Source: Escherichia phage FL12
Sequence record: PP400786
Reading direction: 5' to 3' (one strand)
DNA length: 64,000 nucleotides
Shown: piece by piece, positions 1 to 64,000 of the stretch
How positions within the stretch are numbered: the first letter of the stretch is position 1
How the letters are laid out: every line of letters begins with the position of its first letter
Notes under the pieces: generated by a model
Seen by the model: only the letters and a program-made list of their open reading frames with translations
The model's database searches: none
Told to the model about the DNA's origin: nothing
Made by a program: the position numbers and the translations under genes

Positions 1-147
1 ACCATCTAATTTACACACTAAAAAGTAAAATCCAGGTTTAGATAAAATATCTTTATGCGGAGTTCCCAAAAACCATTCACCGTTCTTGATTGTACCAATA
101 ACGGTAGCGCCTGCGTTGTTCAGATCAGTAACAGTCATATATTTCAT
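1..147 (-). CDS. ndd: Ndd-like nucleoid disruption protein, N-terminal part; gene runs off the window start
   Basis: ATG near 145-147 preceded by GAGGAA RBS; frame open to position 1; N-terminus [21 protein letters not shown]... recalled as T4 Ndd-like; lies beyond denB as in T4. Confidence 0.5.
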
Positions 148-207
148 ATTAATTTCCTCTAAATTATTTTCTACTCCAAGGCCGCATGAATACACACGGC
201 CATTAAA

Positions 208-423
208 TTAATCGTCGCAGTCGACGCTCAATTCCCAGAATTCTTCTACGGTATAAGTTTCAGTATCATTTTCAATACAGAAACGTTCATTACTGTTATT
301 TGCTAAAGTAGCGTTAACTGTCATTTTCTCGCTGGTGCTCTTGAGAGGTGAAATACGAATTAACTGATCACCACTATCCAAGCAAAAAATTTCACCAACT
401 TTTACATCTTTAAAACTTTTCAT
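208..423 (-). CDS. hypothetical small protein (ndd.x position)
   Basis: 71 aa ORF with GAGGTGA RBS upstream of ATG. Confidence 0.5.
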   Translation of the reverse strand: MKSFKDVKVGEIFCLDSGDQLIRISPLKSTSEKMTVNATLANNSNERFCIENDTETYTVEEFWELSVDCDD

Positions 424-538
424 AATTCACCTCAAGGAGTATAAAATCCAAATGCAGTTGTTGACCATCCCATCCAATATGGAAAATTTGCGCCAATGTA
501 AAACATAAGAATATAAAACCAAATGTTTAGTAAATTCA

Positions 539-757
539 TTATTTTACACCATTCCAAATTGTTTCAACCACAGATTTTAAACCATTTTGATGAATATCAA
601 TTCCGACTACCGCCATCAAATAGATTCCAACTACAACTGAACCCAAGGCGAAAATCAACATGAAAATGAATAAAGCCGGAAAAATATTATCGAAAAACCA
701 TTCCATAAATGTAAAAGCACTGCGTTTACGCTTCATATTTTCCTCACATAAATCCAA
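539..757 (-). CDS. small hydrophobic membrane protein
   Basis: 72 aa ORF, largely hydrophobic (predicted TM helices). Confidence 0.45.
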   Translation of the reverse strand: MDLCEENMKRKRSAFTFMEWFFDNIFPALFIFMLIFALGSVVVGIYLMAVVGIDIHQNGLKSVVETIWNGVK

Positions 758-856
758 AGTAAGCGTTTAATACATCAATCATTAAAACGATTGGGAATAT
801 ACTCAAAACTACTAGTATTATAACTACATTCCATATAGCTTTAACAATCTTTTTCA
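744..856 (-). CDS. small membrane peptide (about 37 aa; ORF-track start at 992 trimmed)
   Basis: Internal ATG (MKKIVKAIW...) directly follows promoter plus GGAGGA leader; the longer track ORF would read through the promoter. Confidence 0.4.
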
Positions 857-879
857 TTTTCTGTTCCTCCGTAGTTGAT

Positions 880-916
880 AGGGTAATAATACCACAGAGG
901 AACAGTCTTGTAAACA
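880..916 (-). promoter_or_regulatory. T4-type early promoter (GTTTAC, 18 nt, TATTAT) with conserved GGAGGA leader
   Basis: Minus strand GTTTACAAGACTGTTCCTCTGTGGTATTAT; leader ...CTATCAACTACGGAGGAACAGAAAATG. Confidence 0.5.
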
Positions 917-1100
917 ACTTTTTTAAAAATATTCGTAATAAATGTGAATACCAATCACTACTGCCGAAACTTGCGCAACCCACCACGCACAAGCAATAAG
1001 TACAGAATTCAAAATCTTCATAATAACCTCATCACAAAAGTAAATGTTAAACAAATTAATGGAATACTAATTAACCAAACAAAACACCACCATAATGAAC

Positions 1101-1364
1101 TCATAGTTCAATCTCAGCGATTTTCATTTCATTACTATTAATAGCCGCTTTAAGACTATCTGAAAGAATTACATTCCAGTGGTCATTCATATGACCATTA
1201 ACTAAGCGTGTAATTTCTTCAGGAGTTGAAAAATAAGGCGTATCAGACTCCCAATGCGATAGTCCCAAGCGAGTATAAATCATACCTTCATCATCGCTAG
1301 AATATTCAACTGACACAAACTCATCAGTTATTTTATGTTTAGCGTAATAAAATTTAAATTTCAT
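1101..1364 (-). CDS. hypothetical protein
   Basis: 87 aa ORF; ATG preceded by conserved leader ending GGAGGAGT. Confidence 0.55.
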   Translation of the reverse strand: MKFKFYYAKHKITDEFVSVEYSSDDEGMIYTRLGLSHWESDTPYFSTPEEITRLVNGHMNDHWNVILSDSLKAAINSNEMKIAEIEL

Positions 1365-1389
1365 TTTTACTCCTCCGTAGCTGATAGTT

Positions 1390-1422
1390 GTATAGTACCA
1401 CAGTCCTTGTGGTTTGTAAACC
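1390..1422 (-). promoter_or_regulatory. T4-type early promoter plus conserved leader
   Basis: Minus strand GTTTACAAACCACAAGGACTGTGGTACTAT then ACAACTATCAGCTACGGAGGAGT. Confidence 0.5.
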
Positions 1423-1436
1423 GTTTTGTGAAATTT

Positions 1437-1994
1437 TTAAATGGAAAGATACCATCCGTTGTAGTTGCTTTTTCTTACAACTTTACGAAGGTCTTCTCTA
1501 TCACCGATGAACTTCGGAGTGTACTGGATGACACCTGGATGAATTTCTTTAGTGTTGAATATAATTATACAGTCAGCGACTTGGTGATTCAGAATGGGCC
1601 CTAGATTTATTCCAGAACCATATGGATACTCTCCGCTGCATCCGGTTGTTACCGAAATCCAACGTGAGTCAGTTTGATGTGTTTTGACTTCTACACGAAG
1701 CCCACAGTATTTTGGATGCGCCAGTACATCCCATGCGTACGTATACGGGTCATTAACATCCTCTTGGCCTTTGTTAACATACCCACTCAGCCAATCTGCT
1801 ACAAAAAACTCTGCATACACAGCGATACGGCATCTTTCGATAACTTCTGCTTTATCCTGGTTCGGGTTTTGTTTTAAAGAGTATCTTGCTGTATCAGCAA
1901 TTTTGACCTTCATTTCACTAGTCAAGTCACTGTTCGATAGGGTAAATGACGGAATCTGAAATAGTCTCTGCAAACCCGGATTCGTTTTCTGCAT
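1437..1994 (-). CDS. denB: DenB-like endonuclease IV (by position and size)
   Basis: 185 aa ORF immediately downstream of rIIB region; T4 DenB is 185 aa in the same position. Confidence 0.5.
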   Translation of the reverse strand: MQKTNPGLQRLFQIPSFTLSNSDLTSEMKVKIADTARYSLKQNPNQDKAEVIERCRIAVYAEFFVADWLSGYVNKGQEDVNDPYTYAWDVLAHPKYCGLRVEVKTHQTDSRWISVTTGCSGEYPYGSGINLGPILNHQVADCIIIFNTKEIHPGVIQYTPKFIGDREDLRKVVRKSNYNGWYLSI

Positions 1995-2057
1995 TTAAAC
2001 TTTCCTTTATGTCGGAATCACTGATATTCATATAAATCATAATTTCTCTTAAAACAA

Positions 2058-2075
2058 AAGGGCCGAAGCCCTTAT
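2058..2075 (-). terminator. UUCG-tetraloop hairpin plus U-tract
   Basis: Minus strand AAGGGC-UUCG-GCCCUU followed by UUGUUUU. Confidence 0.6.
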
Positions 2076-2076
2076 T

Positions 2077-2271
2077 TTATTTGAATTGTGCAATTCTTTT
2101 CTCTAAACAGTCAGCATAAGATTTCATTGAGATAAACTGCGAAAGTAACAGTTCTTGCTCAACTGCACTAACTGTTAGAAACTTTGTGCTTTCTAAAAAT
2201 TTGCTCAGTGCATTAATTTTGAGCATTAATTGATCGTATTCTTCTTTTACTCGTGCTTGATAACCTAACAT
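2077..2271 (-). CDS. hypothetical small protein (rIIB.1 position)
   Basis: 64 aa ORF, followed by UUCG hairpin terminator. Confidence 0.5.
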   Translation of the reverse strand: MLGYQARVKEEYDQLMLKINALSKFLESTKFLTVSAVEQELLLSQFISMKSYADCLEKRIAQFK

Positions 2272-2279
2272 AATTTTCC

Positions 2280-3218
2280 TTATTTAAATTGTTCAGTAAC
2301 GTCTTCAACTACTTCGTATTGGCAGGTACGCATTTTAGCATCGTTGTAATCAATTGGAATTGATACTACATCACGAGGATGCACTTTAACTTTTACAACT
2401 CGGCTAGTTGAACTGCCAAAGTGACGAATATAAGATTTAGAACACACATGCAGACCACGAGAACAAGTTTGTGTATCATCGTCATTCACACGAGTGCGTG
2501 GCATTTTAACTACTTTACCAGGACTGTTATCAAAGGTATTTGAGTGACAGTCAAAGTAATTGCTGCGAACTACTTTCCAAGCATAGAAGTAGCCGTCTTC
2601 TGTAATTTCAATATCGTTTGCTACCAAGAAATCAAAGAGTCGAGATACCGCTTTTTGGCTCGGGTTTTCCAACAGATTTTCCAAGAACGGAAAATAAAAT
2701 TCAAAGTTTTCGCCTTTTTCCATCGAATCGAGAATACGATCAACTAAACCAGACCGCAATTCAATATTTTGATAGAACAGGCTTCCACCTTCAATTCGAA
2801 CATCACCGGAAATATATTTTTCAACAGCGCGACGAACGTTAATTTTTTGCGCAGCTTCTTCTAATTTATCTGCAACAAGCAGATTAAGAATTTCCTGGAA
2901 GTTTGAATGAGTATTAGGAGTTGCGTTATAAGTTACACCATCAACAGTAATTGAAATGAATTTTTTAGATGCATTCCAAATAATGTCAGATTTAGCAACT
3001 GGAGCAATAGCTACATCACTCTTAACTTCAACTGTAATGTCACCGCTAATGGTAACTTTGGAGCGTTCAGCTTCTTCAGCATTTTTCAAAACACGACGGA
3101 TTGTGTCAACAGATACACCTTGCCAATCAGCCAATTCCTGTTGGGTGTAATTACCACTTGAATACAGTTTGACAATTTCAGCTTGTTCGTTTTTGGTCAG
3201 GCATTTAATATTGTACAT
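2280..3218 (-). CDS. rIIB: rIIB protein
   Basis: 312 aa, same length as T4 rIIB; N-terminus MYNIKCLTKNEQAEIVKLY...; directly downstream of rIIA. Confidence 0.8.
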   Translation of the reverse strand: MYNIKCLTKNEQAEIVKLYSSGNYTQQELADWQGVSVDTIRRVLKNAEEAERSKVTISGDITVEVKSDVAIAPVAKSDIIWNASKKFISITVDGVTYNATPNTHSNFQEILNLLVADKLEEAAQKINVRRAVEKYISGDVRIEGGSLFYQNIELRSGLVDRILDSMEKGENFEFYFPFLENLLENPSQKAVSRLFDFLVANDIEITEDGYFYAWKVVRSNYFDCHSNTFDNSPGKVVKMPRTRVNDDDTQTCSRGLHVCSKSYIRHFGSSTSRVVKVKVHPRDVVSIPIDYNDAKMRTCQYEVVEDVTEQFK

Positions 3219-3229
3219 AATTTTCCTTA

Positions 3230-5407
3230 TTAGGCCGCAAGGGCCTTCATAGTTTTAGCGATTTGGGAAACTTCATCATCACTTAAAGAGTTGCGATAAC
3301 CGATGAAGTCGGAAACAATACGGAATTTCTTGGTAAACTCAGCAACCATTTTATCACTGTTTTTTGAAGCATTATTTGATAATACATCAAAAAGATTAGT
3401 TACTGTCCAGATGTCATGACCGATGGTATCTTTTCCACCGTTGAAATATATACCCTGCAATGAACTAACCATATTACCAAGGCGAGTATATTCTTCGGAA
3501 ACTTCATCTACACTGAAGTACTTCATCATAAAATCTAGTTCAGGATACTTAATAATTTTATCAATATATCGTTTAGCTGAACTTGAATAACCTACATACT
3601 TATCATAATCTACAGCATCAAAAGCATCTACATATAAATCACGCAGAGTTTCAAAAATACATTGGCACTGACCGAGTTCTTTTACCTTTTTCTGTAAAAG
3701 CGGACGAATAACATAAAATTCATTAATGCCAATAAGATTAGCCATACGAGTCAAAATACTCGTAGACGGATTACAAAGCGATGTAGTACCATCCATAGAG
3801 AAAATATCAGAACGATGCATGTATGCTACATAACCAGTAATTTCATCTGCTTCTGACGTAAGTGTAAACAGTTCCTCTTTTTCCCAACGCCCGTCTTTAA
3901 TTTCAAACTTAAATGCTGTAGCAGCTTTAGGACGAGGAGCTTTACTTTTAACTACCTTTGGAATATAGCTTTTAACTAAAGCTTCAATTTCTGACAAATA
4001 ATGAATGTTAACTTCATCACTTTCAAACATTGCCATAATATCAGGGAGTAAATCAATCTGCGATTCTACTTCCGGATTAATAAACAGAAGACGCTCATTG
4101 TGATGAATATTCAAAGTGTTATTAAATTCACTATCATCTAATGCACGTGCTAATCCACGGACAATATTAACACGATTTTTAATATTATCAATAACAATAT
4201 TAATTTTTGTCGTATTAATACCAAACAGACGATAACTTGATGCAACGGCTGAAGTTTCATGGCTTTGCTTAATGCGTTTCAGTCGAGGGTCAAGATTTAC
4301 TTCATACACAACCCCTGCATTGCATAACTTACTGTCAGGTTCAAACATGCTCTGCATCTTTTTATATGACAGATTTTTAGTCGTGAATTTGACTGAATTA
4401 CTAATCATATAATCTCGAGCAGAATACCCCATCTTCATTAATTCACGATATGTGTGACGAGGAGATGTAGATTCTTTAAATCGTTTTACATCTTCATTAA
4501 ATGCTTTCTCACTGAGTTCTTTAACTCGTTCAATAATATTTTTACGAGTGCGATCGTCTAATGAAAGAGCTTCGCGTGATGGGGCAATATCAAGTGAACC
4601 CATTGGAAATTTAATGTAATTCACTTCATTGCGAATGCTTAGCCAGTTACGGTCTCTAATAACACCATCGATAGGATAAACAATACCGCCATAGATAGCA
4701 TATAATCCACCGCGATCAGGCCAGTATCTTTCTGGATTTACACCGTAATAGTCATCAAAATCCGGAAAATAATCAACTTCACGGTCAAGACCATTAATGA
4801 TAGCCAAATCTTTGAACGGTCGCATGATATAAGAAACTTCATAAGCAAAGTTTCTAAAGTCTTTTTCTTCAACTGGAACTACGATTTCAATACCAGTTTT
4901 ATCATCTGGACCCATTTCTTTTACGAATGTAGGTTTAATCTGTGGACCATCACCGTCCATATAAGCTACATAACCACGAATTTCACCTTTATGGTATGAA
5001 GTAATACTAAACGTATCAGTATAACTAAATGGAGATTTAGAACCTAAACCAAATCCGCCAATAAAGTCATTAGATTCAGCCTTAGATGAACTAAAGTATG
5101 AATTATACAACCCAGGAGAATTATCATCACCTTGAATATCAAAATCACTCATACCCGGACCAAAATCTCGACAAACAAATCGTGGGTCTAAACGTCCAGG
5201 AACTTGTATGATAAATTTTTCAGGATTTCCATTAAGTGCATGGGCATCAATCATGTTAGTAATTAATTCACGGACTACTGCGCGAATCTTGTTTGTATAC
5301 AAATCAGATGACAGAATTTTAAATACTTTAGGAGATGCTGTGATGCTAAATGCTTTTGATTTAGAACCATTACCAAGAATTGTTTCTTTTTCAGTGGTGA
5401 TAATCAT
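3230..5407 (-). CDS. rIIA: rIIA protein (GHKL-type ATPase domain)
   Basis: 725 aa, same length as T4 rIIA; N-terminal histidine-kinase-like ATPase motifs ([21 protein letters not shown]). Confidence 0.85.
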
Positions 5408-5417
5408 AATTTCCTCA

Positions 5418-5621
5418 TTAATTCATATTACGCTTAATAACTTCGGCAACTTCTAGTAGTTCATCTTTAGTTGCGGTGTCGGATTGAATTTTATCTCTAA
5501 TATCCTTAAAGCGGTTTTTAAATTCTTCGGCTTCTCCCATATCGAAAAAGCGTTGAATGATTCTATATTCTCGATGAACTGCTTTATCAAAAAGTTCTAA
5601 ATTTACTTTATATGATTTCAT
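5418..5621 (-). CDS. rIIA.1-like small protein
   Basis: 67 aa ORF immediately upstream of rIIA. Confidence 0.5.
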
Positions 5622-5645
5622 TTCAATATCCTCATTTGCCCAATT

Positions 5646-5677
5646 AATTATACCACATCCTTGTGGTAAAGTAAACT
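5646..5677 (-). promoter_or_regulatory. T4-type early promoter upstream of rIIA.1/rIIA
   Basis: Minus strand GTTTAC-TTTACCACAAGGATGTGG-TATAAT. Confidence 0.5.
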
Positions 5678-5777
5678 ACTGGCTCATCCATTCTTTACGA
5701 AGGTCAGGATTAAATGGGACTGCACGAGATGGGATAAACATAACTTTCATAATTAAGCCTTATTAAAATTAAAACGA

Positions 5778-5793
5778 AGCTCCCGAAGGAGCT
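5778..5793 (-). terminator. UUCG-tetraloop hairpin plus U-tract after HNH gene
   Basis: Minus strand AGCUCC-UUCG-GGAGCU followed by UCGUUUUAAUUUU. Confidence 0.6.
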
Positions 5794-6605
5794 TAGGACA
5801 TCCAACACATTTTATAACCTTTGCAGGTTCTGTTAGGATTATTTAATGCTTTCAATATATTAGAAGACCCTATATCTAAATACTCCCTTAATTCATAAAG
5901 ATAGTTAAAATCAACAGTTTCACCTGTTTTTACACTTGTGATTCTTATAGGCCTTCTTTCATATTTAGATTTATACAACTCTCTAGTCTTAGCTTTAGTT
6001 TCTTCTGACCTAGGAGTGTATGGTTTAAATCCTTTTGTTTTAAATGTTTCCATTCTTGATTTAGTTATTTTATCCTGGTGTTCTTTTGTTTTTACAGGTG
6101 CTTTTCGCCCATTCTCCCAAGATAACTTGTTGGCCTGTATTATTTTATCTATTGCTTCTTGCGTATGAGTTTTACCATAAAATGGATTTAATTCGCCTAT
6201 ACGTTGTGAAGCAATATGTGACATTAATTCTCTTGTTGCTTTAGTATGTTTTTTACCTTTAAATGGGTTGCCATTTTTAGCAATCCATTCTTTCATAAAT
6301 CTAGAGTGCTCTTTAGAGAATTCTTGTTTAAGCCAATCATAATCTCTAGAATTTCTAGCTCCCATGTAAAAAGCTCTAATAGCCATAAGCATAGAACGGT
6401 TCTTATGAATTTTATAAAGCAATAAATGGGCGATAAAATGCTCTCTAGGGGTCATTTTAACTAGATTTGATTTAGCATTACTCCCGCCCATAGATTTAGG
6501 CAAAATATGGTGAGTTTCAGTATAATTAGGAATAGTGCTGCGGTTTTTAGCCGCAGCGATAAGTTTATCATAAATTTTACGATAATTCATTATCGTAGCA
6601 TCCAA
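5793..6605 (-). CDS. HNH homing endonuclease (Mob-type) with NUMOD-like repeats
   Basis: 270 aa; HNH motif ETHHILPKSMGGSN...REH; repeated NPF(Y/K)GK(T/K)HT motifs; sits between rIIA.1 and gp39 as mobA does in T4; 5' end overlaps gp39 3' end. Confidence 0.75.
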   Translation of the reverse strand: MDATIMNYRKIYDKLIAAAKNRSTIPNYTETHHILPKSMGGSNAKSNLVKMTPREHFIAHLLLYKIHKNRSMLMAIRAFYMGARNSRDYDWLKQEFSKEHSRFMKEWIAKNGNPFKGKKHTKATRELMSHIASQRIGELNPFYGKTHTQEAIDKIIQANKLSWENGRKAPVKTKEHQDKITKSRMETFKTKGFKPYTPRSEETKAKTRELYKSKYERRPIRITSVKTGETVDFNYLYELREYLDIGSSNILKALNNPNRTCKGYKMCWMS

Positions 6606-8410
6606 TCTTTACGGAGTTCAGGGTCGTTACCCATGAGCATTTCAAATAGTTCTTTCCAATTTTCAGGAAGTTTAACTACGTCGTACACAGGGTTTTGAAT
6701 CATTTCTTTATATTCATCCCGCTGAAGTGAGCCCAATCCCTTGATGTATCGAATACTATGCTTAGGCAGTGTATCTTTAGCTTCTTCATACTCAGCTACA
6801 GTATAAAACCATTTTTGAGTTTTGCCAATTTGTGCAATAATTACAGGCGTTTTAACAAAGCGAATACGTCCTTGTTCAAACAATTCAGGCCAATTACTAA
6901 AGAAAGCAAGCAAAGCCGGATAAATACTTCCAAGTCCGTCATGATCGGCATCGGTCATAATAGCAATATTATGATAATTCAAGTTTTCAGCTTTTTCACC
7001 GAGAACTAATCCAGTGATTGCGCAAATATCAAATAGTTCTTTGTTTTTAAGCATATCTGCATAAGACATACCCCAACTGTTGAGAACTTTACCACGCAAT
7101 GGATAACCACCGTGAAGTTCTTTATCACGAACATCAATAAGATATCCGATAGCAGAATCACCCTCAGTCAAGAAAAGAGTAGTGTCAGCATCTTTACCAC
7201 AAAGATTCGCTTTGATATGTTTATGAACCTTAGCTTTAGAAGCCTTTTTAGCTGCCTTTGTTTCTGCTGCTTTTTCTGCCGCCAATTTACGAGCTAGTGC
7301 AGCTTCAATAATCGGCATTAAAATTGCTTCATTATTCAAAATAGCACGTGAAATCTTTTTAGCATCAAGTTGAATATGACTACGGATTTCACCAAATGGA
7401 GAAGTCAAACGCTCTTTAGTTTGAGAATCAAATCGCATGTTTTTCATATCACGAACAAACATAACGATAGTCAAACATTCTTTGACACGCGCTTTAGTTA
7501 CATCAATTTTGAACTTGCGTTTGATTTGTGGAATAAGGTCTTCACAAATATCATCCATAACACAGTCAATGTGATGGCCACCATTCTTAGTATGAATGTT
7601 ATTCACATAAGTTAATTGACGAAAACCATCCGGTGAACGACCAACCGCAATAGAACAGTTTTCTTGTTCTTGAACGATAGCATGCTCATCATACTGCCGT
7701 GCATATTTCTTAAAATTGCCCTGAACCTTTTTACCATTAAAGGTAAATTGAATATCAGGATAAACAACAGCAAGTGTCTGGAGACGATCCAGTGTAATGT
7801 CAAGATAAACCTGAGACAGCTCATTAGTTTCAAATGACATAAAATCAGGAATGAAAGTAACGCGAGTTCCTTTCCATTTTCCAGGAATATCTTCCCATGA
7901 TTTATTTTCCATGCCGTTTGAACAACGAACTACAATATTATTTTGACCATCGCCAGTTTCACCAACAAACATCACAGAAAAAATGTTTGTCAAACTAGAA
8001 CCAACACCATTCATACCACCGGTGACACGTTCTTTATCATCACCAAAGTTACCACCTGCTTTTGGAATAGTCCATGCAGCAACAGGACCAGGAATTTCTT
8101 CACCGGTAGGTGTTTTAACCATCGCTTGTGGAATACCACGACCGTTATCTTCAACTGTTACTTGATTGTTTTTAATAGTAACATTAATTTTATTTGCGAA
8201 TTTAAACTTAGTACGAATACCTTCATCTACTGAGTTATCGATAATTTCATCAATAAGCTTAACAAGACCAGGTACATACTGAACACTTTCCCATTTACCA
8301 AACAGAAAGCGCTCATGCATTTCATTAGCTGAAGAGCCAATGTACATGCCGCTACGCTTTTTGATATGTTCAATATCGCTCAGAATTTTAATTTCATTCT
8401 TAATCATCAC
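6590..8410 (-). CDS. 39: DNA topoisomerase II large subunit gp39 (GyrB-like ATPase; apparently fused 39+60 form)
   Basis: 606 aa; N-terminus MIKNEIKILSDIEHIKKRSGMYIGS typical of gp39/GyrB; Toprim-like region; single uninterrupted ORF. Confidence 0.85.
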   Translation of the reverse strand: MMIKNEIKILSDIEHIKKRSGMYIGSSANEMHERFLFGKWESVQYVPGLVKLIDEIIDNSVDEGIRTKFKFANKINVTIKNNQVTVEDNGRGIPQAMVKTPTGEEIPGPVAAWTIPKAGGNFGDDKERVTGGMNGVGSSLTNIFSVMFVGETGDGQNNIVVRCSNGMENKSWEDIPGKWKGTRVTFIPDFMSFETNELSQVYLDITLDRLQTLAVVYPDIQFTFNGKKVQGNFKKYARQYDEHAIVQEQENCSIAVGRSPDGFRQLTYVNNIHTKNGGHHIDCVMDDICEDLIPQIKRKFKIDVTKARVKECLTIVMFVRDMKNMRFDSQTKERLTSPFGEIRSHIQLDAKKISRAILNNEAILMPIIEAALARKLAAEKAAETKAAKKASKAKVHKHIKANLCGKDADTTLFLTEGDSAIGYLIDVRDKELHGGYPLRGKVLNSWGMSYADMLKNKELFDICAITGLVLGEKAENLNYHNIAIMTDADHDGLGSIYPALLAFFSNWPELFEQGRIRFVKTPVIIAQIGKTQKWFYTVAEYEEAKDTLPKHSIRYIKGLGSLQRDEYKEMIQNPVYDVVKLPENWKELFEMLMGNDPELRKDWMLR

Positions 8411-8431
8411 TTATCCTCGTTTGGTTTCGGG

Positions 8432-8462
8432 AATATTATACTCCAATAATCATAAAGCTAAA
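8432..8462 (-). promoter_or_regulatory. possible middle promoter (MotA-box-like TAGCTTTA plus TATAAT) upstream of gene 39
   Basis: Minus strand TAGCTTTATGATTATTGGAGTATAAT about 20-50 nt upstream of gp39 ATG. Confidence 0.35.
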
Positions 8463-8477
8463 GGCCCGAAGGCCTTT
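8460..8477 (-). terminator. UUCG-tetraloop hairpin
   Basis: Minus strand AAGGCC-UUCG-GGCCUU. Confidence 0.5.
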
Positions 8478-8746
8478 TATTTAAAACGAATAGTCGAATC
8501 CTTGAAGAATAGTCCAGAACATACTGTTCCTTCTACTTTCTGCCCGGTAGGTCCAATAGCACGAAATCCAGTATGCTGGAAATCATTTTCAGAGCAACCG
8601 AACCAATTATATCCAGTGATTTCAATATTAGTAAAACCACTTGAAGACAAAACTTTGGTTGCATTATCAGCATCAGTACATCCTATTAAAGACACTGCTA
8701 ATACTAATGCTGCAATAGAACGATTAATATATTTCATAATTTTCAC
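8477..8746 (-). CDS. putative lipoprotein
   Basis: 89 aa; signal peptide with lipobox LIGC. Confidence 0.5.
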   Translation of the reverse strand: MKIMKYINRSIAALVLAVSLIGCTDADNATKVLSSSGFTNIEITGYNWFGCSENDFQHTGFRAIGPTGQKVEGTVCSGLFFKDSTIRFK

Positions 8747-9114
8747 TTAAATTTAATGGCTTGAAGGAGACTAATAACTCTCAAGCGACTTCTTTCATCT
8801 TTAACTGTAAAAGAAAGAGGGTCACCAGACTTCATAGTAATAGTGCATTCAAAATCAAAATCTTCAGGAACTTCTTCGAAGAAGTCAAATTCTTCATCAT
8901 AAATTAGAACATTACTCTGAAAACTGTGAAGAATTTTTCCATCATTTCCAGATGCTGTACTAATCATTGTAACATTATTACCTTTCATATCTTCAACGAT
9001 AAATTCGCTTGTAGATATTACAGCATTAATAGAACCATTCCTATAAATAGCAGACATTAGATATTTCTTTTCTTCGCCTTCGCGAATACGATATTTCTTA
9101 CCGATTTTAAACAT
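8743..9114 (-). CDS. hypothetical protein
   Basis: 123 aa ORF in compact minus-strand operon. Confidence 0.5.
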   Translation of the reverse strand: MFKIGKKYRIREGEEKKYLMSAIYRNGSINAVISTSEFIVEDMKGNNVTMISTASGNDGKILHSFQSNVLIYDEEFDFFEEVPEDFDFECTITMKSGDPLSFTVKDERSRLRVISLLQAIKFK

Positions 9115-9116
9115 AA

Positions 9117-9293
9117 TTACCCTTTAAGTAAGTCGTAAAATCCGCCATTCACATGCTTAGGGGCAGAGACTAACCGAATAGCAATCCGATGACAATCAGG
9201 ACATACATCAGTATCTCTTTCAGAAATTTTCTTGATTTTTTCGTATTCTTTTGCGCAGTCTTTTGATTGACATTTATAATCATAAAGCGGCAT
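9117..9293 (-). CDS. FmdB-family-like zinc-ribbon protein (about 58 aa; not in ORF track, coordinates approximate)
   Basis: Hand translation: MPLYDYKCQSKDCAKEYEKI...CPDCHR; two CxxC pairs and MP(L/I)Y(D/E)YxC start typical of FmdB zinc ribbons. Confidence 0.4.
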   Translation of the reverse strand: MPLYDYKCQSKDCAKEYEKIKKISERDTDVCPDCHRIAIRLVSAPKHVNGGFYDLLKG

Positions 9294-9295
9294 AA

Positions 9296-9709
9296 TTATT
9301 CCTTAAAGTGAGCTTTCAACATCTGATACAAGGACCATGCCTGTTCATCATTTTCAATAGTAACTTTCATTACAGGGAATTTAGATTGATCAGTTATCGG
9401 TGCAGATTCTTCCTGCTCTTCAGCTGCCTGGTATGGATTTTCAACTTCATTAAAGAATTCAGCTTCATTCGATGAAAGCCAAATAAAATCTTCATCCAAA
9501 ATATCTTTACCAGAAGATAGTACTAAATTTCCAGCAAATGACATAATTTTAATAGGACGCCCAAGAGCATCCACATCTAAAATTTTAAAAGGATGCATAC
9601 CTAAACGGCGTGCATAGATTCCGTTATCAGTATGGTCTTTAATAAAATTTTCTTGAGCTTGTTTATTTTTAAATTGATACCATTTATTAACTTCAAATTT
9701 AATAGCCAT
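9296..9709 (-). CDS. hypothetical protein (goF position)
   Basis: 137 aa ORF; size and position resemble T4 goF. Confidence 0.45.
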
Positions 9710-9927
9710 TAATAAATTTCCTTCCAGTAAGTTGTACCATCTTCAGTGATTTCACGAAATACACCGTAAATTGGTTGTTTATCCCCAACCTTTTCATACA
9801 CATAAACCGAAGTCAAGTGAGTAAACTTAGCAGTGTGTTCCTTTTGAACTACTACCAAATCTGGATCGAATAACACATCTTCAAATTCGTCATTAGTGCA
9901 ATTCTGAACAATTTTACGTTTCATCAT
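9709..9927 (-). CDS. hypothetical small protein (cef position)
   Basis: 72 aa ORF. Confidence 0.45.
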
Positions 9928-10026
9928 AATTTCCTCATTAATTGAACATTGGAGCGATGCGTTTCAGAAGAGTATCAGCGCACCTTTAACGAATTATTCA
10001 TTTTATTCTCCAAGTTGTTTTCTGTA

Positions 10027-10068
10027 TCAGTAGTTGATATTGATATAGTACCATAATCAACTACTGAT
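10027..10068. repeat. perfect 13-bp inverted repeat with 16-nt loop in intergenic region
   Basis: ATCAGTAGTTGAT ... ATCAACTACTGAT; loop contains TATAGTACCATA. Confidence 0.6.
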
Positions 10069-10097
10069 GTATATAGTTTTATGAAAAAATTTAAACT

Positions 10098-10589
10098 TTA
10101 TGCATAGCGAGCTTTGCTGTAGTGTTTAATCCAACTTTCAGGAATGACTTTGTATGTTCCTAAAAATACCGCGTTGTATAACTTAACGCCATCTTCTACC
10201 CATTGATCAGTAATGTATGCACACATAGCGCGAGTACGGTTAACAACACCTTCCTCACCTTCAGTAAATTCAAACTCATAAGGAGCAACGAACTTGATAG
10301 CTTGACCGAGTTTCCACTTAAAGTCTACACCTACATGCGAAGTATCAATCGTTTCAATTCCTTTAGCAGGAACAGCTTTCAAAAACGCAGATTCAAGAAA
10401 TTTCGCGCGAACATAACCAAACTGAGGTTTAGACTTTCCATCTTTAGGAATGATACGAACTTTTACTTCAGAATCTTCATCTTTAACGCCGTGTTTAAGC
10501 TGAATGCTTACAATTTCGACCAATTTTCCTGCTGCTTTAGAACGGGATTTATCAGATACACGAGCAATTTCACCAATATTAATAATCAT
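10098..10589 (-). CDS. MotB-like protein, paralog A
   Basis: 163 aa; C-terminal motif YITDQWVEDGVKLYNAVF shared with adjacent ORF; T4 MotB is 162 aa in this region. Confidence 0.5.
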   Translation of the reverse strand: MIINIGEIARVSDKSRSKAAGKLVEIVSIQLKHGVKDEDSEVKVRIIPKDGKSKPQFGYVRAKFLESAFLKAVPAKGIETIDTSHVGVDFKWKLGQAIKFVAPYEFEFTEGEEGVVNRTRAMCAYITDQWVEDGVKLYNAVFLGTYKVIPESWIKHYSKARYA

Positions 10590-10632
10590 AGTTATCTCTC
10601 ACTTGTTAAAAAGATTTTATACTCCACAGGAC

Positions 10633-10664
10633 CATTATACTCTGGTCCCAAGAGTTTGTAAACT
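10633..10664 (-). promoter_or_regulatory. T4-type early promoter
   Basis: Minus strand GTTTAC-AAACTCTTGGGACCAGAG-TATAAT. Confidence 0.5.
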
Positions 10665-10705
10665 ATTAATTCAAAATAGCTACCACCGCACTACGAGGTA
10701 CTACA

Positions 10706-11209
10706 CTAAAATCTCCTTGCATGGACAACGTTCAGAAGCTCAACACCATCTTCAATCCACTGGTCTGTTACCCAACCACAGACCGAAATAAATGGGGTCT
10801 TGATAGCTACTGCACGAGTTAGAAGGTCAGTAGGATCAACTTCTTTGAAGAGGATAAGCTCTGCTTCAAAGACTATAGTTTTAATTACTTCATCATTATC
10901 TAAGCGATGTGCTCGAATCACGTAAGCTTTATTCTTATCATACCAATTACTTTTTGAAAAACTTTTAACCACAAACTCACCTTCACCAAAAACACTGGTC
11001 AATGCTTTATAACCCAAATTTAATTCAGTAGTTTTAATTTCAGTTTCAACCAGTTTGTAGGTTTTGCCAGTTTCGATGGTCCGAGCAGTCATAAATGTTT
11101 CCTTAATTTCCAGTGGTTTAACAGGGCATACATAAGTGCTTACAACATCAAAATCAATCAGTTTAGCTACCGGATTTGGTATGTATTCAAGATTATAATT
11201 AAATTTCAT
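10706..11209 (-). CDS. MotB-like protein, paralog B
   Basis: 167 aa; C-terminal GWVTDQWIEDGVELLNVV homologous to 10098-10589. Confidence 0.5.
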   Translation of the reverse strand: MKFNYNLEYIPNPVAKLIDFDVVSTYVCPVKPLEIKETFMTARTIETGKTYKLVETEIKTTELNLGYKALTSVFGEGEFVVKSFSKSNWYDKNKAYVIRAHRLDNDEVIKTIVFEAELILFKEVDPTDLLTRAVAIKTPFISVCGWVTDQWIEDGVELLNVVHARRF

Positions 11210-11211
11210 AA

Positions 11212-11751
11212 TTATCTCATTTCAATAAAATCTACGAGTTCAGCATGCGATTTGCGGAACATTACTTGATGCCCACCAATGATAACTTCATCTTCAGGAA
11301 CTTCGTATACAGCGAGATAAAATCCTTTAGAAGATAATTCTTCCCGCTCTTCTCGTGTGAACCATCTCATCATATCATATTCGCTAGCGAAAGCAAAATG
11401 ATAAAGAGCTATAAACCATCCTGGAATATGATATTCTACTCCAACATAATCTTTCTTGAACTTAGTATTAATTACTATATTAGCGTTTTTAACTAATAGT
11501 TTATCTTCGTGTGGTAAAGGAATTCTTTTATTATTATCGCTATGATGCATAAAATTAGGTCTGTCATAACCTACGTGTAATAGCCACTCTTCGCTCCATG
11601 AATCTATTATACTCCTGTATGGCGTTATTTGAACACAAAGATTTCGACGTATTGTTATAGCATCTTCACAATTAAGAATACTAAACGATGATTCAACACG
11701 GTAAATTTTCATTTTATTATCCTCAGTAGCTATGGTGTTATAATACCACAA
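11212..11751 (-). CDS. hypothetical protein
   Basis: 179 aa ORF downstream of early promoter. Confidence 0.5.
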   Translation of the reverse strand: MWYYNTIATEDNKMKIYRVESSFSILNCEDAITIRRNLCVQITPYRSIIDSWSEEWLLHVGYDRPNFMHHSDNNKRIPLPHEDKLLVKNANIVINTKFKKDYVGVEYHIPGWFIALYHFAFASEYDMMRWFTREEREELSSKGFYLAVYEVPEDEVIIGGHQVMFRKSHAELVDFIEMR

Positions 11752-11775
11752 CTAACCGAGGAAGTAAACAACTTT

Positions 11776-12459
11776 TTATCGTTTTGTTGGAAGAGATAGA
11801 GGATCGCATTCTTCCTCTGATGGAGCATCTTCAAGACCCATAGCATAGCGCAAAGCATACTTCATCATCAGGATGTCTTTCGCACAGTCATGAATAGAAT
11901 CATGTGCAACGAATCCATCTAAAGTTCCCTTTGGAAGGGGGCATGTGGTCATATCACGAACAAGCAGAAGTGCTTCAATTCTGGTACGAATATCACGCTG
12001 ATTCCAAAATTTACAAGGTTCTAACTTAAATGTATCAAGCTCATTCTCAGAAACGCCATTAAGACGTTGAATATCACGAATGAGATCGACTAAAATTGGA
12101 AAATCAAACGACATTCCACGGCACCAGCCTTGAGATTTCCAAGGATCGATATTATGTGCATTGATGTAATCATTAAATTTTGCAATACCATCGATAGTGC
12201 TTACATCTTCATCGGATGGTGCAATATTTTTTCGAGCTTCAGGAGACTGATTTTTCCACCATTCGATAGTGCTTTTAGTAAAAAGACGATGTCCTTTTTG
12301 GCTTTTTAAATCAAATTTGATTTTAATGCCACGTGAAACTAATTCATCAAATGTTTCAACTACTTCTGGGTTAGGGTCAAAAGCAATTACAGCCAAATCA
12401 ATAACAGCTGCTTTTTCACCGCTTCCCATTGTTTCAAAATCTATAATAAAATCAAACAT
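11776..12459 (-). CDS. dexA: exonuclease A DexA (DEDD-type 3'-5' exonuclease)
   Basis: 227 aa as T4 DexA; N-terminal DFETMG exonuclease motif. Confidence 0.8.
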   Translation of the reverse strand: MFDFIIDFETMGSGEKAAVIDLAVIAFDPNPEVVETFDELVSRGIKIKFDLKSQKGHRLFTKSTIEWWKNQSPEARKNIAPSDEDVSTIDGIAKFNDYINAHNIDPWKSQGWCRGMSFDFPILVDLIRDIQRLNGVSENELDTFKLEPCKFWNQRDIRTRIEALLLVRDMTTCPLPKGTLDGFVAHDSIHDCAKDILMMKYALRYAMGLEDAPSEEECDPLSLPTKR

Positions 12460-12734
12460 TAAATTTTCCTCGCTAAATCACGAATTTGGCCTACAGTATA
12501 GTCTTGAATATAAACTTTATTAATAGGTTCATCAATAAATTTTGCCATAGATTCAATGTCTTTTTGCATCTCTTCAAGACTGTATATTATCTTTAAAGCT
12601 TTTTCGCGAATAGTAACATTATCAGGTCCTGAATTTTCTTGAATGACAGCTTTAACATTTGCCGTAAGAGATTTAAACTGATGCAAACTTAATTCAATCA
12701 TTAATAACCGCCTTATAAAGATGGCTAATTTCAC
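12459..12734 (-). CDS. hypothetical small protein (dexA.1-like)
   Basis: 91 aa; shares YxxDYxxGxIxxL pattern with next ORF. Confidence 0.45.
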   Translation of the reverse strand: MKLAIFIRRLLMIELSLHQFKSLTANVKAVIQENSGPDNVTIREKALKIIYSLEEMQKDIESMAKFIDEPINKVYIQDYTVGQIRDLARKI

Positions 12735-12954
12735 CTAAAACATAATCACTGATTGTAACAGTTTTCACTTCGCCGCAAAAGAATTCTAACGCAATCAAAT
12801 CTCGTTCAATTTCTTCCAATTGAAGCATTAACTTGCCTGATTCAATTTTCACGTTTTTGCGATTTTTACTATAAGCTATTTCATAAATTTCGCTCACTTT
12901 ATCTTGAAGCAGATAAAACTGGTCTTTAGTTATTTCCACGAATAGCTTCCTCAA
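12694..12954 (-). CDS. hypothetical small protein (dexA.2-like), paralog of previous
   Basis: 86 aa. Confidence 0.45.
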   Translation of the reverse strand: MRKLFVEITKDQFYLLQDKVSEIYEIAYSKNRKNVKIESGKLMLQLEEIERDLIALEFFCGEVKTVTISDYVLGEISHLYKAVIND

Positions 12955-13186
12955 ATTTAATCAGCAACTTACAGACACTTTCATCTAATGTAATTACCGT
13001 ATCTGTATTACTGTGATATGATTGTTTTTCAATTCGTTTAATTGCTAGTATAGTATCACTTATAAGATTAAGCTTATAAAGGAGCTCAGCTCCTGTTACC
13101 ATAACACTGAGGTTATCTTGCTTATCAGTGTGCTTCTTTATACCATCTATTAGACGATTTAAATATTTTGAATTGATGTTAATCAT
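12926..13186 (-). CDS. hypothetical small protein
   Basis: 86 aa ORF. Confidence 0.45.
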   Translation of the reverse strand: MININSKYLNRLIDGIKKHTDKQDNLSVMVTGAELLYKLNLISDTILAIKRIEKQSYHSNTDTVITLDESVCKLLIKFEEAIRGNN

Positions 13187-13192
13187 ATATCC

Positions 13193-14512
13193 TCACACAT
13201 AAAACACATCATAACGACCACGAGTGACACCAACATAAAGAAGCTGCTGAGCCAATTCAGCATCTGCATAATGAATACAAGGCGTATAGATGAAAGCACG
13301 GTCTACAGACATACCCTGCGCTTTATGGAATGTTGATGCAGGAAGTGCTTTCACTTTACTAAACTGTGATTTAGCATCCCAAAAATCACTCCACGGAGCT
13401 TTTCCACCTTTATTCCAATTTTTATAAGTTTCTGCTGTTTTACCTAAAAATAGGTTAAACTTATATAGCTCTTCATCAGATGAAATTATTTTAATCTTTT
13501 CACGATAATATTCATCATCGCCGTAAGTTTCTACTGTTAAATCCCAATGACGAATTAGATATTCTCCAGGAACACCACGAGCTTTAACAAACGTTGATGT
13601 ATACTCTGCTTCTATAATACGAACTAATTGTCCGTTATTAAAAATAATTTCTGACACAGGCTTTCCATCAATTTTATATGTTTTAATTAATGGTTCCTGC
13701 ATTACAATAATTTCACCGACAATAAAATCTTTATCAGTTTCAAAAATCTTTTTACGAATAATGCTATTTAACTTGTCAACAGATTTATTCGTAAATGCCA
13801 TTACGCGATTTTCAAACAAATCATCTAAAGATTTGACGATTGAAAAATAATTTACCATAAAATCGCGTAAAGCGGTATCACCAGTAAATCCACGTACTCC
13901 ATGCCCGTCAACAACTTTATCATAAATCCACTTACCGTTACGAACATCAGTAGCTACATCAATAATAGGAGCATTACTGCGTTTAACTTCAGTGAGTTCA
14001 CACTGATAAAAATCTTTGTGTGTAAAGAACGGACTGATATAAGCAGTGTTTTCTCCTGGGTCAACAGGTCTAATTTGCTTATTATCGCCTATTCCAATTA
14101 TAGTACACCAAGGTGGGATAGTTGAAAGCAGAATTTTAAATAGCTTTCTATCATACATTGACACTTCATCGCAGATTAATACTCTGCATTTAGCTAAATC
14201 TGGTACTTCCTTCTGTTCAAAAAGAACATTTTCTTCATATGTTACTGGGTTAATTTTAAGAATACTATGAATAGTACTTGCTTCTTTCCCTGATAGTTTT
14301 GAAAGAATCTTTTTAGCTGCATGAGTAGGAGCTGCCAAAATGATACCAGTTTCACCCGTAGATATTAAAGCTTCAATGATGAACTTAGTAAGAGTAGTCT
14401 TACCGGTACCAGCAGGTCCATTAATAGTTACATGATGTTTCTTTTCTTTAATAGCCTTCATAACAATGTTAAAGGCATTTTTCTGGCCTTCGGTCAAATC
14501 ATCAAATGTCAT
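13193..14512 (-). CDS. dda: Dda DNA helicase (SF1)
   Basis: 439 aa as T4 Dda; Walker A GPAGTGKTT; helicase motifs. Confidence 0.85.
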   Translation of the reverse strand: MTFDDLTEGQKNAFNIVMKAIKEKKHHVTINGPAGTGKTTLTKFIIEALISTGETGIILAAPTHAAKKILSKLSGKEASTIHSILKINPVTYEENVLFEQKEVPDLAKCRVLICDEVSMYDRKLFKILLSTIPPWCTIIGIGDNKQIRPVDPGENTAYISPFFTHKDFYQCELTEVKRSNAPIIDVATDVRNGKWIYDKVVDGHGVRGFTGDTALRDFMVNYFSIVKSLDDLFENRVMAFTNKSVDKLNSIIRKKIFETDKDFIVGEIIVMQEPLIKTYKIDGKPVSEIIFNNGQLVRIIEAEYTSTFVKARGVPGEYLIRHWDLTVETYGDDEYYREKIKIISSDEELYKFNLFLGKTAETYKNWNKGGKAPWSDFWDAKSQFSKVKALPASTFHKAQGMSVDRAFIYTPCIHYADAELAQQLLYVGVTRGRYDVFYV

Positions 14513-14820
14513 CGTAAATTCCCTGCAATTGGAATACTAACAATACGCCCAGTATCTAAAATTCGCTGATATAATCTTTGTGTGTCTACGTCAGGCTTAA
14601 CATGTTTAACTTCTATTTTATTAAACCAAAATTTACGTGGAGTCTCAACTAATCTCGGAATTCCCATACCTAAAGCTAGTCGATACTGCTCTTTAAGAGT
14701 TGTAAAAACTTTATCAGCAATCTCCCTTTCAAAAAATACAGCAGGGCGGTGTTCATCAAGAGGAACTGGCGCCGTAAATCCGTCTTTGTCTCGGTAAACT
14801 ATCGCGTATACATAAACCAT
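14509..14820 (-). CDS. hypothetical protein (dda.1 position)
   Basis: 103 aa ORF overlapping dda start by 4 nt. Confidence 0.5.
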   Translation of the reverse strand: MVYVYAIVYRDKDGFTAPVPLDEHRPAVFFEREIADKVFTTLKEQYRLALGMGIPRLVETPRKFWFNKIEVKHVKPDVDTQRLYQRILDTGRIVSIPIAGNLR

Positions 14821-14821
14821 A

Positions 14822-15568
14822 TTATCCTCGGATAAGTTTAAAAATTGAACAATTTAGCGGGTATCCTCTTTTCAGTTTAAGTTTATCAATAAAAGACAAA
14901 TTTTGATACCGCTCTACACCTTGAATAATTTTATCACACATATCATATTGCATTTCTGCTTCTGACAACTTTTTCACAATTTTCCAATCCGAGCCTTTAA
15001 GAAGAACATTCAGTTTAACAACTTCAGCGCCTTCTGCTATGCGAGAACCATCAATACGTGCTTTAAGTGCTATAATCCTTAGCTTAATGTCAGAGGTCTG
15101 TTTTGATTTAGAAAGCTGAGAAATGTGTTCAATTCGGTTTTCACGTTTTTTCTGTATAGCTTTAATTTGATTATAAGTCTTTTTGATTTTAGCCCATTTC
15201 TTTTCATCTAAATTTAGTTTATGAACTTTTTTCGCAGATGAACGACCAATTCGCAAAGCAAATAAATCCCGTTTTTCAATCAACTCCTCTAAAGTATAAT
15301 CAGAACGAAATGTATTATACTTTTTCTTTACTGCAATAACATTCCCTTTAATGTATCCAACGTTATTATCAAAACGTTCTAATGATAATTTCTCTCCTTC
15401 AATACGATTATCAAAAGGTTCTCCCGAGTAAGCACAAACTTTTTGATCTAAAATGTTCTTAATGTAATTGAAGTCTAAGTTAAAATCTTTAGAACGTCTT
15501 TTTGCAGATGCCTGAGTATGCTCTAAACGACGTTTAATTTTACGAATTTGGTTATTAGACAGCTTCAT
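14822..15568 (-). CDS. Srd-like protein (by position/size); contains an HNH_3-like segment
   Basis: 248 aa; motif SLERFDNNVGYIKGNVIAV resembles HNH_3 nuclease core; very basic. Confidence 0.4.
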   Translation of the reverse strand: MKLSNNQIRKIKRRLEHTQASAKRRSKDFNLDFNYIKNILDQKVCAYSGEPFDNRIEGEKLSLERFDNNVGYIKGNVIAVKKKYNTFRSDYTLEELIEKRDLFALRIGRSSAKKVHKLNLDEKKWAKIKKTYNQIKAIQKKRENRIEHISQLSKSKQTSDIKLRIIALKARIDGSRIAEGAEVVKLNVLLKGSDWKIVKKLSEAEMQYDMCDKIIQGVERYQNLSFIDKLKLKRGYPLNCSIFKLIRG

Positions 15569-15691
15569 ATTTTTCTCACATCTTACGGACGGTTAACTAC
15601 TTATACTATAACATTTTTACTTTAACTTGTAAACAACTTTATGTAAAAATGCTTTAAAAATTTCATGGTATAATGAATCTAAGTCCTTCCA

Positions 15692-16294
15692 TTATAGATT
15701 AAATCCTTCAAAATCAAGAGTATAGATAGTGTATGTTGAATACTTTTTGTACTCATATCTATCTGCAATTCTAAATACACTTCCAGCTGGTATCATTACT
15801 TCTTGTTCATCTGAAACTAATTCCATATTACGATAACGATGGCTATCTGGAAACTTAAAACTTGGACTATATTCTTTACAACGTAGAGCTTTTATAGCAT
15901 ACTCCTGGAAATTAAACACCATAGGAGCTTTGAATTCAAAAATAACTTGTGTGTTGTATTCTAATCCAGAAGCAAAATGTAGAGCTATATTTTTATCATA
16001 TGAAGCTGATACTACTTTATCAAATGTAATAATATCAATTCCTTGATTTAACACCTGTTTAGTCTCAACTGGAACACCTCTCCAAAGAGGTTTATCGTTT
16101 GGAACCAAACGAGATTTGATTATTTCATTTAACCAAGAATGATCGTCTGGCTTATTAGTAATACAATGAATTAAAAGTTCAATTTCGGATAAATTAAATC
16201 CTTCAGAAAGTAATTCTTCACGAATAGAAGCACGCACCGATGCATCCATTGATTTGATTTTAAAATCTTTTAATTGCATTGCTGAATATTTCAT
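15692..16294 (-). CDS. modA: ADP-ribosyltransferase ModA
   Basis: 200 aa as T4 ModA; R (LWRG), S-x-S and ExE-like (EQEVMIP) ART motifs; tandem with modB. Confidence 0.65.
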   Translation of the reverse strand: MKYSAMQLKDFKIKSMDASVRASIREELLSEGFNLSEIELLIHCITNKPDDHSWLNEIIKSRLVPNDKPLWRGVPVETKQVLNQGIDIITFDKVVSASYDKNIALHFASGLEYNTQVIFEFKAPMVFNFQEYAIKALRCKEYSPSFKFPDSHRYRNMELVSDEQEVMIPAGSVFRIADRYEYKKYSTYTIYTLDFEGFNL

Positions 16295-16926
16295 TCAACT
16301 ACCTCAATATCATACACTTTAAATGTTCCAAACGAATCGTGTAATTTTTCTTTTGAAATAGAAGTTATTTTATACTTTCCAATTGGAATCATCCATTCTT
16401 GTTCACGTACAATCATCATTAAGTTATCAGTACGTTCTGAATCTAATCCATCTGTATCTTCATATGTATACTTAAACTCAGTATTAGGAGAAGAAAGTAT
16501 AATATCGCTGATATGGTCAGAATAATTAAAAGCTTTATCAGTTTTTAAGCGAAATATTATTTCAGTGAAATACTCAAAATAAGAAAAACCACATGCTGTG
16601 TGCAAACTAGTAGTAAATGAATCTACTCTGTTCGTTGAAAACACTTCTCCGACTTGTAAATCTTTAATGAGTTCTTTTGTCGATTTTGATATACCACGAT
16701 ATAACTGATAAGGCGATTTAGTTAAATGCTTTTTAACGATTTTATTCAACTGTTGATGAAGAGCTTCATTCTTTTTGGCTTCCATACATTGCCAAAGAAC
16801 TGACTGTTCAAAGTCAGTAAATTTTTCACAGACCTTTTTATACATATCATATTGAAAATCAACACTTTCAGCTTTTATAGATAATTGTTCAACATCTGCA
16901 AGATTAATAATCATGATAGCCTCCAT
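16291..16926 (-). CDS. modB: ADP-ribosyltransferase ModB
   Basis: 211 aa; paralog of ModA (QLYRG, EQEWMIPIG). Confidence 0.65.
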   Translation of the reverse strand: MEAIMIINLADVEQLSIKAESVDFQYDMYKKVCEKFTDFEQSVLWQCMEAKKNEALHQQLNKIVKKHLTKSPYQLYRGISKSTKELIKDLQVGEVFSTNRVDSFTTSLHTACGFSYFEYFTEIIFRLKTDKAFNYSDHISDIILSSPNTEFKYTYEDTDGLDSERTDNLMMIVREQEWMIPIGKYKITSISKEKLHDSFGTFKVYDIEVVE

Positions 16927-16939
16927 ATACTTCAGAAGC

Positions 16940-16971
16940 TATCATATCATTGTTAGGAAGGAAAGTAAACA
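16940..16971 (-). promoter_or_regulatory. T4-type early promoter upstream of modB
   Basis: Minus strand GTTTAC plus 18 nt plus TATGAT. Confidence 0.4.
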
Positions 16972-16981
16972 ACTTTTTGAA

Positions 16982-17164
16982 TTATTTTGCCCAGGGAGCC
17001 CAGGGCGGAGGGTCAAGATGGTATGAAGCTAGTTCTTCTAGAAGAGCATCTGGGGCTTCAATTCCATAATTCTGTAATACTATACGGTACTCTTTCTTAT
17101 AATCACTAGAATCATTCTGGATATTCGTAGAATGATTATCTTCTAACATCTCAAATAAATCCAT
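16982..17164 (-). CDS. hypothetical small protein
   Basis: 60 aa ORF. Confidence 0.4.
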   Translation of the reverse strand: MDLFEMLEDNHSTNIQNDSSDYKKEYRIVLQNYGIEAPDALLEELASYHLDPPPWAPWAK

Positions 17165-17172
17165 ATTAATTC

Positions 17173-17655
17173 CTAGCGATAAAAACCAAACCGACGATTA
17201 GTTTCAATAATCTTTCTTTCTTCTTCGGACATTCTCCAGCGTAGTCCAACATCAAAATGAGCCCAGACCATCTTAACAAATGCATTTATATCTTTAATAT
17301 CTTCAATAATGAATGTTTTACTTTTAGAAGGTTGACCTGCTAAATTAAGTGCTAATTTAACTTTATCGTCTTCAAACATGTCAAAAAGACCATATTCATG
17401 AGCTCTTTTATAGCCTTTAATAGTTAAAGCTTCGGAAGAAGAAAACGGTGAATCTGTATTCTGCAAAATATCTTCAGTATGCTTTATAATTAGAATAACA
17501 TTTTCTGGATATTTTCTTTCTTTTATATCTTTAATTAAAATATCCGGATTTTCTGCTAAAGGAATAATTAACGAGCATTTTTTATCAAGTGTATTTACTG
17601 ATTTACCTTCTTTAGACATAAATTCTATTGAATAATGTTTTGCTACTTCAATCAT
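17173..17655 (-). CDS. hypothetical protein
   Basis: 160 aa ORF. Confidence 0.5.
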
Positions 17656-17808
17656 GGGATTTCCTTTTGCCTACTAATGGACCATCGGGAATTTTGTTTT
17701 CCTGAATGTATTTCTCATTTTCTTCCATCATTTTACTACCGATTTTAAGAAGCAAATCCAAGGCTTCATTTGCTTTTGCTTTGGCCTCTTCTAACGTCAT
17801 ATCTTTGC

Positions 17809-18012
17809 TCATGATTTATCACCGTAAATATCTCTCATTAATTTAAGAGCTGAGCGCTCTAATTTCTTTTCTTGCTCAGCTTTAATCATAGATTTCATCC
17901 ACTCTTCTGATTCGTTCTGCATTTCTTTATTTGCTTGTTCAACCCAGCCATCGTCAATATACATTGAGTTTGATCTATTGAACCATTCAAGCATTTTCTT
18001 CAGAACTTTCAT
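17809..18012 (-). CDS. hypothetical small protein
   Basis: 67 aa ORF. Confidence 0.45.
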
Positions 18013-18021
18013 TTGTTTTAC

Positions 18022-18489
18022 CTAAAACAATAGTAGGAGCATCGTCAAATTCATGAATTTTAGCAATTTTGGATTTAAATTATTCCATACATAATAAATA
18101 AAGTATGATAAAGCATCTTCACTCGCAATTATAAATTTATTTCCTTTATCTATTTTCCAACTATATAATGAATCGTACGAATAGAAAGATAAAGGTTTAT
18201 CATTATATTGTTCTGCGCTAACATTAATGTATTCGGATTTAGTAAATGCTTCAATTGCTCTAAACGGAATATTTGGTACAGTTTCAATAATACCAATCTT
18301 TTTAAGTTTTATTTCAGCATCTTCTGGAACTGGCATTGAAACGAAATTTTCTACGAGATACATAGGGTTACAATAACCCTTATCAATCACTACGGCTACA
18401 GTAATTGGAACATCTTTAGCAAACGACATGCTATTACTGCTAATATACATTTCAAACAAAATCGCTTCCATAATTTTCCTCAATCGCAA
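18022..18489 (-). CDS. hypothetical protein
   Basis: 155 aa ORF (true start may be a downstream ATG). Confidence 0.45.
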
Positions 18490-18821
18490 GATGTAGATGA
18501 ACAGCCAGAATCACAAGAACTTCCACATGAATCGCCCATCCATACATGAACAGGAACATTAGTATCATATGAATCAGAACTAGACTGTGTATTCTGTGCA
18601 TTAGATGATGTAGTAGGTACTGACCAGCGCCAAGGATTTTTATAATATTCTTGGGCTTCTTCATAAGTCATAGTAACTGCTTCTACTGTTCCATCTCCCA
18701 TATAAACATACTCAACTACAGTTAAAGGAAGATAGTCATTTGAAATAGGAACTACACCTTCTCCGGGAGTTGTAGAGAAAAAATCTGTAAAGAAACTTTT
18801 AAACCAATTAAAGATAAACAT
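18480..18821 (-). CDS. hypothetical protein with Cys/Ser-rich C-terminal tail
   Basis: 113 aa; C-terminus [18 protein letters not shown]. Confidence 0.5.
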
Positions 18822-19027
18822 TACAAAAAGCCTCTCTTGAATTCGACTTGCTTTTCGCCATAATCATATCGAATCTCTGCATTAAATTCGACAGAACCAT
18901 CTGCGTACATCATAAATGAATGCACAACAACTTCTGTGGACCATGGCTGCAGTTCATATTTCTTCATTACATGCCGTGAAATGATAATATCTAAATCTTC
19001 ATTTGGTTTAATCCAACGATTTAACAT
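18821..19027 (-). CDS. hypothetical small protein
   Basis: 68 aa ORF. Confidence 0.45.
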   Translation of the reverse strand: MLNRWIKPNEDLDIIISRHVMKKYELQPWSTEVVVHSFMMYADGSVEFNAEIRYDYGEKQVEFKRGFL

Positions 19028-19052
19028 AGTGCTCTCCTCTATAAGATAATTC

Positions 19053-19084
19053 TATTATACCATACTCATTTTGATATGTAAACT
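19053..19084 (-). promoter_or_regulatory. T4-type early promoter
   Basis: Minus strand GTTTAC-ATATCAAAATGAGTATGG-TATAAT. Confidence 0.5.
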
Positions 19085-19098
19085 GCAAAAACGAAAAA

Positions 19099-19118
19099 AG
19101 GAACCCCGAAGGATTCCT
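19099..19118 (-). terminator. UUCG-tetraloop hairpin after soc
   Basis: Imperfect stem around CUUCGG loop; U-rich tail. Confidence 0.5.
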
Positions 19119-19124
19119 TAAATT

Positions 19125-19382
19125 TTAACCACCAATACCTGGAGTTGGCGTAACAGTCCAAAGACCTTCATTAGCAGTAATCCATTCAGTACGCTGATTT
19201 TCTTCATATACTGTAGAATATGCTGCTTTTTCAGAAGGGAATGTCTGATAATGAGCACCAGAAATTTTGTGAACATCAGAATAAAGAGGGAAAGCTACAG
19301 AAATTTCTTTACCCTGAATTGTACCACCATCAACTGCTTGGTCAAATGTTTTGATATTAACATAACCGCGAGTACTAGCCAT
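19125..19382 (-). CDS. soc: small outer capsid protein Soc
   Basis: 85 aa; N-terminus MASTRGYVNIKTF... matches remembered T4 Soc; TATAAATA late promoter upstream. Confidence 0.8.
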   Translation of the reverse strand: MASTRGYVNIKTFDQAVDGGTIQGKEISVAFPLYSDVHKISGAHYQTFPSEKAAYSTVYEENQRTEWITANEGLWTVTPTPGIGG

Positions 19383-19398
19383 GTAATTCTCCTTTTAT

Positions 19399-19608
19399 TT
19401 AAATTACATGATTATTTATAATAAATTCTCGCGGAACGTTAAAATATCCGATTTTAGTTAATATAACAACATCACCGTTAATAATTACCGGAGAATAATC
19501 TTCTGGAGCATTAAATTTCCAATGGGCTCTAATATTATATCCATCAGAACCAAATGCTCGAGTAGCCGGTCTCCCGGCTTTTTGCCACGCGTAGAAATCA
19601 AATTTCAT
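19399..19608 (-). CDS. hypothetical small protein
   Basis: 69 aa ORF. Confidence 0.45.
   Translation of the reverse strand: MKFDFYAWQKAGRPATRAFGSDGYNIRAHWKFNAPEDYSPVIINGDVVILTKIGYFNVPREFIINNHVI
19414..19421 (-). promoter_or_regulatory. late promoter TATAAATA upstream of soc
   Basis: Plus-strand TATTTATA about 35 nt upstream of soc start; soc is a capsid (late) gene. Confidence 0.5.
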
Positions 19609-19805
19609 TTTGAATGCTCTATAATTAATTTTAAGGCTTCTTCGCTGACAAAAATTTCGTCAGGACCTTCTTCTATAACCCAATCAACCATACGAAGTTG
19701 ATTAGTTAAGAGCTCACATACGAGCTCCTTGTTATAATCTTTAAATAGCTGGTTAATACGTTTCTTATGGGCTTTCTTAAGCTGACGCTTATTTAAACGA
19801 GCCAT
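19605..19805 (-). CDS. hypothetical small basic protein
   Basis: 66 aa ORF. Confidence 0.45.
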   Translation of the reverse strand: MARLNKRQLKKAHKKRINQLFKDYNKELVCELLTNQLRMVDWVIEEGPDEIFVSEEALKLIIEHSK

Positions 19806-20323
19806 TAATAACCTCGGTCTTGACGAGCGAAGTTTTCAGCATTTTTCAGGTAATAAAGTTTAAAGATTTCTTCAGCTGACATTCCAAGAGCAATAAATTT
19901 ATTCATGAAAAAGTGAAATTGGTCAATCAGTTCAAATTTAATTTCAAGCTGATCTTCGGGAGATAAATCTTGAATTTTCTTGGATTGCATTTCAGAATAA
20001 CGTTTCTTCCAAGGTTTCCATACAGCAGAAGCTTCTTTTTCACCATTACTCATACCACCAAGAGAAGTATATAGTTCGCGAGTTTCATCTGCGATATAAT
20101 CGTCTTGGTTTCGCAACCAAGCAAGAACTTCTCCTGCGGTTTCAAGTGAATCAGGATGACGATTTGTTTCTGGTTTATCATTAGCCAAACGAATCTGTAA
20201 ATGCCGCTGCATATCAAGCATAACCTGCAGTGGGTCAATATTGTGCATAATATTCTCAGCATATGCACGATTTGCTTTATCAACACCTTCGATCAAATGA
20301 GCACATTCATTAAAGTAAGCCAT
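19805..20323 (-). CDS. 56: dCTP pyrophosphatase gp56 (MazG-like)
   Basis: About 172 aa from internal ATG (MAYFNECAHL...); all-alpha NTP-PPase-like; ORF-track N-terminal extension reads into the intergenic promoter. Confidence 0.65.
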   Translation of the reverse strand: MAYFNECAHLIEGVDKANRAYAENIMHNIDPLQVMLDMQRHLQIRLANDKPETNRHPDSLETAGEVLAWLRNQDDYIADETRELYTSLGGMSNGEKEASAVWKPWKKRYSEMQSKKIQDLSPEDQLEIKFELIDQFHFFMNKFIALGMSAEEIFKLYYLKNAENFARQDRGY

Positions 20324-20394
20324 TATTTTTCCTTTCAATTCATGGGTTAGTAGATTAATTATACAATAAATATATAAAGCAATAAGGAGGACAT

Positions 20395-20595
20395 ATGGTA
20401 CAAAAATTAATGGCACTTGTTAATGCCATAAAAGGTAATAAAAAACGTATAGCTTTTACTATTTCTGCTATGGTAGGAATTTTACTCTGGAACTTTATTC
20501 TATCACCTGTTGCAATTGCGCATGGTATTAATATTCCAGTAGTTACTCTTGATACATTTGTAGATTTAGCATTTGCTTTAGTTGGGTTGATTTAA
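20395..20595 (+). CDS. small membrane protein (only convincing plus-strand gene in window)
   Basis: 66 aa with two hydrophobic helices; perfect SD AAGGAGG 5 nt before ATG at 20395; stop overlaps gp61 stop convergently. Confidence 0.6.
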   Translation: MVQKLMALVNAIKGNKKRIAFTISAMVGILLWNFILSPVAIAHGINIPVVTLDTFVDLAFALVGLI

Positions 20596-21620
20596 ATCTT
20601 AGCATATTTAGATAGCCGCATTTTAGCCATCAACCCCTGGGCAATATTATTTTTCATATATTCCATAATTTGTTCAGGGGTTGCACCTTCCTTTCTAATC
20701 ATATCATTGACATCTTTTGATTTCCAGGGAGATTTATCCCAAAACATAACCCTTTCTCCTGCATCAACTAATTTAGTCATTCGTTTGATAGTGTCAGGGT
20801 GACGAGGTTCATTATCTAAAACCCACACTCGTCTATCTTTAAATGGAACAACTTCTAGGTCTAATTGACCACCTGTAATAGCTATACCATTTTCAATAAA
20901 AAGTGAATCTATAGGTCCTTCTAGAACATATACATCACCATCTTTAACTCGTTCAACTCCATAGATTTTTGTTGCCTCAGGATAAGCTTTGATGGTGATA
21001 TATTTTTGAGGAGCATCTTTCTTTAATGCACGTCCTTGAAAAGACTCAGCTTTTCCATTAGCATTATAAATTGGAATAACAAGACGAGGCTCAGATATTT
21101 CCTTTTTATATGTTCCCGGTGCTATACTATTAACTAATTTAGGCCATTCGGTTGTAAACCAAAGATATTTCCATTTATCCTTTGGAATACAACGAGCTTT
21201 TACGTATTTTATAATTGGGTGGTCTTCCGCCAGTTTATCTAATCTAACACATGACGGAAGAGATTTAATTATTTTCTTCTCAGGTTGTTTAGGAAGTTCT
21301 TTAGGTTTTTCTACTGGACGACTTTTACCTTTTTCTTTTCTTATTTCAAAGATATACTCACGATATAAATCAGGTTCAAACTCCTTTAAATATATTCCGA
21401 TTGGTGCATGATAGTTACAGTTATAACAATGAATATTTCCTTCATTATTATCACCATAATACCATCCACGAGCTTTATTCTGGTCGGTTTTTGAATCTCC
21501 ACAAACAGGGCATCTAAACCGCAATTTAAAAGTTGAACTATTATTTACTTGTGTGAATTTAGGTAAATGAGCTAATGCACGGTATGCAAACTCATTATCA
21601 ATCCAAGGTATTGATGACAT
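20592..21620 (-). CDS. 61: DNA primase gp61
   Basis: 342 aa as T4 gp61; N-terminal zinc ribbon CPVCGDS...CYNC; Toprim region. Confidence 0.85.
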   Translation of the reverse strand: MSSIPWIDNEFAYRALAHLPKFTQVNNSSTFKLRFRCPVCGDSKTDQNKARGWYYGDNNEGNIHCYNCNYHAPIGIYLKEFEPDLYREYIFEIRKEKGKSRPVEKPKELPKQPEKKIIKSLPSCVRLDKLAEDHPIIKYVKARCIPKDKWKYLWFTTEWPKLVNSIAPGTYKKEISEPRLVIPIYNANGKAESFQGRALKKDAPQKYITIKAYPEATKIYGVERVKDGDVYVLEGPIDSLFIENGIAITGGQLDLEVVPFKDRRVWVLDNEPRHPDTIKRMTKLVDAGERVMFWDKSPWKSKDVNDMIRKEGATPEQIMEYMKNNIAQGLMAKMRLSKYAKI

Positions 21621-21622
21621 TT

Positions 21623-21787
21623 TTACTCTTCTTTTTCTTTAGATTCCTCTTTTTTCTTTTTAGGAATCTGCTCAGGACCTTTATTTACTACAGCGCCTGA
21701 CGTTGTTCCAGTAGAGATATTTTCAGGATTACCACCTGAATCTCCAGCGACCATATCTTCTTTGATAAATTCTTTATATGTTTTCAT
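21623..21787 (-). CDS. hypothetical small acidic/lysine-rich protein (about 54 aa; hand-called)
   Basis: MKTYKEFIKEDMVAGDSGGNPEN...KKKKEESKEKEE; below ORF-track cutoff. Confidence 0.4.
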   Translation of the reverse strand: MKTYKEFIKEDMVAGDSGGNPENISTGTTSGAVVNKGPEQIPKKKKEESKEKEE

Positions 21788-21788
21788 A

Positions 21789-22130
21789 TTAACCTCTATT
21801 CATAAAAGCATTAAAAATTTGGTCATCAATAGATGGCGCAGTAATATTTTCTGCATCATTTAGCAAATCATTAATTTCATCAGATAGCATAACACATGTA
21901 CCTTTATTTCCTGTAATTGTTACTGCACAATTACGAACGTTTTCTTTATCAAATTTTAGGTTAATATTTTCGTAGTGAAAATCCTTTAATGCCGAATATA
22001 TCTTTAAAATGAAATTGTCTTTTACTACAATAAACCCAACCTCACTATTAAAACGTGGTTCATGGAAACTGTAATAAACCTTTTCATCTATAAAATCGTA
22101 TGAAATTTTTCCATTTTTAAATATGAAAAT
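21789..22130 (-). pseudogene. truncated paralog (C-terminal half) of the adjacent 210-aa gene; no start codon
   Basis: About 114 open codons ending ...SIDDQIFNAFMNRG, nearly identical to the C-terminus of 22146-22778 (...SIDDQIFNAFMNRD); about 45 nt of near-identical DNA at both 3' ends; no in-frame ATG/GTG. Confidence 0.5.
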
Positions 22131-22145
22131 TCAGAACTATACATA

Positions 22146-22778
22146 TTAATCTCTATTCATAAAAGCATTAAAAATTTGATCGTCAATAGAAACTTTTACT
22201 TTAGGCTGTTCTTCAAACGGTAATTCATATCCACATATTACAATTTTGTGATCGATACCAAAATACACAGAAGCAATATTATTAATATTATTTTCAGTGA
22301 AATCTAAATCAACATCAATATCTTTTTGACTAACGCTCAAAGGATAATTAATACGAATAATTCGATTATCTTTAACAAAGATTCCACCGACATACTCTGT
22401 GCTGCGTTTAAAGTTTACACGTTTCCTAAATGAAAAATATTCAGGTTCTTTATGGGCTCGACTCATAGGGCTTAAAGTGTATTCCGAATATGAAATATCA
22501 AATCCTACACCTTCAATATGAGCCAAAGTGTCATGATTAAACCAATTATAATCGTATGCCAAATCCATTAAATTGTAATATGTGAAAGGCACCGGATTAA
22601 CATCATATGTTGTACCTTTAAAATCTGCCCAGGCAACGATTTCGTTATCTTTAACAATTACAAAAATTGTGCCAATAAGATATCCACGGTTATTTTCATC
22701 AGGCGTTATATTATAACATTGTGCATCAGGAAATTTACCGTATTTAAACGGTGGATTTTTGTGCATATAATAAATCAT
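22146..22778 (-). CDS. hypothetical protein (parent copy of the duplication)
   Basis: 210 aa ORF. Confidence 0.55.
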   Translation of the reverse strand: MIYYMHKNPPFKYGKFPDAQCYNITPDENNRGYLIGTIFVIVKDNEIVAWADFKGTTYDVNPVPFTYYNLMDLAYDYNWFNHDTLAHIEGVGFDISYSEYTLSPMSRAHKEPEYFSFRKRVNFKRSTEYVGGIFVKDNRIIRINYPLSVSQKDIDVDLDFTENNINNIASVYFGIDHKIVICGYELPFEEQPKVKVSIDDQIFNAFMNRD

Positions 22779-22779
22779 A

Positions 22780-23073
22780 TTATTCGCCTGTGATTTCGGT
22801 TACGATATTTTTATTATTGAAGTTTTTATCACAATACAGAACGTAATTATACTGCATTACCCCACCAGACTTAAGCTGTTTTTGTACTTCAGCTTTCATT
22901 TCAGGACGATCACGCTCAACGATATTCATAATATCTGCTTCAATTTGAGTTTCAACCTCAGTCTGATCCGCAGTCATAGACCATTCGCACAAATCTTTAT
23001 CATAGCCTGCCATAGCAGGCTGAGCAGCACAAGAAGATAAAGCAAAAATTGTAGCAAAGATAAATTTTTTCAT
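22780..23073 (-). CDS. sp: Spackle-like periplasmic protein
   Basis: 97 aa with cleavable signal peptide (MKKFIFATIFALSSCAAQPAMA); T4 Sp is 97 aa between 61 and 41. Confidence 0.5.
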   Translation of the reverse strand: MKKFIFATIFALSSCAAQPAMAGYDKDLCEWSMTADQTEVETQIEADIMNIVERDRPEMKAEVQKQLKSGGVMQYNYVLYCDKNFNNKNIVTEITGE

Positions 23074-23131
23074 GATAATCTCCTCAGTAGTTTATGTTTA
23101 TAGTATCTCAATTTCCAACAAAAGTAAACAG

Positions 23132-23389
23132 TTATTTTAAAACTTCTGCATAATCACATGTTACAAACTGTTTCTCTAACTTGACGATTTTACGAAAGTA
23201 TCTTTTGCATTGGCGAATCTGCCGCTTCGTAGGGCGAACAGCAAACTTAATAAATTCCACTCGACCAAATGGAGGGTTTTCTTCTGCTGGAATATCTAAC
23301 ACCAATTCCCACGTATCCGCAATAAGTGCTTTGAATTGAGTATTTTTCCTAACGTTATACGGAGTAGGTTTAAATAAAACAATATGCAT
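23132..23389 (-). CDS. hypothetical protein (start trimmed to ATG with GAGGA RBS)
   Basis: About 85 aa from MHIVLFKPTPY... Confidence 0.45.
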   Translation of the reverse strand: MHIVLFKPTPYNVRKNTQFKALIADTWELVLDIPAEENPPFGRVEFIKFAVRPTKRQIRQCKRYFRKIVKLEKQFVTCDYAEVLK

Positions 23390-23390
23390 A

Positions 23391-23573
23391 TTATCCTCGG
23401 CAATCCACTTCACATACTTTCTTGTCATCAATAAAAGCTTCAACTAATGCTTTATTAACTTCAGCATACTGAGTAGTAGCCCATTGAACGTCATCTTTCA
23501 TCATTGTGGTTTCTTTAGTAAACATGCTTTCATTCTTAAACCACCCCATAAAAACTACCTTTACCAATTCCAT
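23391..23573 (-). CDS. hypothetical small protein
   Basis: 60 aa; GAGGAG RBS. Confidence 0.45.
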   Translation of the reverse strand: MELVKVVFMGWFKNESMFTKETTMMKDDVQWATTQYAEVNKALVEAFIDDKKVCEVDCRG

Positions 23574-23631
23574 AACAATCTCCTCATTTAACCAACAAGA
23601 CTACTATACCATAGTCTCGTCAGCTTGTAAA

Positions 23632-25059
23632 CTAAAATTTTAATTCATTCGCCAAAGCATCTAACTGAGCTCGAGCTGATTCGTTTCTTTGATAGCGATT
23701 CTGTTCAGCCTGAATCTGTTGTGAACCTGCTACTTCGTTCACTTCAGTTGGAGTAGAATCTTGTTCAATTTCTACCCATTTCTGATTTCCCTTTTGAACA
23801 CCCATCAAAAACTTATTCCATTTGTTCTTATCGCCATATCGTGATTTGATTTGCTTAATGAGTTGTTGTTCAGCAGCTGCTAGCTCCTCGGTTTCAATGA
23901 CTGCAAGCATAAAATCAGCTGTTGCTGGAAGACCGGCAGATTCTGCAATATCGCTCATGTTAACATCGGAAGAGTCCCAAGCTTGTTTACCAACCTGTGC
24001 TGCAGTCCAAAGAACAGTTTCGGTTTCAACAGCCAGAGCACGCAATTCCTCGGCAATAGCTTTAACAGTTGTGTAACTATTTTCTGAATAAACTCTAATG
24101 CGGCAAGATTTACAAATACCTAGATAGTCGACAATAATGATTGTTGGAACAAAATTCTTCTTGAGCTTCAATTCGTTTAAAAGTGATCGAAATGTATTAG
24201 CATCTGCTCCACCAGTAGGATATTGTTTAACGATTAAACGACCGAGAGTAGATTTCTCACGCCATTTTTCCATTTTTCCTTTATACTCAGCGTAAGAAAT
24301 ATGCCCATCATCAATGTCATCAAGAGAAACATCAAGCATATTAGCGTCAATACGTTTAGCACAGACTTCTTCTGCCATTTCCATGGAGATATAAAGAACG
24401 TTATGACCAAGCTGTAAATAATCTGCTGCCAATGAACACAATCCTAATGATTTACCAACGTTAACGCCAGCCATTAAAACGTTCAGTGTTCCAGTCTCAG
24501 CTCCGCCTTTAGTAATTTTGTTTAGAATTCTGAGTTTAAATGGAACCTTACGAGCTTTATTCATATAAGATAGCCAGCGTGCTTCGTAGTCATCCATCCA
24601 ATCATGACCAACGTAGCTATCAAATGAAATTGATAATGCTTGACGCATGATGTCAGGAATAGCACCAACATCCGGCATTTTCTTATTTCGTTTTTCCGGA
24701 GGAAGCTCAGCATTAGTTTGAATTTCGATTATTTTAGACGTAGCATTAAACATCGCCCTTTGCTGAACATATTTTTCTGTTTCTTTTACTAACCAGCTGT
24801 GGTCTTCTGGAGAATCGGCTAGTTTTGAAATAAGTGTTTTTACACCAGAATATTCCGTTTCAGTAAATGAACTATTTTCTAATGCAACATTTAACGCATT
24901 AATAGATGGAACGCTATGATACTCATTGACATGAGATTTAATTAATTTGAATGTATTTTTAGCTGGACCACTTTCAAAATATTCTGAATCCATATATGGC
25001 CAAACTTTTGAAAAATAAGCTTGATCAAATATGAGATGAGAAAGAATAATTTCTACCAC
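23632..25059 (-). CDS. 41: replicative DNA helicase gp41 (DnaB-like)
   Basis: 475 aa as T4 gp41; Walker A GVNVGKS; RecA-like core. Confidence 0.85.
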   Translation of the reverse strand: MVEIILSHLIFDQAYFSKVWPYMDSEYFESGPAKNTFKLIKSHVNEYHSVPSINALNVALENSSFTETEYSGVKTLISKLADSPEDHSWLVKETEKYVQQRAMFNATSKIIEIQTNAELPPEKRNKKMPDVGAIPDIMRQALSISFDSYVGHDWMDDYEARWLSYMNKARKVPFKLRILNKITKGGAETGTLNVLMAGVNVGKSLGLCSLAADYLQLGHNVLYISMEMAEEVCAKRIDANMLDVSLDDIDDGHISYAEYKGKMEKWREKSTLGRLIVKQYPTGGADANTFRSLLNELKLKKNFVPTIIIVDYLGICKSCRIRVYSENSYTTVKAIAEELRALAVETETVLWTAAQVGKQAWDSSDVNMSDIAESAGLPATADFMLAVIETEELAAAEQQLIKQIKSRYGDKNKWNKFLMGVQKGNQKWVEIEQDSTPTEVNEVAGSQQIQAEQNRYQRNESARAQLDALANELKF

Positions 25060-25068
25060 ACTTACTCC

Positions 25069-25431
25069 TTAAAAGAATTTAAACTTTTTCTTTGACCTTT
25101 TATTAAATGCATCTTGTAGTTGCATTGTAATACATTTTTCTACATGAGGAGCTAACTCAGCTTTTCTTTCTTGGTCAAGAACAGCAAAGTCCATTACGAC
25201 TTTTCCATCAACCCAATCTAATTTTGTCACATACACAATGTGCGTAGAACCATCTTCTAGTTTAATGACAATCTCCTGGATAACATTTTCCATGGCAGAT
25301 TTAATTATCTTAAGAGACTCATTAAAAAGACGTTCTTTTCTTTCTTCTTCCCCCTCCGAAGAGGGGGATTCATCGATAATTTCTAGATCTAAATCTAAAT
25401 CATCTTTATTCATTAAATTCTTCCATATCAC
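25069..25431 (-). CDS. hypothetical acidic protein (gene 40 position)
   Basis: 120 aa ORF between uvsX and 41. Confidence 0.45.
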   Translation of the reverse strand: MIWKNLMNKDDLDLDLEIIDESPSSEGEEERKERLFNESLKIIKSAMENVIQEIVIKLEDGSTHIVYVTKLDWVDGKVVMDFAVLDQERKAELAPHVEKCITMQLQDAFNKRSKKKFKFF

Positions 25432-26581
25432 TTAACTGTTCGAGGTCAGTTTCTAAATTAGCAGCTGATTTACTTTTACTTTCTGGAGATTTAAATTTTT
25501 CAACCTTTGAGTTAATCAATTCATCAACTTCAGCTTCAACAATTTCATTACTATCAATAGCACCTAACTGATAAGCACGTTTAATAGCATCTCGGAATGG
25601 TTGATGCTTAAATAAAGGACCCCAGAATGTAGTGCAGTTGGTATCTTTTGCACGCCAAGATTTTTCTTCGCGAATCATCTCGCCGGTTTCTTCATCAAGA
25701 AATTCACGAGCATACCAGCCATTTTTAGGTTTTACCACGAATCCTAATTCTAGAGCCATATCTAACAATCCAGAATAAGGATCGATACCACCGTCAAATT
25801 TAACATCAATAAAGAATTTACTTTTTTCTTTAACGGTACGAGATTTTTCTACATTTAGAACAAATTGATACCCTTGAAGATCAGAACCATCTTTAATCTG
25901 GCGTTTACCGATAATGAATACGGTATCAGCCGAATACATCGGTCCAGTACCACCTCCCATAACTGTTTTACTAAACATTTCTTGTGTTTCGTATGTATGG
26001 TTAATAGCAATACATGGAATATTTTTAGTACTAAAATAGGGAGTTACGATACGAAATAAGCTTTTCATTGTTTTAGCTCTAGTCATATCACTAACAACTT
26101 TTTCATTTAAAGCATCTTCAGTTTCTTTCTTAGAAGCTAAGTTACCAAGTGAATCGATAAAAACGACTACCTTTTCGCCACGTTCAATTGCATCCAATTG
26201 ATTAACCATGTCAATACGTAATTGCTCAAGTGATTGAACCGGAGTATGAATTACTCGTTCTGGATCGACTCCCATAGACCGCAAATAAGCAGGAGTAATA
26301 CCAAATTCACTATCATAAAACAAACATACTGCATCAGGATATTGACGCATGTAAGATGACACCATTGTTAATCCAAAGTTTGATTTAAATGATTTTGATG
26401 GACCTGCCAAAATTAACAGACCAGATTGCATACCACCAGTAATTTCACCAGAAAGTGCAATATTCATCATAGGAATTTTTGTTCGAACTACATCTTTTTC
26501 ATTAAAGAATTTAGATGCTGTTAATTCTGCAGTCAATTTAGAAGTAGAAGCTTTAATCAAACGAGATTTTAAATCAGACAT
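25406..26581 (-). CDS. uvsX: UvsX recombinase (RecA/Rad51 family)
   Basis: 391 aa as T4 UvsX; Walker A and RecA-fold features. Confidence 0.85.
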   Translation of the reverse strand: MSDLKSRLIKASTSKLTAELTASKFFNEKDVVRTKIPMMNIALSGEITGGMQSGLLILAGPSKSFKSNFGLTMVSSYMRQYPDAVCLFYDSEFGITPAYLRSMGVDPERVIHTPVQSLEQLRIDMVNQLDAIERGEKVVVFIDSLGNLASKKETEDALNEKVVSDMTRAKTMKSLFRIVTPYFSTKNIPCIAINHTYETQEMFSKTVMGGGTGPMYSADTVFIIGKRQIKDGSDLQGYQFVLNVEKSRTVKEKSKFFIDVKFDGGIDPYSGLLDMALELGFVVKPKNGWYAREFLDEETGEMIREEKSWRAKDTNCTTFWGPLFKHQPFRDAIKRAYQLGAIDSNEIVEAEVDELINSKVEKFKSPESKSKSAANLETDLEQLSDMEEFNE

Positions 26582-26589
26582 ATAATACC

Positions 26590-27267
26590 TTATAGTAGTG
26601 TTCTTGTTCCACGAAATACTTCGAGCATTCTTGCATAAGATTTATTTGGAAATCCAGCTTCAATTGCTAATTTTTTAAGCTTAATAGCACCGGGTTTTCC
26701 AGAGTTTTCCCATATTTCTTTAATCTTTTCAATGTTATCCCACATTATTGGGTCACGTTTATGTGATGGTTTATTTCTATTATAACCATATGGATTATTA
26801 AGCAAAGCTTCTTTTCGTTTTGCTTTAGTTTCTTCTGACTGCTTTTTGCCTAGCTGGGCTTTCCGGCAAACATCACTAAATCCAAGATGTTTTGGTTTTC
26901 CTTTTTGAGCTTTTGAAATTTTTTCTTTGGTTTCTGATGAAACTCTATAACCAATTCTTCTACCACCCTCTCCACCAATTTTTAAATTATAAGTCATAGG
27001 ATCATTTACCACATCTATTGTTACTAATTCTCTTTCAGCATCACGGGCTGATTTAAAATCTTTATAAAACCCAAGAATGCTTAAATTAAAATTTTTCTTA
27101 CCATACTTTTTCTTGGCTTGTGCTAATAAAGTTCCTGATCCCATATAACCATCATTTAAATCATCGGTTGAATGAGTTCCATAGTAAATTTTATTATTAA
27201 CTAAATTAGTTATAACATAAGTATAATTATATTTCTTTTCTTTATGTCTTTTCATGTCATTAATCAA
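26590..27267 (-). CDS. segA: GIY-YIG homing endonuclease (SegA-like)
   Basis: 225 aa; GIY-YIG motif YTYVITNLVNNKIYYGTHS; between uvsX and beta-gt as segA in T4. Confidence 0.7.
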   Translation of the reverse strand: MINDMKRHKEKKYNYTYVITNLVNNKIYYGTHSTDDLNDGYMGSGTLLAQAKKKYGKKNFNLSILGFYKDFKSARDAERELVTIDVVNDPMTYNLKIGGEGGRRIGYRVSSETKEKISKAQKGKPKHLGFSDVCRKAQLGKKQSEETKAKRKEALLNNPYGYNRNKPSHKRDPIMWDNIEKIKEIWENSGKPGAIKLKKLAIEAGFPNKSYARMLEVFRGTRTLL

Positions 27268-27419
27268 CTGCTATTCGATGAACTTCTCTCTTTTCTAATC
27301 AATATAACAAAAGAAGTCCCAAAAAGCAAACAGACCTAAACCGATAATAAGCAATAAAGGTCCTAACATTTATTCCACCGGTTAAAGATAAATAACTTTC
27401 TAATAATAGTTCATAATTT

Positions 27420-28475
27420 TTATAAATCAATAGCTTTTTTGAACGCATCTTGCCATTCGGCTTTCTTTGCACGGGTTTTATTTAAAATATCATGTTGAAT
27501 AGAAAGCATCTCTTTACGTAAAACATCACTGTGTTTTAACTCATTGACTCTATCAATGAGTTCAGCACGATTATTTACATAAAAACGAGCATCATTAATA
27601 ATTCGATGTTTGGTATCAAATTCTTCGTCAATTAGCATCACTGCATCAGATGCCATTGTTTCCCAGACGCGTAAGGTAATAAAGTTGTCATTATAATTCT
27701 TGTCACCAATAATTAATGCAGCAATAGCTTGACTATTCTTTTCAGATACCATGTTCATAGGAATTTTTCCAGTAAACGCCGGAGCTTTGGTCCAAGGATA
27801 TTTAGGATTTTTAAACTGTTTTTCTCGTGCATTGCCAAAAAACTCAATATTTAAACCGGTGTCAAATAAGAATTCTACCATCTTGGATTCGCGTTGACCG
27901 GACCGAAATGAACCGCCATAAATAACATCCAAAGTTTTCTTGGTAGGCTTAGATAATTGAAAATCGTTCATATGAATTTTATATTGTTCAATAGGAAAAT
28001 ATTCAAATTCAATAACATTATCAACTTTCTTATGCGCAGCCTTAGCAATGTCTAAATTTATACCTTGGGAAATCACTTTAATTGGTGATTTAATTAATAG
28101 CTCTTCTTCAGTGTACAAATATGCCCATGGTCTATTTTTAACATTTGGCCAAGACTGCGAAAACGGCAAACGTATATCTGTAAATAAATAATAAATTTTA
28201 CTTTTGTATTTTGCCATAAATTTTTGCGCAGATAAAATTGCTAAATTAAGTTTACCGCCAAAAAAGTTAATAGAAGAATTAACAACTATCAAACGGTCAT
28301 AATCATTAACATCTACTTCATCAAAAGATTTAGTGTAAACACCATTTTTAAGAGAAATAATGTCGACATTAAGACCCATTTCAGAAATAACTTTAAAAAG
28401 ATAAATAGTTTCAGAAGATGGAACAGTTTTAAAATTAATAACATTATTACCCATATTAATTATAGCAATTTTCAT
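27420..28475 (-). CDS. bgt: DNA beta-glucosyltransferase
   Basis: 351 aa as T4 beta-gt; immediately upstream of gene 42. Confidence 0.7.
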   Translation of the reverse strand: MKIAIINMGNNVINFKTVPSSETIYLFKVISEMGLNVDIISLKNGVYTKSFDEVDVNDYDRLIVVNSSINFFGGKLNLAILSAQKFMAKYKSKIYYLFTDIRLPFSQSWPNVKNRPWAYLYTEEELLIKSPIKVISQGINLDIAKAAHKKVDNVIEFEYFPIEQYKIHMNDFQLSKPTKKTLDVIYGGSFRSGQRESKMVEFLFDTGLNIEFFGNAREKQFKNPKYPWTKAPAFTGKIPMNMVSEKNSQAIAALIIGDKNYNDNFITLRVWETMASDAVMLIDEEFDTKHRIINDARFYVNNRAELIDRVNELKHSDVLRKEMLSIQHDILNKTRAKKAEWQDAFKKAIDL

Positions 28476-28498
28476 ATTATTCCTTTTATGTTAAACGA

Positions 28499-29239
28499 TT
28501 AAGCGTATTTTCCTACATAATCTTTTTTCGAAATATGTGTTTCGCCAGTTTTCCACCAATGATCAACCAAATAAAAATGACGAGAATACACATGTAGGCT
28601 TCCAACATTCCATATAATGGAACCTGCTTTATACTGGCGAGTTGAATCACCTGCATTCAAATCAGATACTAATTTATCTAATACGTATTTTTGCCATGCA
28701 TAATCATTACGGAATCCGAAGACCACGTCATTTGAGCGCATGCTTACTACTGCATTGACTTTCTTGTCACGAATCAGGTATTGTACTGTATTCGTGCACA
28801 TGAAATCTGACATACCATCTTTATTATAGTCAAACTGCATAGATGGACGAGTATAAATCATGATACCACGTCGAGAATCAGGATTTTGACCAAGTTCAGC
28901 TAAACACATGTCATATTGAGCATAGTTATCTTCTGACCAGATAGCCCAACCATAATTCGAGTTAATTTCACCTTTAGAAGATGCTACTTGTTGCCAAATC
29001 TTCGGTGTTTCACCTGGAATATCTTTAACAAACAAACTCTTAGATTTATACCATTCAAGTTCACGCTGAATGTATTCATCATTAAGAGCGCCAAAAATAA
29101 AAGGTTCATCTGCTACAAATGATGCGCCAATAATTTCAATAGTTTTAACACCAGTTTTATCAACTACGAAATCTTTTTCTTTTAATGCAAGCCCCAAATG
29201 AAGACGGATTTCTTCAACTGTCATAGAGTCACTAATCAT
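28499..29239 (-). CDS. 42: dCMP hydroxymethylase gp42 (thymidylate-synthase fold)
   Basis: 246 aa as T4 gp42; TS-like motifs. Confidence 0.8.
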   Translation of the reverse strand: MISDSMTVEEIRLHLGLALKEKDFVVDKTGVKTIEIIGASFVADEPFIFGALNDEYIQRELEWYKSKSLFVKDIPGETPKIWQQVASSKGEINSNYGWAIWSEDNYAQYDMCLAELGQNPDSRRGIMIYTRPSMQFDYNKDGMSDFMCTNTVQYLIRDKKVNAVVSMRSNDVVFGFRNDYAWQKYVLDKLVSDLNAGDSTRQYKAGSIIWNVGSLHVYSRHFYLVDHWWKTGETHISKKDYVGKYA

Positions 29240-29392
29240 TTAAACCTCAATTGATACATTCATATTTAACTTGTAACAGTAATAAACCCCAACCTAAAAT
29301 AATAGTTGGAATCATAAGAGGAACCGTTACACTATAGTATATACTTATTATAACCATCAAGATTAAAAGCAATGCTGCTATAATTTTGCTTT

Positions 29393-29644
29393 TCATTCCT
29401 TCTCTCTGATGATAATTACCTGATTTGGCTGTGCAGACTTTTTAGTTTCACCTGCAATTGACCAAATAAATGTAATAAACCAACCAATAATTGACCAGTT
29501 AAACAGTAAAGATGTGAAAAAGATTCCTACTGTCGATTTTGACCCACGCATCAAGGCGATAAACCATGGAAGCATGTATATAATAATAGCCAACACACCT
29601 GAAACTAAAACCATAAAAATTGAACCTGCTACTAAAGTTTCCAT
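29393..29644 (-). CDS. imm: Imm superinfection immunity membrane protein
   Basis: 83 aa as T4 Imm; two TM helices; between 43 and 42. Confidence 0.6.
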   Translation of the reverse strand: METLVAGSIFMVLVSGVLAIIIYMLPWFIALMRGSKSTVGIFFTSLLFNWSIIGWFITFIWSIAGETKKSAQPNQVIIIREKE

Positions 29645-29651
29645 CTTTTCC

Positions 29652-30044
29652 TCACTTAGTCAAATTTTTTACACATGAATTATAAGAATTCACTACATAC
29701 TCCATCGGAGCAGTTTTACCTGTGCGCCATTGGTAATTATTAGCCCAATTTGCCCAAAGTTCAGCGCAGTAGTTTTCAATTTTTTCTTCGCGTGTAATTA
29801 CATCAGAATTACGATATGCTTGAGCAGATTCATCTGGACGAATAGCTTCGTCAAAATTCGCCTGCATTTGTTCTACTGTCTGTTTTGGAGCTTCTTTATA
29901 ACACTTGACATTAGGATTATAAAATTTGCTTGAACAGTTTACAATTTTTCCTACATCAGACTGATTTACTACCGGTCCTTGAGCTACACAACCAGCAAGA
30001 CCTAATGCAATAACCAAAATAGCGATTTTCATTTCATTCTCCAA
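29652..30044 (-). CDS. putative lipoprotein (imm.1 position)
   Basis: 130 aa; signal peptide plus lipobox LAGC. Confidence 0.5.
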   Translation of the reverse strand: MENEMKIAILVIALGLAGCVAQGPVVNQSDVGKIVNCSSKFYNPNVKCYKEAPKQTVEQMQANFDEAIRPDESAQAYRNSDVITREEKIENYCAELWANWANNYQWRTGKTAPMEYVVNSYNSCVKNLTK

Positions 30045-30065
30045 ATCCGTATCAGTTGATAGTTG

Positions 30066-30097
30066 TATAGTACTATAGAAGAGCAGGGATGTAAACA
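30066..30097 (-). promoter_or_regulatory. T4-type early promoter plus conserved leader
   Basis: Minus strand GTTTAC...TACTATACAACTATCAACTGATACGGATTTGGAGAATG. Confidence 0.5.
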
Positions 30098-30184
30098 GTT
30101 ATGTGAAAAAATTTTTAGGGAATCCAAAGGGTCCAGAATCATCTCTTTTTCATAAGTATAGATTTATATTACTTGTATGAAAAA

Positions 30185-30200
30185 GGGACCTGGAGGTCCC
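30185..30200 (-). terminator. hairpin plus U-tract after gene 43
   Basis: Minus strand GGGACC-UCCA-GGUCCC followed by UUUUUCAUAC. Confidence 0.6.
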
Positions 30201-30213
30201 TAGATTTATTCTA

Positions 30214-32910
30214 TCAGCCAAACAGGAAGTCTAACGAAGCTTTTTCTTCATAGTCCATGCCAGCCGATTCACACATACCCGCAAGCGGTTTAACAAACGA
30301 TTTTTGGAACAAAGTTGAGTAGTCAATCCAAGACAATACATCAGAACGAATTTCTTTTGGAAGTTCTGTACCCGACGGCCAAGCAATGCACTTATCACCA
30401 AATGGATTTCCTTCACGCAATGGAAGAACCATTACCTTATTTCCATCCAAAATTGGAGCTACACCTAGACCACTAACAGCTCGACGATAAGTTAGCACCC
30501 CACGAATGTGGAACGGGCATTTAAATCCTGGCCAACCTTTATCATCATATTTCGCTATATCGTTCGCAGTTTTTACTTCAGCAATAACTTTATAGTCAAG
30601 TTGACGATATTCTTTCTCGAAGTTCTTGTAATATTCTTGGACAGACTCTTCACCTTCCTGAAGAATACGACGAATACTTTCTTCGAGAGCTTCTTGTACT
30701 GCTTTTGGTGTTGAACTCTGTTGAGTTTCCATACCCATGATTTTTAGATGCGGTTCAGCAAATCGCTTATCTTCCATATCATAAACGTTCAGAGCATAAC
30801 GCTTTTTCGCTTTCCAAAATCCACCAACGCCCTTTGAACCAAGCGGAGGGCAAGAAATAGCTTCACGGTCCATATGCATCAGATGCTCGCGGTTATTCAT
30901 ATAATCACATAACTCGCGATATGCAACATCAATCATAGGTTCCATCTTTTTCTTACCGAACTGATTCATGAATTCAACTAAATCGTTCTGCTCTTTGAAT
31001 CGGTCAAGACCAGCTTTTTCAATAACTTTATCTACACAAACATATACCGAATCAGTATCACCTGCTGCGATGAAATCTTCATCATTAGTTCCGCATACTT
31101 TATTCAGATATTCATTAATTTTGCGAGCAATCCACTGAATACCAACTTGACCGAAAATTGTGATAGCAGTAGCATTTCGCAAATCATAGTAGCGGAAATG
31201 AATATTACCAAGAGCACCATAAAGACTGTTAATAAGAATTTTACGGTTCAGCTGATTTGTGTTAGCAAGTGTAGCAGCTTTTTCACATTCTTCAATCAGA
31301 CTATTAAGAACAGATTCGGTGTAATTCGATAATTCGTTTAAGAAATCATCACTGAACTTAACATATCGTTCAACTTCCGGTTTAGTTGAACAAGACCCTG
31401 CACCTTTCATAATAATTTTTTTAATAGCTTCGGCATTCATTTCTTCCGCGAACATTTTCTTTTTCCAGTCTTTACGCTGGAAAAATACTTTAGCGATTTC
31501 CTTTGGAATGATACCTTCTTGATGCTTATCATACATCCATCCATTCGGAGAACAAGAATATTCATCACTCGGTTTAGGAGCTGTTCCTGCAATATATTCA
31601 TGAATTGGATGAACTTTAAACTGCCCACGAATAGTCTCAGGACTAATGTTAACCTGACGAATAATGCTAGGATACAGAGACGTCAAGTCAAAACTCATAA
31701 TATATCGACGAGCAATTGGTTTAGGTTCAAACACAAATGCACCCGGAAAACTTTGTTTAACGTGCGAACCCTGTTGAGGAATAACCTTATGTTCACCTTT
31801 CAATGAGTTAAAAATAATAGCATCCCAAGTTTTAATAGGACTCATTACACCAGAAAAAGGCATTTTAGCATAATAAGACATACTTAAAACTAGATCGATA
31901 AACCCGCGAATTTTATCAATTGCTTGAACTGATTCTACGTCAATGATGTTATAACTAATGTATCGTTGATGATTAGTCTCACGAAGTTTATTAATAGGAC
32001 CGTCGTATGGTAATTTACCTTTTTTGGTTTCATGTTGAGCAACTGATTCCAAAGAGAATGACGGCAAATTAGTAAATGCGAATTTCTTGTACAAATCTAA
32101 ATAATCAAGAATAGATACACCATCAATAGAATAAATTTCTTTGCTACCGTACACATTTTGAATTAGTTTAGATTTTACCCGACCGATTGGAGAGAAACGT
32201 TTCATACTGCGTTCACCGAGAACCATTTTAACGCGATTCATGATATATGGAACGTCAAACCCCTCAATATTCCAACCAGTAAAAATAGCAGGTCGTTTCT
32301 GTTCCCAGAGATTGATATATTCCATGAGCATATCACGCTCATTATCGAATGGCATATAAATTACTCGGTCAAGAATTTCTTGAGGAACTTCATCACCACC
32401 TTCACAGTCAAGCTTAGCAGCTAACTTTGCATCCCATTTTGATACTGAACCGTACATTGAATTCAAAAGGTCGAAAACATAAAAACGATCATCAATTGAA
32501 TCGTAATGAGTGATAGCATCAATTTCATATTCAGCTTTCATTGGGTCAGGAAATTTATCACCAGTAACCTCAATGTCACAGTTAGCTACACGAACAAATT
32601 TTCGGTCATAAACAATTTCTGAACCGTATGTATCACTGATATAAGCGAGTTTAAAATCGTTCATACCGAGAGCTTCGAGACCGATGTCTTCCATTCGCTT
32701 CATCCAATCTCGAGCATCTTTCATTGATGGAAATTTTTGAGGAGAGCAGTTTTTACCATAGATGTCTTTGTATTTTGACTCTTCCTTACAATGTCTAAAC
32801 ATAGTTGGAAGATATTCTACTTCACGAGTACGTTCCTTTCCGTTTTCATCAATATAACGTTCAACAATGTTATTTCCGACTGTTTCAATAGAGATATAAA
32901 ATTCTTTCAT
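30214..32910 (-). CDS. 43: DNA polymerase gp43 (family B)
   Basis: 898 aa as T4 gp43; exonuclease and polymerase motifs (YGDTDS-like). Confidence 0.9.
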   Translation of the reverse strand: MKEFYISIETVGNNIVERYIDENGKERTREVEYLPTMFRHCKEESKYKDIYGKNCSPQKFPSMKDARDWMKRMEDIGLEALGMNDFKLAYISDTYGSEIVYDRKFVRVANCDIEVTGDKFPDPMKAEYEIDAITHYDSIDDRFYVFDLLNSMYGSVSKWDAKLAAKLDCEGGDEVPQEILDRVIYMPFDNERDMLMEYINLWEQKRPAIFTGWNIEGFDVPYIMNRVKMVLGERSMKRFSPIGRVKSKLIQNVYGSKEIYSIDGVSILDYLDLYKKFAFTNLPSFSLESVAQHETKKGKLPYDGPINKLRETNHQRYISYNIIDVESVQAIDKIRGFIDLVLSMSYYAKMPFSGVMSPIKTWDAIIFNSLKGEHKVIPQQGSHVKQSFPGAFVFEPKPIARRYIMSFDLTSLYPSIIRQVNISPETIRGQFKVHPIHEYIAGTAPKPSDEYSCSPNGWMYDKHQEGIIPKEIAKVFFQRKDWKKKMFAEEMNAEAIKKIIMKGAGSCSTKPEVERYVKFSDDFLNELSNYTESVLNSLIEECEKAATLANTNQLNRKILINSLYGALGNIHFRYYDLRNATAITIFGQVGIQWIARKINEYLNKVCGTNDEDFIAAGDTDSVYVCVDKVIEKAGLDRFKEQNDLVEFMNQFGKKKMEPMIDVAYRELCDYMNNREHLMHMDREAISCPPLGSKGVGGFWKAKKRYALNVYDMEDKRFAEPHLKIMGMETQQSSTPKAVQEALEESIRRILQEGEESVQEYYKNFEKEYRQLDYKVIAEVKTANDIAKYDDKGWPGFKCPFHIRGVLTYRRAVSGLGVAPILDGNKVMVLPLREGNPFGDKCIAWPSGTELPKEIRSDVLSWIDYSTLFQKSFVKPLAGMCESAGMDYEEKASLDFLFG

Positions 32911-32968
32911 AGATATTCCTTAGTTTATAGCCCGAGTTATTAGGCTCTTGATATATTATACTCCAAAT

Positions 32969-32986
32969 AAGGGGCCGAAGCCCCTT
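32969..32986 (-). terminator. UUCG-tetraloop hairpin between regA and 43
   Basis: Minus strand AAGGGGC-UUCG-GCCCCUU; may be stability element rather than terminator. Confidence 0.45.
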
Positions 32987-32988
32987 GC

Positions 32989-33357
32989 TTAATTACCAAT
33001 CGTATATTTAGGAACGAGTTTCCATTCATGTTTTTGTTTAAAAGAAATAACTCGGAAGTTATTAGTTAAATCTTTCATAAAAGTTCTTTGACCAGGGACG
33101 ATTTCAATCAGTCCCCAATCTTCTAACAACCATGCAATCGAATCACGACGAACTTCATCTTCTTCTGTCATTTCAACTTGGCGACCATCCATACGAAGCA
33201 TTTCTTTAAAATGAACGATATAGTATAGTCCTTTTTTCTGAAGAATATGACAGGACTGATACAGAACTTTATCTTTATTATTAGCAATTCCCATACGAGT
33301 CAAAGTTTCTTTTACTTTCAGAAAATCTTCAGGTTTTTTAAGAGTAATTTCAATCAT
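32989..33357 (-). CDS. regA: translational repressor RegA
   Basis: 122 aa as T4 RegA; between 62 and 43. Confidence 0.8.
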   Translation of the reverse strand: MIEITLKKPEDFLKVKETLTRMGIANNKDKVLYQSCHILQKKGLYYIVHFKEMLRMDGRQVEMTEEDEVRRDSIAWLLEDWGLIEIVPGQRTFMKDLTNNFRVISFKQKHEWKLVPKYTIGN

Positions 33358-33358
33358 T

Positions 33359-33922
33359 TTACCATTCCAATGCTAGTTTTTTGAGTTGTTTCTGTTCTTT
33401 TACGTTCTTAGTCACTTCTTTCAAAAAATCATCCGTGACTAATCCTTTTAGTTCTTTTAATACTAAAGGTAGTTTTCCATTTTTAGTAAGAATTGATTTA
33501 TAGTTAATTGCATCATTTGTATTAACTTGATACCGCTTAGCAAGTAACTTAATAATCAATACTTCGGTGGAATCTTCAACTAGTTTTGCCCATTTACCAT
33601 ATCTTTTACCACGAGGAACTGCAGCCATTAGATAATTAAAATGAGCTTCATCACTTAAGCCTGATCCAATTAAATTCATAGCATATACAGCTGGCATGCA
33701 CTCCGGAAATTGCGATAATGCATTTTCAACCATGAATTTTGAATAATCTTTTTGAGCAATAGAGCATTTAGTTTTATTATTAATAGCTCCAATTATTTCA
33801 AAAAACTCATTTTCAGCTTTTTCTTTAAAAGAATCAGCAGCGGATTGGACAGCTGTCCAATCTTTAGAATACCAAGCAACTTGATGCTCGTTTAATTGAA
33901 TATCATCTTCAAATAAGCTCAT
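33359..33922 (-). CDS. 62: clamp loader small subunit gp62
   Basis: 187 aa as T4 gp62; start overlaps gp44 stop. Confidence 0.75.
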
Positions 33923-33923
33923 A

Positions 33924-34898
33924 TCACTTCCACTGCATTTCGCATGCTAATTGAATGAAAAGATAAGCTAGATGCAATTCAGTATTAGCTGCAATACCAT
34001 GATACTGATTATTTTCGCCGACAATTTCGTACATACGAATAATACTTTGTGGAGTTACACGTGAATAGATTTCTTCGGCAAGTTTACCTACGAACCACGA
34101 ATAATCAGCTGCATATTTTGGTGCTAAAGCTCTGAGTTGTTTAACATCTTTATTTTTGAGAGATTCAAGAACATCATCAATAGCACCACGATCGTTAGTA
34201 ACCAGTGATAAAATACCAGCATCCAAAACACCTTTAGATGAATAACTATCGAGCTCGCCAATAGTTTTACGAAAATCAGGAAAATTCTTTTTAACCAAAG
34301 CTGCTACAACTTTCATATCAGCTATAGCAATTCCTTCGTGCTTACAGATTTCAGTCAATCGACGAATCATCTGCTTCATCATTTCAATTTTATCTTCATC
34401 AGTCGGTTGACCGAATGTAATAACTCGGCAGCGTGACTGAAGTGGTTTAATAATACCATCAATGTTGTTAGCAGTAATAATAATACTACAGTTTGAACTA
34501 TAAGCTTCCATAAAGGAACGAAGATGTCGCTGAGACTCTGCTAACCCTGAACGGTCAAATTCATCAATAACGATTACTTTTTGACGACCATCAAATGAAG
34601 CTGCACTGGCAAAATTAGTCAAAGGACCACGAACGAAATCAATTTTACAGTCTGATCCATTTACAAACATCATATCAGCATTTACATCATGACACAATGC
34701 TTTTGCTACAGTTGTTTTACCTGTTCCTGGAGAAGGAGAATGAAGAATAATATGTGGAATCTTACCTTTACTTGTAATAGATTTAAAGGTTTCTTTATCA
34801 AAGGCGGGAAGAATACATTCATCGATAGTAGATGGACGATATTTCTGTTCAAGAATGTGTTCTTTTTCATTTACAGTAATCATAATTTCCTCATTCAA
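33924..34898 (-). CDS. 44: clamp loader ATPase gp44 (AAA+)
   Basis: 324 aa; Walker [11 protein letters not shown]; Walker B VIVIDEFD. Confidence 0.85.
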
Positions 34899-34917
34899 GT
34901 TTTAGTGTAAATTATAA

Positions 34918-34933
34918 AGGGCCGAAGCCCTCT
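34918..34933 (-). terminator. UUCG-tetraloop hairpin after gene 45
   Basis: GGGCC-GAAG-CCC on plus strand. Confidence 0.45.
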
Positions 34934-34934
34934 A

Positions 34935-35621
34935 TTAAAAATCGTGGGTAGAATCAGCTTCAAGAGCTACTACATAATTCGAGTGTTCACCTTCAAATTT
35001 AGCAGCGCCTTGTTTACCTTTTGCCCAGAGCAGAAGTTTATAATTTCCTGGTTGCATTTTCATATTTGCCATATTGATAATGAAATTAAATGTATTTTCA
35101 CCATCATAATCACCAAGAGTCAAAGAATATTTAACACGGGTCAAAGCAGAATCTTCTACTTTATTAAAACCGTTAATTACGATTTTACCTTCTTTTACTG
35201 TGATAGCAATTGTATCAATTTGCAGACCACGAGATACACGCAACAGTTGTTGAAGGTCTTCAGCTTTAATTTCAGTAACAACAGATGCTACCGGGAATGG
35301 AATTGGTTTATTAGGAGCAACTACTGTACTCGGATCGGCTGCTGGCCAAAAAATTGTTGAGCGGGCATCAGCAATTTTAATATTTCCATCTTCTGACTGG
35401 GAAATTTCTGCATCATCATTAACTAGAGACAGAATACCGAGAAAACCGTTCAAATCGTAAATTGCTACATCAAAATCAATAACGTCAGAAATATTTGCTT
35501 CCGCATAAGTTGTACCATTAACTGCACGAGTCATAATAAATTGACCTGATTTAAGCATAATACCGGAGTTAATAGTAGCGAAATTTTTCAAAATATTCAG
35601 TGTATCTTTAGACAGTTTCAT
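34935..35621 (-). CDS. 45: sliding clamp gp45
   Basis: 228 aa as T4 gp45. Confidence 0.8.
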   Translation of the reverse strand: MKLSKDTLNILKNFATINSGIMLKSGQFIMTRAVNGTTYAEANISDVIDFDVAIYDLNGFLGILSLVNDDAEISQSEDGNIKIADARSTIFWPAADPSTVVAPNKPIPFPVASVVTEIKAEDLQQLLRVSRGLQIDTIAITVKEGKIVINGFNKVEDSALTRVKYSLTLGDYDGENTFNFIINMANMKMQPGNYKLLLWAKGKQGAAKFEGEHSNYVVALEADSTHDF

Positions 35622-35676
35622 GTAATTTCCTTCAATTCAAATGAGATTTAATTTTATAACTAATTTAATAAAGCAA

Positions 35677-36066
35677 TTAACGATTAAAATCAGCCGCAAT
35701 TGTTTCCGCAACAATTTGAGCAGCAACAATTAGACGTTCATCTGCATTACCGCAATATTCATCTTCTAAACGTTCACCGCATGAAGTCATAATAAATTTA
35801 GCACCAGCGTTTAGGGATTCTGTAGTATGTTTGCGCATTAGTTCAATCCATTTATTACTTACTTCACGATCGATAGCTTCATAATACGCATGACGAGCAG
35901 GTGCAGATTTAATTTTATTCTGAATAACTTCCATTGCGTTATCAGAAAGAGACAAAACCCATGCTCGACGAATTTTATTTTGGTTTTGTGGATTTGATTC
36001 AGAACGCACGTGTTTTGGCTGAATATCTTTTACATCAACAGTATAATTCACAGTAATTTTAGTCAT
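35677..36066 (-). CDS. rpbA: RNA polymerase binding protein RpbA (by size/position)
   Basis: 129 aa between 46 and 45. Confidence 0.5.
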
Positions 36067-36075
36067 AATACACCT

Positions 36076-36264
36076 TTAGTCATAATAATCAGTAACAGTC
36101 CAAGCTTCATTTCTATTGGACATTATTTTTGTATATTCTGCTTTAAATGCATTCCTAAGCATAGATTCAGTAACTATATGCTCTTCATTAGAAAAATTAT
36201 TTCTCAGAATATATCGTTTTATTTCAGGAATAGTTAATAGATGCTGTCCAGTTGAATATTCCAT
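36076..36264 (-). CDS. hypothetical small protein
   Basis: 62 aa ORF. Confidence 0.4.
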   Translation of the reverse strand: MEYSTGQHLLTIPEIKRYILRNNFSNEEHIVTESMLRNAFKAEYTKIMSNRNEAWTVTDYYD

Positions 36265-36319
36265 GTTTTTCCTCCATAGAGATTATACTCTAATAAATTA
36301 AAGCATAATCTCTTATAAA

Positions 36320-38002
36320 TTAAACCATTACAGTAAATCGACCAACTTTCTTCATTTGAAGATGCTGACCATATTCTTGCGGGTCATGGTCTTTATGCGA
36401 AATTATAAAAACATTAGTGTTTTTCATTGAATTTATAATATTAGCTACACCTTTAATACCTTCGGCATCAAATGACCCATCAAACACTTCATCAAGAATT
36501 AATGTACTAATACTAACACCAGATACGATAGAAGCAATATCACGCCAAGTAAATAAAAGAGCAATATCAATTCTTGCTTTTTCACCTTCACTAAATGAAG
36601 CATAACTAAAATCTTCGCGACCACGGGATTTAATTGTCTCATTAAATTCTTCATCTAATGTAAACACATAATCCGCTTCCATTATTTTAAGATAATGGTT
36701 AATCTGCTTATTAAATAATGGAATGTACTTTTTAATAATAGCACCTTTAATACCAGAATCTTTGAGCATATCAGTCAAAATTCCTCGGTGGTATTTTTCC
36801 ATTACTAAATTAGTTTTTGTCTTAACAATTTTATCAAGTTCTTCTTGAAGCAGTGCTATTTCATCAGCATGGTCAATAAACTCAGAAGATGCTTTTTCTA
36901 TAGCCGCTTTAACTTTTTTAGCTTTATCTACTGCTGCAATCAGAGATTGCTTTTTATTGCGAATATCATTTGCCAACGACTGTTGGGTTTTAATATTATC
37001 TCGGTATTCATCAACAAGAACTTTTAAATTATCACGATGCGTTGAAAGCAGTTCAAACGAATGCGTACATTCAGAAACTTTATCTTTAATTTTAGAAACA
37101 ACTTTATCACCGGAACTCAATTGTGACAAACAGGTTGGACATAATCCACCTTCGTGATACATATTAATGACTTTATTATATGAGTCAATTTTTGATTTAA
37201 TTAAAACTGCTTCTTGACCGATTTTATTAAATGCATCAGTCGGGTCTTCATCTAAAACAATATTAACTAATCTTTCATTAGCTTCTTCTATTTCCGATTT
37301 TAGCGTTCTAGCTTCTTTTGCCAAATCATCATACATATTTTGCAGACGAGTAAGGTTGTCACCCGTTAATTTTTTCTGGCGTTCAACGTTATCATTATAT
37401 ATTTTAATTTGTTGGATAATACTATCTTTTTTAACATCAAGCACTTGGTTTTGTGAATTTAATTCGCGTATTAGTGCTTTATTAAGCTTATCCATTTCAG
37501 CTAATGTTCCTACCTCGAGCAGGTCTTCCACAAGCTTTCTTCGCGCAGGGGTCGACAAACCCATGAAAGGGGTATACCCTGCTGTACCAAGGACAACAAT
37601 CTGCTTGAAACTGGCATATGACATTCCGATAAGCTGTTCAAATTCTGCTTGGAAATCTTTGCTGCTGGCAGATTCATTAAGACGTGTACCGTTAACGGTG
37701 ATTTCGAAAACGTTTGGTTTTTGTCCTCTTTTGATATAGTACTTTTTCTCATCATATTCCATCCACAGTTCAACTAAAAGTTCTTTCTTATTTGTGCTGT
37801 TTATTAATTGACCTTTCTTTACATCGCGAAATGGCTTGCCAAAAAGCCCAAATGTGATGGCTTCTAACATAGTAGACTTACCACCGCCATTTCGTCCAGT
37901 AATAAGAGTTTTTTGAACCTTATCTAATTGAATGTCAATCCCATTTTGACCAACTGACATTATATTTTTATATTTTACTCTATTAAGTTTAAAATTCTTC
38001 AC
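36320..38002 (-). CDS. 46: recombination endonuclease subunit gp46 (SbcC/Rad50-like ATPase)
   Basis: 560 aa as T4 gp46; Walker A GRNGGGKST; coiled-coil middle; signature/D-loop region. Confidence 0.85.
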   Translation of the reverse strand: MKNFKLNRVKYKNIMSVGQNGIDIQLDKVQKTLITGRNGGGKSTMLEAITFGLFGKPFRDVKKGQLINSTNKKELLVELWMEYDEKKYYIKRGQKPNVFEITVNGTRLNESASSKDFQAEFEQLIGMSYASFKQIVVLGTAGYTPFMGLSTPARRKLVEDLLEVGTLAEMDKLNKALIRELNSQNQVLDVKKDSIIQQIKIYNDNVERQKKLTGDNLTRLQNMYDDLAKEARTLKSEIEEANERLVNIVLDEDPTDAFNKIGQEAVLIKSKIDSYNKVINMYHEGGLCPTCLSQLSSGDKVVSKIKDKVSECTHSFELLSTHRDNLKVLVDEYRDNIKTQQSLANDIRNKKQSLIAAVDKAKKVKAAIEKASSEFIDHADEIALLQEELDKIVKTKTNLVMEKYHRGILTDMLKDSGIKGAIIKKYIPLFNKQINHYLKIMEADYVFTLDEEFNETIKSRGREDFSYASFSEGEKARIDIALLFTWRDIASIVSGVSISTLILDEVFDGSFDAEGIKGVANIINSMKNTNVFIISHKDHDPQEYGQHLQMKKVGRFTVMV

Positions 38003-38262
38003 AAAAGATTCCTTTTAATGTATCTTTTAGACCATTCTATCATATCATCATAATCTAAAAAGTATTCATCAAATTCAGCCATGCAAACAACACCTTGTGC
38101 TGCTTTTGATGTGATATAAATTATTCCAACATATCTAGAATCTTCTTCGGTATAATCAATATTTGCTATGAATTCATCATTAATGTCAAATGTCGAAAAC
38201 TTCACAGTATGCATCCTTAATACAAGATACAGCCATATCTCGTAATGATTTAGGTGTGTCAT
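37999..38262 (-). CDS. hypothetical small protein (46.1 position)
   Basis: 87 aa. Confidence 0.45.
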   Translation of the reverse strand: MTHLNHYEIWLYLVLRMHTVKFSTFDINDEFIANIDYTEEDSRYVGIIYITSKAAQGVVCMAEFDEYFLDYDDMIEWSKRYIKRNLL

Positions 38263-38449
38263 TATCTAAAATGTTGAAGTTAAAAGATACAGCCCAGTCA
38301 GTGCAGACCGTGACCTTTTTAATACAATTATCTTCAACCTCTAGCGGTTCAAACCAATATTCAATAATTTCTTTATGACCAATATCATCTTTTACTTCGC
38401 ATTCAAAATGCTGACTCATCATAACATTTTTAAATTCATCAAAAGTCAT
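38186..38449 (-). CDS. hypothetical small protein (46.2 position; start probably later)
   Basis: 87 aa ORF overlapping neighbour. Confidence 0.4.
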   Translation of the reverse strand: MTFDEFKNVMMSQHFECEVKDDIGHKEIIEYWFEPLEVEDNCIKKVTVCTDWAVSFNFNILDNDTPKSLRDMAVSCIKDAYCEVFDI

Positions 38450-39465
38450 TGTGTTGCCTCTACATATAGCTGATTTGCATATTGAATAAGTGCTTCACGG
38501 TCAGAATCAGTGATGTCTGGAATTGCATTAATGTATTCTTCCATCAACGTCTGAAGCGATTGAACTTCAACTTCTTCACTGTCATCTGACTCGACAGAGT
38601 TATCAATCTTTGACACAACTCGTAACGAATGCACAACTTTTTCTAGTTCAGATTCGAACTTCGTCAGATTTTTGTCTACTTCAGTTACTATAACACGTAC
38701 TGATAGATTTGTAAAATCTTTATAGTCAATTTTTCCTTTAAATGGATAATGAATTCTACGATGCCAGGTAGTATTGTTTGGAATAAATTCCATTCGTTCT
38801 GTTTCTGTATCAAACATCCAGAACCCACGAGGGTCATTCTCGTCACCTGCAGTTAGTGTCCATGGTGTCCCAATATATCTGACGTTTGCAGCCTCAGAAA
38901 TAGTATGGAAGTGACCAGACCACACTTCTTTATAAGTCTTAAGGAAATCAGGTTCAAGACCGTGAGATTTCATTCCTTTATAAAAATAAAATCCATTCAG
39001 TTCCCAGTGACCAACACAAAAAGAAGCAGATGAAGTTTTGATGTGCTCAAGAATTTCACCAGTATTTTCTTCGCACATCCAAGGAATCAAATCAATCAAA
39101 CACCCGTCAAAATCTACTGTAGTAGGCTTATCATACACTTTAACATTAGGATATTTAGCCAAAAGCTCAGTAGAGGCATTTGGATGCATTACATTTTTGT
39201 AGTGGAGATCGTGATTTCCTACAATAGTGTGTAATGTAATTCCAGCAGCATTAAGCGTTTGAACTATTTCACGGGCAAACTCCATAGTTTTATGTGTGAT
39301 CGCTTTTCTCACATCAAAAATATCACCGTATTGAATCCAGGTAGTAATTCCATTTTTCTTAGAATATTCTATTGCTTGTTTAATTCCATCAATTTGAATA
39401 CCGCGAATCCACTCATCATCAGCTTTAACACCTAAATGCCAATCACCTAAATTTAAAATTTTCAT
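38446..39465 (-). CDS. 47: recombination endonuclease subunit gp47 (SbcD/Mre11-like phosphoesterase)
   Basis: 339 aa as T4 gp47; calcineurin-like motifs (GDWH, GNHD). Confidence 0.85.
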   Translation of the reverse strand: MKILNLGDWHLGVKADDEWIRGIQIDGIKQAIEYSKKNGITTWIQYGDIFDVRKAITHKTMEFAREIVQTLNAAGITLHTIVGNHDLHYKNVMHPNASTELLAKYPNVKVYDKPTTVDFDGCLIDLIPWMCEENTGEILEHIKTSSASFCVGHWELNGFYFYKGMKSHGLEPDFLKTYKEVWSGHFHTISEAANVRYIGTPWTLTAGDENDPRGFWMFDTETERMEFIPNNTTWHRRIHYPFKGKIDYKDFTNLSVRVIVTEVDKNLTKFESELEKVVHSLRVVSKIDNSVESDDSEEVEVQSLQTLMEEYINAIPDITDSDREALIQYANQLYVEATQ

Positions 39466-39625
39466 ATATCAAGAACCGTCATTGAAATGCAAAATAAAAT
39501 TATTGAAATAAATCCATCTGGAGTGCTAAAGAACCCAATCCAACATGCTCTAGTGAGCAGATAAAATGCAAGAAAAAGTATCACATATCCAAGAAATATC
39601 ATTATATCAAACTCCATATAAAGCT

Positions 39626-39643
39626 AAAGGGCCGAAGCCCTTT
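39626..39643 (-). terminator. UUCG-tetraloop hairpin after alpha-gt
   Basis: Minus strand AAAGGGC-UUCG-GCCCUUU. Confidence 0.5.
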
Positions 39644-40844
39644 ATTTTGTAATAATGTCAAACTGTTCTTTAAAGCAGAAGCTTGAATCTTGATGCTGAT
39701 ACAAAAATTCATATGCTTTTTCTCGCTCACGGTCATAAAGAACTCGGTCAGATGACAATTCTTTAATACGTTCAAATGTTGATTCCATGTCATTTTCATC
39801 AAACCAAATGATACCGCTATCATGTGAGGTCAAAGGAGTATTATCAACACGGAATTTTAAATTTTCGCCAGTAGATTTCCAGAAAACAGGAATTGTACCG
39901 CAAGCACCTAATTCAAGATGAGTATATTCGAGTGAGCGTTGTAAGTATTTCTGGTTAAGTTTACTCAACTGATATCCAAAGCCAGATTTACTCATTCGTT
40001 CAAGCATTTCACTATTAATATAACAATCTAGGATTTGTGCCGGTTGATTCGGCGCGAGATTCATTTTATCAATCTCACGATTACCGTAATATTCATGCGG
40101 AATACCTTTTTCCTTAATTGCAATAAAAGCAGGGGAACGTTCAAGACCTTCCATTACAGTGGATTTACCAGCAGGTTTTAAGAATTTTTCATGAAAATCA
40201 AACATCTGATAAAAACCTTTCCATGTAGTCGTACGACCAATCCAACGGTTGGTGTTCATGTTAATTTCAGAAACATCTTTCCAATAAGTTGACCGAACCT
40301 TCGCAATATCCATAGGAGGCTGAAAATTATATACTGTTGGTGCTTCTTCAATATCATCAAACAGAGAAACAGTTTCTGGATACCATTCTTTCATCAGAAC
40401 TTTATTAAAATCACCATTATCAGAATGGCTAAAAATAACATCAGCTCGACGAACAGTTTCTTCTAATCCCAAATTTCGACGCAAAGAAAGAACAGAATGA
40501 TCATGCTGATAAACTACAACACGAATAGAAGGTTTAATATTATCTAAAAGTTTTTTATAGTTATTAATCGTAGCTTCTTGAACGGAAGTAGCAGGAACAG
40601 AATTAATAATTAGAATATCACAATCATTTACCAGCTTAAGTGCTTTATCGTATTCTTTAGCTAAAATAACTGGAATTGAAAATGATTTGTGGTCATGAGA
40701 ACTTGTACGAGTAAATGATTTATCTTTAGCATAAACCAAAGTTACTTCATGGCCATTTTTAATAAACCAATCACGCTGCTCAAGAGAAAATTTAGTTACA
40801 CCGCAACCTTCAAGACCCCGAGCCAGAAAAATGCATACTTTCAT
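39642..40844 (-). CDS. agt: DNA alpha-glucosyltransferase
   Basis: 400 aa as T4 alpha-gt; between 55 region and 47. Confidence 0.7.
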   Translation of the reverse strand: MKVCIFLARGLEGCGVTKFSLEQRDWFIKNGHEVTLVYAKDKSFTRTSSHDHKSFSIPVILAKEYDKALKLVNDCDILIINSVPATSVQEATINNYKKLLDNIKPSIRVVVYQHDHSVLSLRRNLGLEETVRRADVIFSHSDNGDFNKVLMKEWYPETVSLFDDIEEAPTVYNFQPPMDIAKVRSTYWKDVSEINMNTNRWIGRTTTWKGFYQMFDFHEKFLKPAGKSTVMEGLERSPAFIAIKEKGIPHEYYGNREIDKMNLAPNQPAQILDCYINSEMLERMSKSGFGYQLSKLNQKYLQRSLEYTHLELGACGTIPVFWKSTGENLKFRVDNTPLTSHDSGIIWFDENDMESTFERIKELSSDRVLYDREREKAYEFLYQHQDSSFCFKEQFDIITK

Positions 40845-40899
40845 TTAATATCCTCTTTGTTTTGGTTTATTTTATCAAAAAAATTTATAAAGCAATATA

Positions 40900-40913
40900 G
40901 GAGCCGAAGCTCC
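40900..40913 (-). terminator. UUCG-tetraloop hairpin
   Basis: Minus strand GGAGC-UUCG-GCUCC. Confidence 0.45.
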
Positions 40914-41089
40914 TATCCACATAATACGCCATACAGAGGCTCATTAGAGCTTCTAAATTTTATGCGCTTATATGTTATAGTTTCTTCTGCTTTAGCTTTA
41001 TCATGAGACTCTTTAAAGCGTCTCATCATTTCCTCTTTAGAGGAACGATTTTTATTATAATCTATTTCAGAAGTCTGGATGTTCATCTT

Positions 41090-41296
41090 TCATAACTGCC
41101 ACCATTTTTTGACTTGATAAGAATCAACCCACACTTTCATATTAGGGTCTGCTCTTACAATAGGAGGATTAACTTCTTTAATTGAACTATCATGGTATTC
41201 TTTTTCAGAAATTTTCACACAAAGATGACCATTCAAAGATTCAGTAAATCCTGCATTAATTTTAAGACGCTTGAATTTTACGTGTGTAAGCATCAA
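41090..41296 (-). CDS. hypothetical small protein
   Basis: 68 aa. Confidence 0.4.
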   Translation of the reverse strand: MMLTHVKFKRLKINAGFTESLNGHLCVKISEKEYHDSSIKEVNPPIVRADPNMKVWVDSYQVKKWWQL

Positions 41297-41579
41297 TCAT
41301 ATCCTCAATCTGCGATCTAGTAGTCTTCCAAAGAATACTAATGAGTTCATCGTTATATGGCTGTTTTAGAATATCCCGACTTTTCTTGATAGCATATTCG
41401 TATTGAGCAAAATTATTATTTTCAGCTGCAATCTGAGCGTGCTTATAAAGACGATTCAGTTCGCGTTTGTTTTTAGACAATAACTTATTTGCTTTTCTTT
41501 CTGCTTCAAGACGGTTCTTTTCTTCAATAGAAGAAATAAGCTTTTCCACTTCATCATTAATTTCGGGTTTATCAGTCAT
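41262..41579 (-). CDS. hypothetical coiled-coil protein
   Basis: 105 aa. Confidence 0.45.
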   Translation of the reverse strand: MTDKPEINDEVEKLISSIEEKNRLEAERKANKLLSKNKRELNRLYKHAQIAAENNNFAQYEYAIKKSRDILKQPYNDELISILWKTTRSQIEDMIDAYTRKIQAS

Positions 41580-41580
41580 A

Positions 41581-41799
41581 TTATTTCTCTAATATAAAAT
41601 AAAAATCATCATCTGTTAATTGATACCGATAGTTTAATTCTACACCATTAGATTTAAAAGCGGTATCATACGGATTTTCTGGATCAATATCAATGTCAAG
41701 AGCTAAAACTTCCCTGAGATACATTTTAAGTAAATAGGGAATAGCTTCAACTTCAGGTATTTCTTCCAAGAATCCGGAGAGGTTAATCGTTAGCCTCAT
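41581..41799 (-). CDS. hypothetical small acidic protein
   Basis: 72 aa. Confidence 0.45.
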
Positions 41800-42346
41800 A
41801 TAAAAAATCCAAACTAGGAGAATCGTCTACAACACTTTTCTTTTCAGCCCCCGGTGTTCTATAGGTTGATTCTTCGTAATGCGTCATTTTATCGTAGATG
41901 TCTTGAATAAAAGTTTCATCTACTAACGCAACCATATCGTCGTCACGACTGTCATAGACATTGTGAACGAAGTAACTATATTTCTTTGCAACTTCCTTAC
42001 GTTCTTTTTTAATACGTTGGACGAATGCATTAAAACAAGCTTGAGTTATATACGCATGTGGGTTTTTATATTTCGTTTCATCAAAATTGTGAAGCCCCTT
42101 AATAGAAGCTTCTATACCATCTGCAATCATTTCTTGTTTCCAAGACTGGGTGTATCCTGAAAAGTTGAAACGTTTAGATAAGCCTTCTGCAATAAGCATA
42201 ATGGCTAATCCGATAATATCATTTTGACGAACTACTTTATTTGGGTCTTTATTATTTGCTAGTTCTGTTTTCCAATCAATAATAGCTTGTAAAAGCTCTT
42301 TATTGTTTACGTAATTATATTTAGGCTTAGTTTCTGACATTTTCAC
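41783..42346 (-). CDS. 55: late-transcription sigma factor gp55
   Basis: About 185 aa; N-terminus [24 protein letters not shown] matches remembered T4 gp55. Confidence 0.8.
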
Positions 42347-42422
42347 CTCTTAGCTCAATTCATAGATCTATTATATCATAATATTTGAAGATCTATCTTA
42401 AAGCATAGAGGATGAATCAATT

Positions 42423-42638
42423 TCAAGAATTCATCAGCTTAGCCGCTCCAAGAGCTGCATCTAGTGAATCAAATTGGTCAACATATTCAATCAATTCGCC
42501 GTAATTAGCATATAACCACCATTGGCTAAATTCATACTCAAGGATGAATCCATTTCCTTCAATTTGAGTTAAACCACTGCCATTTGTATTTACTTCATAT
42601 CCGGCAAGACGCAAATCGTTAATAAGAGCTTCGTTCAT
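42423..42638 (-). CDS. hypothetical small protein
   Basis: 71 aa. Confidence 0.45.
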   Translation of the reverse strand: MNEALINDLRLAGYEVNTNGSGLTQIEGNGFILEYEFSQWWLYANYGELIEYVDQFDSLDAALGAAKLMNS

Positions 42639-42640
42639 AA

Positions 42641-42967
42641 TTATACCTTAGTAATTTTCAGGTCTGCAAATTTTTTCTTGCGTTGATTTTTCATGCGACG
42701 AATAGTTTTATCGGAAATTTCATGCTTTTGATAAGCTTTAGATTCTACACCAAAAGCTTTAACATCAAATTCTGACAAGATATATTGAACCAACAATTCA
42801 CGGACAGTATTGCGTCCAATCTTCTGATCATTCTGTTTCATCGTTTGATGAAGCTCTTTTTCCCATTTATCCAAACTTTGAGGAGTTACAATATCGCCTT
42901 TTTCTAGCAAAGAAACTACTTTATCATATGCGTAAGAATTAATGGCATTTTTAATTTGAATAGTCAT
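42641..42967 (-). CDS. hypothetical protein
   Basis: 108 aa. Confidence 0.45.
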   Translation of the reverse strand: MTIQIKNAINSYAYDKVVSLLEKGDIVTPQSLDKWEKELHQTMKQNDQKIGRNTVRELLVQYILSEFDVKAFGVESKAYQKHEISDKTIRRMKNQRKKKFADLKITKV

Positions 42968-43005
42968 ACATTATCCTCAATTACGTTAAAATTTTATTAT
43001 CCAAA

Positions 43006-43021
43006 AAGGGCCGAAGCCCTT
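43006..43021 (-). terminator. UUCG-tetraloop hairpin
   Basis: Minus strand AAGGGC-UUCG-GCCCUU followed by U-rich. Confidence 0.5.
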
Positions 43022-43023
43022 AG

Positions 43024-43221
43024 CTAAACTTTTTGGGCACCCTTCCAGCCTTCATACATCATTGCGGCTGATATTAATATTGCTCCTGAGCAACTCGAAT
43101 ATTTGTGATTCCAAAACCAGTTTAGAAAAACTTCATCATCAATACCTTGGGCTATCATATTTTCAAAGAACTGACGACGAGATTCGGCAATTCGCTGTGA
43201 TAATTTAGATTCAGGATTCAT
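43024..43221 (-). CDS. hypothetical small protein
   Basis: 65 aa. Confidence 0.4.
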   Translation of the reverse strand: MNPESKLSQRIAESRRQFFENMIAQGIDDEVFLNWFWNHKYSSCSGAILISAAMMYEGWKGAQKV

Positions 43222-43440
43222 TTAAATTTCCCACCAATTGCCATTTTCATCAATAAATTTAATCCAGTCATTTACTGACCACTTGGTCGTATCGCCTTTT
43301 GGAGTAACATTTAAAGTATATAGTCCTTGTTTAAAAAGCATTCGTTTGATATTCATATTTTCCTCAGCTGTAACGATAGCACTCGTTTGATTTACGTTTA
43401 GCAACTCGTTGAGAAGTATTATAATCAAAATCATCGTCAA
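43222..43440 (-). CDS. hypothetical small protein
   Basis: 72 aa. Confidence 0.4.
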   Translation of the reverse strand: MTMILIIILLNELLNVNQTSAIVTAEENMNIKRMLFKQGLYTLNVTPKGDTTKWSVNDWIKFIDENGNWWEI

Positions 43441-43657
43441 TGTAAACTGATTTTTTCAACTTTCTTACTTCACCGCGTAATTGGCGATTTAGCTCATCTT
43501 TAACTTCTGAATCAATACCTTTCATTCTACGCCATTTATCTGAGCGAAAAATGTTTTCAACCATATCTTTATGACTTACACCGTCTGGAGCTTTACGCTT
43601 TCCGAAATAGTCATAATCACGCACTTTTAAGTCTTTACGACGATACGTTTTACCCAT
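43364..43657 (-). CDS. hypothetical basic protein (start trimmed to MGKTYRRKDL...)
   Basis: Highly basic about 97 aa. Confidence 0.4.
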   Translation of the reverse strand: MGKTYRRKDLKVRDYDYFGKRKAPDGVSHKDMVENIFRSDKWRRMKGIDSEVKDELNRQLRGEVRKLKKSVYIDDDFDYNTSQRVAKRKSNECYRYS

Positions 43658-43965
43658 GGAGTTTAATTTCCTTAGCAACTGAACTAAATACAGCACGATC
43701 ACAAATCATACGTTTGTTCCATTTAATCACAGTATAATGAACATCTAGATCATCGACTGCTGTAACAATAACGATATGTCCGTTAACACGATAGTACTGG
43801 TCAATTTTAATCTCTTTATCAACCATATCAATTCCTCAAAGGTAATTCATATGTTAATAATACCATGGTTTGAACTTGTTGTAAACAACTTTGTGAAAAA
43901 TATTTTAGGGAATGATAAGAAAGGAACGATAGCTTAGAATGGTAATATACAGAATGTGAGAAAGA

Positions 43966-43980
43966 AAGGCCCAGAGGGCC
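43966..43980 (-). terminator. hairpin after nrdH
   Basis: GGCCC-AGA-GGGCC. Confidence 0.4.
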
Positions 43981-43984
43981 CGTC

Positions 43985-44293
43985 TTAGTCTTCTATGATA
44001 TCTCTATCATATCCAAGTGAAATGAGAGTTTCTTTGAAGTGTTTAATGTTCTTTTGTCTAGAATCATTAATGAAAATGACTGGATAACGAATGTTAAGAG
44101 ATGTGAATCCAGCGCGTTTAGCAAGAGATACAATCAGTGGACGATCATACTCAATCTTACCATTATTTGTAAGAACTTTATAGAAAGTAAAAGGAGCATT
44201 GAGCTCCTTTAGAAGTTTTGTAACTAATTGACATCCAGGACAACGACCTACTTCATCTGGAATTCCATAGACTTCAATCTTATTTTGTTTCAC
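43985..44293 (-). CDS. nrdH: glutaredoxin-like NrdH
   Basis: 102 aa; CPGC redox motif near N-terminus; adjacent to nrdG/nrdD. Confidence 0.55.
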   Translation of the reverse strand: MKQNKIEVYGIPDEVGRCPGCQLVTKLLKELNAPFTFYKVLTNNGKIEYDRPLIVSLAKRAGFTSLNIRYPVIFINDSRQKNIKHFKETLISLGYDRDIIED

Positions 44294-44295
44294 AA

Positions 44296-44532
44296 CTATT
44301 CCTTACTAAGAGCAGCATTCAGCTTGTTAGTAATTTTATCCAGACGCTCATTGAACTCACTAGAAGATAGTCCTTTTTCTGGAGAAATCAAACTAATCAC
44401 GAAAAATATAGCAATAAAAGGAATAAGGAAAATAGCTCCAACTGCCATAAACAAAAAGAATGTTACGGTTGTAAGAAAATCAGCTAAACCTTTACGAAAT
44501 TTATACATATTTACCCTTAATTGATTAACCAA
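44296..44532 (-). CDS. small membrane protein
   Basis: 78 aa with one TM helix. Confidence 0.45.
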   Translation of the reverse strand: MVNQLRVNMYKFRKGLADFLTTVTFFLFMAVGAIFLIPFIAIFFVISLISPEKGLSSSEFNERLDKITNKLNAALSKE

Positions 44533-44622
44533 GCATTGATAAGCACTAAACTATATTGCGAATAAAATTCTGGACCAAAATGAAAAATCATATCATTTAT
44601 AGTGTCCATAATATAATTCAAT

Positions 44623-45093
44623 TTAATCATGTTTCCACACCCCATCGGTATTTGACCAAAGTCGCTGATTATCTGATCCTCGCCACAGCTTTTTGGTCGG
44701 AAGATTTTTCTCATACTTCCCATCAATAATAACATCAACATATTTAAGCATTTCTAGTTGTTTAATATCTTCAAATTTATATCCTGTCCACAACCAAATG
44801 CTTTTATTGGGATAAAGATTTTTTACTGTTTGAACAATGCAATGAACAACATCTCGGTTATCAGGATAGAGAGGGTCTCCTCCAGTTATAGTTAATCCTT
44901 CTATATAATCATTATTCAAACATTCAATTAATTGTTCTAGTGTTTCACCAGTGAATGGAACGCCATTTCTAGCGTTCCATGTTGATTTATTATAACACCC
45001 TTCACATTTATGCAAACAACCTGTAACGAAAAGAACGACCCTGCATCCAGGGCCATTCACAAAATCGCAAGGATAAAATCTATCATAATTCAT
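44623..45093 (-). CDS. nrdG: anaerobic ribonucleotide reductase activase NrdG (radical SAM)
   Basis: 156 aa as T4 NrdG; Cys cluster CLHKCEGC. Confidence 0.85.
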   Translation of the reverse strand: MNYDRFYPCDFVNGPGCRVVLFVTGCLHKCEGCYNKSTWNARNGVPFTGETLEQLIECLNNDYIEGLTITGGDPLYPDNRDVVHCIVQTVKNLYPNKSIWLWTGYKFEDIKQLEMLKYVDVIIDGKYEKNLPTKKLWRGSDNQRLWSNTDGVWKHD

Positions 45094-46907
45094 TGGTGTT
45101 TAACCCTATGCATGATTTCTTTATTTTTGCCGAGATTAAATCCACGTTCGTTCGGATTTCCCAAATAACCACAAGTTCTTCTTATTGTGTTCATCTTTTT
45201 AGGATCAGTTTCTCCACAAATAGAACAAACAAACCCGTTTTCAGTAGGAGTCATTTCATGGGTACTTCCACACGTAAAACATTTATCTACTGGCATGTTA
45301 ACACCAAAATAATCTAAATGTTGTGCAGCATAATCCCATACAGCCTCAAGACCTTTTAGGTTATTTTTCATATCAGGAAGTTCAACATAAGAAATGTGAC
45401 CGCCTGTCGCAATGAAATGATATGGGGCTTCGCGAGAAATCTTTTCAAACGGAGTAATATTTTCTTCTACTGAAACGTGGAAACTGTTAGTGTACCAGCC
45501 TTTATCAGTAACATCCTTTACACTTCCATATTTCTCAGTATCAAGTTTACAGAAGCGATAACAAAGGTTTTCAGCAGGTGTAGAATACAAGCTAAAAGCA
45601 AAACCAGTTCTTTCAGTCCACTGCTTAAGACGAGCATTCATTTTAGTTAAAATTTCCTGTCCAATATCACGACCGACAAGAATATTCAATTCGTGAATAC
45701 CAATGTATCCTAAGGACACTGAACTTCTACCGTTTTTAAATAACTCAATTATATCATCATCGGGTTTAAGACGAACCCCGAATGCACCTTCTTGGTAAAG
45801 AATAGGAGCAACAGTAGCTTTAACTCCTTTTAATGAACTAATTCTACACATCAATGCTTCAAAACACAAATCCATTCGTTCATTGAACAATTCGGCAAAT
45901 TTCTGTTCATTGAACTGTGTTCCAATATAAGAATCTAATGCAATACGAGGAAGATTCAGTGTTACAACGCCAAGATTATTACGTCCATCAAGAATTTCAT
46001 TACCAGTCGAATCTTTCCATACGCTCAAGAAACTGCGGCAACCCATTGGAGAAACAGGAATAGATGAACCTGTGATAGCTTTATTGTTCTTAGCTGAAAT
46101 AATATCAGGATACATTCTTTTGCTTGCACACTCTAGAGCAAGCTGCTTAATATCATAGTTCGGATCGTCTTTATAAAGATTAACACCTTCTTCAACGAAC
46201 ATAACAAGCTTAGGGAAAATAGGAGTTATCCCATCGCGACCAAGGCCTTTAATACGATTTTTCAGAATTGCTTTCTGAATCATTCGTTCAGTCCAGTCAG
46301 TTCCCGTGCCAAATGTAATTGTTACAAAAGGCGTTTGTCCATTTGAACTAAAGAGAGTATTTACTTCATATTCATAAGCTTGGAACGCATCGTATACGTC
46401 TTTTTCTGTTTTAGATTGGGCATAATTCAACGCATCAGCGATTTGCCATTTTTCTGCATCCTCAATATGTTTTGCATAGGTGCGTTTAACATAAGGAGAA
46501 AGGACTTTGTCTACATTTGCAAAAGTCGTTCCACCGTATTGATGGGAAGCAACCTGTGCAGTAATTTGTGCCATAATTGCAGTAGCAACACCGATTGATT
46601 TAGGAGTTTCAATCTGTGCATTACCGAGCTTAAATCCGTTCTCAAGCATTCCTTTTAAATCTACTAAACAGCAATTAGTAAATGGAAGAGCAGGGGAATA
46701 ATCAATATCATGGAAATGAATAATTCCGCTTTCATGCGCTTTCATAATAAAAGACGGGACCATATTTTTGGCAATGTGTTTAGACACAATACCAGCCATA
46801 AGGTCCCGTTGAGTTGGAAAAACACGAGAATCTTTATTAGCATTCTCGTTCAAAAGGTCTTTATTAGTTTTATGAATCAATCCTTCAATTTCTTTTTCAA
46901 TTGTCAT
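45090..46907 (-). CDS. nrdD: anaerobic ribonucleoside-triphosphate reductase NrdD (glycyl radical enzyme)
   Basis: 605 aa as T4 NrdD; C-terminal Zn-ribbon cysteines and glycyl-radical motif RTCGYLG; uninterrupted. Confidence 0.9.
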   Translation of the reverse strand: MTIEKEIEGLIHKTNKDLLNENANKDSRVFPTQRDLMAGIVSKHIAKNMVPSFIMKAHESGIIHFHDIDYSPALPFTNCCLVDLKGMLENGFKLGNAQIETPKSIGVATAIMAQITAQVASHQYGGTTFANVDKVLSPYVKRTYAKHIEDAEKWQIADALNYAQSKTEKDVYDAFQAYEYEVNTLFSSNGQTPFVTITFGTGTDWTERMIQKAILKNRIKGLGRDGITPIFPKLVMFVEEGVNLYKDDPNYDIKQLALECASKRMYPDIISAKNNKAITGSSIPVSPMGCRSFLSVWKDSTGNEILDGRNNLGVVTLNLPRIALDSYIGTQFNEQKFAELFNERMDLCFEALMCRISSLKGVKATVAPILYQEGAFGVRLKPDDDIIELFKNGRSSVSLGYIGIHELNILVGRDIGQEILTKMNARLKQWTERTGFAFSLYSTPAENLCYRFCKLDTEKYGSVKDVTDKGWYTNSFHVSVEENITPFEKISREAPYHFIATGGHISYVELPDMKNNLKGLEAVWDYAAQHLDYFGVNMPVDKCFTCGSTHEMTPTENGFVCSICGETDPKKMNTIRRTCGYLGNPNERGFNLGKNKEIMHRVKHQ

Positions 46908-47377
46908 TTTAAACTCTTTCTAAGCTGCTTCTTAAATGAAGCTATTAATTGTGTTTTAGTGTCAGATTCATTATATTCAAATCCTCTTTGAAGCATCTCA
47001 GCCATCATTTCCTCTTTTCCTAAACGAGAAAATTCCTTTGATTTATCTCCAACGAAGTTAGGGTGAATATTATTTTGGGTGTAATCGGATTTTAAATAAG
47101 TAAGTAAATTTTCTAACCATTCAAGATAATCAACACCCTGTCCCTTTAAGCCAGAACGATTAAATTTATGCTTCATTTGACCTTCTGCGGCATTGCATAG
47201 ATTACAAAGCAATCCACGTACCTTTCCTGCTTTTGGTCCATTTAATTCATGGTCATGGTCGAGGTGATTAGCTTGAACGTCAGGATTTAGTTCTCGTTGG
47301 CAAATTAAACATTTACCGTTTTGTGCATCATAAAATTTCTGTTTTTCTTCTTTATATAATTTGCCAGTCAATAACAT
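46904..47377 (-). CDS. 49: endonuclease VII gp49 (Holliday junction resolvase)
   Basis: 157 aa as T4 gp49; CxxC plus HLDHDH plus RGLLCxxCN motifs. Confidence 0.85.
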   Translation of the reverse strand: MLLTGKLYKEEKQKFYDAQNGKCLICQRELNPDVQANHLDHDHELNGPKAGKVRGLLCNLCNAAEGQMKHKFNRSGLKGQGVDYLEWLENLLTYLKSDYTQNNIHPNFVGDKSKEFSRLGKEEMMAEMLQRGFEYNESDTKTQLIASFKKQLRKSLK

Positions 47378-47418
47378 AATAAACCCTTACCTTAAATAGA
47401 TAAGGGTATTTATTATTT

Positions 47419-47904
47419 TCAAGTATTGTAAAACATTTGATTCAATCGCTTATATTGCCGAATCTTTTGGTCAGAAAAAGAAATTTGAGTTTCAAGCCAT
47501 TCAATGTACTCTGCGGCAGCTTGCATCAAATTTCCTTCATAGCCATCGTTATTTTCTTGTGCAGCTAATTTAGCTAATGCGTATGAAATACGTTCACCTT
47601 GAAAATCGGCTTTAGGCTTCTGAACAACTTGATTAGTTCGCTCTACAACTTCTTCAATTTCGCCGTTTTCGACTGATTCAGTATTCCATAAGCACCAATA
47701 CGTAATTGGCTTATCGTAGATGTTAATAATCTTTCCATCAGAAAGTTCAATTTCAATAATTCCAGTATCAGGTTCTATATCATCTTCGCATTCTTTTGCA
47801 AGTTCACGAACTTTAAAGACAGTACCTGCACTAAGTTCCGGCCAGTAATTACATAGCCCTGTATCAGCACGATTAATTCTAAACCACTTATCTACTGTAA
47901 TCAT
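47419..47904 (-). CDS. hypothetical protein (pin position)
   Basis: About 161 aa from MITVDKWFRIN. Confidence 0.45.
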   Translation of the reverse strand: MITVDKWFRINRADTGLCNYWPELSAGTVFKVRELAKECEDDIEPDTGIIEIELSDGKIINIYDKPITYWCLWNTESVENGEIEEVVERTNQVVQKPKADFQGERISYALAKLAAQENNDGYEGNLMQAAAEYIEWLETQISFSDQKIRQYKRLNQMFYNT

Positions 47905-48026
47905 GTCCCATCTCCATATCAATTAAGTCATTTATCGTTGGTTCATTATATACTGTTTCTTCATCAGTGTAAACCGGTTCTTCCGGCTCTGGCTCTACAG
48001 TTTCCCATCTAACCGCCCACCAGGGT

Positions 48027-48236
48027 TTAACCCCGAAGCTTATTAAGTTCTTCATAATCAATCCAGGATTCTAGTCCTGATGGCAAATCAGATTCAATTT
48101 CCCAAAGAAGCTCTTCAATTTTCTGAAGACGATCTAGTTCTTCGGCTGGAATAGTAACCATTGACGGAGTTCTTGATACACTAATATCGTAAATCATATT
48201 TATCCCAGTTTGACCATACAATCGCCGTATTTCCAC
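48027..48236 (-). CDS. hypothetical small protein
   Basis: 69 aa. Confidence 0.4.
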   Translation of the reverse strand: MEIRRLYGQTGINMIYDISVSRTPSMVTIPAEELDRLQKIEELLWEIESDLPSGLESWIDYEELNKLRG

Positions 48237-48415
48237 TTAGAAATAGACTTTTCACCATTAGAATAATAAACTTCAAGTTTAGCACGATTATTTTTAATTT
48301 GAATAACCTTTGCTGTCATCAAAGTTCCATACCCATAATAAACTGCAACTTCATCACCTACATATACCGCGCTTCCGCGGTAATCGTGAATATAGTCAGT
48401 TCCTTCGAGCATCAT
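48200..48415 (-). CDS. hypothetical small protein
   Basis: 71 aa. Confidence 0.4.
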   Translation of the reverse strand: MMLEGTDYIHDYRGSAVYVGDEVAVYYGYGTLMTAKVIQIKNNRAKLEVYYSNGEKSISKWKYGDCMVKLG

Positions 48416-48675
48416 TTAAAATATTCTCGCAGTTGGTCAAATCCACCAATATAACTTTCATCAGGAGCAAATACCTGAGGCATTGTCAAGCCGATTTGAG
48501 TATCACGACCTAATTTAGTCAGAAGCTCAGCGATTTTCTCATCATCAAAAACACCTTTTTCCGGCATAATGTTGATAAATTCAAACGGCTGTTTCTTCAC
48601 GGTCAAAAGACGTTTTGCATTATCGCAATACACACATTTATGAATGTTGCTATCATAACCATATACTTTAAACAT
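48412..48675 (-). CDS. nrdC: thioredoxin/glutaredoxin NrdC
   Basis: 87 aa as T4 NrdC; CVYC active site. Confidence 0.8.
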   Translation of the reverse strand: MFKVYGYDSNIHKCVYCDNAKRLLTVKKQPFEFINIMPEKGVFDDEKIAELLTKLGRDTQIGLTMPQVFAPDESYIGGFDQLREYFK

Positions 48676-48676
48676 A

Positions 48677-48919
48677 TTATTCCTTAATTCCTAGTACTTG
48701 TTTAAAAGTCTCGTCGTAATCAAGACTTTGGCCCGTTTGTTCTTTATGTTTGTATATAATATCACTTACTTCTGATAGCATATTTTTATATGAACGAGTT
48801 AAAGCAGATTTAAGCACGCTGTATCTATCAGGAAATTTACCGTGTTCATTATAATAAGCTATTGCTAATTCACGGACTGCCTTTTCAGCAGCCTCCATAT
48901 ATTCTTTACGCTTGGTCAT
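48677..48919 (-). CDS. hypothetical small protein (start trimmed)
   Basis: About 80 aa from [13 protein letters not shown]... Confidence 0.4.
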
Positions 48920-49220
48920 TTTCTTCTCGGTCAAATCGGTGTTTACAATGGCGGCATTTATAACGAAGATTACTAGTCTGCCAATGGACCAATTGCACCT
49001 GTTCAGTTCCACATTCAGGGCAATTAGGAACGTTTTTAGAAGCACGTTCGCGGCGTTCAACCATGACCATTACAGAATCCCAATTAACAGGAGGGCTATA
49101 ATCATCACAACCATGAATCTTTCCACGCATTTCTAGATCGTCTTCTTCACCAGCCATAATAATTTTAATTAAACTGGAATTACTTGAAGCTGCAATGTCT
49201 TCTAATAGACGCTTTTTCAT
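48906..49220 (-). CDS. zinc-ribbon protein
   Basis: 104 aa; CPEC...CRHC. Confidence 0.5.
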
Positions 49221-49262
49221 TTCAATACCTCAATAGCATTACGTAAACCATTTGCTTTTGCA

Positions 49263-49895
49263 TTAAGAGCTTTTAACAATTTGGTGTGTTCTGCAATTTG
49301 GGGCTTCAACTTCAATCAAACGAGCATTGAGATATTCGCGTTCTTCTTTCATAGTATCATTCCCATGATTGGGTTTTGGTGCAGATTTAAATTCACTAGG
49401 GTCCTTTAATTTAATAACAAATTTAGTTTCAAACAGTGAAAGACCATAATTCGTATTATCATCAAAGGATTTGACTACATCCATATCAGATAATAACACG
49501 CGCAAATTATAAGCCAAAGAACTAATAGTTTCATTGTGTTTATTAGCTTCGCGTGGTTTCATATACGGAAGATTTTTATATATCTCGTGCGGAGCACAAA
49601 TGATAATTGACAATTCAAATTGTCCATTCTGGGACGATGGAGTGAATTTAGCCGTAACCCAGTCTTTTACATTCACATTAATAGTACGGTTATCACCATG
49701 ACAAAACAGTCTACGAGAATGCTTAAAAAGCATATTCACGTTATTATTGAATTCGTGTGAAAATTCACTAGCAAATTTTTCTTTACTACATTTAGAAAGC
49801 CATTCTTCTGAATAAGTTCTTTTCACGTCGTTAATAATATTAAATGTAACAACACTAGCATTTGATACATTAGTCTCAATGTAGCTTGGATACAT
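49263..49895 (-). CDS. hypothetical protein
   Basis: 210 aa ORF. Confidence 0.5.
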   Translation of the reverse strand: MYPSYIETNVSNASVVTFNIINDVKRTYSEEWLSKCSKEKFASEFSHEFNNNVNMLFKHSRRLFCHGDNRTINVNVKDWVTAKFTPSSQNGQFELSIIICAPHEIYKNLPYMKPREANKHNETISSLAYNLRVLLSDMDVVKSFDDNTNYGLSLFETKFVIKLKDPSEFKSAPKPNHGNDTMKEEREYLNARLIEVEAPNCRTHQIVKSS

Positions 49896-50140
49896 AAATT
49901 TTTAACATTATTAACAGCTATTATAGAAGATAGTAATCGGGAACGTTTGAACCACTCGAGCAAAGAACCAAGAGAATGTGAATACGCATTTTGTGTATCT
50001 TTACAAATATGGTTTTCCCATCCAATATAGTCTAAAAAATCACGAAGAATATTATTGATTACTGCTCTGTGTCCTATCTGATAATTACGGTGTTTAGTAA
50101 TAAGACTGTCAAAATAATCAATATAATGTTTACGAGTCAT
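49823..50140 (-). CDS. hypothetical protein (start trimmed to ATG after GAGGAG RBS)
   Basis: ORF-track start at 50191 lies inside the early promoter; about 105 aa; 3' end overlaps next ORF by about 73 nt. Confidence 0.4.
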   Translation of the reverse strand: MTRKHYIDYFDSLITKHRNYQIGHRAVINNILRDFLDYIGWENHICKDTQNAYSHSLGSLLEWFKRSRLLSSIIAVNNVKNLCIQATLRLMYQMLVLLHLILLTT

Positions 50141-50167
50141 AATAATCTCCTCAGTAGAAAATAAGAA

Positions 50168-50199
50168 CATTATACCACATCCTTGTGGCAAAGTAAACT
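50168..50199 (-). promoter_or_regulatory. T4-type early promoter
   Basis: Minus strand GTTTACTTTGCCACAAGGATGTGGTATAAT. Confidence 0.5.
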
Positions 50200-51220
50200 A
50201 GTTCAGTGCATTTAGTGCATTGTTCAGTTTAGAACGTTGCTTCGTGAGATTTTTGACTTTTTCTTGTGCTTTTTCTAGCATCTTTTCAGCTTCTAACACT
50301 TCATTGGTCGCTTTAATGAGTTCAGCATCTACTGCCTTAAGAGACTTCTCAATCGCATCCGCGTGCCATTTTTCTACAGGTTTAAAATTTGAATTTTCAG
50401 TAGGAAGAAAACTCACTTTATTAAGTTTACATGCATCTATATTGCTTGAGCTATACATCCAAAATTTAGGATCGTTTGATGAGTAATTAGATGAATTTAA
50501 GGTATCTTGCACTTCCTGCTTTTTCTCTTGCGGGACTTCATCTTTTCTCAAAAATTCATATTTAAATGAAACGATCATATCAAGTTCATATGATGTTGTA
50601 TCTAACTTAAATCGTTCAAAACGAGGTAAAATCTTAGATTGAACAGCAGCAACAACATCCATATACTTAAATGCTTCTGTCAACTGCGATTTAAGGCATT
50701 CGCAAATTGAAAGAGAATTTTTTGTATTAGGTTTAAAGCTAATTCGTGCAGTTCTATTATTTTCTTTTAATGGTCTTACTTCCATCTGAAGAGTATAACC
50801 ATCAAATTTCAGGTTCTTTAAGTTAATATCAGAACCTTTTAATCGACTCGCAGTTGATAAAATTTGCTTTAACTGTCTACGGAACAGAGCAATAAATCTC
50901 CATTCAATACGATAATGATTTGGATTGAAGAATCCAGATGATAAATCGACCTTACTTTGACCAACGCCTTGAACAAATAGAGGATTTTTATAATCAATAG
51001 TTTTACAGAAATCGGTGAGCTGCTCACGAGCCGTCATTTGTGTGATATACCCTGCTTCATTAAAATTACGCACCCATTCACTGCTGTTCAGATGTTTAAA
51101 GGCGTGAATGGAACAATTAACTTTATTAAGGTCTAAATTATTTTCACACAAAAATGTCATAACATCACGAGTATAACTGGCATTACGAACCATATCTTCA
51201 ATTTGAGAACGAGTTTTCAT
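50198..51220 (-). CDS. hypothetical protein with C-terminal coiled coil, tandem paralog 1
   Basis: 340 aa; heptad-rich C-terminus; internal similarity to 51229-52137. Confidence 0.55.
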   Translation of the reverse strand: MKTRSQIEDMVRNASYTRDVMTFLCENNLDLNKVNCSIHAFKHLNSSEWVRNFNEAGYITQMTAREQLTDFCKTIDYKNPLFVQGVGQSKVDLSSGFFNPNHYRIEWRFIALFRRQLKQILSTASRLKGSDINLKNLKFDGYTLQMEVRPLKENNRTARISFKPNTKNSLSICECLKSQLTEAFKYMDVVAAVQSKILPRFERFKLDTTSYELDMIVSFKYEFLRKDEVPQEKKQEVQDTLNSSNYSSNDPKFWMYSSSNIDACKLNKVSFLPTENSNFKPVEKWHADAIEKSLKAVDAELIKATNEVLEAEKMLEKAQEKVKNLTKQRSKLNNALNALN

Positions 51221-51228
51221 AGTGTTCC

Positions 51229-52137
51229 TTAAGATTTAAGTAAATCAACAATTTTAATTAACTTTTCACGCTCAGATTTAGCTTTACTACTCAGTCCAGA
51301 TAGTCTGAAAATTTCATCGTCATATTGTTGAATAGAAATATTCAGCTCTTCAATTTGCTTATTAAAATAATCAATTTGTTCAGAATGTTTTTCGTTACTA
51401 CGAACTGGTACAGGTTTTGTAGGCAATTTAGTTGAACTGGATTCATCCGGGCGATAAATTAAAATACAACTTGAACCAATCGGGCATTTAGCACCAGATG
51501 AATATTCTAACGTTCCAGCTTCTTTTAAAACTTCAAAAGCTAAACAGAGATGATGCCCCATATTAACATAATCTGTAGAGCGAGCTCTGATATAATAATC
51601 ATCGCCGCGAATACTAAATTTAAAGCATTTAAGGTCTTCTGTATTATTGGTCTTAAAAATCATTTGTTTATCTAGACCTTTAGCCAATCGAGCGCCTAAT
51701 GCTAATAATCGTCTTTGATTTTCCCACAAATCTGCGATCATTTGGTCAAATGATAATTTCGGCATTAGTCGACCATAAAGGTCGTATCCTTTATTATAAT
51801 TGCGAAGGATTTCACTCGCATTAATACGAGACAATGCTCCAATTTTATTAAGGGCTTTCATAATGCGATTAGATAAACCCATTCCAGACCCGTTTGTTCG
51901 CTGCAAATGTTTTTCTAATCCAAATCCAATATCAACTTTAAATTTATCTAAAATTTCAGCATGAACATCTCTGTCAATAATATTCAAATCCAAAGTTGGG
52001 TTAAATCTATGAAAAAATTTATCTGGCTCTCCACGACGAAGTACAGTCCATTCATTTAATTTTTTATTAACTAAAGATTTAATTACTGCATTGACATTAT
52101 TAATTACTACTGACATATTTTCCTCACTCAATTTCAA
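51229..52137 (-). CDS. hypothetical protein with C-terminal coiled coil, tandem paralog 2
   Basis: 302 aa; shares (R)RQL...RL(K/A)G(S/L)D segment with neighbour. Confidence 0.55.
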   Translation of the reverse strand: MKLSEENMSVVINNVNAVIKSLVNKKLNEWTVLRRGEPDKFFHRFNPTLDLNIIDRDVHAEILDKFKVDIGFGLEKHLQRTNGSGMGLSNRIMKALNKIGALSRINASEILRNYNKGYDLYGRLMPKLSFDQMIADLWENQRRLLALGARLAKGLDKQMIFKTNNTEDLKCFKFSIRGDDYYIRARSTDYVNMGHHLCLAFEVLKEAGTLEYSSGAKCPIGSSCILIYRPDESSSTKLPTKPVPVRSNEKHSEQIDYFNKQIEELNISIQQYDDEIFRLSGLSSKAKSEREKLIKIVDLLKS

Positions 52138-52531
52138 TTTTACTAAATATACAGAATAAGATGGAACAGACTATATAAGCACCGCATACAGATTGAACTA
52201 ATACCATTCCAAAGAACCAAACAATATTATCAAACAATGTCTGTTTTACGTCGAAAGGACGTAAACTTACAGTAATATTATCACCTTTTTCTATTGAAGA
52301 ATACATCTCTGGGGAAATATATTCGCTAAATCTATAACCGTCTTTGAGTTCATATACGGCAATAAACGATAAACTAGACCCTTTTCCTTGTGTTCCTGTA
52401 ATGGTATTAACTACAGTAACATCATAATCTTTATAATGCATATAATCATTAATTGCGTAATAACCATATGCAACTACTACACATAAACAACATATCAATA
52501 AATTCAATCTTTTAATTATCAACTGTTTCAT
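52124..52531 (-). CDS. membrane protein
   Basis: 135 aa with N- and C-terminal TM helices. Confidence 0.5.
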   Translation of the reverse strand: MKQLIIKRLNLLICCLCVVVAYGYYAINDYMHYKDYDVTVVNTITGTQGKGSSLSFIAVYELKDGYRFSEYISPEMYSSIEKGDNITVSLRPFDVKQTLFDNIVWFFGMVLVQSVCGAYIVCSILFCIFSKIEIE

Positions 52532-52586
52532 AATAATCTCAATTAAAAGGGCTTAGAACCATTATACCATCCTTGGTATAAAGCGG

Positions 52587-53114
52587 TTATGCGAGTACCG
52601 TCTTTAACCGTTCTTCAAACTTCCGAAGAGTATTTTGGCGTTCAGCTCTTTGCTTTTTGTAAGTTTCAATACGCTCTGAAATGAGAGTGTATCGTTCATT
52701 TACTGATTCTTTCATAAAATCAGGAATTTCACGAGAAGCTTTAATCTCATCAAATTTATCAATAACAGCTTGCTCTTCAGCAATTAAGTTATCATACATC
52801 AAAATATCTTTCTTGATGAACTCAATATCTTCTTGAGTTACACGAGATAATTTAGATGCTTTATCCTTTTTGTACTGTTCGTTAGTATCACGAGACCAGT
52901 ATAATGTACGATTTTTATTCGTATTTTTGTAAATTTCTACAATACCAATTTCATCAATAATAACGATCCAATTCCAACGAGATTTGTAAATTTGTCCTCC
53001 ATCAACAGTGATTTCACCTCCGATTGAGATGTCATTAAAGAACTTGCTTTGTGCTTCAGATTTAAATTTACCATCGTTATAATTTACCAGGTTGAAAATA
53101 TCTTTAGCATTCAT
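52587..53114 (-). CDS. hypothetical protein (start trimmed to MNAKDIF... after promoter/leader)
   Basis: About 175 aa; ORF-track N-terminal extension covers promoter. Confidence 0.5.
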   Translation of the reverse strand: MNAKDIFNLVNYNDGKFKSEAQSKFFNDISIGGEITVDGGQIYKSRWNWIVIIDEIGIVEIYKNTNKNRTLYWSRDTNEQYKKDKASKLSRVTQEDIEFIKKDILMYDNLIAEEQAVIDKFDEIKASREIPDFMKESVNERYTLISERIETYKKQRAERQNTLRKFEERLKTVLA

Positions 53115-53139
53115 TTTTGTTCCTCCGTAGTTGATAGTT

Positions 53140-53172
53140 GTATAGTACCACAGAGGAACAGTCTTGTAAACC
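53140..53172 (-). promoter_or_regulatory. T4-type early promoter plus conserved leader
   Basis: Same promoter/leader family as 880-916. Confidence 0.5.
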
Positions 53173-53173
53173 A

Positions 53174-53488
53174 CTAAAAGAAACTTCTTTCACAATTTTT
53201 TCCACTGAACCACGCGCTCACTGCTTTCTTAGTCTCAGGAGCAGTGTTATCCATAAACCATTCAAAAGCAGCCTTTTTATGATTCTGGAGGGCTTCTCGG
53301 GCTTTAATCTGCTCACGGTCTATTAACACTAACATATGAGCCTTTCTTGTCACCAAGGGCTTCTTATGATTTTTTGAATACTCCCAATCATTTGTCCATC
53401 GCATCGTTGTTGCGAACTGAAATACAGCTTCTTTAATTTTAGTTTCGTAAATTTCACGAGCCTTTGAGTATAACATCACTACCTCCAT
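53174..53488 (-). CDS. hypothetical protein
   Basis: 104 aa. Confidence 0.5.
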   Translation of the reverse strand: MEVVMLYSKAREIYETKIKEAVFQFATTMRWTNDWEYSKNHKKPLVTRKAHMLVLIDREQIKAREALQNHKKAAFEWFMDNTAPETKKAVSAWFSGKNCERSFF

Positions 53489-53558
53489 TTACCAGTTTAA
53501 TTCTAGTCATCTTTTTGATGGCAGTCCATATAATCTATTTCTGAACTGCCTTTTTGTC

Positions 53559-54279
53559 TTAGGATTCTTCTAAATGTCTTTTCTGAAAAGTTGATACCAT
53601 ACTACGATACGGTTCATTTGGATATCCGTGTTTTATAGCTTCCTTTGTAAATTTTCTCCATCCACATTTAGTTTCTTTCCAGAGCTCGAATAATTCATCT
53701 TCATACTGCCATATAGTTAAATGAGAACGCTTTGCAGCTTTAATTCCATTAATATGCTTTTCTTTTACTGCAGGATTGCTTAGTTTCTTTTTAATAATAT
53801 TACTAACTTTTCTAACAAAAACCGGGTCCTTATATCGTTGCGAAGTTTTTATTGAAGTGTTTTAATTTAGCTTCCGGCGTGGATGTGACCTCTTTCATCT
53901 TTTTCTTCATATGCTGTATATGATTAGGATTTTTCCATAAATTTATAGAATGCTTTTTGCATTTTATCCTAGTTTCATCTGCAACCTTTCCTCCTTCACC
54001 CCCGTATGACAGGTTAACACAGTTTTTCCCATATTTCAATTTACCTGCCATGATATATAATATTTCAGCTTGTACCATTTTATCATAATTATCAAAAACT
54101 TCTAAAACCGTTTTTGATAATATGTGGTCATTTGACACTTTTACACGTTCTATATAATTTCCACTACCAACATACGAATCATTGATATTATTAGTTATAT
54201 GTCGACCATAATAGTATTTCTTAATACCTGTCTTTAAATTTAATATTTCAGTTTTATAGATAGTAAAATATTTTTCATT
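53559..54279 (-). pseudogene. decayed Seg-like GIY-YIG homing endonuclease gene, split across frames
   Basis: GIY-YIG N-terminus EKYFTIYKTEILNLKTGIKKYYYGRH...YVGSG lacks an in-frame start (ATG is 1 nt out of frame in an A5 run); middle ...KYGKNCVNLSYGGEGG and C-terminal ...IWQYEDELFELWKETK... segments homologous to the intact SegA-like protein but in a different frame. Confidence 0.5.
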
Positions 54280-55255
54280 TTAATAATACCGTTTCAGCGA
54301 TTTCTTCCCAATGGTTTTTGTCGGTCATAATAAAGTCAGCAAGATAAAGAGCAGTACGCAGTGAAACATTGCGTAAACGATTAACATTGACTTTCATCCA
54401 TGATAATGCTTTATAAGTTTCTTCATCAGAAAGACCGCGTTTTTGCATCATGTCAGTTGAAAGAATAACATCTTCAACCCTGACCATAATTTCTTCATTA
54501 GTGTGAACACCCAAATCTAAATAAACTGAGCGGGAAACTAATGCTTGTAAATGTGGAGCAAGTTTAGTACCACGGTCTAATTCGCGGTCAATATCAACGT
54601 TTGTGATAAAAACAATCGTTCCTTTAAATTCAAACTCGCGCTCAATGCCTTTTTCTTCTAAGTAAGAAGATGCAGTGCTCCAGCAGACTTTACGGGTCTC
54701 TCCAGTGTCCAGAGCAGCTTTCAGAAGATTAAGAATGTCCATATCAGAGAAAACATCCACATCATCAATCAAAAGGACAGAATTCTCTTCACGATTATTC
54801 CAAAGCTGCTCATAAAGACCAATACCAGAGATTTTACCGTTAATGCTTTTATATTCAATGTATCCAATATCATTTGCTTTATTCAAAGCTTTATCTAAAG
54901 AATACGTTTTACCAATACCCGCCGCACCAGAGATAATTAATGAACGAATGTTTCCGTTAATAATACCATTCGTCATCATTCCCATAACATTAAATCTTTT
55001 ATTAATGCGGGTTTTCATATCTTCATATGATTCTTTAACTTCTTCAACTTTTACACCATCATATGAAATGTCTGATTTGTAAACCCAAACACCGCGACGC
55101 TTACCGTCAATTTCAACAAAAACTTTACCATCTCCTTGTGCATCTACCGGAGCATTATCTGGGAACCATTCGCCTAAGAGCTCAAAAGTTCCAGAGATTT
55201 CTTTACCGAAGTAGATACCCTTATTGATAGTTACAGTTTTCATTTTATTCTCCAA
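54275..55255 (-). CDS. AAA+/P-loop ATPase of unknown function
   Basis: 326 aa; Walker A GAAGIGKT, Walker B LLIDDVD; own early promoter. Confidence 0.7.
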   Translation of the reverse strand: MENKMKTVTINKGIYFGKEISGTFELLGEWFPDNAPVDAQGDGKVFVEIDGKRRGVWVYKSDISYDGVKVEEVKESYEDMKTRINKRFNVMGMMTNGIINGNIRSLIISGAAGIGKTYSLDKALNKANDIGYIEYKSINGKISGIGLYEQLWNNREENSVLLIDDVDVFSDMDILNLLKAALDTGETRKVCWSTASSYLEEKGIEREFEFKGTIVFITNVDIDRELDRGTKLAPHLQALVSRSVYLDLGVHTNEEIMVRVEDVILSTDMMQKRGLSDEETYKALSWMKVNVNRLRNVSLRTALYLADFIMTDKNHWEEIAETVLLK

Positions 55256-55275
55256 ATCCGTATCAGTTGATAGTT

Positions 55276-55308
55276 GTATAGTACCATAAAGCTTTATGCT
55301 TGTAAACA
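55276..55308 (-). promoter_or_regulatory. T4-type early promoter plus conserved leader upstream of AAA+ ATPase gene
   Basis: Minus strand GTTTAC...TATGGTACTATACAACTATCAACTGATACGGATTTGGAGAATAAAATG. Confidence 0.5.
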
Positions 55309-55337
55309 GTTTTGTGAAAAATTTTTGAAATAAAAAA

Positions 55338-55355
55338 GGGAGCCCGAAGGCTCCC
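55338..55355 (-). terminator. UUCG-tetraloop hairpin plus U-tract after nucleotidyltransferase gene
   Basis: Minus strand GGGAGCC-UUCG-GGCUCCC followed by UUUUUUAUUUC. Confidence 0.6.
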
Positions 55356-55357
55356 TA

Positions 55358-56368
55358 TCATTTATAATAACTTCGGTGGTTTTCAAGATAGACCTTCTCA
55401 AGGAAGTCATCCCAAAAACCCATGTCTACTTTTTGCTGCATACCGTTCTTAGAAGCTTCAATAGATGCTGCTTCTACTTGATCGACCACATCTTCCAAAA
55501 ACTCTTGAACCGTTTTAAATGGATGTTTACCCAACTTCACGTCGAGAATAAATGGAGCATCTTTGAGTGGATAAACCAAGTCACCAGTTTTGTAAATTTC
55601 CAATAGTTGAAGTCCACCACGACAAGCATGACTCAAAGCTTTCCAGTCAATACCTTCGTTGGCTTCGGCCTTACGAGCACGTTCACCATATTCAGCATCT
55701 AGTTTGTTCAGTGACTGCTTAAGCTCAATAAGAGAAAGCGTTGTCTGATATTTACGACCCAACACAGTGTAGAACGTTTGTGGGCCTGTTTTCTCATGAT
55801 TATGGAACACCCATTCACAAAATTCGTTTTCTGGAAGACGATGCTTAATATCTTCAACTTTAGTGCGACGTTGCTTAATAGAACCATCTTCTTGGTAATC
55901 AACCCATTGCTCAGGGATTTGATTAACTACTTTCAATACATCACGTAATGCAGCCAAACGAGAACCCTTGACACCGTATTTAGAAGCTTGCTTGCGGACA
56001 TATCCTAAATATGATTTCATGTTAGTCGTATAAAAACGAGAACGGTTGTCTTGAATAAACTTCCACACATCAGGCAAATCAGATTTAACCACTAGCTCAG
56101 GTGGAGTGTGAAGCATATCTAATGCTACAGTTTCACCATCTGCTGCTAATTTAAAGAAATATTTAAGACTGTATAGTTCATGGTCAATATCATCTTTAGT
56201 GTTTTTAGATGATGTGTTGTTAGTGTTTTTACTCATGTGCTCTTTGACATTTCCGATAAGAATATCGCGAGCAGGAGGAACAAAAATTTCTTTAAAATCT
56301 ACATCAGATTCTGGGGTAGAAGTTCCATAAAGATGACTACCAAAATAAGACTTAACTACAGTTTTCAT
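55358..56368 (-). CDS. predicted nucleotidyltransferase (pol-beta-like fold)
   Basis: About 336 aa; NTase signature GSHLYGTSTPESDVDF; start overlaps 3' end of HNH gene. Confidence 0.6.
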   Translation of the reverse strand: MKTVVKSYFGSHLYGTSTPESDVDFKEIFVPPARDILIGNVKEHMSKNTNNTSSKNTKDDIDHELYSLKYFFKLAADGETVALDMLHTPPELVVKSDLPDVWKFIQDNRSRFYTTNMKSYLGYVRKQASKYGVKGSRLAALRDVLKVVNQIPEQWVDYQEDGSIKQRRTKVEDIKHRLPENEFCEWVFHNHEKTGPQTFYTVLGRKYQTTLSLIELKQSLNKLDAEYGERARKAEANEGIDWKALSHACRGGLQLLEIYKTGDLVYPLKDAPFILDVKLGKHPFKTVQEFLEDVVDQVEAASIEASKNGMQQKVDMGFWDDFLEKVYLENHRSYYK

Positions 56369-57131
56369 TATTAGACCTTTCATAATCTTCATTAAATTGT
56401 ACAATCAATCGATGATAATTAGATTTTGGATATCCTAATTTACTTATATAAGTTCCGAATGACCCACGTTTAGGTCTATTTAATTTAATCCATAACTTAT
56501 AAAGTAAGTCATAGTCTTGCCAATGTTTACCAGTTCTTTGTCTAATTTTAGATGAATTTGATTGTTTCTTTTTAGTTTCAAAATTATTCAAAGATTTTTT
56601 GACTGCAGCAGAGTGTTTTTCTTTAACTCCCGGTCGTTTAAAAGCAGCTTTCACCCCTTTAGATATTTTTTCTTTAACTTCCGGTTTGTTTTGTGCTTCT
56701 AACTGGGATTCTGAAATTTTAGCCCTTATTTCAGGAAGACTTAATGTTATCGAACGTTTTTCTCTGTATTCATTAGACTTCCACATTTCTTTCATTGTAT
56801 TAGAATGTATTTTTGAAAATTTTTCTCTAACTAACTGATATCCTCTTGAAGTTAATTTGAGATTTCTTCCTAAAGAATCTTCTCCAAAATTATAAAATGA
56901 CCACCATGCATAAATTAATCCAGGCGAATTATAATGAATTTTAGCTAAAAGCCAATGGGCTATAAAATGCTCTCTAGCTGTTAATAAAACTAGATTATCA
57001 GAATCATCATTACCACCAATACAAGATGGAATAATATGATGCTTTTCCGTATAAAAATTTAATTTAGATTTATCTAATTTTCTGAGTTTTCCTTTCTTAA
57101 TTAAATTATTATATACTTTAGTATAATTCAT
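56352..57131 (-). CDS. HNH homing endonuclease (Mob-type, mobD position)
   Basis: 259 aa; HNH motif EKHHIIPSCIGGNDDSDNLVLLTAREH; paralog of 5793-6605. Confidence 0.75.
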   Translation of the reverse strand: MNYTKVYNNLIKKGKLRKLDKSKLNFYTEKHHIIPSCIGGNDDSDNLVLLTAREHFIAHWLLAKIHYNSPGLIYAWWSFYNFGEDSLGRNLKLTSRGYQLVREKFSKIHSNTMKEMWKSNEYREKRSITLSLPEIRAKISESQLEAQNKPEVKEKISKGVKAAFKRPGVKEKHSAAVKKSLNNFETKKKQSNSSKIRQRTGKHWQDYDLLYKLWIKLNRPKRGSFGTYISKLGYPKSNYHRLIVQFNEDYERSNNENCS

Positions 57132-57205
57132 TGGTTCTTCGTCTCATTTAATTTTGCTTTGCATTTATAACACATGTCTGTTCCACCTGAAATAAACATA
57201 TTTCC

Positions 57206-57763
57206 TCACTTTGAAATCATAGTTGGAATGACAGAATCAAGATAAGTCTTTAGCGCAATAGCTTCGTCTTTGGTAAATGTGACAATATGTGATCGAAAAT
57301 CGTCAATTTGGCGAATAGATACTACATCTCCCTCTTCATAACATTTTGATACATTTAAAAGAGTTTCATCATTCTGATTGCAAGCGTTAGTAATAATAGC
57401 ATTGCAATTTTTGAGCCATTTTAAACTATGTTTTCTTTCATTAGAATAATAAAAATATTTAATCTTAGCTATAAAACTATCCCAATGGATAACTGATAAA
57501 CGCATTGACTCACTTTTAATATTAAATCCTGGGCATGAAGAATAAAAATGAATTTTGTGCTCATCATTGATGCTTACAATTTTATCAGTATAAGGATATT
57601 CAATTTGGGTTAAATGAATAATTTCACTAGATGTAAAATACAGCATATCGTCTTTTTGCGTCAAACGATACATGTTATTTACTTTTTCTATAGCCAATTC
57701 ACCAAAAAGCGGACTAACTTCTAATACTAATCGTTTCATATTGATTCTCTTCGACTCGCTCAC
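57206..57763 (-). CDS. hypothetical protein
   Basis: 185 aa. Confidence 0.5.
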   Translation of the reverse strand: MSESKRINMKRLVLEVSPLFGELAIEKVNNMYRLTQKDDMLYFTSSEIIHLTQIEYPYTDKIVSINDEHKIHFYSSCPGFNIKSESMRLSVIHWDSFIAKIKYFYYSNERKHSLKWLKNCNAIITNACNQNDETLLNVSKCYEEGDVVSIRQIDDFRSHIVTFTKDEAIALKTYLDSVIPTMISK

Positions 57764-57887
57764 AATTACATACTCCTTTGAATAATATCAATAATGTTGT
57801 TCACCAAATTATAAGTAAACATTGGGTAATTTTATATTGAATCATCACATACACAACAAACAAAATTTTCATTCTCTTCTCCCCAGC

Positions 57888-57923
57888 AGTTGACAAGATT
57901 ACTATACCATAATCTTGTCAACT
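57888..57923. repeat. perfect 14-bp inverted repeat overlapping an early-promoter spacer
   Basis: AGTTGACAAGATTA ctatacca TAATCTTGTCAACT immediately before TGTAAAC. Confidence 0.6.
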
Positions 57924-58095
57924 TGTAAACCATTAAATGACGTTTTCAATAAAATTTTGAAGCTTTGTGTGAGCATCAACCATGATTTTCATTTCTTCTT
58001 TGGCGAAAGCTGTACCTCTTTCCCGAGCAGAATACTCATAGTCAGAAACTGCATTAGCATATTCTTCAATTAGCTTCATTAAAAACATCTGCTTT

Positions 58096-58290
58096 TCAGT
58101 TTTCATTATTCCACCTAATCATTTCAAGATATTGAACTAACTTAGCTTTAGATTTATCCAAATCCTTTTTAGCTGCTTCTATACCGTCGTATGAATATCC
58201 TTCACAATGCTCAACTGCTAATTGATATGAATCCATTTCAATATCACGTGCTAATTTAATGATTTTTTCAAACTGTTCGCATGTTAGCAT
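58096..58290 (-). CDS. hypothetical small protein
   Basis: 64 aa. Confidence 0.4.
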   Translation of the reverse strand: MLTCEQFEKIIKLARDIEMDSYQLAVEHCEGYSYDGIEAAKKDLDKSKAKLVQYLEMIRWNNEN

Positions 58291-58292
58291 AC

Positions 58293-58532
58293 TTACACTC
58301 TCGTGTTATGATCGATAATTTCATCAAGAAACATATCTAACGCTTCTAAAGCATTATCAACTTTAGCTTCAAGTTCATCAATGCCTTTATTTGCAATGCC
58401 TGACGAAAACCAAGCAAAGTCACTAAGTTCCTCGTCTGCTTTACGAATTAAAGCTACCAATTCTTTAATCTTATCCGCTTGTTCGATACTAATCATTATT
58501 CCACCACATATGAAAGAGAGAATATTGCACAC
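58293..58532 (-). CDS. hypothetical small protein
   Basis: 79 aa. Confidence 0.4.
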
Positions 58533-58684
58533 GCCATGTGAGTTGCAACTTCATCACACATATTATAACGTTTCTTAAGAAGTTCTACAAGTTCTTCACT
58601 AGTAACTTCATCCATGTCGACGAAAAAATCACCATTAATGATGACGTAGATATTTCCTTCTTGATTGAGTGCTTCAATTTTCAT
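58496..58684 (-). CDS. hypothetical small protein (start trimmed to MKIEALNQ... after GAGGAG RBS)
   Basis: ORF-track start 58729 lies in promoter/leader. Confidence 0.4.
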
Positions 58685-58757
58685 GATGTTCTCCTCTTTA
58701 TCCGATAGTTGTATAGTACCACAGCTCAAACGGAAAGTAAACCGGTAAAATGAAAAA

Positions 58758-58775
58758 AGTCTCCCGAAGGAGACT
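58758..58775 (-). terminator. UUCG-tetraloop hairpin plus U-tract
   Basis: Minus strand AGUCUCC-UUCG-GGAGACU followed by UUUUUUCAUUUU. Confidence 0.6.
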
Positions 58776-58779
58776 AATG

Positions 58780-59166
58780 TTATTCGAGGGAAAGAAGATA
58801 CTTACTCTGATAAAACATTCCAGTAATATCATCTATCGTGCTTTGGATGGCTGGAGGCATTTCTTTATAAATGCTGTTAGATTGGTCTAGTATGCGATCA
58901 ATCATTTTAATTGTGTCGGTAGGAAGTTTACTAGCATCTGGAATTGAAGGTGTGTATTTTCTACCAGAATACCCCAAATATTGCTCACCAAATTTATCAA
59001 TCAAATCTGGCAACTCGGAGAAAATAAAATCGTATGCTTTGTGTCTAGCATAACTTTTAGTTTCAAAATGTGCAGAATGAAAATAAGCTTGTGCAGCCAT
59101 TAATAAACCTAAGTATTCATCTGCCTTTGAAGGTTTTCCACTTTGTGAAAAGTCGCTGAATTTCAT
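58780..59166 (-). CDS. hypothetical protein
   Basis: 128 aa; followed by UUCG hairpin. Confidence 0.5.
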
Positions 59167-59456
59167 TCAGTCTCCAATTTAATGTTCATAATTCTAGCGT
59201 ATGATTGTGCCATCTCCGCGCCTCGTTCTATACATTCAAAATCAGAAGAGCACGGGTCATTTTTATAGGTCGTTCTCATAAAACTATAGAATTGTTCAGA
59301 CGATTCTACGCTTTTATTTTCAAAAAGTGTATAAACGTGCCTAATACCAGATTCCATAAATTTATCAAAATGAGGATCGACATTCGCTTCAATCGGTGGA
59401 GATAAAGCAAACGCTAATCCTAGCATGGCAAATAGTGCCGTTGCTTTTAAGGCCAT
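59163..59456 (-). CDS. rI: lysis inhibition regulator RI (antiholin)
   Basis: 97 aa as T4 RI; signal-anchor N-terminus MALKATALFAMLGLAFALSPPIEA. Confidence 0.75.
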   Translation of the reverse strand: MALKATALFAMLGLAFALSPPIEANVDPHFDKFMESGIRHVYTLFENKSVESSEQFYSFMRTTYKNDPCSSDFECIERGAEMAQSYARIMNIKLETE

Positions 59457-59468
59457 AAAGGCCTCCTA

Positions 59469-59681
59469 TCATTTTTGTCCTGTATTTACTTTATGCCGAT
59501 GCACGGCCTTAACTTTATCAAGGTATTTTTCAAAATTTCGCAATCTAGTATAGTCTGCCGGAGATTGGTTGAGTGATACTTCTCGACGCAAAGCTGAAAT
59601 GATATTTCCAACTTCCCTACGAATTTCATCTAATTGAAGAACAGTAAGATTGCGAAGTTGCTTTTCAGTTAATTGTAGCAT
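59469..59681 (-). CDS. hypothetical small protein
   Basis: 70 aa. Confidence 0.45.
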
Positions 59682-59723
59682 ATATACCCCTTTAGTTAGA
59701 TAAACCTATTTATAACTTTTGCA

Positions 59724-60305
59724 CTAACCGAGCTTTTTGGTTAATTCATTCCAATGTTTTCTACACAAAGAAACATAAATTTCATCACCAATACAGATTT
59801 GATTACCTTCTTTAACTGGTGTTCCATCTTCCATTAATCGAGCTGTCATAATCGCTTTTTTACCGCAATGACAAACTGCTTTTAGTTCAATAAGTTTATC
59901 TGCAATCGCTAAAAGTTCTTTAGAACCTTCAAATAATTTTCCAGCGAAATCAGTCCTTAATCCATAAGCCATAACAGGAACATTATATGTATCAACAATT
60001 CGGCTCAATTGATGCACCTGTTCAGTTTTTAAAAACTGAGCTTCATCTACAAATACGCAATGAATATCTTTTTGTGCTTCAGCCCATTTATAGAACTCGA
60101 AAATATCCATATCATCTGTAATAATATTCGCTTCCTGCTTAATTCCAATGCGAGAAACGACTTCACAGACAGAATCGCGAGTATCAATAGCAGGCTTAAG
60201 AACTAATACACTCATTCCACGTTCTTTATAATTATGCGCAGCAGTCAAAAGAGAAGCAGATTTTCCAGCATTCATTGCTGCATAAGTAAAAATTAAACTC
60301 GCCAT
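59724..60305 (-). CDS. tk: thymidine kinase
   Basis: 193 aa as T4 Tk; P-loop AAMNAGKS; C-terminal zinc-binding cysteines. Confidence 0.85.
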   Translation of the reverse strand: MASLIFTYAAMNAGKSASLLTAAHNYKERGMSVLVLKPAIDTRDSVCEVVSRIGIKQEANIITDDMDIFEFYKWAEAQKDIHCVFVDEAQFLKTEQVHQLSRIVDTYNVPVMAYGLRTDFAGKLFEGSKELLAIADKLIELKAVCHCGKKAIMTARLMEDGTPVKEGNQICIGDEIYVSLCRKHWNELTKKLG

Positions 60306-60314
60306 ATCACCTTC

Positions 60315-60506
60315 TTAAAGCGTATTCACATAAGCTATTAATTCATTTTCTTTCTTATCAAACCGATCAGCAAATTCTTCCTGCTGTTCAGGAGATAGCG
60401 GGCCGTATTCATCATAAAAGGTGTTTGCTTCTGTATGCTCATCTAGAAGTTCATTGATAAGCTCAAACAATTTATCTTTTTGTTCTTTACTCAGACTCAT
60501 AACCAT
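60315..60506 (-). CDS. hypothetical small acidic protein
   Basis: 63 aa. Confidence 0.4.
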   Translation of the reverse strand: MVMSLSKEQKDKLFELINELLDEHTEANTFYDEYGPLSPEQQEEFADRFDKKENELIAYVNTL

Positions 60507-60724
60507 GTCACCTTTAAGCAGTATTCTTCTACATGCTGTTTACGACCTTTCTTATCAATAAAGGTATATTCAACGAATGTTCCAATGTAGTCTTTATCTA
60601 CATCATGTGGACTATTAATTGGACATTTAGTACGGCAAATGCGTTCCCATTGACGAATAATTACTGCCTTATTCTTTGGGTCATACGGATGTGGATAATG
60701 TATATTCATAATAACGGTTCCCAA
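60497..60724 (-). CDS. hypothetical small protein
   Basis: 75 aa. Confidence 0.4.
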   Translation of the reverse strand: MGTVIMNIHYPHPYDPKNKAVIIRQWERICRTKCPINSPHDVDKDYIGTFVEYTFIDKKGRKQHVEEYCLKVTWL

Positions 60725-61173
60725 TCAACAATCACAATTTCTAATTTAGAGGAATATGTATCTAAAATCCCCTCAATAATATCCCAGTTCCCTCTACCTA
60801 TGCCTGCACCAATCCTAGGCACATAGATTGTAGGTTTAATCAGTTTATTTTCACCAAACTCATTTAATTCTAACATACAATTCATTAAAGCGGAATACTC
60901 AAAATTTGGCCCTGGTTGAAATTGAGTATAAAGGTTGAAGCAATACGCTTTATGAGTCCTAAAGTATTTTTCATAGACTGAGTAAGAACCGAGTTTAGTT
61001 ACATCACCCCATTCAGTCTGTAATTTATCAGCTTCCAAAATTTTAGGGAAAGCTTTGGTTAATTGACCCGCTACGCCTGAACCCATAGTATGAAAACAAT
61101 TGCATCCATGCGCAATATTTTTACCTTCAGCGAAAAGGGCGACAATATCGCCCTTGATATATTTTACAATCAT
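60706..61173 (-). CDS. macrodomain protein, TARG1/OARD1-like (putative ADP-ribose hydrolase)
   Basis: 155 aa; YIKGDI...AHGCNCFHTMGSGVAGQL and YVPRIGAGIGRGNW resemble TARG1 motifs (YVKGDL...MGAGIA, PRIGCGLDRLQW) as remembered. Confidence 0.6.
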   Translation of the reverse strand: MIVKYIKGDIVALFAEGKNIAHGCNCFHTMGSGVAGQLTKAFPKILEADKLQTEWGDVTKLGSYSVYEKYFRTHKAYCFNLYTQFQPGPNFEYSALMNCMLELNEFGENKLIKPTIYVPRIGAGIGRGNWDIIEGILDTYSSKLEIVIVDWEPLL

Positions 61174-61517
61174 CTAGTACTCAATCCTCGATTATAAGAA
61201 TCTACCAAACGGTCAACCATTGAATGACAAGCGGCTTTATCTTTCTCCTCCGCAACTGAGCATTCTAAGGTATTCCACTTTTTAGCATATCGTTTTAATA
61301 ATGTATCGTTTTTGTATCTGCTTGATTTATCTCTTTCTCCGTCTTTATATGCATATATTAATTTCTGTGCAAATTCAGCTTGGCATGCTTTATTTTTCCC
61401 ACAATAATCTGCCGCAGTGCGGTTTACATATTCTCTAATTTCAGTATATGATGTATCTGCTGACGCAGAAGCAGAAAATGAAATTAATCCTATACATAAA
61501 ACCAAAATTTTAGTCAT
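61170..61517 (-). CDS. secreted small protein
   Basis: 115 aa; signal peptide MTKILVLCIGLISFSASASA; four Cys. Confidence 0.5.
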   Translation of the reverse strand: MTKILVLCIGLISFSASASADTSYTEIREYVNRTAADYCGKNKACQAEFAQKLIYAYKDGERDKSSRYKNDTLLKRYAKKWNTLECSVAEEKDKAACHSMVDRLVDSYNRGLSTR

Positions 61518-62055
61518 TTACTATTTCCAAAAGTTTATTATTTTTAAGGTAATTAGCCTTTTCTAGGACTTCAGAAGCATATTTAGAACCAGCTTTAACA
61601 TTCCATCCCGAATTATAAGAGGATATTGCTTTTCTTATATCACCCTTATGTATATTTAACCAATAAGAAAGTTCAATGTACGCCCAGGAAGCTGAATTGG
61701 ATCGTTTATTCAACATTCTTTTTATTTCAGCATCGGTCATATTATAACCAAGTTCCTTAACTCTTGCTCGCATAGTAGGCAAATAATTTTGGAACATTCC
61801 GTAGGCGTGATGCTTTGGTTTAGATTTTAAATTAACTCCGCCAGAGCTTTCTTGCCATAAAATGGCTGCCATTATATGACCTAATCCACTCTTGTGGATA
61901 TTTTTGTGTGTTTTATATTTTCCATCCTTAGAAAATTGTTCCCCGAATTGATATGCATAACGCATGTTATCGAGTTGGACATTACTGAAAGTATGCTCGG
62001 AGCTATGTGCCATCATTGAAATGGCCAATAGACCAGCGAGTAGTGCTTTTCTCAT
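61510..62055 (-). CDS. secreted protein with lytic-transglycosylase-like motifs
   Basis: 181 aa; signal peptide; ILWQESSGG and SSYNSGWN resemble SLT-domain motifs. Confidence 0.4.
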   Translation of the reverse strand: MRKALLAGLLAISMMAHSSEHTFSNVQLDNMRYAYQFGEQFSKDGKYKTHKNIHKSGLGHIMAAILWQESSGGVNLKSKPKHHAYGMFQNYLPTMRARVKELGYNMTDAEIKRMLNKRSNSASWAYIELSYWLNIHKGDIRKAISSYNSGWNVKAGSKYASEVLEKANYLKNNKLLEIVND

Positions 62056-62062
62056 GCTTACC

Positions 62063-62524
62063 TCATTGAGTTTTAATTACTGCTTTAGAAGCCTTTCCTG
62101 GTAAACGACGACTGTTAATAATTGCCATCCTGCATTGAAGTGACGGGTTTTTGAACTTCTCATTAGGCTTACAAACTGTAAATCCAAGCCAAAGATTTCC
62201 ATCTGTGATTTCTAAACGTCCAGGACGATATTCAACCCCATCAATAAAATCCTCATCAATGTCAGGACGCGGAGGCATACTTAGGAATTCATTAACTTCT
62301 AAAACATGGTCTTTTATTTTATGGAATAATTCAAAAACATATGTCTCATCAATCTCCCGTTGAATTGCACGATCAAGAAGATGTTGAGAATATTTTAGAT
62401 GAAACGATGAGACCCCTGCTGCTTTTGATGCCTCACGAATCTCATTGTTAATTTGACGAAACTCCGACTCAAAGTGACGACGAAGCTTATTTCGACGGAT
62501 AAAAACTTCTGTATTGATAGTCAT
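62063..62524 (-). CDS. regB: RegB endoribonuclease
   Basis: 153 aa as T4 RegB; N-terminus MTINTEVFIRRNKLRRHFESEF; own early promoter. Confidence 0.65.
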   Translation of the reverse strand: MTINTEVFIRRNKLRRHFESEFRQINNEIREASKAAGVSSFHLKYSQHLLDRAIQREIDETYVFELFHKIKDHVLEVNEFLSMPPRPDIDEDFIDGVEYRPGRLEITDGNLWLGFTVCKPNEKFKNPSLQCRMAIINSRRLPGKASKAVIKTQ

Positions 62525-62550
62525 GTTATTCTCCTCTTAACTGATAGAAA

Positions 62551-62582
62551 AATTATACCACAGTCAAGAGGAAAAGTAAACA
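62551..62582 (-). promoter_or_regulatory. T4-type early promoter upstream of regB
   Basis: Minus strand GTTTAC plus 18 nt plus TATAAT; GAGGAG RBS before regB ATG. Confidence 0.5.
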
Positions 62583-62859
62583 GTTATTCTTTAAATCTAA
62601 TCAATTTATTCATAGACTTTGAAACTTCGGCACGAACCTCATGTAGATTTTTGAGCTGTTCAAGACGCTGCGTATAGTAAGCAATTTCATCTTCTTCGAG
62701 ACAGTCCTGCGAATCTTCTTTAAGATAGCGTGCATAGTCCTGGAAAGCGTTACGGACTACTTCCTGGAAGTCATCAAGACTTTGAATTTTCTTAGGAGCA
62801 ACAGATACACGACGAGGTGCAGTATAATACTCATAACCAAACCCTGCGCTTAATTGGGC

Positions 62860-63162
62860 CTAATATTTTTCCTCTGGTTGGAACACAGCACGACAAGCCC
62901 ACATACTGGCTTCTTTGAGTTTCGTTTTAGCAATAGTTAACTGATCGAGGCTTTCGGCGTAATTCTTCGCGAGTTCATCATCTTCACAGCTATCAAATGC
63001 TTCCCAGAATTCATCATATAAAGCATCAAAGATAAGTCCTAAACGAACTTCAGCGTCTTTGATAGCATTCACTTTACCGATTTTCTCTTCAGTATGTGGC
63101 TTATAACCCTTAATGTCTTCAATCATATTTGACTTCCTCACCAGTACATAAATCATATTCAA
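62860..63162 (-). CDS. hypothetical protein; frame continues past an in-frame TAG for 91 further codons
   Basis: 100 aa ORF ends at TAG (62860-62862); downstream segment 62587-62859 is open in the same frame and homologous to the first half. Confidence 0.45.
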   Translation of the reverse strand: MNMIYVLVRKSNMIEDIKGYKPHTEEKIGKVNAIKDAEVRLGLIFDALYDEFWEAFDSCEDDELAKNYAESLDQLTIAKTKLKEASMWACRAVFQPEEKY

Positions 63163-63340
63163 CTAAACGAATAGGTTCATGAATGCCATATCCCTGAACA
63201 GAAATTTCTGTCGTAGGATAAATTCCATCAATATCACCCATATTCCACGCTTCATTAAATTGCTGTTCGCCTGAATTACTAAACCATTCTGCGAAAGCAT
63301 TTAGCACATCTTCAGAACCTTCAATAATTATCTTTGCCAT
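63119..63340 (-). CDS. hypothetical small protein
   Basis: 73 aa. Confidence 0.4.
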   Translation of the reverse strand: MAKIIIEGSEDVLNAFAEWFSNSGEQQFNEAWNMGDIDGIYPTTEISVQGYGIHEPIRLVEYDLCTGEEVKYD

Positions 63341-63702
63341 TACAAACTCTCGGTGAAGGTACGAGCGATAACGTCGCGCTGCTGTTCCGGAGTCAGAGAG
63401 TTAAAGCGAACTGCATAACCGGATACACGGATGGTCAGCTGCGGATATTTTTCCGGATGCTTAACTGCATCTTCCAGAGTTTCACGACGCAGAACGTTAA
63501 CGTTCAGGTGTTGACCACCCTCAATTTTAACTGTAGGTTGTGTTTCAATTTCAATTTCACGGGCATGCAAACCATAGAAAATTTCTGGGTCTACAATAGC
63601 GTCTTCTTTAAAAGTCTTAGAGACAATAATCCGGGCTTGAATACCGTCTTCAAAATAAATAGTACCTTTATGCGTGCCTTCAAGAATTTGATATGCTTTC
63701 AT
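63340..63702 (-). CDS. grcA: GrcA/YfiD-like autonomous glycyl radical cofactor
   Basis: 120 aa; C-terminal about 60 aa ([60 protein letters not shown]) with glycyl-radical motif RVSGY matches remembered E. coli GrcA; that half has GC-rich host-like codons while the 5' half is AT-rich. Confidence 0.8.
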
Positions 63703-63709
63703 ATAAACC

Positions 63710-63976
63710 TCAATTAGAAAATAAATTTATCCAAGATTGTTCTTTAATTAAAAATGGCTCAGAATCATATGCCATTAAACTTTGGGTGATTAGTCCTTTA
63801 AAAGGTCCATCAATAAATTCCATGGTAAAATATGGAATTTTATTCATTAGCCGTGCATTAGGAGCAGTACACAAAACTCTGCATCCTTTGAATACGCCTT
63901 TTTGTAATTTGTATTGCTTAGGATAAAATTCGCTCAAGACGTTGTTATTTGCCAAAATTTCAAAATGATTCACCAA
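63710..63976 (-). CDS. hypothetical protein
   Basis: 88 aa. Confidence 0.45.
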
Positions 63977-64000
63977 TTTATTTTTAATAGTTTTTGGCGA

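Follow-up and report, generated by a model that had tools for sequence, protein, structure and literature searches.

In the variable nrdC-to-mobD interval of a T4-like phage genome, two adjacent genes encode proteins of similar size that both finish in long helical tails, and a small membrane protein is encoded beside them. Are the two proteins related, and what do they do for the phage? We addressed these questions in a window of 64,000 nucleotides from Escherichia phage FL12 (PP400786), which is a Tequatrovirus (T4-like) genome. A preliminary description of the window had listed three open reading frames (ORFs), and all three are real: 50198-51220(-), encoding 340 aa; 51229-52137(-), 302 aa; and 52124-52531(-), 135 aa. 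By sequence comparison they are nrdC.5, nrdC.6, and nrdC.7 of T4-type phages, respectively.

The nrdC.7-nrdC.6-nrdC.5 block

The neighboring genes confirm the placement of the block in the nrdC-to-mobD interval: the window contains nrdC, nrdC.1, nrdC.2, nrdC.7 through nrdC.11, and mobD, in synteny with T4, and the DNA alignment with T4 is collinear from nrdC.5 through nrdC.9. All three genes lie on the minus strand and are transcribed in the order nrdC.7, nrdC.6, nrdC.5, so that the membrane-protein gene lies upstream of the other two and not downstream, the position that had been described. The overlap originally noted between nrdC.7 and nrdC.6 is an artifact of ORF calling, since the maximal nrdC.6 ORF (51229-52137(-), 302 aa) is extended to a TTG codon. 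The ATG at 52116, which has a GAGG Shine-Dalgarno sequence and corresponds to the start of the 295/296-aa homologues, is probably the true start, giving a protein of 295 aa (51229..52116, minus strand) and leaving 7 nt between the nrdC.7 stop and the nrdC.6 ATG; nrdC.6 and nrdC.5 are separated by 8 nt. In 501 phage records the three genes occur together as a conserved block, with nucleotide identities of 90-99%, and dN/dS values of 0.03-0.24 indicate purifying selection on each of them. A locus scan of IMG/VR returned only 13 close relatives.

Inspection of the sequence 5' of nrdC.7 revealed a T4 middle-promoter-like site (52561..52586, minus strand; MotA-box-like CCGCTTTA, 12 nt, TATAAT), and the homologous site in phage fPS-65 is annotated 'predicted middle promoter'. 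Directly after the nrdC.5 stop is a T4 early-type promoter (50169..50197, minus strand; TTTACT, 17 nt, TATAAT), annotated 'predicted early promoter' in fPS-65; the nrdC.7-6-5 unit ends at this putative promoter and appears to be transcribed as a whole in the early or middle period. Matches to σ70-like and terminator-like patterns within the genes were set aside as noise because their counts agree with the shuffled expectation.

The first gene of the block, nrdC.7 (52124..52531, minus strand), encodes a 135-aa protein that belongs to phrog_2547 and is 91% identical to T4 NrdC.7, itself annotated as a predicted membrane protein. Its description as a two-helix membrane protein holds up: hydropathy places transmembrane (TM) segments at residues 3-27 (52451-52525, minus strand) and 103-130 (52142-52225, minus strand), and the Kyte-Doolittle score of 19-residue windows exceeds 1.6 across residues 1-29 and 102-134. 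The positive-inside rule, applied to K2, K7, and R8, suggests an N-in topology. NrdC.7 appears to be unrelated to NrdC.5 and NrdC.6 and to be co-transcribed with their genes, and no functional link with the pair is evident.

Many GenBank records, in the hundreds, name genes of the nrdC.x block 'thioredoxin'. For NrdC.5 and NrdC.6 we reject this identity: neither has a thioredoxin match in Pfam or NCBIfam, the CxxC motif is absent from both sequences, and the predicted models are not thioredoxin-like. The label was apparently inherited from the nrdC.x nomenclature, and hundreds of records are thus flagged here as mislabelled.

Architecture and remote relationship of NrdC.5 and NrdC.6

The product of the 340-aa ORF (50198..51220, minus strand; phrog_2351) is matched by Pfam DUF7235 (PF23882) across residues 1-340 with 383.9 bits (cut-off 30; E 8.3e-115), and judged by its 91.8% identity to T4 NrdC.5, equal length, and identical neighbors it is the ortholog of that protein. 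The ~8% of residues that differ are found chiefly at residues 30-45 and in the linker. The AlphaFold2 (AF2) model, which is of moderate confidence (pLDDT 71.7, pTM 0.58, with an input alignment that includes NrdC.3 and NrdC.4), consists of an N-terminal helical head (aa 1-128; 50837..51220), a ββαββ domain (aa 142-219; 50564..50797), a disordered, indel-rich linker with pLDDT <50 (aa 229-280; 50381..50536) that is the most variable stretch of the family alignment, and a C-terminal coiled-coil tail (aa 281-340; 50201..50380) modelled as one helix from 281 to 339, all encoded on the minus strand. Two conserved helix pairs within the head (46-69 and 105-128) align with NrdC.6.

NrdC.6 (~97% identical to its T4 ortholog) is matched over its full length by phrog_2257 (E 1.2e-152), and a precomputed PF26899 annotation is carried by 105/105 of its homologues. 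The C-terminal tail is intact in the window protein, whereas that of the T4 reference is truncated by a 1-nt deletion that causes a frameshift. The AF2 model (pLDDT 79.3) contains a ββαββ domain (aa 165-221; 51454..51624, minus strand) and a C-terminal helical tail (aa 242-295; 51232..51393, minus strand), and these are preceded by conserved helix pairs (aa 81-150; 51667..51876, minus strand) that form a core common to NrdC.3, NrdC.4, and NrdC.5. Invariant columns of the NrdC.6 family cluster at 86-157, and conserved columns are also seen at 240-294. The long coiled-coil tails attributed to both proteins are not equally clear, as judged by an ad hoc score of heptad periodicity used in place of a dedicated coiled-coil predictor: residues 283-340 of NrdC.5 have a continuous, unbroken 3-4 heptad pattern that scores at least 0.7 in every scoring window, whereas the pattern in NrdC.6 is weaker, is confined to 245-274, and falls in a tail whose model is a hairpin of two helices (242-271 and 277-294).

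The two proteins had been described as a tandem paralog pair with shared internal sequence blocks. Such blocks do not reach significance, and pairwise alignment, the check that had been set for the pairing, does not reveal the relationship: the best BLASTP match between NrdC.5 and NrdC.6 has an E-value of 0.009 over 21 aa, which is not significant, and hhalign comparison of the two family alignments without intermediates gave a probability of 0.2%. Pairwise BLASTP of all nrdC-region proteins likewise found nothing significant between families, and hhalign of NrdC.6 against merged NrdC.3+NrdC.4+NrdC.5 reached only 2.8% (E 0.016). These failures would be expected if NrdC.5 and NrdC.6 were non-homologous early proteins whose tails had come to be alike by module shuffling or convergence, the pairing being only apparent and created by their size, position, and tails. 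The existence of P0261, in which the NrdC.5 tail sits on an unrelated 173-aa head, also favors this explanation and shows the tail to be modular, so that tail similarity alone is no proof of common descent; so too does NrdC.8, which ends in an amphipathic helix yet shows no relationship.

Against non-homology stand the results obtained when the profiles were extended with intermediates. The comparison of NrdC.6 with NrdC.5 (C6x-C5xx) then gave a probability of 86.6% (E 4.4e-6), in a match that spans only ~86 columns; it pairs residues 50-168 of NrdC.5 with 86-171 of NrdC.6 and lies in the head, outside the coiled-coil tail. In a column-shuffle control, the real score was 24.9 versus 14.7±2.7 for the shuffles, and 1/150 shuffles reached the real score. 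Three bridging proteins (P0255, P0262, and P0253), as well as single-copy members in IME523 and JD18, are matched both by the C6 HMM and by the C5/C4 HMMs, and the matches of P0255 (positions 48-254 of C5x and 7-278 of C6) run across the globular parts of both families. The AF2 models, compared through their secondary-structure strings, have a common order of helical head, ββαββ domain, disordered linker, and C-terminal helix, and in Foldseek searches both match the predicted phage structures A0A2Z4QAR2 and A0A1V0DXL6 of BFVD over their full length. Finally, single-copy members occupy the syntenic site in other genera. We consider non-homology unlikely, and the extended profiles and structures together support the conclusion that NrdC.5 and NrdC.6 are paralogs that have diverged very far. 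The paralogy thus stands as remote homology. This sisterhood is new here; the anti-Dsr1 role of T4 nrdC.5 was already known.

A proposed superfamily and variation at the locus

The relationship extends beyond the pair. With extended profiles, NrdC.3/NrdC.4 are matched by NrdC.5 at 97.4% (C5xx-C43x; E 1.5e-11) and by NrdC.6 at 91.5% (C6x-C43x; E 8.7e-7). The C3-C4 and C5x-C4 comparisons gave 98% and 76%, respectively. We propose, based on these profiles and the models, that NrdC.3, NrdC.4, NrdC.5, and NrdC.6 form one superfamily that is restricted to Tevenvirinae and found only in phages; NrdC.5 and NrdC.6 would then be related as had been described, but as part of a larger family and not as a pair alone. 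In the plan common to its members, a helical head is followed by a small ββαββ domain, and a disordered linker whose length varies then leads to an amphipathic helix of ~55 residues at the C-terminus. The divergence is considerable: T4 NrdC.3/NrdC.4 (PF26897) constitute a Pfam family separate from those of NrdC.5 and NrdC.6, with pairwise identities of 14-24%, and the four-family alignment has zero invariant columns and just a near-invariant Pro before the tail, while the tails themselves are alike in a C-terminal 'L..A(L/I)..LK'. Only 28 representatives at E<=1e-3 were recovered among 1.84 billion proteins. NrdC.8, whose helical tail had suggested that it might be a fifth member, was rejected when no relationship could be detected, the one exception being a weak Foldseek match between the NrdC.5 model and a KPV15 protein of 175 aa.

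A third member is present in the window as an nrdC.3 remnant (49220..50140, minus strand) that carries -1 and +1 frameshifts and is driven by the promoter and start codon of nrdC.4, nrdC.4 itself having been deleted by a crossover between the 5' ends of the paralogs. Across genera, superfamily copy number varies from 1 to 4 per genome, with most copies located in the nrdC-nrdC.11 region, and natural chimeras and duplications are found (P0056, P0057, and P0261).

Possible roles in counter-defense

Of the pair, only NrdC.5 has an assigned activity: T4 nrdC.5 neutralizes Dsr1, a SIR2-domain abortive-infection defense protein, and when supplied alone from a plasmid it lets a deletion phage plate again on MG1655 cells that carry dsr1 of ECOR17 (Srikant et al., 2022, eLife, PMC9391042). 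Anti-Dsr1 activity is demonstrated for the T4 allele and predicted for that of the window. Searches of the literature found no other protein inhibitor of Dsr1 and no functional data on nrdC.4, nrdC.6, nrdC.7, DUF7235, PF26897, or PF26899.

As had been noted at the outset, there is no obvious enzymatic motif: no column is invariant in all four families, and no enzyme-domain matches were obtained. Scans of Pfam, PHROG, NCBIfam, and PADLOC returned only DUFs and PHROGs of unknown function, HMM searches of PDB sequences with the NrdC.5 and NrdC.6 family profiles found nothing meaningful, and neither protein matched an enzyme or defense family in any of Pfam, NCBIfam, PADLOC, and the PDB sequences. 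The reading we prefer, at a probability of roughly 0.6, is that NrdC.5 and NrdC.6 are oligomers without enzymatic activity that bind immune proteins of the host, encoded as paralogs in the early/middle nrdC block. The NrdC.3-NrdC.6 proteins would be made ahead of the buildup of late phage proteins; their heads would bind an immune sensor or effector of the host and keep it inactive, and oligomerization and avidity would come from the coiled-coil tail. NrdC.5 would target Dsr1, its binding allowing the phage to grow on Dsr1-carrying cells, and the family may have diversified by tandem duplication, inter-copy recombination, and loss. Both direct binding and oligomerization through the tail are what we infer, and since NrdC.6 is a distant sister of NrdC.5, it becomes a candidate counter-defense gene.

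A proposed parallel for such binding is DSAD1, the SPbeta inhibitor of DSR2, a small, non-enzymatic phage protein that binds and blocks a SIR2-domain defense NADase. By analogy, NrdC.5 may act through binding to Dsr1. The comparison is one of proposed mode of action: the targets differ (DSR2 and Dsr1), and descriptions of DSAD1 mention no coiled-coil tail. The NAD+ reconstitution pathways NARP1, NARP2, and NARP3 likewise counter Dsr1-type NAD+ depletion, but these are enzymes, whereas NrdC.5 and NrdC.6 have no enzyme domain or conserved catalytic residues.

A broader version of binding, which we offer tentatively, is that NrdC.3-NrdC.6 constitute a diversifying array of immune-sensor inhibitors on a single scaffold, in which the heads are tuned to different defense proteins and the tails homo- or hetero-oligomerize into a multivalent counter-defense complex.

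The membrane protein might instead be central, with NrdC.7 as an anchor that recruits the coiled-coil pair to the inner membrane and all three proteins acting as one membrane-associated system, for example to exclude other phages or to sense or block a membrane-bound defense. The tight packing of the genes behind one promoter-like site and the retention of the block in about 500 genomes are consistent with this, and in Dhaka-like phages, where nrdC.7 is missing, a different two-TM ORF of 67-71 aa lies between nrdC.6 and the nrdC.5-like gene, which keeps a membrane link of NrdC.5 and NrdC.6 conceivable. Small membrane ORFs, however, are common in T4-like early regions, other genera keep superfamily members without NrdC.7, neither NrdC.5 nor NrdC.6 was found to have a TM segment, a signal peptide, or any feature of lipid binding, and plasmid-borne nrdC.5 is by itself enough to restore infection of dsr1+ cells. 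We regard such a system as improbable.

Less likely still, NrdC.5 could be a structural decoy whose ββαββ domain mimics a protein of the tail-terminator/tail-tube superfamily and would occupy a defense sensor without activating it, by analogy with DSR2, for which DSAD1 and the tail tube protein compete. That NrdC.5 and NrdC.6 are virion or assembly components is hardly credible: phages often have structural proteins with coiled-coil tails, and the long coiled coil and a weak resemblance in fold to proteins of the neck and tail, including tail terminators, fit such a role, but the promoter context is early/middle and not late, the genes are often deleted or frameshifted in nature, they are dispensable, in that the deletion phage, whose deletions spared the 62 essential genes, still plates on MG1655 (PMC9391042), and there is no sequence homology to any structural family. 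Judged by sequence family, late expression, and presence in the virion, NrdC.5 and NrdC.6 were not placed among the tail terminator or tail completion proteins; the clear virion-protein homology that would have spoken against the preliminary description was likewise not found.

The modular plan of head, linker, and coiled coil provides domain boundaries as handles on the mechanism of NrdC.5, and NrdC.3, NrdC.4, and NrdC.6 are three further candidate counter-defense genes. The recombination-prone nrdC locus is a possible reason that this region varies between otherwise near-identical T-even phages, variation that bears on the prediction of host range for phage therapy. Should the four families prove to be an inhibitor array, the gain, loss, and recombination of copies at the locus would directly determine T-even host range.

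Organisation of the nrdC.7-nrdC.6-nrdC.5 block

The window comes from a Tequatrovirus (T4-like) genome. Its 2.3-kb region of interest has matches in 501 phage records, with nucleotide identities of 90-99%, and 492 of these cover at least 80% of the region. Comparison with the annotated T4 record identified the ORFs as nrdC.7 (52124-52531, 135 aa), nrdC.6 (maximal ORF 51229-52137, 302 aa) and nrdC.5 (50198-51220, 340 aa). All genes in this region are on the minus strand and are thus transcribed from high to low coordinates; as the preliminary description had it, the three lie between nrdC (48412-48675) and mobD (56355-57131). They are real genes: dN/dS is 0.03-0.24 when the window is compared with T4 and IMG/VR relatives, and each product has a full-length match to a PHROG family.

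The same description placed a two-helix membrane protein downstream of a paralog pair, overlapping its second member. NrdC.7 does contain two hydrophobic stretches (3-27 and 103-130) and, as its N-terminus is basic, may be oriented N-in, which would expose a ~75-residue loop on the non-cytoplasmic side. However, nrdC.7 opens the block and lies upstream of nrdC.6 and nrdC.5, and the overlap is also lost when the nrdC.6 start is revised. The 302-aa ORF starts with a TTG within the 3' end of nrdC.7; seven codons further on, an ATG at 52116 is preceded by GAGG and corresponds to the start used by 295/296-aa homologues, which leaves a 7-nt gap between the genes.

Just upstream of nrdC.7 is a MotA-box-like sequence, CCGCTTTA, followed by a 12-nt spacer and TATAAT; phage fPS-65 has a predicted middle promoter annotated at the equivalent site. 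Because of this site, and because a typical T4 early promoter directly follows the nrdC.5 stop, the three genes seem to be transcribed together, as a single unit, ahead of the late genes. Many GenBank records (hits H1-H25) label nrdC.5, nrdC.6 and nrdC.7 'thioredoxin', and one labels nrdC.7 'Mur ligase domain-containing protein'; neither label has sequence support, and the misannotation appears to have spread from the nrdC.x gene names.

Elsewhere in the window, there is ~700 bp extra relative to T4 between nrdC.9 and nrdC.10 (53480-54290). In RB32, RB33 and others this stretch carries the annotation homing or 'intron-like' endonuclease, and 66 of the 501 matching records have it in full length; its 102-aa ORF (53830-54138) has no Pfam match. 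A second region with 38% protein identity to T4 MobD, at 6132-6590, probably encodes a further homing endonuclease of the HNH type, mobC for example.

Evidence for remote homology between NrdC.5 and NrdC.6

Simple pairwise tests fail to support the proposed paralogy: the best BLASTP match between NrdC.5 and NrdC.6 has an E of 0.009 over just 21 residues, and hhalign gives their family alignments a probability of 0.2%. They belong to different Pfam families (PF23882 and PF26899, respectively), and NrdC.3 and NrdC.4, which are clearly related to each other (hhalign 98%, E 1e-13), share a third, PF26897. The families are connected through intermediates. In Dhaka-like phages, the nrdC.5 position is occupied by a gene for a protein of 268-307 aa whose identity to T4 NrdC.5 is 22-27% (E as low as 7e-27), and adding these sequences to the NrdC.5 profile links it to NrdC.4 at 76%. 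When a four-family profile was run with HMMER against 1.84 billion representative proteins, only 28 were found at E<=1e-3, among them a dozen distant members, 285-348 aa long, that align with most of the profile. Several of these distant members match the HMM of NrdC.6 as well as those of NrdC.5 or NrdC.4: P0262 (NrdC.6 6e-12, extended NrdC.5 1e-4), P0253 (3e-11 and 7e-4) and P0255 (3e-3 over its full length, and 5e-6 for the globular part).

With profiles extended by strongly supported intermediates only, hhalign relates NrdC.6 to NrdC.5 at 86.6% (E 4.4e-6), NrdC.6 to NrdC.3/NrdC.4 at 91.5% (E 8.7e-7), and NrdC.5 to NrdC.3/NrdC.4 at 97.4% (E 1.5e-11). In a column-shuffle control with the unextended profiles, 1 of 150 shuffles reached the real score. 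In the two AlphaFold models (pLDDT 79.3 for NrdC.6; 71.7 for NrdC.5, whose input alignment also included NrdC.3 and NrdC.4), the predicted elements follow one another in the same order, from a helical head through a ββαββ unit (residues 142-219 of NrdC.5 and 165-221 of NrdC.6) and a low-confidence linker to a C-terminal helix. Searched with Foldseek against predicted viral structures, both models match, over the full length, uncharacterised proteins of ~300-335 aa encoded by other T4-like phages; two entries are common to both models (Klebsiella phage Mineola and Yersinia phage fHe-Yen9-01). The modelled structures thus agree with paralogy.

Coiled-coil tails had been described for both proteins. 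The NrdC.5 tail fits, with an unbroken 3-4 hydrophobic repeat over residues 283-340 and a single modelled helix (281-339), but the NrdC.6 heptad signal (245-274) is weaker and the model folds its tail into a helical hairpin (242-271 and 277-294). That the two proteins have only their tails in common, without true homology, is unlikely: the profile match joins heads, not tails (NrdC.6 86-171 with NrdC.5 50-168). We consider NrdC.5 and NrdC.6 to be distant paralogs, with a probability of about 0.8, and place NrdC.3, NrdC.4, NrdC.5 and NrdC.6 in one Tevenvirinae-restricted superfamily.

The window's NrdC.8 (52587-53114, 175 aa) likewise has a long amphipathic helix at its C-terminus ('...ERLKTVLA'), and hhalign found no relationship between it and the NrdC.3-NrdC.6 family. 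The NrdC.5 model also has a weak Foldseek match to a 175-aa Klebsiella phage KPV15 protein (E 2.8e-3).

Copy number and rearrangement

Tequatroviruses carry up to four tandem copies of the superfamily (locus L003), Dhaka-like phages three (nrdC.6, the nrdC.5-like gene and nrdC.4), Tegunavirus two at separate sites, and Kanagawavirus IME523 and Jiaodavirus JD18 one each, syntenic, between nrdC.10/nrdC.11 and nrdC. The nrdC.3-nrdC.6 locus is unstable. The window lacks nrdC.4; at the junction (50095-50205), the T4 nrdC.4 early promoter, its Shine-Dalgarno and 'ATGACTCGTAA' are kept and run into nrdC.3 coding sequence, which points to a crossover between the two genes inside the 5' codons that they share. 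The window's nrdC.3 (49220-50140) is in three reading-frame pieces (-1 in a T-run near 49899, +1 near 49300), reflecting either a pseudogene or sequencing error. In the T4 reference, nrdC.6 has one T fewer than in the window and most relatives (10097-10155 of L002, against window 51321-51380); owing to the frameshift, the ~37 C-terminal residues, the greater part of the coiled-coil tail, give way to a short end read out of frame. Among homologues, P0056 is a chimera of NrdC.5 (from residue 146) and the C-terminal half of NrdC.3, P0057 (Shigella phage Sf25) is NrdC.6 with an 83-aa internal duplication, and P0261 (173 aa) joins an unrelated head to a near-identical NrdC.5 tail.

Other observations at the locus can be added. 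The tail of the window's nrdC.3 is closer to an HX01-type homolog (P0223) than to that of T4. In one IMG/VR Tequatrovirus genome, nrdC.4 is broken into ORFs of 193 and 158 aa (L006 9950-10982), a further instance of decay. Dhaka-like phages lack nrdC.7; between their nrdC.6 and nrdC.5-like genes is an ORF of 67-71 aa with two hydrophobic helices (8762-8977 in L007, and in the same position in L008-L015), which overlaps the start of the nrdC.5-like gene by ~20 nt.

Counter-defence and a possible mechanism

A T4 clone with large deletions does not grow on ECOR17, owing to the SIR2-domain defence gene dsr1, and plating on dsr1-carrying MG1655 was regained once nrdC.5, then an uncharacterised early gene, was expressed from a plasmid (Srikant et al., eLife 2022, PMC9391042). 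The window's 340-aa ORF is 91.8% identical to T4 NrdC.5. We found no later literature on the NrdC.5 mechanism, and none on nrdC.4, nrdC.6 or nrdC.7. The preliminary description saw no obvious enzymatic motif, and this is borne out: the four-family alignment has no invariant column, the only near-invariant one being a Pro just before the tail, and no enzyme, defence or solved-structure family was detected for NrdC.5 or NrdC.6.

We propose that NrdC.5 may be an early-made, non-enzymatic protein, oligomerised through its coiled coil, whose head would bind Dsr1 and hold it inactive. Such an action would be comparable in function to that of the SPbeta inhibitor DSAD1 on DSR2. A counter-defence role for NrdC.6 is possible, at somewhat less than even odds. 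That NrdC.7, NrdC.6 and NrdC.5 instead form a three-part membrane-associated system would fit their close gene packing and the different small two-TM ORF adjoining nrdC.6 in Dhaka-like phages, but nrdC.5 alone is sufficient (PMC9391042), and we regard such a system as rather improbable. A tail-terminator-like decoy is less probable still, and a virion component scarcely credible.

The preliminary description was sound at its core, but that nrdC.5-nrdC.7 are T4 genes, and that nrdC.5 has a counter-defence role, was already known; corrected here are the order of the genes, the start codon of nrdC.6 and the 'thioredoxin' label found in many records. The present work contributes the remote-homology link that unites NrdC.3, NrdC.4, NrdC.5 and NrdC.6 as a modular family of variable copy number. 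Within it, the conserved helix pairs and tail would provide the scaffold and mediate oligomerisation, evolutionary change would be concentrated in the variable N-terminus, β domain and linker, and NrdC.6, NrdC.3 and NrdC.4 may direct the same scaffold at other host targets.

Follow-up and report, generated by a model that had tools for sequence, protein, structure and literature searches.

That homing endonuclease genes pass through a degenerate stage in their life cycle is textbook knowledge. Passages of one review describe such genes as degenerating once their target sites are exhausted (PMC2988022), and the defunct I-TevIII of T4 (PMC2790892) is an example of a homing endonuclease gene disabled in an otherwise intact locus. 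Among T-even phages, the free-standing enzymes SegA to SegG and SegH have a GIY-YIG domain at the N terminus with a helical DNA-binding region after it, lie between genes, and are patchily distributed. I-TevI is intron-encoded, and its catalytic domain (PDB 1LN0) is joined to a DNA-binding region with a zinc finger and a helix-turn-helix.

The closest described system is a seg-like gene between nrdC.10 and nrdC.9, first named RB32ORF093c in phage RB32. Annotations in dozens of genomes already cover the family, the locus, and the patchy distribution of this gene. Carriers include RB32, T6, RB5-10, RB14, RB51, and FL23, and their annotations read “putative site-specific intron-like DNA endonuclease,” “homing endonuclease,” or, wrongly, “segE.” The last label is a public annotation error in AR1 and RB68; T4 segE occupies a different locus. 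A literature search found no paper that names RB32ORF093c and no biochemical study of an orthologue, and the pertinent passages of reviews (PMC2988022 among them) enumerate the seg and mob genes of T4 without it.

Here, we describe a disrupted copy of this gene in Escherichia phage FL12 (record PP400786), within a 64,000-nucleotide stretch of DNA referred to as the window. It shares with RB32ORF093c the locus, the start codon overlap (ATGA), and the length, and its DNA is 98 to 99.6% identical to that of 66 phage records, a similarity that by alignment is far beyond chance. It differs in that one run of six A residues is shortened to five and one run of three is lengthened to four, which leaves codons 3 to 138 out of frame. 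Compared with SegA to SegG and SegH, the protein is only 22 to 31% identical, lacks a direct Pfam match to GIY-YIG or NUMOD3, and has another insertion site; that it would cleave DNA is predicted by analogy with those enzymes. Sequence identity to the catalytic domain of I-TevI is 19%, and the window gene is unlike I-TevI in the intron location and DNA-binding modules of the latter. In contrast to the defunct I-TevIII type, the window copy has only two 1-nucleotide lesions, which are possibly nonbiological, and no further decay. The seg-like homing endonuclease gene is a known one, and the window has either an ordinary null allele of it or a copy with sequencing errors.

Results

The window is a segment of a Tequatrovirus (T4-like) genome with minus-strand genes, as judged by blastn against phage genomes, and is approximately 96% identical to RB32, T6, FL08, BF15, and RB3-10. 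The disrupted gene, identified as an orthologue of RB32ORF093c by alignment and by the annotation of its relatives, occupies 720 nucleotides on the minus strand (53559..54278, with the TAA stop codon at 53559..53561), so the end at 54279 given in the original prediction was one nucleotide too far. It lies in the nrdC cluster between two intact minus-strand neighbors: upstream nrdC.10 (54275..55243; 322 amino acids, an AAA/STAND-like NTPase) and downstream nrdC.9 (53174..53488; DUF7203). In T6, nrdC.9 (NC_054907.1, 2325..2627) is publicly mislabeled “HNH homing endonuclease.” Intact orthologues are likewise 720 nucleotides long and encode 239 amino acids. The original prediction had proposed looking for an intact copy in related genomes, and such genes were found and aligned, from RB32, FL23, T6, N2, JE01, and others.

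Comparison of the T4 nrdC.10/nrdC.9 junction with the window by blastn delimits a mobile cassette of 733 nucleotides (53563..54295, minus strand) relative to T4, which has no seg gene at this site. The cassette replaces 38 nucleotides of T4 (11 codons at the end of nrdC.10 with the stop codon that follows them, plus 2 nucleotides at the start of the spacer) and itself supplies the 3′ end of nrdC.10 (ending in EEIAETVLLK and the stop). Of 518 records matched by the flanks, 66 have the seg-like gene between nrdC.10 and nrdC.9, and this presence/absence polymorphism, together with the sharp borders against T4, is that of a free-standing intergenic cassette. Judged from these borders, it is built as free-standing homing endonuclease genes usually are. 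By analogy with characterized Seg enzymes, an intact enzyme would be expected to cleave the nrdC.10/nrdC.9 junction of a coinfecting phage that lacks the cassette; recombinational repair of the double-strand break would then copy the cassette into that junction. Just 3′ of the seg stop codon is a hairpin (GGCAGT, a 19-nucleotide loop, and ACTGCC; 53520..53550, minus strand) with no T run after it. It is kept in the seg-less T4 too and is therefore part of the spacer between nrdC.10 and nrdC.9 and not of the cassette.

Undoing both length changes yields a protein that matches a public cluster, P0001 (74 members), at 100% identity and departs from the RB32 protein by 2 residues. The assignment to seg-like GIY-YIG homing endonucleases, made originally from the letters alone, agrees with several lines of comparison. 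The repaired protein matches PHROG 314 (“homing endonuclease”) along its full length (E = 4e-30), tblastn matches link it to SegH (31% over 151 amino acids) and T4 SegB (27.5% over 166 amino acids), and an exhaustive HMMER search returned 1438 relatives. The predicted homology to the SegA-like protein encoded elsewhere in the window (26590..27267) was also recovered, its C-terminal part included (BLASTP, E = 7e-9, 22% identity over 218 amino acids). In an alignment of 61 sequences, G25, E72, and N89 do not vary, and Y8 and Y23 hardly do; at the position of the catalytic arginine the protein has R26, yet the conserved column is H27.

The repaired protein has no Pfam match at E values up to 10, GIY-YIG and NUMOD3 included, and no NCBIfam match, and searches of PDB sequences with the protein and with a profile of the 61 sequences returned no significant match (I-TevI reached only E = 0.78). 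Pfam matches do occur among the 61 homologues: PF19835 (SegE_GIY-YIG) in 19, PF01541 in 9, and NUMOD3 in 19. The SegA-like paralogue itself matches GIY-YIG PF01541 (37.3 bits) and NUMOD3. The link to the GIY-YIG superfamily is thus transitive and structural, since the matches lie in homologues and not in the protein itself. On the structural side, the GIY-YIG catalytic fold, a three-stranded sheet with flanking helices, was found. Residues 101 to 238 are predicted to be helical and align to the C terminus of the SegA-like protein; this part of the protein has no NUMOD match. Sequence comparison thus places the gene at this locus in the known RB32ORF093c family of free-standing, seg-type GIY-YIG homing endonuclease genes.

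The only ATG of the window gene (54276..54278, minus strand) is a genuine start codon that overlaps the TGA stop of nrdC.10 (54275..54277) as ATGA. That this ATG overlaps the upstream stop, is followed by a run of five A residues, and leaves the core 1 nucleotide out of frame had all been noted in the original prediction, and all of it is present. The position of the ATG is nevertheless no oddity, because the intact orthologues use the same start, which is so annotated in RB32, FL23, T6, N2, and JE01. No Shine-Dalgarno sequence is evident by eye upstream, which suggests that translation is coupled to that of nrdC.10.

The first lesion is in the run that encodes Lys-Lys at codons 2 and 3 (54271..54275, minus strand), where five A residues stand in place of the six of all intact alleles and shift the frame by −1. 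The second lies about 410 nucleotides downstream (53860..53863, minus strand; gene nucleotides 414 to 416), where four A residues replace the three of all 20 other alleles compared, a shift of +1. Together they displace codons 3 to 138 and with them the whole catalytic domain. The catalytic GIY-YIG domain and linker (codons 4 to 138; 53864..54270, minus strand), delimited by translations, conserved columns, and the fold match, form an open segment outside the frame of the ATG, within which fall Y8, Y23/G25, E72, and N89. As the translations bear out, this core lacks an in-frame start, with no ATG, GTG, or TTG ahead of codon 47. The segment for the all-helical C-terminal domain, presumed to bind DNA (53559..53861, minus strand), is in the ATG frame; it lacks its own start codon and, though the frame is shared, stops separate it from the ATG. 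From the ATG itself, the frame runs for 12 codons, MKNILLSIKLKY, and then reaches a stop. The sole ORF that a mechanical search still finds in the gene (53830..54138, minus strand; GTG start, 102 amino acids) contains neither the GIY nor the YIG motif and is unlikely to be a gene.

Taken as given, the sequence is that of a null allele: the window copy has no uninterrupted ORF from a usable start codon, and the catalytic domain cannot be translated from the only start codon that there is. The gene had been read as spread over three frames, a reading that we dropped after working through the codon phases; there are two, with only codons 3 to 138 displaced and the ATG frame restored by the lengthened run at 53860..53863. 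It had also been called decayed. Disruption by frameshift is indeed seen in the given sequence, but the damage is smaller than that word implies, since two 1-nucleotide changes of homopolymer length are the only lesions. Among 21 alleles, the window copy has no substitution of its own in the seg gene.

The window has seven unique changes of ±1 nucleotide within ORFs; six fall in homopolymer runs, and the seventh turns a lone T into two. Beyond the two in seg, the five others break four ORFs, each of which is unbroken in all relatives examined. In a motB paralogue (a homologue of RB32ORF010c), an added T at ~10717 changes the C-terminal ~13 residues. In mrh (18022..18489, minus strand), which is 161 amino acids long in nearly all of more than 10 relatives examined, five T residues have become four (18058-18062) and the last ~23 residues are replaced. 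The weakly AdfA-like homologue of RB32ORF033c (21788..22145, minus strand; 118 amino acids), which adjoins gene 61.2, has five T residues in place of six near its start (22106-22111); no ORF of ≥40 amino acids remains there in the window, and the region is 1 nucleotide longer in all 30 best phage hits. Finally, nrdC.3 (49217..50191, minus strand; 308 amino acids in RB32, T4, T6, and BF15) is split into ORFs of 122 and 210 amino acids by two changes unique to the window, G3 to G4 at ~49300 and T6 to T5 at ~49899, another −1/+1 pair that resembles the pair in seg; a search for the 210-amino-acid fragment found no such protein on record. Every large or essential gene of the window is intact.

Discussion

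We see an even chance that the lesions are genuine and that the gene became a pseudogene very recently, which would put it at the start of degeneration in the cycle by which homing endonuclease genes invade, degenerate, and are lost. Under this reading, the run of six A residues beside the start codon would be a hot spot for slippage, and the second indel would be a later, neutral event in a gene that was already dead. Evidence for it comes from an independent metagenome contig, UMED01029746.1 (gene at 1100..1819), which has the same change from six A residues to five and not the second insertion. Over 8 kb, the contig and the window share only 93.4% identity; codons 3 to 239 of its seg gene are fully open, and all of its complete neighbors (nrdC.9 to nrdC.2) are intact. 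Independent homopolymer lesions occur in the same gene of other phages: T5 to T4 in AR1, A6 to A5 at nucleotide 252 in G157lw, and G5 to G12 in RB10. The RB10 expansion (KM606999.1, gene nucleotide ~277), which splits the gene into two annotated ORFs, may be real or may be a poly-G sequencing artifact; among close relatives of RB10, the gene is intact in RB5 and RB7, which were checked, and annotated as a single endonuclease gene in RB6 and RB9. From blastn match lengths, no frame-breaking length change is attributable to the coding sequences of the flanking nrdC.10 or nrdC.9, and the one off-by-one length that was traced (FL08 type) falls in the spacer. By length alone, five lesions in seg against none in its flanks has, by our calculation, a probability of ~0.006.

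The placement of the indels within the window bears on the same question. When the 7 in-ORF indels were placed at random in a simulation, all essential genes were spared with P = 0.094 and two genes were hit twice each with P = 0.025; the joint probability of 0.003 suggests a filter of selection. Because these statistics were picked after the data were seen, they carry us only as far as an even chance for genuine mutation and leave sequencing error a chance somewhat below even. Taken together, the tests of error against mutation that use the distribution of indels point in conflicting directions, and the reading as genuine mutation stands only slightly above its rival. Two observations sit awkwardly with it: the second lesion is in a short run of three A residues, an unlikely site for natural slippage, and the gene bears no mark of relaxed selection among the 21 alleles in the form of further substitutions beside the two disabling indels.

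The main rival takes up the homopolymer sequencing errors that the original prediction named as an alternative: the real phage would have an intact 239-amino-acid gene, and all seven indels would be unpolished base-calling errors of a homopolymer-prone platform (454, Ion Torrent, or Nanopore), which we hold to be a serious possibility, a little short of even. It would account for the concentration of the seven changes in homopolymer runs and for the breakage of four other ORFs that relatives keep intact. Shortening affects 3 of 40 six-base runs and 2 of 280 five-base runs, and unique substitutions are not enriched in the window genes affected. In the five alignments of these genes, the only other sequences with unique indels are BF15 (nrdC.3) and T6 and FL08 (ORF010). 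According to annotation tables, the unique 1-nucleotide indels of RB32, FL08, BF15, and T6 are intergenic, except for that of T6 in the annotated 61.1 ORF. Since the unique indels of relatives are thus mostly intergenic and those of the window are inside ORFs, the window resembles an assembly with unselected homopolymer errors.

Other comparisons point the same way. Undoing two changes yields a protein that already exists (P0001), and all 10 contigs that encode an identical nrdC.10 protein have an intact 239-amino-acid gene; contigs with identical nrdC.10 or gp56 proteins come from other phages, with their genes intact. The allele with four A residues has no exact match in IMG/VR or in GTDB genomes, and exact-pattern scans of IMG/VR for the two mutant alleles returned none, against 1 match for the wild-type control. 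What speaks against error is that the five-A allele is present independently in UMED01029746.1, in an assembly whose complete neighboring genes are intact, and that other phages have independent lesions in seg and none in its neighbors. Random errors would also be expected in essential genes, which account for 29% of coding length and 15 of 49 six-base runs, and the simulation above indicates that they would seldom spare all of these or strike two genes twice each.

A biological alternative is that the disruption is recoded or reversible. The A run after the ATG could act as a contingency tract that sets a potentially toxic endonuclease off with five residues and on with six, or a −1 slip of tRNA-Lys could yield the protein at a low level; we regard this as very improbable. 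In its favor, the five-A allele recurs in two divergent genomes, the whole remaining ORF of the metagenome allele is pristine, and a −1 slip at AUG-AAA-AAU would, from the sequence, recreate the wild-type N terminus M-K-K-Y. Yet more than 60 alleles are plainly in frame, and the window copy would need a second, opposite shift at the run of four A residues. An X XXY YYZ heptamer is absent, and the 111 nucleotides downstream fold no better than shuffled sequences (z = 0.40). A run of five A residues is, moreover, too short for efficient transcriptional slippage. The broader proposal, that the six-A tract at codons 2 and 3 is a recurrent slippage switch from which five-A “off” alleles arise repeatedly and either revert or are read through by a −1 slip of Lys-tRNA, has hardly better prospects; if true, T-even phages would gain heritable yet reversible control over a selfish and potentially toxic nuclease. 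Programmed ribosomal frameshifting was rejected, with no heptamer, no downstream structure, relatives in frame, and two opposite shifts required.

Whichever of genuine mutation and sequencing error holds, the allele matters little in itself. If the lesions are real, it adds another example of how homing endonuclease genes of T-even phages begin to degenerate, with a hint that the six-A run beside the start codon is a preferred breaking point. If they are artifacts, approximately seven homopolymer errors have produced false pseudogenes (seg, nrdC.3, mrh, the AdfA-like ORF, and the motB paralogue), and the lesson is one of quality control: polishing is needed before annotation or comparative use.

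The window contains at least four homing endonuclease genes, including the SegA-like gene at 26590..27267. Two of these are intact genes of the HNH type: mobD (56352..57131, minus strand), which follows nrdC.11 as in T4, and a mobA-like gene (5793..6605, minus strand) that comes shortly after a fused 60+39 topoisomerase gene of 606 amino acids.

What the first reader, a model, noticed from the sequence alone, without database searches (positions are those of the whole stretch)
60706..61173. Phage-encoded TARG1-like macrodomain: candidate reverser of ADP-ribosylation
The 155-aa protein carries the two signature segments of the TARG1/OARD1 macrodomain family, to which DarG antitoxin macrodomains also belong. 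The phage itself encodes ADP-ribosyltransferases (modA/modB in this window). A phage macrodomain could therefore either counter host ADP-ribosylating defence such as DarT-type DNA modification, or tune the phage's own ModA/ModB marks. The function is not evident from position alone.
Basis: partly seen in the sequence, partly recalled or inferred. Interest (0 to 1): 0.7.

Follow-up and report, generated by a model that had tools for sequence, protein, structure and literature searches.

The report
T4 tk.4/adfM anti-DarT macrodomain gene
This gene is the counterpart of phage T4 tk.4, a small ADP-ribose-handling enzyme that a 2025 preprint already showed protects T4 from the bacterial DarTG2 defence, so the finding is correct but not new.

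Summary
The ORF is real: 60706-61173 on the minus strand, 155 aa. The window is a T4-like Tequatrovirus, and the protein is 98.7% identical to T4 Tk.4 and sits in the same place (regB-vs.1-vs-tk.4-tk.3-tk).

A transposon screen and a clean tk.4 knockout made T4 sensitive to DarTG2, and the gene was renamed adfM (bioRxiv, Nov 2025).

Two points need correcting:
- **Catalytic residues.** The TARG1 Lys84/Asp125 dyad and the DarG Lys80 are absent. Their positions hold Gln84 (invariant in 262/262 relatives) and Gly/Ala126. This matches Streptomyces SCO6735, which cleaves thymidine-ADP-ribose with a Gln.
- **Closest characterised relative.** Apart from T4 Tk.4 itself, this is neither DarG nor the PhiKZ "AdfM". 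It is Vibrio phage Gary Adpp, an ADP-ribose-1''-phosphate phosphatase (35% identity, same invariant residues).

Removal of ADP-ribose from DNA by Tk.4 is therefore inferred, not shown.

Verdict: already known, with moderate residual interest in the chemistry.

The parts
60706..61173 (-). tk.4 / adfM coding sequence: a 155-aa stand-alone macrodomain protein.
61099..61110 (-). Codons His22-Gly23-Cys24-Asn25, the start of the ADP-ribose-binding loop. Asn25 corresponds to DarG N22, PhiKZ AdfM N23 and SCO6735 N27.
   Evidence: Codons read (CAT at 61110-61108, AAT at 61101-61099). N25 in 261/262 and H22 in 248/262 relatives. Roles of the equivalent residues.
61027..61029 (-). Codon Asp49, a family-specific invariant residue of unknown role.
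   Evidence: GAT codon. D in 262/262 relatives. Aligns to Tyr in BT1257, SCO6735 and DarG. Asp is also present in Gary Adpp and, in the pairwise HMMER alignment, in Poa1p.
60922..60936 (-). Codons Asn80-Leu-Tyr-Thr-Gln84. Gln84 occupies the position of the catalytic Lys of TARG1 (K84), DarG (K80) and PhiKZ AdfM (K78), and of Gln85 of SCO6735.
   Evidence: AAC at 60936-60934 and CAA at 60924-60922. hhalign against TARG1, SCO6735 and DarG. MAFFT alignment. Q in 262/262, N80 in 260/262, Y82 in 261/262 relatives.
60790..60819 (-). Codons Pro119-Gly128 (PRIGAGIGRG), the glycine-rich diphosphate-binding loop. Gly126 occupies the position of TARG1 Asp125.
   Evidence: hhalign against TARG1. Family column 126 is Ala 189, Gly 71, never Asp. 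G122 and G124 correspond to SCO6735 G126 and G128.
61170..61173 (-). ATGA overlap: the stop codon of vs (TGA) overlaps the start codon of tk.4 (ATG). This suggests translational coupling.
   Evidence: Sequence read directly.
60706..60709 (-). ATGA overlap: the stop codon of tk.4 overlaps the ATG of the tk.3 homologue.
   Evidence: Sequence read directly. T4 annotation shows the same 4-base overlaps.
61185..61189 (-). Shine-Dalgarno-like GAGGA, 11 nt upstream of the tk.4 ATG and inside the 3' end of vs.
   Evidence: Sequence read directly. A ribosome binding site is annotated at this gene in T4 record X04567.
61170..61517 (-). vs (valyl-tRNA synthetase modifier), the upstream neighbour in the same gene run.
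   Evidence: ORF. T4 annotation by synteny.
60497..60709 (-). tk.3 homologue, the downstream neighbour (70 aa from the ATG at 60709).
   Evidence: ORF. T4 annotation.
62552..62580 (-). Best sigma-70-like promoter match in the region (TTTACT-17-TATAAT with TG), just upstream of regB. It is a candidate early promoter for the regB-vs.1-vs-tk.4-tk.3-tk run.
   Evidence: Consensus scan only: 10 of 12 matches. The number of such sites in the region is no higher than in shuffles, so this is weak evidence.

Best explanation
The gene is the orthologue of T4 tk.4, now called adfM (anti-DarT factor, macrodomain). It sits in a tightly packed run of minus-strand genes, the orientation of T4 early and middle genes.

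It encodes a 155-aa stand-alone macrodomain that binds the ADP-ribose placed by the host toxin DarT2 on thymidine N3 in single-stranded phage DNA. It hydrolyses the ribose C1''-N bond and releases free ADP-ribose, so replication can go on in DarTG2 hosts.

The chemistry cannot be the lysine-based mechanism of TARG1 or DarG. The best model is the one proposed for SCO6735. In that model Gln84, held in place by Asn25, positions the distal ribose and stabilises the transition state, and a bound water acts as proton donor. Family-invariant Asp49 and His22 are candidate extra catalytic groups.

Basis of each step:
- Shown here: orthology, fold, class and residue pattern.
- Shown in the literature, for T4: the anti-DarTG2 phenotype.
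- Inferred: enzymatic removal of ADP-ribose from DNA by this protein, and its mechanism.

The same active site probably also removes other 1'' substituents such as phosphate, as shown for its relative Adpp.
For: **Identity with T4 tk.4.** 98.7% identity and the same neighbours as T4 tk.4.

**Genetics in T4.** tk.4 was the only significant hit on a DarTG2 host, and a clean knockout was sensitised to DarTG2.

**Fold and class.**
- AlphaFold2 pLDDT 95.2.
- Foldseek top hits are TARG1, Poa1p, BT1257 and DarG.
- The PADLOC DarG model matches the macro part at E 1e-9.

**A precedent without lysine.** SCO6735 has Gln85 at the Lys position and cleaves DarT-made thymidine-ADP-ribose. Its Q85A and N27S mutants are dead, and it rescues cells from DarT. 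Tk.4 aligns Q84 to Q85 and N25 to N27.

**Purifying selection on the pocket.** Q84, D49 and A35 are invariant in 262/262 relatives. N25 and Y82 are each kept in 261/262.

**A phage macrodomain does this job elsewhere.** PhiKZ AdfM removes DarT2 marks from DNA in vitro.

**Fusions.** Family members are fused to NADAR + DUF4326 and to NUDIX. This fits a role in ADP-ribose removal and product disposal.
Against: - No biochemical assay of Tk.4 was found in the searchable literature. The T4 preprint itself says enzymatic removal 'seems likely'.
- The catalytic Lys of DarG, TARG1 and PhiKZ AdfM is missing. The DNA-positioning Lys34 and Lys89 of SCO6735 and its longer mobile loop are missing too.
- The closest characterised relative is a small-molecule phosphatase, Adpp, not a DNA hydrolase.
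- In the text I read, the T4 knockout was not complemented. tk.4 is translationally coupled to tk.3, so a polar effect is not formally excluded.
- The phenotype was measured in T4, not in this phage.
Confidence: 0.72

Rival explanations
1. The protein's main activity is ADP-ribose-1''-phosphate phosphatase, as for Adpp and Poa1p and as in the database label 'phosphatase'. It would clear ADPR-1''P made by RES-type NADases or by RNA 2'-phosphotransferase. Under this reading the DarTG2 phenotype is a side activity or indirect.
For: - Gary Adpp, shown in vitro to convert ADPR-1''P to ADPR, is 35% identical (BLASTP E 4e-23; hhalign probability 99.9%, E 4e-33).
- Adpp keeps His22, Asn25, Asp49, Asn80, Tyr82 and Gln84.
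- Both proteins fall in PHROG 335 'phosphatase'.
Against: - Adpp works only as part of the Adps-Adpp-Namat operon. The window has no Adps or Namat homologue, and the neighbours here are vs and tk.3.
- Namat homologues occur in only 189 Escherichia phage records, against 972 with Tk.4 homologues.
- A T4-like phage carrying a 98.1%-identical Tk.4 (KAW1E185) was the test phage for rescue from the Nezha system by NARP pathways supplied in trans. This suggests it has no NAD+ reconstitution pathway of its own.
- Adpp-type proteins have Gly83 and a 7-residue insertion after Gln84, which are absent here and in the 262 closest relatives.
- The only condition-specific phenotype reported for tk.4 is on DarTG2.
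Confidence: 0.12
2. Tk.4 neutralises DarT2 without catalysis. It would do so by binding the toxin or by shielding ADP-ribosylated or target DNA.
For: Catalytically dead SCO6735 Q85A, DarG K80A and TARG1 K84A still inhibit DarT in vitro, with SCO6735 the strongest. Other phage anti-DarT factors (AdfA, AdfB) are direct inhibitors.
Against: - The ADP-ribose pocket residues are invariant across 262 relatives from phages of many hosts. This fits an enzyme better than a binder of one fast-evolving toxin.
- Tk.4 lacks the C-terminal DarT-binding domain of DarG. It matches only positions 2-145 of the 329- and 338-position DarG models.
Confidence: 0.08
3. Tk.4 erases or tunes the phage's own ADP-ribosylation by Alt, ModA and ModB (arginine-ADP-ribose on host proteins, or ModB RNAylation).
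For: modA and modB are in the same window, also on the minus strand. Macro domains and ADP-ribosyltransferases are both enriched in myoviruses (PMC9503650). An arginine-specific macrodomain exists (Legionella MavL; title and abstract listed).
Against: - Tk.4 homologues occur in 2747 phage records against 1010 for ModA/ModB homologues. They include many phages of Pseudomonas, Vibrio, Acinetobacter and Aeromonas, genera absent from the ten most frequent among the ModB hits.
- The gene is not adjacent to modA/modB; it lies about 44 kb away.
- ALC1-like macrodomains are known to act on ester- and thymidine-linked ADP-ribose, not arginine-linked (my own knowledge, not tested here).
- The only condition-specific phenotype reported for tk.4 is on DarTG2.
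Confidence: 0.05

Closest known systems
T4 Tk.4 = AdfM (anti-DarT factor macrodomain; bioRxiv 10.1101/2025.11.20.689424)
   Same: 98.7% identical (153 of 155 residues; differences M118V and K127R). Same flanking genes vs and tk.3, and the same 4-base overlaps.
   Different: This is a different T4-like phage, which lacks one of T4's tk.1/tk.2 paralogues next to the gene. The anti-DarTG2 phenotype was measured only in T4.
Adpp of Vibrio phage Gary (KNV71_gp137), ADP-ribose-1''-phosphate phosphatase of the NARP1-AP pathway (bioRxiv 10.64898/2026.01.28.702374)
   Same: Closest biochemically characterised relative: 35% identity, hhalign probability 99.9%. It keeps the same invariant His22, Asn25, Asp49, Asn80, Tyr82 and Gln84. 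It is also a stand-alone protein of about 155 aa.
   Different: Adpp sits between Adps and Namat, genes that are absent from this window. It has Gly83 and a 7-residue insertion after the Gln. Its known substrate is a small molecule, not DNA.
Streptomyces coelicolor SCO6735 and Bacteroides BT1257 (Gln-type ALC1-like macrodomains; PMC9411070)
   Different: Only 20-29% identity. Tk.4 lacks the 5-residue-longer mobile loop and Lys34/Lys89, and it has family-specific Asp49 and Tyr82-Thr83.
DarG antitoxin macrodomain (T. aquaticus, M. tuberculosis) and PhiKZ gp104 'AdfM' (PMC13309987)
   Same: Same fold class, the same conserved Asn, and the same biological target (DarT2 marks on thymidine). All are in PHROG 335.
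   Different: The catalytic Lys (K80 in DarG, K78 in PhiKZ) is Gln here. Tk.4 has no C-terminal DarT-binding domain and no adjacent darT. It shares only 20% identity with PhiKZ gp104 (BLASTP E 0.004). It scores 36 bits on the PADLOC DarG model against 133 bits for PhiKZ. Two unrelated lineages of macrodomain now share the name AdfM.
Human TARG1/OARD1
   Same: Fold and both glycine-rich segments (hhalign probability 98.2%; top Foldseek hit, E 9e-10). The loop after the catalytic position has a similar short length.
   Different: Both residues of the Lys84/Asp125 catalytic dyad are absent, replaced by Gln84 and Gly126.

Membership tests
Macrodomain superfamily (Pfam PF01661) | Sequence match above the curated cut-off, and the macro fold. 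| tested here: met
ALC1-like class of macrodomains (TARG1, DarG, SCO6735, Poa1p, ALC1) | Closer in structure and sequence to these than to MacroD, viral, PARG or macroH2A classes. | tested here: met
T4 Tk.4 / AdfM orthologous group | Near-identical sequence in the conserved vs-tk.4-tk.3 position of a Tequatrovirus. | tested here: met
   98.7% identity, same neighbours and same overlaps.
T4 Tk.4 / AdfM orthologous group | Loss of the gene sensitises the phage to DarTG2. | not testable with these tools
   Reported for T4 only.
TARG1/OARD1 family | Catalytic Lys84. | tested here: not met
   Gln84 aligns with K84 (hhalign; MAFFT). No Lys in 262 relatives.
TARG1/OARD1 family | Catalytic Asp125 in the GxGLD loop. 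| tested here: not met
   Gly126 aligns with D125. The family column is Ala 189 and Gly 71, never Asp.
DarG antitoxin (DarTG2) | Macrodomain with conserved Asn22 and catalytic Lys80. | tested here: not met
   The Asn is present (N25) but K80 aligns with Gln84.
DarG antitoxin (DarTG2) | C-terminal DarT-binding domain and full-length model match. | tested here: not met
   The protein is 155 aa and matches only positions 2-145 of the 329-position PADLOC model and 2-146 of the 338-position NCBIfam model. NCBIfam equivalog score is 30.3 bits against cut-off 250.
DarG antitoxin (DarTG2) | Encoded next to a darT toxin gene. | tested here: not met
   The neighbours are vs and tk.3.
SCO6735/BT1257 subclass (Gln-type thymidine-ADP-ribose hydrolases) | Gln at the Lys position, held by the conserved Asn. 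| tested here: met
   Q84 aligns with Q85, N25 with N27 and N80 with N81. Roles are from PMC9411070.
SCO6735/BT1257 subclass (Gln-type thymidine-ADP-ribose hydrolases) | Mobile loop 5 residues longer than in DarG and TARG1, with Lys89, plus Lys34. | tested here: not met
   hhalign places a 5-residue gap in Tk.4 opposite that loop. Ser32 and Gly88 stand at the positions of K34 and K89.
SCO6735/BT1257 subclass (Gln-type thymidine-ADP-ribose hydrolases) | Hydrolysis of thymidine-linked ADP-ribose on single-stranded DNA. | not testable with these tools
   Needs a biochemical assay.
Adpp (NARP1-AP ADP-ribose-1''-phosphate phosphatase) | Poa1p-like macrodomain homologous to Vibrio phage Gary gp137. 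| tested here: met
   35% identity, E 4e-23; hhalign probability 99.9%.
Adpp (NARP1-AP ADP-ribose-1''-phosphate phosphatase) | Encoded within an Adps-Adpp-Namat operon. | tested here: not met
   No Adps or Namat homologue in the 64-kb window by tblastn at E up to 0.01. Operon structure is seen in Gary and Thalassa.
Adpp (NARP1-AP ADP-ribose-1''-phosphate phosphatase) | Converts ADPR-1''P to ADPR. | not testable with these tools
   Needs a biochemical assay. It is plausible given the shared invariant residues.

The most novel reading that the evidence does not exclude
T4 AdfM and the NARP1-associated phosphatase Adpp belong to one phage-dominated enzyme family. The family has a single lysine-free active site (His22, Asn25, Asp49, Asn80, Tyr82, Gln84) that removes whatever is attached to C1'' of ADP-ribose.

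Under this reading Tk.4 would be bifunctional: a thymidine-ADP-ribose DNA glycohydrolase and an ADPR-1''P phosphatase. Many of the stand-alone phage macrodomains annotated 'phosphatase' would be anti-DarT2 factors that use chemistry different from DarG.

Neither preprint cites the other's function.
Probability: 0.4. Interest if true: 0.55.

Novelty: already known. Interest (0 to 1): 0.3.

Why it matters
DarTG is a common toxin-antitoxin defence, and T-even phages are models and therapy candidates. Knowing which phage gene defeats DarTG2 helps predict host range.

That answer is already published for T4. What remains open is the enzyme chemistry:
- how a macrodomain with neither the DarG/TARG1 lysine nor the SCO6735 DNA-binding lysines cleaves a base-ribose bond;
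- whether the same pocket also dephosphorylates ADPR-1''P.

If one family does both, the function of a very large set of phage 'phosphatase' macrodomains becomes directly testable. That set comprises 2747 phage records, and more than 1200 cluster representatives at E 1e-30 or better.

Tried and rejected
1. **MAFFT alignment of Tk.4 with reference macrodomains.** It shifted BT1257 and SCO6735 by three columns around the catalytic position. I relied instead on the HMMER and hhalign alignments, which agree with the published structural alignment.
2. **Reading the AlphaFold2 model coordinates.** I wanted the distance from Asp49 and His22 to the ADP-ribose pocket. Coordinates are not exposed to the scripts, so the Asp49 idea stays untested.
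3. **Bacterial homologues next to darT.** I looked for these as a sign of origin from a toxin-antitoxin pair. The two homologues labelled as bacterial MAG proteins (P0073, P0068) lie on T4-like phage contigs that carry Rnl1, Dda-like helicase, Pnk and DNA ligase genes. There is no darT neighbour.
4. **The Poa1p structure paper.** A search found nothing usable.
5. **A role against the CmdTAC mRNA ADP-ribosyltransferase or against Thoeris signals.** The papers retrieved gave no link to Tk.4, so I dropped this.
6. **Plus-strand ORFs and the terminator-like hairpin inside the gene (61135-61155, +).** Such sites are no more frequent than in shuffled sequence. I treat them as chance.
7. **Whether T4 as a whole lacks NARP1.** I fetched only 50 kb of T4 and did not continue. 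The claim rests on the window, the organism counts and the use of a T4-like phage as a sensitive tester.

Full report
**1. The observation**

The ORF is exactly where the finding says, at 60706..61173, but on the minus strand. It starts with ATG and encodes 155 aa. Its start overlaps the stop of the upstream gene in an ATGA, and its stop overlaps the start of the downstream gene in the same way. A GAGGA sits 11 nt upstream of the ATG.

The region is 98-99% identical at the DNA level to many Tequatrovirus genomes. The gene order regB, vs.1, vs, this gene, tk.3, a small ORF, tk is that of phage T4. The protein is 98.7% identical to T4 Tk.4, listed as ORF 60.5 in the old T4 record X04567. The two differences are M118V and K127R.

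**2. What the protein is**

- Pfam Macro is matched above its curated cut-off.
- A 58-sequence family alignment (A1) gave an AlphaFold2 model with mean pLDDT 95.2 and pTM 0.90.
- Foldseek against the PDB puts TARG1, Poa1p, BT1257 and DarG on top.
- The family profile against PDB sequences gives BT1257 1e-18, TARG1 3e-15, SCO6735 5e-15, Poa1p 9e-14 and M. tuberculosis DarG 1e-13.

So the class-level assignment is sound: this is an ALC1-like macrodomain, the class that holds TARG1 and DarG. That tk.4 carries an A1pp/macro domain has been in print since 2006 (PMC1524935).

**3. What is already known about function**

A bioRxiv preprint of November 2025 (HIDEN-SEQ, 10.1101/2025.11.20.689424) infected a DarTG2-expressing E. 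coli with a T4 transposon library. tk.4 was the single significant hit. A clean tk.4 knockout was sensitised to DarTG2, and the gene was renamed adfM.

The authors write that enzymatic removal of ADP-ribose from DNA "seems likely", by analogy. They report no assay.

A separate Cell Reports paper (PMC13309987) gave the same name, AdfM, to PhiKZ gp104. It showed in vitro that this protein removes DarT2 marks from DNA.

I found no paper in the library that tests Tk.4 biochemically.

**4. The catalytic residues**

- Profile-profile alignment puts TARG1 K84 opposite Tk.4 Gln84, and TARG1 D125 opposite Gly126.
- T. aquaticus DarG K80 and PhiKZ K78 fall in the same column as Gln84.
- Across 262 family members, including 150 representatives of 50%-identity clusters from a 1.8-billion-protein library, position 84 is Gln in all 262. 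Position 126 is Ala or Gly and never Asp.

It would give the wrong answer. S. coelicolor SCO6735 has Gln85 at this position and cleaves DarT-made thymidine-ADP-ribose faster than DarG or TARG1. It loses all activity as Q85A or N27S, and it protects cells from DarT (PMC9411070). Tk.4 aligns Q84 with Q85, N25 with N27 and N80 with N81.

Tk.4 is not simply an SCO6735, however. It lacks the five-residue-longer mobile loop and the DNA-positioning Lys34 and Lys89. It also has its own invariant residues, notably Asp49, Tyr82 and Thr83.

**5. The closest characterised relative**

A January 2026 preprint (10.64898/2026.01.28.702374) describes Adpp, a Poa1p-like macrodomain of Vibrio phage Gary. It is encoded between Adps and Namat. 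It converts ADP-ribose-1''-phosphate to ADP-ribose in vitro and lets the NARP1 pathway overcome the aRES defence.

I fetched that gene (KNV71_gp137, L006:2501-2977).

- It is 35% identical to the window protein (BLASTP E 4e-23).
- It matches the Tk.4 family profile at probability 99.9%, E 4e-33.
- This is far closer than PhiKZ AdfM (20% identity, E 0.004), DarG, TARG1 or SCO6735.
- Adpp keeps His22, Asn25, Asp49, Asn80, Tyr82 and Gln84. It has Gly83 and a seven-residue insertion after the Gln.

The window has no Adps or Namat homologue, and the neighbours here are vs and tk.3. Namat homologues are found in 189 Escherichia phage records, against 972 with Tk.4 homologues. A T4-like phage with a 98.1%-identical Tk.4 (KAW1E185) was the test phage for rescue from the Nezha system by NARP pathways supplied in trans.

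So the Adpp operon role does not apply here, but the Adpp activity may well be present. Both substrates carry their leaving group on C1'' of ADP-ribose. One pocket doing both reactions is chemically reasonable, but that is inference.

**6. The ModA/ModB alternative**

Tk.4 homologues are found in 2747 phage records from many host genera. ModA/ModB homologues are found in 1010, and Pseudomonas, Vibrio, Acinetobacter and Aeromonas are absent from the ten most frequent genera among them. The two loci are about 44 kb apart. Nothing supports a dedicated partnership, and nothing excludes a side activity.

**7. Family size and associations**

The profile finds 18,258 cluster representatives at E 1e-3 or better, and 1,217 at 1e-30 or better.

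Some members are fused to NADAR and DUF4326, or to NUDIX. NADAR is the fold of the anti-DarT1 factor AdfN, which is T4 gene 30.3. These fusions fit ADP-ribose removal and product disposal.

Two homologues deposited as bacterial MAG proteins sit on T4-like phage contigs.

**8. Verdict**

The anti-DarT reading is right and already published for the T4 orthologue. The TARG1-type catalytic claim is wrong. The phosphatase relative was missed.
- Novelty: already known.
- What remains of interest is the unproven, lysine-free chemistry, and the possible identity of the "AdfM" and "Adpp" activities in one family.

Noticed in passing
window 19805-21620: T4 dam (DNA adenine methyltransferase) has no tblastn match anywhere in the window. 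Gene 56 (19808-20323, only 69% identical to T4 gp56) lies 265 bp from gene 61 (20592-21620), where T4 carries dam and a small plus-strand ORF.
   Followed up: partly
window 22152-22778 (-), and 21792-22085: A homologue of T4 61.2 (AdfA, the direct DarT inhibitor) is present at 73.7% amino-acid identity. A second, weaker match (35% identity over 103 aa) lies just downstream and may be a diverged partial paralogue. The window therefore carries two anti-DarT genes, adfA and adfM. adfN (T4 30.3) lies outside it.
   Followed up: partly
window 15692-16926 (-): modA (200 aa) and modB (211 aa) overlap by 4 bases. Both match PHROG 832 'RNA polymerase ADP-ribosylase' but match no Pfam family at E 0.01 or better.
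   Followed up: partly
window 60305-60709: There are only two small ORFs between tk and tk.4 (63 aa and 70 aa). T4 has three: tk.1 and tk.2, which are paralogues in PHROG 653, plus tk.3. Many close relatives show a roughly 375-bp longer region here.
   Followed up: no
proteins P0252 and P0172 (metagenomic relatives): Tk.4-family macrodomains occur fused to NADAR + DUF4326 (472 aa) and to NUDIX (247 aa). The first would join in one protein a Tk.4-family macrodomain and the fold that acts on guanosine-linked marks (NADAR). Several other long relatives (235-302 aa) have extensions with no Pfam match.
   Followed up: partly
L003 1960-2430; L004 1927-2397: In two T4-like phage contigs binned as bacterial MAGs (Cetobacterium, Bacilli), the macro gene lies after DUF4326, an Rnl1-type RNA ligase and a small ORF, and before a Dda-like helicase. 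This is a different position from T4.
   Followed up: no
window 61027-61029 (codon Asp49): Asp49 is invariant in 262/262 relatives and in Adpp, but is Tyr in BT1257, SCO6735 and DarG. Its role is unknown. A His22-Asp49 pair is a candidate replacement for the missing lysine.
   Followed up: partly
literature: Two independent groups gave the name AdfM to proteins that share only 20% identity and differ at the catalytic position: T4 Tk.4 has Gln84 and PhiKZ gp104 has Lys78. The Cell Reports paper states that no macrodomain Adf had been reported to date.
   Followed up: yes
window 61170-61517 (vs): The same T4 screen found the upstream gene vs to be the most depleted gene in minimal glucose medium. 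That is the medium used for the DarTG2 experiments. vs and tk.4 share an ATGA overlap, so polar or coupling effects between the two phenotypes deserve a control.
   Followed up: no

Follow-up and report, generated by a model that had tools for sequence, protein, structure and literature searches.

The T-even phage gene vs.6 is a mosaic of a phage-like 5' half and a 3' half matching host grcA

T-even coliphages are virulent phages that degrade the DNA of their host and modify cytosine, and their recombination is very active. T4 reportedly copies homologous stretches of plasmid DNA, from about 50 bp upward, into its genome, in work attributed to Singer in 1982 and to Selick in 1988. This marker rescue, or insertion-substitution recombination, in which homologous pieces of non-phage DNA only tens to hundreds of bp long are copied, resembles the mechanism proposed here for the phage gene vs.6; however, it involves laboratory constructs with perfect homology, whereas for vs.6 the natural donor would have been the chromosome of the host, and the initial event would have taken place across only about 75% identity. 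Host-phage intragenic recombination is also said to have been described for the photosystem genes psbA/psbD of marine cyanophages (by Zeidner in 2005 and by Sullivan in 2006). As in vs.6, one deals there with a phage copy of a host metabolic gene that contains host-exchanged patches and host-specific segments, but vs.6 differs in belonging to virulent T-even coliphages, in having its patch in one domain of a gene of 120 codons, and in a flanking half that is far more diverged from the host.

Neither the gene vs.6 nor its family or biochemical role is new; all are known and annotated. E. coli GrcA, or YfiD (P68066; NMR structure 6OWR), is, like the vs.6 product, a small stand-alone protein with an RVSGY motif, and both E. 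coli YfiD and the T4 protein Y06I reportedly restore the activity of O2-cleaved pyruvate formate-lyase (PFL) after activation by PFL-AE (Wagner 2001/Knappe, cited in PMC8683613). Residues 61-127 of YfiD have the fold of PFL 693-759 (PMC8683613), i.e. of the C-terminal glycyl-radical domain of PflB, which is the segment that the spare part replaces, while the disordered residues 1-60 assist in binding and activation (PMC8683613). Among T4-like phages, vs.6 was conserved in 6/6 genomes (PMC1524935). Host-specific nucleotide patching of vs.6 was not described in the papers covered by our literature search, which yielded only citations of the biochemical paper; two key older papers fell outside its scope, and an earlier mention is possible. 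The mosaic reported here is a new and very clean example of a known phenomenon, host-phage intragenic recombination, in a known gene, and its value lies in the evolutionary pattern rather than in gene discovery.

The DNA analysed, referred to below as the window, is a stretch of 64,000 nucleotides from Escherichia phage FL12 (record PP400786). An earlier note, made from the letters of this DNA alone, had proposed a GrcA/YfiD-like glycyl-radical gene at 63340-63702, and the ORF list contains a minus-strand frame of 120 codons with exactly these coordinates (Table 1). Judged by identity (95.6% in nucleotides, 97% in amino acids) and by a gene order common to the window and T4 (vs.7-vs.6-vs.5...regB-vs.1), this gene is the ortholog of T4 vs.6 (UniProt P13316, GRCA_BPT4; formerly Y06I), with orthologs of regB (153 aa) and vs.1 (181 aa) located downstream. 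Its protein sequence is identical to record XAO16807.1 (Escherichia phage FL12), and positions 59000-64000 of the window are about 98% identical to several Tequatrovirus genomes. Since a promoter scan found no sigma-70-like promoter near vs.6 on the minus strand, the gene is probably transcribed within the vs.8-vs.1 transcription unit.

Table 1. Positions of vs.6, its parts and the neighbouring or related genes within the 64,000-nt window
Feature	Position	Strand	Description
vs.6 / grcA-like gene	63340..63702	-	120-aa autonomous glycyl radical cofactor; ATG start, TAA stop
5' half of vs.6, phage-like	63525..63702	-	GC 0.34, GC3 0.22; no blastn match to E. coli
Host-derived tract	63356..63524	-	gene nt 179-347 = grcA nt 200-368; encodes structured glycyl-radical domain
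3' terminal codons TTC ACC GAG AGT TTG TAA	63340..63355	-	phage-type synonymous states kept
Gly95 codon, RVSGY motif	63418..63420	-	radical-bearing glycine; alignments to 6OWR, PflB 697-759
Shine-Dalgarno GAGG	63708..63711	-	5 nt upstream of vs.6 ATG; read from sequence
vs.5 ortholog	63119..63340	-	ATG overlaps vs.6 stop (TAATG); ORF list, T4 annotation
nrdG	44623-45093	-	NCBIfam TIGR02491, 198 bits; context only
nrdD	45090-46907	-	NCBIfam NF006732, 908 bits; context only

Profile and pairwise comparisons agree with the proposed family. The Pfam profile PF01228 (Gly_radical) matches residues 60-101 of the vs.6 product (E=2e-18), with Gly95 in RVSGYAVRF aligned with G102 of GrcA and G734 of PflB. 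Residues 61-120 (EGGQHLNV...RVSGYAVRF...TESL) are identical to residues 68-127 of E. coli GrcA at all 60 of 60 positions, much as the earlier note had stated for the C-terminal 60 or so; residues 58-120 align to PflB 697-759 (E=5e-26), and the protein as a whole aligns to residues 28-127 of 6OWR. Against the NCBIfam equivalog profile for GrcA (TIGR04365, IPR011140), of which positions 25-126 correspond to vs.6 residues 20-120, the score of 156.9 bits falls below the cut-off of 170, because the N-terminal half has diverged. This half, encoded by phage-type codons, is 7 residues shorter than that of E. coli GrcA/YfiD and only distantly similar to it: residues 22-60 align weakly to YfiD 28-67 with few identities (ARxIVxK, ED, RE), and the first 20 or so residues cannot be aligned to YfiD. 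By these sequence criteria vs.6 encodes an autonomous glycyl-radical protein of the GrcA/YfiD type, with a PFL-type domain.

What such a protein would do in the infected cell is suggested by its T4 ortholog, by analogy with which the product of vs.6 in the window would likewise restore O2-cleaved PFL. After cleavage of host PFL by oxygen at Gly734, the vs.6 protein would bind the cleaved enzyme and its C-terminal domain would stand in for the lost PFL 693-759 segment; host PFL-AE would then put a new radical on Gly95 and PFL activity would return, which may keep the fermentative production of acetyl-CoA and formate by the host running during infection under low or fluctuating oxygen. We know of no in vivo phenotype of vs.6. 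The earlier note had also expected a rescue of oxygen-cleaved enzymes, and this part of its proposal is established for the T4 ortholog, with host PFL as the target and host PFL-AE as the activase (PMC8683613). It had in addition pictured a functional trio of vs.6 with phage nrdD and nrdG, which were indeed found where it had placed them (44623-46907). In such an arrangement vs.6 would be a spare glycyl-radical domain for phage NrdD, activated by phage NrdG, and one may cite in its favour the presence of both genes in the same 64-kb window, a role in nucleotide metabolism speculated upon in a 2006 comparative paper (PMC1524935), and Aeromonas phage PX29, in which the vs.6 homolog lies between nrdG and nrdC (the only hint in this direction apart from genomic context). 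We nevertheless regard it as very improbable, and the trio is unsupported by the sequence comparisons. A BLASTP comparison of vs.6 with the window's own NrdD gave no significant similarity (E=2.6, with the radical motif not aligned), whereas the domain is of the PFL type, identical to GrcA over its C-terminal 60 residues and clearly matched by PflB, and the published biochemistry gives PFL as the target and PFL-AE as the activase (PMC8683613).

Protein identity alone proves nothing about the origin of the 3' half, because the C-terminal peptide of GrcA is almost invariant in bacteria. At the nucleotide level, similarity to host grcA, on which the proposal of a captured host segment depended, is nonetheless there: gene nt 179-363 are identical to E. 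coli grcA at 179/185 positions (96.8%, blastn), including a perfect run of 164 nt (window 63356-63519 = grcA nt 205-368). A grcA match to this 3' half was obtained in all of the complete E. coli genomes searched (5,426/5,426, blastn), whereas the 5' 178 nt had no blastn match among the same 5,426 genomes and, when laid ungapped on grcA, are identical at 71/178 positions. A megablast search of the full 64-kb window against these genomes matched the grcA tract and no other region; the same stretch also gave a weaker match of 80% to pflB. Since the DNA is about 97% identical to grcA but only about 80% identical to pflB, the donor was grcA rather than pflB.

Base composition, which the earlier note had described as GC-rich and host-like in the 3' half and AT-rich in the 5' half, is likewise not uniform across the gene and switches at the same place as the identity. 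The 3' half has a GC content of 0.51 and a GC3 of 0.48 (vs. a GC3 of 0.22 in the 5' half), E. coli grcA has 0.50/0.43 at the same region, and the GC content of the whole 64-kb window is 0.342. With Karamvirus vs.6 as the phage parent and E. coli grcA as the host parent, a maximum chi-square test placed a breakpoint between gene nt 177 and 186 (P<=0.0005; 0/2000 permutations reached the observed value), with host-like states at 13/77 informative sites to its left and at 43/45 to its right; a Karamvirus homolog, used as a control in the same test, had no breakpoint (P=0.21). Toward the stop codon the mismatches to grcA are at gene nt 348, 351, 354, 357 and 358, so that the host tract ends just upstream of the last five codons (TTC ACC GAG AGT TTG). 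Both ends of the replacement are thus inside the ORF, with phage-type codons on either side of the tract, and because the ATG of vs.5 overlaps the stop of vs.6, the tract ends within vs.6, short of vs.5. These nucleotide comparisons confirm that vs.6 is a mosaic, with a 3' half from host grcA DNA and a phage-like 5' half. As the tract starts at the codon for GrcA residue 68, the mosaic boundary adjoins the boundary between the disordered and the structured domain. The latter is also the point where the homology needed for recombination begins, so that in this spare-part protein the two kinds of boundary coincide.

One may also consider an explanation that involves no transfer of DNA, namely that extreme purifying selection, together with converged codon usage, made the 3' half look host-like. 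The C-terminal 60 residues are indeed nearly invariant across the GrcA proteins of Enterobacterales and Pasteurellales, and all differences within the tract are synonymous, with the sole exception of R73H in T4. Synonymous sites are free to vary among hosts, however, with 15 synonymous differences in 49 codons between E. coli and K. pneumoniae; phages that carry almost the same peptide without a host-identical tract (termed unpatched below) are only 65-84% identical to host grcA, with GC3 of 0.05-0.47; and the tract matches a specific host species, either E. coli or, as described below, K. pneumoniae. We therefore consider this scenario extremely improbable.

The phage gene itself is old. By tblastn, homologs of vs.6 were found in 1,591 phage records, covering many genera of the Straboviridae, T5-like phages and a jumbo Yersinia phage, and an N-terminal lineage of the form MKAYQILEG...ARxIVSKT... 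is common to Tequatro-, Mosig- and Jiaodavirus and to related phage genera. The homologs of T5-like phages (Demerecviridae), Krischvirus, Karamvirus, Slopekvirus and jumbo phages belong to the same family and have the RVSGY domain of what is a widespread accessory gene, but they differ from vs.6 of the window in being without the host-identical tract. In Karam-, Krisch-, Slopek-, Pseudoteven-, Biquarta- and Angelvirus the 3' halves have 24-50 differences in 171 nt from each of the 82 grcA genes of the host panel, and the same holds for T5-like and jumbo phages and for the other phage lineages of IMG/VR; GC3 of these unpatched 3' halves is mostly low. A host-identical tract was absent from all phage lineages examined other than those described below, their 3' halves being diverged and phage-like. 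Since homologs are old in phages, the phage already possessed one when host DNA replaced part of it, rather than capturing a new gene. The host segment that the earlier note had inferred is thus host DNA, as the perfect run of 164 nt indicates, but it is an internal replacement in an old phage homolog and not a newly captured gene.

In the Tequatrovirus and Mosigvirus genomes compared, the 171-nt tract has 0-3 differences from E. coli grcA (three in the window, one in T4, and none in either Tequatrovirus Aplg8 or Mosigvirus RPN187). For comparison, the same 171 nt of E. coli grcA have 7 differences from those of E. albertii, 11 from Citrobacter and 21 from K. pneumoniae, so in this tract the sister species is farther from E. 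coli than the phages are. The junction is common to hundreds of Tequatrovirus and Mosigvirus genomes, the T4 reference included. The earlier note had spoken of a recent capture or recombination, and while recombination with the host is the best explanation, it is therefore not a recent event private to this phage. The T4 gene has the same host-like tract and junction as the window, with 16 nt differences between the two genes, among them the one causing R73H within the tract, and in T4 the host-like states reach three sites (9 nt) nearer to the stop (TTT ACT GAA) than in the window (TTC ACC GAG). More generally, the terminal codons mix host and phage states: T4 has TTT ACT GAA AGT TTG, Aplg8 has TTT ACT GAG AGT CTG, and L106 ends in ...GAG AGC TTG. 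A separate junction in Mosigvirus, suggested by a BLAST match to grcA nt 155-384, was rejected as an effect of BLAST extension, the site-by-site view giving the junction of Tequatrovirus.

The distribution of differences between the two genera is uneven along the gene: the 5' halves of Tequatrovirus and Mosigvirus differ at 13-20/180 nt, the tracts at only 0-6. Aplg8 and RPN187 have 20 differences in the 5' half and none in the tract (P=5e-6), and with only synonymous differences counted, 10 in the 5' half vs. 0 in the tract (P=0.002). The junction that the two genera have in common could reflect a single event that spread by phage-phage recombination, rather than repeated events from host to phage.

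Could the bacteria, conversely, have obtained the 3' half of grcA from phages? Beyond the common tract itself nothing specific speaks for this direction, to which we assign a negligible chance. The bacterial tract follows bacterial relationships, with distances rising from E. coli to E. albertii, Citrobacter and Klebsiella; its composition is that of the host, forming a GC-rich island in a phage genome of 34% GC; and of the 5,426 E. coli genomes none (0/5,426) has the phage-type terminal codons and none matches the window at 99% identity.

The same locus in T4-like phages of Klebsiella gave a different donor. Jiaodavirus phages agree with Tequatrovirus and Mosigvirus in 5' lineage and junction, but their sequence is of the K. 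pneumoniae type from grcA nt 202 to about nt 359. Over 158 nt the Jiaodavirus tracts have 1-7 differences from K. pneumoniae (L125 one, 15882-6-4 two, Nispero three, KSKp seven) and 19-23 from E. coli. From nt 202 to about nt 370 of K. pneumoniae grcA, an identity of 95% or more was found for 106 phage records. Phage tracts of the E. coli type differ from those of the Klebsiella type at 22-25 positions, which equals the distance of 21 between the hosts. The near-zero distances between phage and host in both lineages make a single ancestral capture impossible and imply at least two host-to-phage events. The host panel comprised 82 species, the 5,426 E. coli genomes and two Klebsiella records; the K. 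pneumoniae grcA sequence came from a PLSDB entry that is labelled a plasmid but is a chromosome, K. pneumoniae was not among the 80 species recovered in a scan of bacterial contigs for grcA, and a GrcA protein search returned no Klebsiella-labelled entry among its best 120 matches. A supposed third lineage, with vB_Kpn_AM_K2 as a Slopekvirus carrying a Klebsiella tract, was discarded, as this phage is a Jiaodavirus.

These data also bear on the possibility that an ancestral T-even phage captured the whole of grcA once and that the non-essential N-terminal half then diverged fast, with no change in the C-terminal half. Distant homology to GrcA persists in the phage N-terminal half, as would be expected in that case. 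However, the switch is abrupt, occurring within about 9 nt and affecting base composition as well as synonymous sites; E. albertii is farther from E. coli than the tract is; in unpatched lineages both halves are diverged; and Jiaodavirus combines the same 5' lineage with a Klebsiella-type tract. The 5' half is about 72% identical in nucleotides to that of the Klebsiella Jiaodavirus phages, which indicates that it predates the E. coli-specific tract. Moreover, a search for a host-identical full-length grcA found no phage records covering at least 80% of E. coli grcA. A single whole-gene capture is therefore very improbable.

We consider it very probable, on the strength of these sequence patterns, that an old phage homolog of grcA has had its 3' domain overwritten at least twice through homologous recombination with the grcA of the current host. 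In the lineage of Tequatrovirus and Mosigvirus, an internal patch of about 170 nt has been replaced by E. coli grcA DNA; it begins at codon E61, where phage and host become alignable, and ends a few codons short of the stop. The phage gene would have undergone homologous recombination or gene conversion with fragments of the host chromosome made early in infection, and only the C-terminal domain, which is strongly conserved, would have been affected. As no other part has enough homology, independent events would have one 5' junction in common. The first event should be rare, since an unpatched allele is only about 74% identical to grcA (Karamvirus), whereas re-conversion should be much easier, since a patched tract is nearly identical to that of the host and E. 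coli- and Klebsiella-type tracts are about 88% identical to each other; with easier re-conversion, the tract would tend to track the current host. As the encoded peptide hardly changes, such replacements may be near-neutral.

The exact host stretch of 164 nt, the sole one in 64 kb, together with its Klebsiella counterpart, is clean natural evidence of exchange between T-even phages and the host chromosome through homologous recombination, an exchange that happens although these phages degrade host DNA and use modified cytosine. It makes vs.6 a simple locus for measuring host-phage exchange, and the tract may help to infer the recent host genus of a T-even phage. A stronger version, in which gene conversion from host to phage has a standing hot spot in the 3' domain of vs.6 of T-even phages, the tract being rewritten repeatedly from any grcA allele that the phage encounters, is a serious possibility to which we give slightly less than an even chance. 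If true, the tract would be a natural sequence tag of the recent host species of the phage, and it would show directly that virulent phages, even those that degrade the DNA of their host, still undergo recombination with its chromosome in nature.

Several observations hint at ongoing conversion. Some tracts have zero differences from E. coli, yet the 5' halves of these phages differ from each other at 20 sites. The 3' end points vary within a genus, as in Jiaodavirus, where the host-like states of Nispero reach ACC TTT and those of other Jiaodaviruses do not. Between closely related Jiaodaviruses the tract is more divergent than the 5' half; for KSKp and 15882-6-4 the tract has 8 differences and the 5' half 2 (P=0.05), the reverse of what is seen between Aplg8 and RPN187. 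Finally, the tract of KSKp resembles a hybrid of two bacterial alleles: a bacterial, Klebsiella-like metagenome allele (L183, L185) carries the KSKp-specific states at nt 216, 225, 231, 246 and 327, and further downstream KSKp follows K. pneumoniae. In the metagenome search behind this comparison, a 32-nt KSKp pattern matched three bacterial contigs, two of which carry the Klebsiella-like allele with the KSKp variants, and a 45-nt KSKp pattern had no metagenome match; the hybrid is suggestive only, because 3/5 of the shared sites were part of the search pattern, itself derived from KSKp.

A final alternative is an assembly artefact, with reads from the host merged into the assemblies of phages. 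The tract contains a frameshifting tandem duplication of 79 nt in vB_Eco_Some and one of 57 nt in KMB39. These do look like mis-assembly across sequence common to phage and host, and as they may be errors caused by host reads, a few of the zero-difference tracts could have been polished toward the host allele. As an explanation of the tract as a whole, artefact is nevertheless so improbable that it can practically be set aside: the same in-frame junction is present in 744 phage records from many laboratories, the T4 reference among them, as well as in contigs of IMG/VR; on either side of the tract the synonymous states are phage-specific; and the T4 protein encoded by such a sequence was studied biochemically (PMC8683613). 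The duplications in these two deposited genomes do call for caution, as a tract common to phage and host can mislead assemblers and annotation. Several phage contigs were labelled E. coli or Salmonella GrcA.

The neighbourhood of the phage grcA homologs differs among the genomes compared (coordinates are collected in the table). In Aeromonas phage PX29 the end of nrdG is overlapped by the vs.6 homolog, after which come nrdC and nrdH, and the homolog therefore lies within an anaerobic nucleotide-reduction gene cluster, whereas in T4 it does not. In two other phages, the T5-like DT57C and the Biquartavirus Aeromonas phage L9-6, the homolog is found immediately 3' of phage tRNA genes, these being either tRNA-Ile and tRNA-Met or only tRNA-Met. 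In the window, the vs.7 ortholog was seen by the ORF finder merely as an 88-aa fragment with a TTG start, because the gene exceeds the window end; an NCBIfam search with this fragment gave no match.

Features and loci (numbers after a colon count within the comparison locus)
Feature	Position	Remark
vs.7 ortholog	window 63710-64000	upstream of vs.6; incomplete, continues past window end
PX29, locus of the vs.6 homolog	L093:1-960	
DT57C, locus of the grcA homolog	L091:41-669	
L9-6, locus of the grcA homolog	L090:101-660	
T4 reference vs.6, codon 73	L002:2717-2719	CAT (His)
vB_Eco_Some, vs.6	L186:223-670	79-nt tandem duplication
vB-Eco-KMB39, vs.6	L187:301-720	57-nt tandem duplication

The histidine at codon 73 of the T4 reference is the sole amino-acid change that we observed within E. 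coli-type tracts; E. coli grcA and all other compared sequences, phage or bacterial, have arginine (CGT or CGC) at this position. Two deposited Tequatrovirus genomes, those of Escherichia phage vB_Eco_Some and phage vB-Eco-KMB39, carry frameshifting tandem duplications within the host-like tract, and because of these the annotated vs.6 is split or altered. The duplications may be genuine, or may reflect mis-assembly caused by host grcA reads.

The protein clusters include several Vs.6 proteins that are phage-type (118-120 aa) but bear the label GrcA in NCBI, with Escherichia coli, Salmonella enterica or Shigella sonnei as the organism; the contigs that encode them, about 165-170 kb long, are phage contigs deposited as bacterial assemblies. 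Some "viral" IMG/VR contigs bear bacterial-type sequences, namely a complete bacterial grcA (L128; protein start MITGI, nearest to Yersinia with 15/171 differences) and GC-rich C-terminal PFL-like ORFs starting MHGRDQKGAV (L170-L177), which may represent host flanks or DNA adjoining a prophage. In PLSDB, the 5.37-Mb K. pneumoniae "plasmid unnamed2" (CP125156.1, L098) is evidently a chromosome, and the "plasmid 2" fragments of K. aerogenes NCTC10006 (LR134122.1, L099) carry chromosomal genes, including a grcA that is frameshifted after codon 93.
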